The position numbers and the translations under genes are program-made. A stretch of 13,574 nucleotides of DNA from Promethearchaeota archaeon. Lineage in GTDB: Archaea > Asgardarchaeota > Lokiarchaeia > Sigyniarchaeales > SOKP01. Shown piece by piece: positions 1-13,574 of this stretch. The stretch is taken from NCBI GenBank assembly GCA_016926735.1, contig JAFGOA010000158.1, positions 1 to 13,574 of the forward strand, read 5' to 3'. Position 1 is the first letter of the stretch; each line of letters starts with the position of its first letter. The notes below the pieces were generated by a model. That model worked only from the letters and a program-made list of their open reading frames with translations, did not search any database and was not told the origin of the DNA.

Positions 1-12
1 AATGGTTATAAG

Positions 13-573
13 ATGAATGTTAGAGAAACTATATTAAAGAGAAGAGCATATCGTTCGCTAGAACCAATTTTAATTTCACAAGATATTATTAATTCACTAA
101 AAGAAGTTGTTCAAATTGCTCCTTCTTGCATGAATAAGCAACCTTGGAGATTTATTTTTATTCAAAAGAAATCAATAATGGAGCAAATTTTTAAAACTTT
201 AACTTCGGGTAATAAATGGGTGGAAAATGCATCATTGATTATTGGAGTTGTAAGTAAACCAGAAGAAGATTGTATTATAGGTGAAAGATTATATTATCTT
301 TTTGATACAGGTATGGCATGTGCTTTTTTAATTTTAAGAGCAACAGAATTAGGATTAGTTGCACATCCAATAGCAGGATTTGATGAACAAAAAGCAAAAG
401 AAATACTTAAAATACCTCATGACATGAGATTAATTACGTTAATTAATATTGGTAAAAAATCTGACAATATCAATCCAATTCTCTCTGAACCTATGAAATT
501 AGGAGAAAAAAATCGTCCCCCTCGAAAATCATTAGAAGATATTACTTATCAAAACTATTATGGAGAAAATTGA
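13..573 (+). CDS. Nitroreductase family flavoprotein (FMN-dependent NAD(P)H oxidoreductase), 186 aa
   Basis: Family motifs in translation: N-terminal 'ILKRRAYR' (RRSxR-like), 'APSCMNKQPWRF' (APSxxNxQPWxF), 'DTGMA...LRATELGL', C-terminal 'RKSLEDI'. Confidence 0.92.
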   Translation: MNVRETILKRRAYRSLEPILISQDIINSLKEVVQIAPSCMNKQPWRFIFIQKKSIMEQIFKTLTSGNKWVENASLIIGVVSKPEEDCIIGERLYYLFDTGMACAFLILRATELGLVAHPIAGFDEQKAKEILKIPHDMRLITLINIGKKSDNINPILSEPMKLGEKNRPPRKSLEDITYQNYYGEN

Positions 574-574
574 G

Positions 575-584
575 TTTTTTTTTT
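575..584 (+). terminator. Oligo-T tract (T10), candidate archaeal intrinsic terminator
   Basis: Ten consecutive T starting 2 nt after the nitroreductase TGA; oligo-dT tracts terminate archaeal RNAP. The AT-rich background lowers specificity. Confidence 0.4.
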
Positions 585-621
585 GGATATTTAAGCAAAT
601 TTAAAAGAATTATTTAAAATA

Positions 622-2718
622 ATGCAAAATAAATATAATAGACTTATAAATGAAAAAAGTCCATATCTACTTCAGCATTCTCAAAATCCAGTAGATTGGT
701 ATCCTTGGGGAGAAGAAGCGTTTTCTAAGGCTAAAAATGAAAACAAACCAATATTTCTATCAATTGGATATTCAACATGTCATTGGTGTCATGTAATGGC
801 TCATGAATGTTTTGAGGATAATGAAATTGCTAAATTAATGAATGATAATTTTATATCAATAAAAGTGGATCGAGAAGAAAGACCAGATATTGACAATAAC
901 TATATGCTTATTAACCAAATACTCACAGGTTCAGGTGGATGGCCTTTAACAATTATAATGACTCCTGAAAAAAAACCGTTTTTTAGTGGAACATTTTTTC
1001 CTAAACATTCATTTTATGGTCGTATTGGATTAATTGATCTTATTCCTAAGATAATGATGTTATGGAAAAATCAAAAAAAGGATATTGATGATTCTATTGA
1101 AAGCATTAATCAAGCTCTTGAAAATATTCAAAAAAATATAAAATCAGATACCTCAACCATAAAAGTACTTAAAAAAGCATATAATCAAATTAAAAATATA
1201 TTTGATGAAGAATATGGTGGATTTGGAACTATACCTAAATTTCCCTTACCTCATCATCTTATTTTTCTTTTACGTTATTGGAATAGAACGGGTGATGATA
1301 AAGCAATAGAAATGGTTAAGAAAACTTTAGATAAAATGAGAATGGGAGGTATATACGATCAAATTGGATATGGTTTTCATAGATATTCAACAGACCAAAA
1401 ATGGCATGTTCCTCATTTTGAAAAAATGTTGTATGATCAAGCATTAATAGCTTTGGTATATCTAGAAGCCTTTCAAGCTACAAGAGATAATAGTTATGCT
1501 AAAGTTGTAGATGAGATATTCACATATTTACTAAGAGATATGAACTTTCATAATGGAGCATTCTATTCCGCCGAAGATGCTGATAGTGAAGGTATAGAAG
1601 GAAAATATTATGTTTGGACTAAGAAAGAAATTAATAATATTCTGAATGAAGAAGAAGCAAAATTATTCATTGAAATATTTAATATTAAAGAAGAAGGAAA
1701 TTATCTTGAGGAATCAACACATCGTAAAAATAAAAAAAATATTCCCTTTCTAAAATATTCAATTTCGGAGATAATAGATGGGTTAGATATTGATTTAATT
1801 ACTTTAAAAAATAAACTTGAGGATATTAGAAATATATTATTTTTAAAACGTAAAACAAGAATCAAACCTTATAGGGATGATAAAATTCTCACAGATTGGA
1901 ATGGTCTTGTTGTTGTAGCTTTAGCAAAAGGTGGAGATATTCTGGGTAAAAAAGAATATATTAAAGAAGCTGAAAAAACGATAAATTTTATTTTTAAAAA
2001 TCTATATGAACCTCAAGGAAGATTATTACATAGATTCCGAGAAAATAAAGCTGAGATTAATGCATTTATTGATGATTATGTTTTTTTAATTTGGGGTTTA
2101 TTAGAATTATACGAAGCTACTCTAAATATAAATTATTTAGTTAAGGCAATAAATCTAAATAAAGAATTAATTTCCTTTTTTTGGGATTCTGAAAATGGAG
2201 GATTTTATTTTACGCCAAAAGATTTGAAGGATTTGATTATCAGACAAAAAGAGATATATGATGGAGCTATACCCTCTGGAAATTCAATAGCAATATTAAA
2301 TCTGATGAAATTATATCTTATTACAGGAGATAAAGATTTAATGAATATGATTGAAAAAATGGATAAATTATTCTCAAAAAAAATACAAAAAAATCCTATA
2401 GCATATACTCAATATTTAATTGGTATAGATTATGTATTAGGTCCCTCATATTCAATTGTTATAGCTGGAAAGTTAGAAAATGAGGATACTAACTATATAA
2501 TAGAATCTATAAAAAGAAAATATATTCCAAATAAATCTATTCTGCTAAAAAATCCAATGAATAATATCTTAAAAATAGATAATATAAAATATTTTAATCA
2601 GATTAATGGAAAAGCTACAGCATATATTTGCATTAATAATACATGTAAACCTGCTACAAATGATCTCAACGTTATATTGAGTTATTTGGATTCAAAATGG
2701 ACTTTATTAAAGGAATAA
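622..2718 (+). CDS. YyaL/SSP411 (SPATA20-like, DUF255) protein: N-terminal thioredoxin-like domain + (alpha/alpha)6 barrel, 698 aa
   Basis: Signature motifs '[23 protein letters not shown]', '[14 protein letters not shown]' (CxxC), '[11 protein letters not shown]', 'GGWPL', '[28 protein letters not shown]', 'DADSEG.EG', '[11 protein letters not shown]', 'DGAIPSGNS'. Confidence 0.95.
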
Positions 2719-2934
2719 TTTATTTTTTAAATTAATCATCGAAAATGTATTCTCTTTCTTTCCAAGCTATTTTTAAATCTGGGATTTTTTTTAATAGACC
2801 AATTAAAATATTCTATTTCAATATGATTTAACGGACAAGTAAAATTAATATAAATAGGATATATTTTTGTTTGCATCAATATTATTTGAAATAAAATTCT
2901 GAAATGAAAAAATATCAATAATGATTACAAAATT

Positions 2935-4905
2935 TTAATTATCCTCTTTTATGATATCAATGATAGAATTCATTTGATCAGATGTAAAATGATTTTGTTC
3001 TATTGCCCCTGAAGGACATGCAGGAGCACATGTCCCACATCCTTTACAGAGAACTGGATTAATTAAGGCTTTTTTTTTATAATCATCAAATTCTATTGCA
3101 TTATAAGGACATAAAGATTGACATATTTTACATCCTGAGCATAATTGATCTATAACAACGGTATAATATGGATCTATTTCTAATTCAGCTTTAGCCATTA
3201 GTATAGATGCCCCTGAAGCTGCTGCTTTTGCTTGAGCGACAGTATCGGGAATATCTTTAGGTCCTTGTGCAACTCCGGAAATAAATATACCTTCTAATAA
3301 TGTATCAATTGGTCTTAATTTAGGATGTGCTTCCATAAAGAATCCATCCGAGGATTTTTGAAGACATAATAAAGAACCTATTTTATCAGAATCTATATTA
3401 GGTTCTAATCCACATGATAAAATAAGTAGATCTACTTTTAATTCTATTAATTGTTGAGATAGAGTATCTTCAGATCTAATGATTATATTATTATTTTTAT
3501 CCTCTAATACTTCTGCAATTCGACCTCTTATATATCTAATTCCGTATTCTCTTTGAGAAGATTCATAAAATTCTTCATATTCTTTACCAAAAGTACGCAT
3601 ATCAATATAAAAGATAAAAATTTCACAATCAGGATATTTTTCTTTATACTGTCTTGCTTGTTTAATTGCATACATACAACATACTCTAGAACAATATCTA
3701 TTTCCTCCTTCTCTATAATACCTACTACCAACACATTGAAGAAAAGCAATTCTTTTTGGAACGAGTAAATCTGAGGGGCGTGCAGGATTTCCTGATAAAG
3801 GACCAATTGAACTTAATAATCTTTCCATTTGCAAACTATTTATAACATTTGGATATCTTCCATATCCATATTGTTTTAATTCTGTTGGATCATATAAATC
3901 CCAACCCGTTGCTACAATAATCGTTCCGACTTTAATATTAATAATTTCTGGTTTATCATTAAAATTTATTGCTTCTGTTTCGCATACATTTGGATCAGCA
4001 CAAATTCCACATTTAATACAATTTTCCATATCAATAGTATACTCACCGGGTATTGCTTGGGGAAAAGGAATATATATTGCTTTTCGGGAGGTCATTCCTA
4101 AATCAAATTCATTTTTGCATATCACTGGACATGGAGTTATACAAGATCCACAACCATTGCATTTTATTTGATCAACATAATGAGGTTTTTTCATTATTTT
4201 AATTTTAAAATTTCCTACATACCCATCTATTCCCACTATTTCTGAATAAGTCAATAAAGTTATATTTTGATTTCTAGCAATATCAACCATGCGTGGTGTT
4301 AAGATACATGCTGAACAATCCATTGTAGGAAATGTTTTATCTAATTGTGCCATATGACCTCCAATCGAAGGGTTCTTCTCTAATAAATATACTTTATATC
4401 CATTATTAGCTAAATCTAAAGCAGAATTTATACCAGCGATCCCTCCACCGATAACTAAACAAGAAGATTCAACTGAAACCTTTATTTTTTTTAATGGTTT
4501 TAATTTACTGGCTTTCGCTACAGCCATGTTAATATGATCTTTTGCTATTTCGAAAGCTCCTTCAGGATCATTTAAATTAACCCACGAGGAATGTTCTCTT
4601 ATATTAGCTTGTTCAAATAAGAAAGGATTAAAGCCTATATCTTCACATACTGATCGAAAAGTATATTCATGTAATCTTGGAGAACAAGCGGCTATTACAA
4701 CTCTATTAATTATACCCGATTCAATATCTGCTTTTATTAATTTTTGTCCAATATCAGAACACATAAATTTATAATCTTTAACAAGAACTACATTAGAGAT
4801 TTTTGAGGAATATTCTTTTAAAAGATCAATATTGATATTTCCAGAAATATTGGTTCCACAATGACAAATATACACTCCAATCTTTAGATTTTCTGTCTCT
4901 ACCAT
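2935..4905 (-). CDS. hdrA: Heterodisulfide reductase subunit A (FAD, Fe-S; electron-bifurcating type), 656 aa
   Basis: 'IGVYICHCG', 'FMCS', 'AACSP', Rossmann 'VIGGGIAG', 'GGHMAQLDKTFPTMDCSACILTP', inserted ferredoxin (CNGCGSC..PCP; CIKCGIC), 'FLQCVGSR', 'YCSRVCCMYAIK', 'GVAQGPKDIPD', C-terminal 2x[4Fe-4S] (CSGCKIC..LCP; CKGCGTC..ACP). Confidence 0.97.
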   Translation of the reverse strand: MVETENLKIGVYICHCGTNISGNINIDLLKEYSSKISNVVLVKDYKFMCSDIGQKLIKADIESGIINRVVIAACSPRLHEYTFRSVCEDIGFNPFLFEQANIREHSSWVNLNDPEGAFEIAKDHINMAVAKASKLKPLKKIKVSVESSCLVIGGGIAGINSALDLANNGYKVYLLEKNPSIGGHMAQLDKTFPTMDCSACILTPRMVDIARNQNITLLTYSEIVGIDGYVGNFKIKIMKKPHYVDQIKCNGCGSCITPCPVICKNEFDLGMTSRKAIYIPFPQAIPGEYTIDMENCIKCGICADPNVCETEAINFNDKPEIINIKVGTIIVATGWDLYDPTELKQYGYGRYPNVINSLQMERLLSSIGPLSGNPARPSDLLVPKRIAFLQCVGSRYYREGGNRYCSRVCCMYAIKQARQYKEKYPDCEIFIFYIDMRTFGKEYEEFYESSQREYGIRYIRGRIAEVLEDKNNNIIIRSEDTLSQQLIELKVDLLILSCGLEPNIDSDKIGSLLCLQKSSDGFFMEAHPKLRPIDTLLEGIFISGVAQGPKDIPDTVAQAKAAASGASILMAKAELEIDPYYTVVIDQLCSGCKICQSLCPYNAIEFDDYKKKALINPVLCKGCGTCAPACPSGAIEQNHFTSDQMNSIIDIIKEDN

Positions 4906-5020
4906 TATGAACTTGTTTATAAAAGATTATATTATCTAATTTTAAAAATATATAACTAATTGCATTAACTATATTTCTTCTTAGTTTTTTTAAATATATA
5001 TCCAAACTCTTTTTTTATAT

Positions 5021-5968
5021 TTATATTAATTGTTTTTTAATTAATTTTAAAAAAGGATCCAGTGAAATAAAAGGACTCACGTCTTTTATATTATGATTTT
5101 TTATTAAGCCTAATCGATTAGGATCTATCCCCATACTTAGACCGATAAGCTGCGTTATATAAATAACAGGAATGGTAAAAGGTTTTTTAATTTCATCTCT
5201 AAAAATATTAGATACTTCTTTTTGACCTAAATCAAATTGTAATTGGCAGAATGGACAACAAGTTATTATTATATCTGCTTTTGCTTTCCTTATATTGATT
5301 AGTTTTTCTTTAGTAAAATCAGCCGCTACTTCATTAAAACCACTTCTTAAAGCACCACCAGCACCACAACACAGATATTTATCTTTATAATCAATACTTT
5401 TTGCTCCCGTTAATTCAACAAGTTCATCTAAAAAAGTAGGAGATTCATATTCTTTATTCCATGGTCGTTTTATACTCGGTTTAATAATATGACATCCATA
5501 ATGCACAGCTACTTTTAGGTCTGAAAATTTATATTTAATATAGTCTTTAAGGTAGTCTAAACCTAAATCTTGATATAATACTTGAACTACATGTTTTGGT
5601 TCATATTTTCCTGTATATGACTTTCCGATTTTTCTAAGTTCCTCATTAACTTTCATTTTTAATTGAGGATCATGCTCAAGATCATACCAAACATCTCTTA
5701 ATGTACCATAGCATCCATTACAACCTGTAACAGGACTCACTTTTAATTCTTCTGAAAGGGATAAGTTCCTAGCAGCTATAACTAACCAAGTAAGAATATG
5801 AAAAGAACGGAATACACCTGGGGCAGGACAGCACGAAGCACCCGCTAAATCTATTAATTCAATATTAAGTTCTTCAAAAACATCTCTAATACTTCTTTCA
5901 ATCATTGGATATCGATTTGGAATAACACATCCCAAAAAAAATCCATATTTTAATGCAGATTTATTCAT
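5021..5968 (-). CDS. hdrB: Heterodisulfide reductase subunit B (two CCG domains), 315 aa
   Basis: 'FFLGCVIPNRYP', 'SCCPAPG', 'GCNGC', 'VHYGCH', 'CCGAGG', 'CCPFCQLQFD.GQ': the cysteine pattern of both CCG domains is intact. Confidence 0.96.
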   Translation of the reverse strand: MNKSALKYGFFLGCVIPNRYPMIERSIRDVFEELNIELIDLAGASCCPAPGVFRSFHILTWLVIAARNLSLSEELKVSPVTGCNGCYGTLRDVWYDLEHDPQLKMKVNEELRKIGKSYTGKYEPKHVVQVLYQDLGLDYLKDYIKYKFSDLKVAVHYGCHIIKPSIKRPWNKEYESPTFLDELVELTGAKSIDYKDKYLCCGAGGALRSGFNEVAADFTKEKLINIRKAKADIIITCCPFCQLQFDLGQKEVSNIFRDEIKKPFTIPVIYITQLIGLSMGIDPNRLGLIKNHNIKDVSPFISLDPFLKLIKKQLI

Positions 5969-5969
5969 T

Positions 5970-6557
5970 TCACTTTATATTTTTATTATCCTTTTTTTTT
6001 TTCTTTTTGATTTTATCTAAAAGTTGTTTAAATTTTACTTCTCTCATTAGTTTTTGACATTCCTTGACTGCTTCTGGGTAAGAATGGACAGTTGGGGGTA
6101 ATGAAGGTAAATCATAAGATTCCCTAAGTTCTCTCCATTTTTTATTATTTTCTCCTATAGCAGATATTGCATGACACGTTTTATAAAAAACATTATATGC
6201 TAAATCAAAATGGTTATCTAAGATATATCCTTCCTCAACAGCAATATTCCTTAATTTAATTATCATATCGGTTACAGGTATATTACGAGGACATCTTTCA
6301 TAACAATAATAACAAGTACTACAAAACCATATGTCTTTATCCTTTAAAATAGATTCATCTCCATCCAAGGCTTTTTTAATCGCCGATCTTACTCTTAATG
6401 CTGTACGTTTACCGGAAGGACAACTCCCAGTACATGTTCCGCAATTTATACATGCTCGTATCTCTTCTAAACCTGCATTAATAAATTTTTGAATGAGTTT
6501 GTTATTATAGGATTTACGAATGTCTTTTCTTAATACTTCTTCAGTTTTAGAATTCAT
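5970..6557 (-). CDS. hdrC: Heterodisulfide reductase subunit C (2x[4Fe-4S]), 195 aa
   Basis: 'CINCGTCTGSCPSG' and 'WFCSTCYYCYERCPR', plus 'LPPTVH.YPEA' as in methanogen-type HdrC; its TGA is 1 nt before the hdrB ATG (TGA-A-ATG). Confidence 0.96.
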   Translation of the reverse strand: MNSKTEEVLRKDIRKSYNNKLIQKFINAGLEEIRACINCGTCTGSCPSGKRTALRVRSAIKKALDGDESILKDKDIWFCSTCYYCYERCPRNIPVTDMIIKLRNIAVEEGYILDNHFDLAYNVFYKTCHAISAIGENNKKWRELRESYDLPSLPPTVHSYPEAVKECQKLMREVKFKQLLDKIKKKKKKDNKNIK

Positions 6558-6617
6558 CTATGATTTATTTATTATAATTGAATTAGATTAAAAATTATGA
6601 AAAATATAATTTCAAGA

Positions 6618-6659
6618 TTGTTTTAAATTAAAATTATTAATCTGATTAAATTAAAACAA
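6618..6659. promoter_or_regulatory. Inverted repeat upstream of hdrC, possible operator
   Basis: Arms TTGTTTTAAATTAA (6618-6631) and TTAAATTAAAACAA (6646-6659) pair at 13/14 positions, 61-102 nt upstream of the hdrC ATG. Very AT-rich context. Confidence 0.3.
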
Positions 6660-6748
6660 ATTTAAAGATTTATAATATTTTCTGTAATGATTATAACTAT
6701 TTTATAAAATATAATTTTAAAATAAAGCTTTAAGACTTAAAAATAAAG

Positions 6749-6760
6749 AAAAAAAAAAAA
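6749..6760 (-). terminator. Oligo-T tract (T12 on - strand) after the beta-helix gene, candidate terminator
   Basis: A12 on + at 6749-6760, separated by 2 nt from the TAA stop (6765-6763); suggests hdrCBA is transcribed separately. Confidence 0.5.
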
Positions 6761-6762
6761 TT

Positions 6763-9700
6763 TTATAGATTTTTTAACATTTTTTCGATCAATAGAGTTC
6801 TTTCTTCAGGATTTAGATTTACTAAATCTTCAATAAGTATTCCTGTTTCTTCCATGGTTAATCCTAATAAATTAATTTTACGCATTAGTTCTGGATCTGA
6901 TAGTGTGGTAATAAAATTTTTCATTTCAGGTATTTCTGAGATTAATTTATCTGTTTCTAAGTACTCTTTTAATTCAGGGTTTTGGTTTACTATTGCTTGA
7001 TAGTTTTTATTGTGAGTAAGAGATATATCATTATTTAAATAACTTTCAGGTTTGATTAATTGCGTTTCAGATGGAGCCATATTACCTATATTTTGTGTTG
7101 ATATCTCTTCTGCTTCAGACGTACCCGAATATGTTCCTAATTTTGGTTCTTTTATTTTCTTATTTGGTTTACCTGAAAATTGTTTGATCAAACCTAACGC
7201 GATTAAACTAATTGCAGCAATAATTGCGAAAATTATTCCTATCATTGGGAGAATATTATCATCATCATTATTTCCTAGAGGTGTGGGTGGTTCTGGCTTT
7301 GTTGCAGGATTCATAAGAGGAAAATTATCAATTGAACCAGTAGTACCTAGAATATAATAAGGAGTATCCCCAATACTATTATTATCTAAGTCTTGACCCA
7401 TATAATCATCCCAGTAATTACCAAACTCACCATTATCCCAAGCATTATAATGTATTCCATTATCCATAGCATTAAATGAATTTCCAATGAATGAATTGTT
7501 GTATATTGTAGAATTTCCACATCTATTTAAAAATAATCCAATATTTACATTAGATTGTATTAGATTATAAGTAATTGTTATATTAAGATCTTCATATGTA
7601 TAAATACCATTTAGACCATTGTTCATTATTTGATTAGAGATTATTATATCGAAACTTGTTGAATTTGAACTCCAAATATAAATTCCATGGTTTTGATTTA
7701 GAGATATATTATTTTGTTCAATATTATTATATATTGACGATTGATTCACAGCAATACCGTTATTTAGATTATATTTTATATTATTTAAAGATATATTAAT
7801 CCAATCACTATAATATTCAACATAAATTCCATTATTATCGTTATAATATATTTCATTACTGTAAATTGTACAATTTTCACATCCCCATACATCGAGTCCA
7901 TGAGCACCATTAGATTGTATAAGATTATCAATTATAATTGCATCATTTATTTCCATGAGATAAATACCATCTAATCCATTATCTATTATTTGATTTTGAG
8001 TAATTGTATTATTATTAGTACCATAAATAGATCCCCAAAATTTTATTCCATGATTCTTATTTAACGATATATTATTAAGTATAAAGATAGTATTATAACA
8101 TTCTGTATCAAGACTAATACCATTATTGAGATTATATTTAATTGAATTCAAACGGATAATATTATTTTCAATCATATAACCATAATCAAAAGTTATACCA
8201 TTATTCGTGTTATTTTCTATAATATTACTGATAATTTTATTGTTAATACTAGTCTGAAAATATAATCCATAACGATAATTATAACTGATATTATTTAAGA
8301 AGAATTCATTATTAGAAGAAGTATAAAGTCCGATTCCTGATTTGATAGCAGTGAAATAGATATAATAATCTTCAATAGTAAATGCATTAAAACATATATT
8401 ATTATTTGATATTATGCTTCCATATAATTTCCCTGAACCAATTCCACCAAATGAATTATATTGTATTACATTGTTGCTAATGTTGAAATAATAGTTATTA
8501 ATGTTGTAATCATCATAAATAGAAATTCCATAACTATTATTATTCATTATACTATTTGTAATGTCAATATCAGAGCAATTATATACAAAAATCCCATCGT
8601 ATACATTAAATGAACTGATAATATTATCAATTGCTGCATTTATACAATAAAACAAGGAAATTCCAATCGAACCAAAAGAAACATCTTCATTACTAATTTC
8701 TATATTCGAACAATTATAAAGAATTATTTGCCCAGCATTAGAAAAATCTGTTGTGGTTAATCCATCTTGTTCTTTATAATAATATATAATTTTATTATTA
8801 AAATGATTTGTTAGATCAATTTGCTGAGTACCAATATATGTAGGATTTCCCCCAAATTGTAAAAAAATAGCACCATTACTCATATTATTGTCTGATATCA
8901 CATTATTTCCACTCTGTGCTATATTAATACTATGTAATTTATTGCTATGAATCTCATTGGATGATATATTAGCATATCCGCTATATTGAAGGATTATTCC
9001 ATTTTTATCACTATAATATATAGAATTTTCAATGATGGAAGTGTTATAACTATAACTTTGTATATTAATTCCACTTTCCCTACTTATATCTATAATATTT
9101 CCATATATTATAGTATTTTCACTGTAGGAATATATATATATTCCATTTAAGCCACTATTGTAAATTGTATTAAACGTGATGTTGTTTTTTAGACTATTAT
9201 CATAGATATATATTCCATTCAAGCCGCTATTATAGATTGAATTATTGATAATTTTATTGTCATTAGATTCATCCCCAAAAGAAATACCATGACCTTTATT
9301 ATTATAAATATCATTATGGAAAATAATATTGTTAACAGCATCATATTCTCCGTGAATTCCATCTTCTATATTACCATAAATAATATTATTACTCACATTT
9401 ACACCTTCTGTACCATAAACTAGACCAATCCCATTTCGAATATTAAATTTAAATTCATTATCGCTTATTATAATATCAAAATCGCTACCAAATACTTCAA
9501 TACCAGAATCAGTATTATTAAAAGCATAGTTATTTGTTATTGTAATATTATTTCCAGAGATTTGAAAACCATTATCACCATTAAAATTCGCAGTGCAATT
9601 ATTTATAATAGAATGAGATGATCCTATGCTTATTCCGTGATATCCATTATGATTCGCAGTTACATTAGTAATAGAGGTTCTATTGGAAGAATCACCAAGA

Positions 9701-11256
9701 TTTAATCCATATCCATTATTTTCACTGAGAATACTATCGTAGATTTTTCCAATTTGACTTTTATATATCTCTATAGCATAAGTTTCTTGATTTGTTACAG
9801 ATAGATCAGAAAGATCATAATTATCACACCAATATAACCTTATTCCTATATCTCCATTCGATACTGAAACATTCCTTATTATTGGATTATCACAAAAATG
9901 TAGGTGAATACCAACAGAGCAATCTTTGAAAATAAAATCTTCTAATATCGGATTAGAACAATTAACAAGTATAATTTGACCTGCATTCGGAAAATCGGCA
10001 CTTGTTAGTCCAGGTATTCTAAAGAAAAAATATATTGGTTTATCATTTATCGTATTATTCGTAGAAAGAATTAAATCATCAAGATTGTCATCCTCATTCC
10101 AAGCTCCAAAATCCCAATCTATTCCACTTCCATATAATGTATTTTCATATATCTCAATACCGCCGAAAGGATCAAAATAAATTCCATATTCGGTATTATT
10201 GATAAAAATATTTTTATTGATAATTATATTAAAGGAGCCACCTTCAGAGATTATACCAATTTGATTATAATCAATTGTATTTTCATATACATCAGTATCA
10301 TCAGAATGATCATCAAGATCAATTCCATAGTTATTATAGCTCACATTGTTATAGTAGATATCATTCCAACGACCATTACCTAGTAATCGAATACCATAAT
10401 TGTTATCTATAATTGTATTATTATATATCTCATTGTTAGAACACCGTTCATGTAAAAAAAGACCATTAGCACCATTACCTATTAGATCATTATATCTAAT
10501 GATGTTATTTTCACAATAATTATATAAATAAATAGCATGATCCTCGGAATCAATTATTCTGTTTCCTTCAATTAGATTATAGTTACAATTATTTTCAATT
10601 GATAATGTTGAAACTATAAGACCTGGATAATGACTATATATGCGTGTTAAATTATTATATAGAATCCGATTTTCATTACAATAATTTATGATTCTAATTC
10701 CATATCGGATAGCATAGGTTGTTCCTGTAATGGAATTATCTAATATTGTATTGTTATTGCAATTCGAATACAATAAAATACCATTTCTTTGATTACTAGA
10801 TAACAATGTATTATTTTTAATGATACCATTACTTGTATTAACAAGTTTAATCCCAGCATTCCAATCATCAGTATATCCCCAAAAGGCTGTATGAGAAAGG
10901 GTACAATTCTCTATTTTAAAAATTGCATTAGAATTTTGGATTTTTATACAATATTCAGTACCACCACCATCAATAATAAGATCTTCAATAACATAAGGGT
11001 TTCCCCAAGTTCCTTCACCGCTGCACCATGTTTGCGTTTTTGCCCATGACCAATTATGAGCTCCTACTCCAGTGGCAGTAGCATCAATAAAAATAGGGGA
11101 TTCTGTAGCTGAATTATTAATATTCCTATTTTCACTTTCTTCACTAATGTTTTGGAATTTGAAAATATTTTCAACACTAAATAGAATACTTGAAAATAAT
11201 AATATAGAAATTATAACTCCAAACCTAACTAATGGTTTCTGATTTGATTTTTTCAT
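6763..11256 (-). CDS. Large single-pass membrane protein with NosD/right-handed parallel beta-helix repeats, 1497 aa
   Basis: Signal-peptide-like N-terminus (MKKSNQK + hydrophobic stretch); cap 'SGEGTWGNPYVIEDLIID'; dozens of 22-24-aa 'N.I..N...GI.L' coils; NosD C-terminal motif 'WDNGEFGNYWDDY.G.D.D...IGDTPY.I...SID.FPL'; Pro-rich linker; TM helix ILPMIGIIFAIIAAISLIALGLI (~7254-7186) followed by a Lys-rich stop-transfer segment and a ~140-aa tail. Confidence 0.9.
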   Translation of the reverse strand: MKKSNQKPLVRFGVIISILLFSSILFSVENIFKFQNISEESENRNINNSATESPIFIDATATGVGAHNWSWAKTQTWCSGEGTWGNPYVIEDLIIDGGGTEYCIKIQNSNAIFKIENCTLSHTAFWGYTDDWNAGIKLVNTSNGIIKNNTLLSSNQRNGILLYSNCNNNTILDNSITGTTYAIRYGIRIINYCNENRILYNNLTRIYSHYPGLIVSTLSIENNCNYNLIEGNRIIDSEDHAIYLYNYCENNIIRYNDLIGNGANGLFLHERCSNNEIYNNTIIDNNYGIRLLGNGRWNDIYYNNVSYNNYGIDLDDHSDDTDVYENTIDYNQIGIISEGGSFNIIINKNIFINNTEYGIYFDPFGGIEIYENTLYGSGIDWDFGAWNEDDNLDDLILSTNNTINDKPIYFFFRIPGLTSADFPNAGQIILVNCSNPILEDFIFKDCSVGIHLHFCDNPIIRNVSVSNGDIGIRLYWCDNYDLSDLSVTNQETYAIEIYKSQIGKIYDSILSENNGYGLNLGDSSNRTSITNVTANHNGYHGISIGSSHSIINNCTANFNGDNGFQISGNNITITNNYAFNNTDSGIEVFGSDFDIIISDNEFKFNIRNGIGLVYGTEGVNVSNNIIYGNIEDGIHGEYDAVNNIIFHNDIYNNKGHGISFGDESNDNKIINNSIYNSGLNGIYIYDNSLKNNITFNTIYNSGLNGIYIYSYSENTIIYGNIIDISRESGINIQSYSYNTSIIENSIYYSDKNGIILQYSGYANISSNEIHSNKLHSINIAQSGNNVISDNNMSNGAIFLQFGGNPTYIGTQQIDLTNHFNNKIIYYYKEQDGLTTTDFSNAGQIILYNCSNIEISNEDVSFGSIGISLFYCINAAIDNIISSFNVYDGIFVYNCSDIDITNSIMNNNSYGISIYDDYNINNYYFNISNNVIQYNSFGGIGSGKLYGSIISNNNICFNAFTIEDYYIYFTAIKSGIGLYTSSNNEFFLNNISYNYRYGLYFQTSINNKIISNIIENNTNNGITFDYGYMIENNIIRLNSIKYNLNNGISLDTECYNTIFILNNISLNKNHGIKFWGSIYGTNNNTITQNQIIDNGLDGIYLMEINDAIIIDNLIQSNGAHGLDVWGCENCTIYSNEIYYNDNNGIYVEYYSDWINISLNNIKYNLNNGIAVNQSSIYNNIEQNNISLNQNHGIYIWSSNSTSFDIIISNQIMNNGLNGIYTYEDLNITITYNLIQSNVNIGLFLNRCGNSTIYNNSFIGNSFNAMDNGIHYNAWDNGEFGNYWDDYMGQDLDNNSIGDTPYYILGTTGSIDNFPLMNPATKPEPPTPLGNNDDDNILPMIGIIFAIIAAISLIALGLIKQFSGKPNKKIKEPKLGTYSGTSEAEEISTQNIGNMAPSETQLIKPESYLNNDISLTHNKNYQAIVNQNPELKEYLETDKLISEIPEMKNFITTLSDPELMRKINLLGLTMEETGILIEDLVNLNPEERTLLIEKMLKNL
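7490..8160 (-). repeat. Intragenic ~120-aa (360-363 nt) duplication of beta-helix coils; boundaries approximate
   Basis: 'IKYNLNNGI...NNISLNKNHGIKFW...NQIIDNGLDGIY...NLIQSN...CENCTIY' recurs as 'IKYNLNNGI...NNISLNQNHGIYIW...NQIMNNGLNGIY...NLIQSN...CGNSTIY'; DNA anchors AGATTATATT at 7766/8129 and TAGATTGTAT at 7551/7911. Confidence 0.8.
9131..9239 (-). repeat. Tandem 72-nt-period repeat encoding IYNSGLNGIYIY twice
   Basis: 9131-9167 vs 9203-9239 match at 32/37 nt; the five differences leave the 12-aa peptide unchanged. Confidence 0.85.
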
Positions 11257-11825
11257 TGAACACCCTCCATTTTTCTATTAGGATAGTATTTTTCGTCTTT
11301 CTTTTCTATCTTACTTTTAATAAAATGATATTTTTGTAATAAAGTTAAATGCCAAATAGTTTTAAAAGGACTGATATCTAATTCAGTAGAGATATCAAAT
11401 AAAGTTAGACCTGGATTTTCATTTATAAATCTAAGAATTTTTTTTCGTTGAAAATACGCCAACACTTTTTCATGAGTTAATTTAGTTCCGATCAATAATT
11501 CTCCTTTATTAACCATATTTTTAAATACTCCTTCGATATGTAATCTTTCTAATTTCTTATTGTCATTGTGCATTCTATGTAAGATTTTCTCTATTGAAAG
11601 AATTTCTTTATCTAAAATAGTTGAAATCTTGTTTTTCAAATCATTTTCGATTTGAACTAAAGTATAGCTTTTCATTTTAATTAAAAATTTTTTTAAATTT
11701 AAGTTACTAAAAAAATTATTATTTCGTCTTATAAAATCAATTGGAATATGATTGAAATTTTCCATTTTCTTTGTTTCAATTATTATTTCAGGTATTATTT
11801 CAATATTAGATTTAATTATATTCAT
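11253..11825 (-). CDS. Winged helix-turn-helix protein (COG3398-like), short paralog, 190 aa
   Basis: 'RKKILRFINENPGLTLFDISTELDISPFKTIWHLTLLQKYHFIKS...KYYP' is a wHTH; its TGA overlaps the beta-helix ATG (ATGA, 11256-11253). Confidence 0.8.
   Translation of the reverse strand: MNIIKSNIEIIPEIIIETKKMENFNHIPIDFIRRNNNFFSNLNLKKFLIKMKSYTLVQIENDLKNKISTILDKEILSIEKILHRMHNDNKKLERLHIEGVFKNMVNKGELLIGTKLTHEKVLAYFQRKKILRFINENPGLTLFDISTELDISPFKTIWHLTLLQKYHFIKSKIEKKDEKYYPNRKMEGVQ
11261..11268 (-). promoter_or_regulatory. Shine-Dalgarno-like GGAGGGTG for the beta-helix gene
   Basis: - strand reads GGAGGGTG-TTCA-ATG; conspicuous G-rich motif in AT-rich DNA, inside the last codons of the upstream gene. Confidence 0.65.
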
Positions 11826-11826
11826 T

Positions 11827-12507
11827 TTAAAGGGAATTCACGAGTTTTAAAATATTTTTATCGATATTTGAATTAAATATATATCCTTTTTGTTTATCTT
11901 CATTTATTTTTTTTATCAAATCTAAATTTACTAATAACTCCAAATATTTTTTTAGAGTATTATAATGCATTTGTAAAGATTCTGATAAAAGTGTAGGTTT
12001 CATCGGTAGATTTTGCTCTTTTAAAAAATCTAAAATAATTTTAACTTTATCATTTCTTAGACTAATATTTAAGACATCGAATTTTGGATTGGAATTATAA
12101 GGAAAGAATGTTTTTTGAGCCTCATATTTCACAGATCTAATAAATTTAAAGCTAGATAATAATTCAAGATGCCATAGAGCTCTATTAGCTCCTATATCGA
12201 AATATATCATAATTTGATTTATATTTATCCCAGGATTTTGAATTATAAGATTATTAATTTCATTCCTAATCGGAATTTTTAAGATATCTTCTTTTATTAA
12301 TTTCTTTCCGATTAATATTTTCTGATTTTTTATAAATTTTTTTATAATAAGTTCTATTTTATTTCTATTAAAATCGGGATTTGATTTTAACCTATTAGCA
12401 ACAAAGTCAATTAAATCTTTAAGTTCTATTATTGGTTTTTTTTTTGTATATTCTTTTACCAATTGATATAATTCTTTTTCATCTTTGTCACTAAAAATTT
12501 TTATCAT
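11827..12507 (-). CDS. Multi-domain winged helix-turn-helix transcriptional regulator (COG3398-like), 226 aa
   Basis: wHTH 'RNEINNLIIQNPGININQI...GANRALWHLELLSSFKFIRS' and a second wHTH 'KIILDFLKEQNLPMKPTLLSESLQMHYNTLKKYLELLVNLDLIKK'; stop is 1 nt before the next ATG (TAA-A-ATG). Confidence 0.85.
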   Translation of the reverse strand: MIKIFSDKDEKELYQLVKEYTKKKPIIELKDLIDFVANRLKSNPDFNRNKIELIIKKFIKNQKILIGKKLIKEDILKIPIRNEINNLIIQNPGININQIMIYFDIGANRALWHLELLSSFKFIRSVKYEAQKTFFPYNSNPKFDVLNISLRNDKVKIILDFLKEQNLPMKPTLLSESLQMHYNTLKKYLELLVNLDLIKKINEDKQKGYIFNSNIDKNILKLVNSL

Positions 12508-12563
12508 TTTTGCTATTTTATATTAATTAAAGAATTAAATTTTCAAACTATACATCTAAAGAT

Positions 12564-12584
12564 AAGTATTTATTACCAATACTT
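12564..12584. promoter_or_regulatory. Perfect 7-7-7 palindrome AAGTATT-N7-AATACTT, candidate operator
   Basis: AAGTATT 12564-12570 and AATACTT 12578-12584, directly downstream (on -) of the candidate TATA box. Confidence 0.45.
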
Positions 12585-12585
12585 C

Positions 12586-12599
12586 TTATAAATTTTTTT
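12586..12599 (-). promoter_or_regulatory. Candidate BRE + TATA box for the wHTH-wHTH-beta-helix operon
   Basis: - strand AAAAAAA-TTTATAA (TATA 12592-12586, preceded by a purine run), ~80 nt upstream of ATG 12507. Other TATA-like words exist nearby. Confidence 0.4.
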
Positions 12600-12705
12600 A
12601 AGGTAAATATAGACAATATAACTAATAAGATTAGTATATTATTTATCTTAAAAATTTTTTTTTAAAAACATTATCTATGTAATTCATTTAAATTATCATT
12701 TTAAA

Positions 12706-13491
12706 CCGTGAGCTAGTAAAATTCATTTTTTTTTGTATAAATTATCTCATCCAAGTTCATTCCTCAACGATTGTTGGCTCATCGGCTAAAATTGAGGGTT
12801 AATTTTAAAAGTGACGCATTATTGTGTTAAACATGACAATTTTCTACAAGAAAAGTCTGCCGGTTTCAGCCGGGTTTAATAAAATTAATCCCCAATGCAT
12901 TAATCTTCAATTACTTATAGATATTTTGGAAATAATTCGAACTATAGTTAAGGAAGAACTGCCCCAAAAAAGAAGTGGCTATCCTTACGAGGTATTTGTA
13001 GTATATCAAGCATTCGTGCAGTTATTGCAACGCTCCCCTGAAAAGACCGGCGAATGGCTGAATGAAGCATGTAAGCAAGCGGGATATTCCTTTCAAGAAC
13101 ACGAAACTATGGAATTTTCGAATGGTAAGCAAAGATGATTTTTTCCGGACCAACCAGCATTATCTCGTTGTCTGAAACAAAAGAAGGCGCTGGCTTGTAC
13201 AGAAGCATTTTGGAACCATGTATTATTTGCGCACTTTTTAATCTTAAGACGCCTTGACATCATCAATTCTGACGTTATCCTAATTGCGAATTACACTGAA
13301 GAAAAATGCCAGAAGAATAAAGACGATCCTTACTGTTTTGGAACGAAAGAAGGCAAGACCAAGCATAAAACGCTCGCTTTTTCGGTGATTTCAAATGGGT
13401 TAGATCAGGTAATTGCAAACTTCAAGATCTACAAGCGTCAGGACAAGCTTCCACTTTTCGAAAAAGTCTTGGGTCTGCTAGGTTCTCACGC
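12706..13491 (+). mobile_element. Remnant insertion sequence (ISH3/IS4-like DDE); boundaries approximate
   Basis: GC jump: hand counts give 25/60 and 30/60 GC in the lines starting at 12961 and 13021 versus 8/60 at 12301; contains a transposase-like frame; no clean target-site duplication found. Confidence 0.6.
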
Positions 13492-13564
13492 ATATTATAA
13501 AATAAGACAATGTTGGACATTTATCTTATTTGAGTGTTCCGATGGTTGCGTCCTCGGAAGTTAA
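12833..13564 (+). pseudogene. DDE transposase pseudogene (ISH3/IS4-like), interrupted by TGA at 13136-13138 and truncated
   Basis: The frame stays open 141 codons past the TGA to TAA 13562-13564: 'KQR*FFPDQPALSRCL...DVILIANYTEE...FGTKEGKTKHKTLAFSVISNG...LFEKVLGLLGSH'. PDxxxLSR and hydrophobic-strand-[D]xT are IS4/IS5/ISH3-type motifs. ATG 12833 is preferred over GTG 12824. Family assignment is from motif recall only. Confidence 0.7.
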
Positions 13565-13574
13565 CAAGCAGAAG

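Follow-up and report, generated by a model that had tools for sequence, protein, structure and literature searches.

How signals from outside reach the genes of Asgard archaea is, to our knowledge, essentially unknown. This question is raised by a locus of a Promethearchaeota archaeon (class Lokiarchaeia), in which a beta-helix surface protein with a sizeable cytoplasmic part is encoded beside two winged-helix (WH) proteins. The window, i.e., the whole stretch of DNA analyzed here, comprises 13,574 nucleotides. The locus offers a small, complete and testable set, consisting of a 77-aa tail, a 226-aa regulator, a candidate 20-bp operator and a predicted regulon, for which recombinant proteins and in vitro transcription would suffice, making culture of the organism unnecessary.

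Organization of the Locus

The three co-oriented genes proposed in a preliminary description are present as minus-strand open reading frames (Table 1), as are the ATGA overlap with its Shine-Dalgarno sequence ahead of the receptor gene and the T12 tract behind it. The short paralogue and receptor genes abut or overlap in G001 and G002 as well. Neighbors of the receptor gene are hdrCBA, a DUF255 protein and a nitroreductase (Pfam/NCBIfam). Archaeal transcription terminates at oligo-T, and the T12 tract is likely to act as a terminator ahead of hdrC. A connection with hdrCBA downstream was rejected: synteny exists within the genus, but paralogous modules occur in unrelated contexts and the T12 tract lies between.

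The letters TAA-A-ATG described as locking the first two genes together can be read at 11829-11823; they do not represent conserved coupling, because in both informative orthologues the first 50 codons of the second frame are closed, and because this stretch contains a conserved promoter element and a TATA box. This extension contains many stops and no start in G001, and one stop, frame-breaking gaps and no start in G002. An apparent 161-aa frame in the closest relative, G003, was set aside as uninformative because that contig ends 63 nt upstream. In DNA so AT-rich, an open frame of 50 codons is uncommon by chance. A wHTH-type gene does occupy the second position (Pfam HTH_24, E 6e-6), but its supposed length of 190 aa was not upheld, since orthologues comprise 141 aa from the same methionine. 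The protein thus most likely starts at Met51 (position 11675) with 140 aa, the extension being most likely a non-coding spacer; a minor long form in this strain is possible.

Upstream of the full-length regulator, an A-rich run and a TATA box, both kept in the G002 orthologue, likely constitute the regulator's own promoter. The palindrome assigned to the same boundary exists as a 7-bp inverted repeat (12564-12584) but was discarded as a meaningful feature, being absent from the G002 orthologue and of a kind common in such spacers (6, 12, and 21 pairs in three AT-rich spacer stretches of 241-301 nt). Instead of forming a single translationally coupled three-gene operon, the locus more likely consists of a regulator gene with its own promoter and, behind the conserved element, a unit of two genes for the short paralogue and the receptor.

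Table 1. Features of the locus, with positions in the window.
Feature	Positions	Strand	Length or composition	Remarks
Full-length regulator ORF	11827..12507	-	226 aa	Sequence
Second ORF by first ATG	11253..11825	-	190 aa	Sequence
Short paralogue	11253..11675	-	140 aa from Met51	WH1 and WH2, without WH3
In-frame extension	11676..11825	-	50 codons	Interrupted by stops and lacking an ATG in the orthologues of G001 and G002
Receptor ORF	6763..11256	-	1497 aa	Sequence; orthologues adjoin hdrCBA in G001, G002, G003
Ribosome-binding site and stop/start overlap	11253..11268	-	GGAGG (11268-11264), ATGA (11256-11253)	Sequence
A-rich run and TATA box	12585..12598	-	TTTATAAG at 12592-12585	Upstream of full-length regulator
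Conserved element	11742..11761	-	AAAATTTCA-N7-TCCA	Two T-Y-C-A half-sites 11 bp apart
TATA box of short paralogue and receptor unit	11728..11735	-		6 nt downstream of element; sequence and alignment
Beta-helix ectodomain, right-handed	7297..11109	-	Residues ~50-1320	Pfam Beta_helix and NosD
Transmembrane helix	7186..7242	-	Residues 1339-1357	Hydropathy
Conserved cytoplasmic tail	6766..6996	-	Residues ~1421-1497	Alignments; pLDDT 83
T12 tract	6749..6760	-		3 nt after receptor stop, before hdrC; sequence

The Candidate Receptor

The suggested type I layout agrees with the hydropathy profile, in which residues 10-28 and 1339-1357 form the only hydrophobic segments and leave a cytoplasmic part of 140 aa. 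The ectodomain is a right-handed parallel beta-helix (PF13229, Beta_helix, E 1e-85, 285 bits vs. a cut-off of 25.9; PF05048, NosD, E 5e-73, 245 vs. 23.6) carrying 42 N-glycosylation sequons, and the default ligand of such a fold is a polysaccharide or glycan. Its best solved relative by sequence is the AlgG epimerase (E 1e-8), over 140 of 1271 residues only. Membership in known families was rejected for AlgG mannuronan epimerase (NF038177, 29.1 bits vs. >700 required) and for the NosD maturation protein (TIGR04247, 99.9 bits vs. >300 required, with no nos genes in the window). Likewise, the receptor gives no match to the Loki-CTERM sorting signal (NF033507, score >19.9), for which two tail-less beta-helix paralogues score 17.3 and 16.3. 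Nine beta-helix paralogues are encoded in this genome, four with the tail and five with a short terminal anchor, in line with the earlier remark that simple anchoring needs little cytoplasmic sequence.

A two-component system was dismissed, as neither kinase nor receiver domains were found in the three proteins (Pfam and NCBIfam, E <= 0.1), just as the preliminary description had stated. The locus is also no one-component transmembrane transcription regulator, since the receptor lacks an HTH and hydropathy reveals no transmembrane (TM) segment in the regulators of the window; fused paralogues elsewhere in the genome do qualify.

The Cytoplasmic Tail and the Regulator

The receptor ends in an acidic, all-helical domain of ~77 aa, predicted to form a C-terminal three-helix bundle. 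Its net charge is -7, and 44 of 61 tails are negatively charged. Of the 151 genomes of the class, 148 encode this domain, and 439 representatives reach E <= 0.001. The first profile had also drawn in a regulator and a soluble protein of 334 aa, two rows that were removed because they reflected drift of the profile. Searches yielded no Pfam family common to more than one of 13 members, a best E of only 0.64 against PDB sequences, no Foldseek match at E <= 0.001, no usable match in the ESM Atlas and, with VIA-align, a best Z of 4.5, corresponding to a generic three-helix bundle. The tail thus appears to be an undescribed domain without assignable family, which does not imply a new fold.

The 226-aa protein is of the winged-helix type as described before, but comprises three predicted units of this type (WH1 ~1-66, WH2 ~67-140, WH3 ~141-222; AlphaFold2, pLDDT 92) rather than a single one. 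It matches Pfam HTH_45 (E 1e-5) and, weakly, HTH_HVO_0163_N, and its Atlas neighbors are HTH_24 clusters, commonest in Promethearchaeota. Its units are basic and the tails acidic, a complementarity expected of any DNA-binding protein. A search for related loci with this protein as query gave no match.

Pairing of Tail and Regulator

The tail/wHTH linkage in other genomes, on which the preliminary description had staked its model, holds in 12 of them, whichever gene comes first and although the ectodomains are unrelated. Outside this genome, 32 of 39 regulator matches (E <= 1e-45) have a same-strand tail gene within 6 kb, where 0.5 would be expected; 24 pairs are tail-first and eight regulator-first. 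Within this genome, a regulator adjoins nine of ten tail-bearing membrane proteins, and all 15 free WH1-bearing proteins adjoin a membrane protein. Among further best-tail loci, a regulator neighbor was found in 13 of 17, including a separate polytopic subfamily.

The trees of 30 tail-regulator pairs contain the same 11-row clade (100/99 and 100/100), and in either tree a solute-binding receptor groups as sister to a beta-helix one. While these trees agree, the ectodomains are swapped, comprising beta-helix, GH9, solute-binding, propeller and ubiquitin-fused architectures. The GH9 head lacks two residues which, by comparison with Cel9G, we take to be the catalytic carboxylates, so that sensing fits better than catalysis. 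Linkage and tree congruence alone are no proof of contact because neighboring genes are co-inherited, and the domain-wise partial correlations (WH1 0.31, WH2 0.51, WH3 0.12) are too low to single out the contacting domain.

The Conserved Element

The element upstream of the short paralogue is kept in all five aligned gaps and represents the third-best site in the genome; the start codon of the paralogue lies 86 nt away, compared to 79-84 nt in relatives. The exact pattern occurs 12 times in this genome (reversed pattern: 0), 12 and seven times in two congeners and exactly twice in G013, both sites flanking its regulator, all counts being of a pattern derived from genomes in which it scores. 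It is absent from ten genomes without this regulator clade, and also from G004, although G004 has the clade. Variants of the element are found at some tail-first loci.

With a matrix trained on one genus, the element was detected at two promoters in 43 of 43 loci of relatives, that of the tail gene and that of a divergent ubiquitin-like operon (wrong-strand control: 0 of 43). In this genome's copy of that operon, regulator and element are both lost. In many relatives, the position of the element would offer a starting point for learning when Asgard cells turn on this eukaryote-like conjugation system.

The second half-site and the TATA box are separated by 6 nt, a fixed distance as for a TFB-recruiting activator of the TFB-RF1 type. 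An A at -3 occurs at two of 12 element sites, compared to 49% among 339 generic TATA boxes, a slight signal of a weak BRE. Archaeal activators are described to bind directly upstream of BRE/TATA (available part of PMC5937170). The element is a candidate operator of the regulator.

Proposed Mechanism and Alternatives

The tail gene nearly always adjoins a regulator gene, and the conserved element lies ahead of the receptor's operon and of other surface-protein genes; retention of the regulator on the membrane by the tail is therefore likely. We propose, at about an even chance, a kinase-free anti-activator/activator system. The receptor's inner tail would bind the adjacent three-unit regulator, probably through WH1/WH2, and keep it inactive until an outside cue sensed by the beta-helix frees it. 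The released protein, the predicted activator and tail partner, would then occupy the element beside the TATA box, WH2 and WH3 contacting half-sites one turn apart, and switch on surface-protein genes including that of the receptor; activation would be expected rather than repression. The short paralogue, predicted to be switched on along with the receptor, is a candidate feedback competitor or adaptor and might damp the response. The three-unit regulator would be the family-wide tail partner, the short second protein being a genus-level add-on. The least certain steps are the ligand and the trigger, which could be a ligand-driven shape change or proteolysis.

Alternatively, the regulator could stay docked on the tail and act on DNA from the membrane, switched by clustering or shape change. 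We consider this unlikely, albeit not without precedent: one propeller head occurs in a split form, with a tail and a separate regulator, as well as in a form that continues through the membrane into WH2-WH3, and membrane-bound regulators are widespread in archaea (available part of PMC10269533). Most fused proteins align to the regulator only from WH2 onward, and in one orthologous group the TM segment is joined directly to WH1-WH2-WH3. The docked pair would do without a covalent link what the fused ectodomain-TM-WH-WH proteins of the same genome do within one chain. Nevertheless, tandem tails and soluble tail-only proteins, two of them in this genome, fit titration better than tethering, and as many as 12 exact sites scattered across the genome fall to a single regulator clade.

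It is improbable that a tail cut free of the membrane activates the DNA-bound regulator in a Notch-like positive feedback, with soluble tail-only genes as amplifiers. The tail is compact, autonomous and acidic, and lies at the very C-terminus in 134 of the best 150 of 439 representatives; soluble tail genes follow element-led genes at two loci, and a tail-ubiquitin fusion, the most widespread form of the tail, hints at proteolytic control. However, no conserved juxtamembrane or intramembrane cleavage site was identified, and among the same best 150 the linkers between TM and tail vary from ~23 to 168 aa. Moreover, acidic partners of basic DNA-binding proteins are more often blockers. Short TM-less matches, some perhaps fragments, make up 28 of these 150, which include no tail-regulator fusion; a weak search among longer proteins found none either.

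Similarly improbable is the absence of any signalling link, the regulator activating adjacent surface genes, the tail serving sorting, oligomerization or turnover, and both traveling as a cassette. In this genome, the element lies upstream of genes for receptors, for short paralogues and for further surface proteins, many of them tail-less, and some tail proteins have no regulator neighbor (one of ten in this genome, four of the 17 further loci). Yet the pairing persists in both gene orders and across subfamilies despite ectodomain replacement, and none of the five beta-helix paralogues without a tail figures among the regulator neighbors found in this genome. Finally, it is very doubtful that the WH proteins are ESCRT-II- or RPC34-like adaptors linking membrane cargo to the ubiquitin-like system while another factor reads the element: the top Foldseek matches are unrelated multi-WH scaffolds, e.g., Pol III subunits, SelB, TFIIIC, and ESCRT-II (E 2e-5 to 3e-3, TM-score only 0.2-0.3), and the widespread locus adjoins E1-, E2-, and JAMM-like genes, but the sequence families are HTH regulators, recognition-helix residues form the most conserved columns, and the element tracks the presence and loss of the regulator.

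Beyond the anti-activator system proposed for this locus, Lokiarchaeia may own a kinase-free receptor-to-transcription pathway built of the tail, the triple-WH family, swappable sensors and the operator, and controlling the ubiquitin-like system; we regard this extension as possible but doubtful. If true, membrane signalling would act directly on an Asgard ubiquitin-like system, whose E1/E2/JAMM/RING operon the same operator would drive, and might in turn be under the control of that system; a prokaryotic parallel would exist to the Notch- or NF-kB-like release of eukaryotic transcription factors by receptors.

Comparison With Known Systems

No description of the tail, regulator or operator was found in the openly accessible literature searched, supplements aside; the available part of one preprint (bioRxiv 10.64898/2026.10.28.762692) holds nothing relevant, and the main text of PMC10269533 contains neither "Asgard" nor "Lokiarch". 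A membrane sensor holding a transcription factor follows a logic known from bacteria, with unrelated parts. In the RsgI/SigI systems of Clostridium (Acetivibrio) thermocellum, as described in the available part of PMC6582324, a single-pass protein likewise combines a variable outer sensor with a small conserved inner domain beside an adjacent cognate factor, many paralogous pairs exist per genome, no kinase is involved, and the genes controlled encode secreted or surface proteins. Here, too, several sensors that differ in their outer domains are each paired with a cognate factor. Nevertheless, no homology was seen, and membership was rejected: the inner domain of RsgI is an N-terminal beta-barrel, in contrast to the C-terminal helical tail, and SigI is a sigma factor, whose place here is taken by a protein of three winged-helix units for TBP/TFB promoters. 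Binding and release are demonstrated for RsgI (PMC6582324) and predicted for the present system.

ToxR/CadC-type regulators (available part of PMC10269533) also bring outside information to a DNA-binding domain at the membrane, and fused relatives with WH2-WH3 tails occur in this genome; the present system differs in having sensor and DNA-binding protein as separate chains, a dedicated tail and the extra WH1. The parallel beta-helix surface proteins of the NosD (PF05048, PF13229) and Loki-CTERM type share the ectodomain fold, with nine paralogues here, of which four carry the tail, and NosD proper lies below its cut-off. An archaeal parallel is TFB-RF1 (PF1088)/PF1089 of Pyrococcus furiosus, an activator co-encoded with a membrane protein, which binds immediately ahead of a weak BRE and TATA box and thereby activates its own and a second operon (available part of PMC5937170). 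That site is a 13-nt palindrome, unlike the direct repeat with 11-bp period found here, and PF1089 has four TM segments with no ectodomain or tail described in the same part of that source, as opposed to the single-pass receptor of this locus.

Gene layout of the window and start of the second gene

The window is one entire contig (13.6 kb) of a genome with 3.88 Mb and 26% GC. The three open reading frames of the preliminary description, all on the minus strand, were recovered from the sequence, as were the T12 tract, a TATA box upstream and the GGAGG that accompanies the ATGA overlap. Likewise, the topology claimed for the receptor holds: this 1497-aa protein features hydrophobic segments only at residues 10-28 and 1339-1357, a beta-helix ectodomain and an inner part of 140 aa. 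Consistent with the supposed absence of kinase and receiver domains, no such family was matched by the three proteins in Pfam or NCBIfam. Nine beta-helix paralogues occur in the same genome, four with the tail, i.e., the last ~77 residues of the receptor, and five with a short terminal anchor. At the contig end, a transposase-like frame without any family match is broken by a stop codon and resumes in-frame; this region has 40% GC, higher than the sequence before, and a 40-nt piece of it was found again at another contig end. It is probably an insertion-sequence remnant.

The assignment of 190 aa to the second gene has to be revised. The orthologous locus of comparison genome G001 encodes a regulator of 229 aa, a short protein of 141 aa, a receptor of 1507 aa and hdrCBA, and that of G002 a regulator of 226 aa, a short protein of 141 aa and a receptor truncated by the contig end. 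The first Met of both short proteins corresponds to residue 51 of the presumed 190-aa product, and the 50 preceding codons are interrupted by numerous stops in G001; in G002 they have a single stop, no ATG and gaps that break the frame. G003 is uninformative because its contig ends there. Most likely, the gene encodes 140 aa and has its own promoter; a strain-specific long form is less probable.

Coordinates of features in the window and in compared loci
Feature	Location	Strand	Remarks
hdrC, hdrB, hdrA	window 2935-6557	-	same order 3' of receptor in G001, G002, G003
Transposase-like frame	window 12824-13574	+	TGA at 13136-13138
Soluble tail-only genes (82-96 aa)	L010:385-675; L011:132-380; L055:8739-8999; L023:2052-2285		L010, L011: own genome
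Tail receptor >2800 aa	L089:2-8473 (G025)
Surface protein of 4460 aa	G000:C153:14186-27568
Small element-led ORF	L005:5037-5215		also L130, L131, L132 (own genome)
Regulator and ubiquitin-type locus	L134:8607-15243 (G013)		also L065, L075, L137-L179

The tail and its linkage to the regulator

The tail matches 12 proteins (13 domains) in the genome of the window, ten of them membrane proteins and two soluble and tail-only. Its profile matches 148 of the 151 genomes of the class and, in a phylum sample, only three of 156 genomes of families f8-f32, these being weak matches. The family comprises 439 representatives at 50% identity; among the best 150 of these, the tail is C-terminal in 134 and preceded by a transmembrane segment in 101 of the 109 in which one would fit. 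Structure prediction gives a helical domain (pLDDT 83), which is acidic (negative charge in 44/61), and comparison with Pfam, PDB sequences, Foldseek, VIA-align and the ESM Atlas yielded no assignable family or fold. Two of the soluble tail-only genes sit 3' of surface-protein genes led by the conserved element (the candidate operator of the regulator), and soluble tail-only proteins are possible soluble inhibitors. The very long tail receptor of G025 has no adjoining regulator and is followed by a small-GTPase-like gene on the opposite strand.

The proposed co-occurrence of tail and winged-helix genes was borne out in 12 other genomes: for regulator matches at E <= 1e-45 outside the window's genome, a tail on the same strand within 6 kb was found in 32 of 39 cases vs. 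0.5 expected, with 24 loci being tail-first and eight regulator-first. Among the seven unlinked matches, three are frames of 378-381 aa resembling the one transmembrane fusion of the window's genome, three lie where the contig ends in or near the neighboring gene, and the last (G029) has no partner inside its 3.5-kb contig. Moreover, a polytopic tail subfamily has its own regulator subfamily (11 loci), the overall pairing being found at 13 of 17 checked loci. Tail and regulator trees of 30 pairs are congruent (Mantel rho 0.66, 0/999; nearest neighbor identical in 22/30) and share an 11-row clade containing the window and every regulator-first locus of the set. As the pairs include non-independent kin and adjacent genes are co-inherited, this shows stable pairing, not contact.

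Among the outer domains of the 31 partners scanned are beta-helices, GH9 with CBM3 and FN3, family-5 solute-binding, WD40 and Kelch domains, many domains without family, and one C-terminal ubiquitin fusion. The one GH9 head aligned is missing two residues of Cel9G, its second Asp and its acid Glu. Three GH9-FN3 receptors (L005, L053, L058) are without the DAGD motif, two of them having a short two-unit regulator partner and element variants upstream and downstream.

The regulator family

The model of the 226-aa regulator (pLDDT 92) starts with a unit of three helices whose wing is vestigial, followed by two clear winged helices (WH2, WH3); the short protein comprises the first two units. The ESM Atlas neighbors of the regulator are most often from Promethearchaeota, in line with a Loki-type Asgard archaeon as the source of the window. 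The first unit is found in 16 proteins of the window's genome, one fused to a transmembrane segment, eight beside tail receptors and seven beside proteins with 5-6 transmembrane segments, two of which were scanned without a Pfam match. The latter seven three-unit regulators (L013-L019) each adjoin a multi-transmembrane protein of 428-438 aa, which is a second receptor class on the same regulator design. Further paralogues in this genome are ectodomain-transmembrane-WH2-WH3 fusions without the first unit, and one propeller repeat head occurs both fused and split. Additionally, a surface protein of 4460 aa is flanked by a tail-receptor/regulator pair on one side and by a multi-transmembrane/regulator pair on the other.

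A conserved element and the predicted regulon

The ~150-nt gap 5' of the short protein contains the element AAAATTTCA-N7-TCCA with a TATA-like box 6 nt later, both conserved in all five aligned loci including two distant paralogues. A matrix built on sites of other genomes gave 24 matches in the window's genome vs. 2-8 for shuffled matrices. Once the matrix was extended by the TATA region, none of the best 21 among 40 sites fell inside a gene (84% of the genome is coding), except that the window's own site lies in the over-long ORF start; shuffled matrices at the same low threshold gave 5-24 matches. A gene lies within 240 nt of 15 of the 21 sites, with approximately half of these promoters having orthologues in the seed set: 12 encode an N-terminal hydrophobic segment (background 705/3326), two are short paralogues and one is a zinc-ribbon protein. 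Among the genes led by the element are those of three tail receptors, three beta-helix proteins without the tail, two members of the clostripain family and a DUF285 protein.

The exact pattern has 12 sites in this genome (reversed control 0), 12 in G001, seven in G002, two in G013, one in G016 and none in G004. It is absent from ten genomes with listed regulators outside the window-type clade or without any. Since element variants precede some tail-first receptors, clade and element do not correspond strictly. Tandem related secreted proteins (L108-L118; G001:C110, G002:C214) have a copy before almost each gene. Copies are likewise found before small ORFs without annotation (59-70 aa where measured), four of them in G002 (L091, L097, L100, L102), which are kept between congeners and are possibly extra regulon members lost to length filters.

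In further genera of the family, the gene after that of the regulator encodes a protein of 262-269 aa consisting of an N-terminal transmembrane region, tail and ubiquitin domain (PF00240), next to a divergent operon encoding a ubiquitin-like tag ending in Ala-Gly and E1-, E2-, JAMM- and RING-like proteins, labels resting on motifs instead of a family scan. The regulator and tail gene are enclosed there by two Ala-Gly ubiquitin-like genes and the E1/E2/JAMM/RING-like operon. Regulator and tail gene occur at 43 of 44 retrieved loci, which are close kin (regulators 60-100% identical). With a matrix trained on the window's genus only, the element was found 79-84 nt 5' of the tail gene and also 5' of the divergent operon in 43/43 loci each (wrong-strand controls 0/43 each); these two promoters hold the sole exact sites of G013. 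The window's genome retains the operon, and regulator, tail gene and element are all absent there.

Proposed mechanism and comparison with known systems

We propose that the tail binds the regulator, which would read two half-sites one helical turn apart. It would be an activator, because the element lies just 5' of BRE/TATA, a position described for archaeal activators in PMC5937170. Expression of receptor and short paralogue from an element-bearing promoter would close a negative loop. Functional pairing of tail and regulator is very probable, while their predicted direct binding and the predicted element recognition are each fairly likely; the chances of the complete hold-and-release model are even. 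A split regulator permanently tethered at the membrane appears unlikely. Still less probable, and equally so, are a released tail acting as co-activator and a tail and regulator without any signaling link. That the winged-helix protein is an adaptor instead of DNA-binding is highly improbable.

No published description of such a receptor-tail/regulator system was found in the open-access literature searched. The window system, real and in part misannotated in the preliminary description, is neither a two-component system nor a one-chain transmembrane regulator, and its receptor does not qualify as NosD. Tests for RsgI/SigI identity were negative, whereas the proposed action is like that of RsgI/SigI (PMC6582324). 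It would represent a new form of membrane-held transcription factor signaling which comes with a defined candidate operator.
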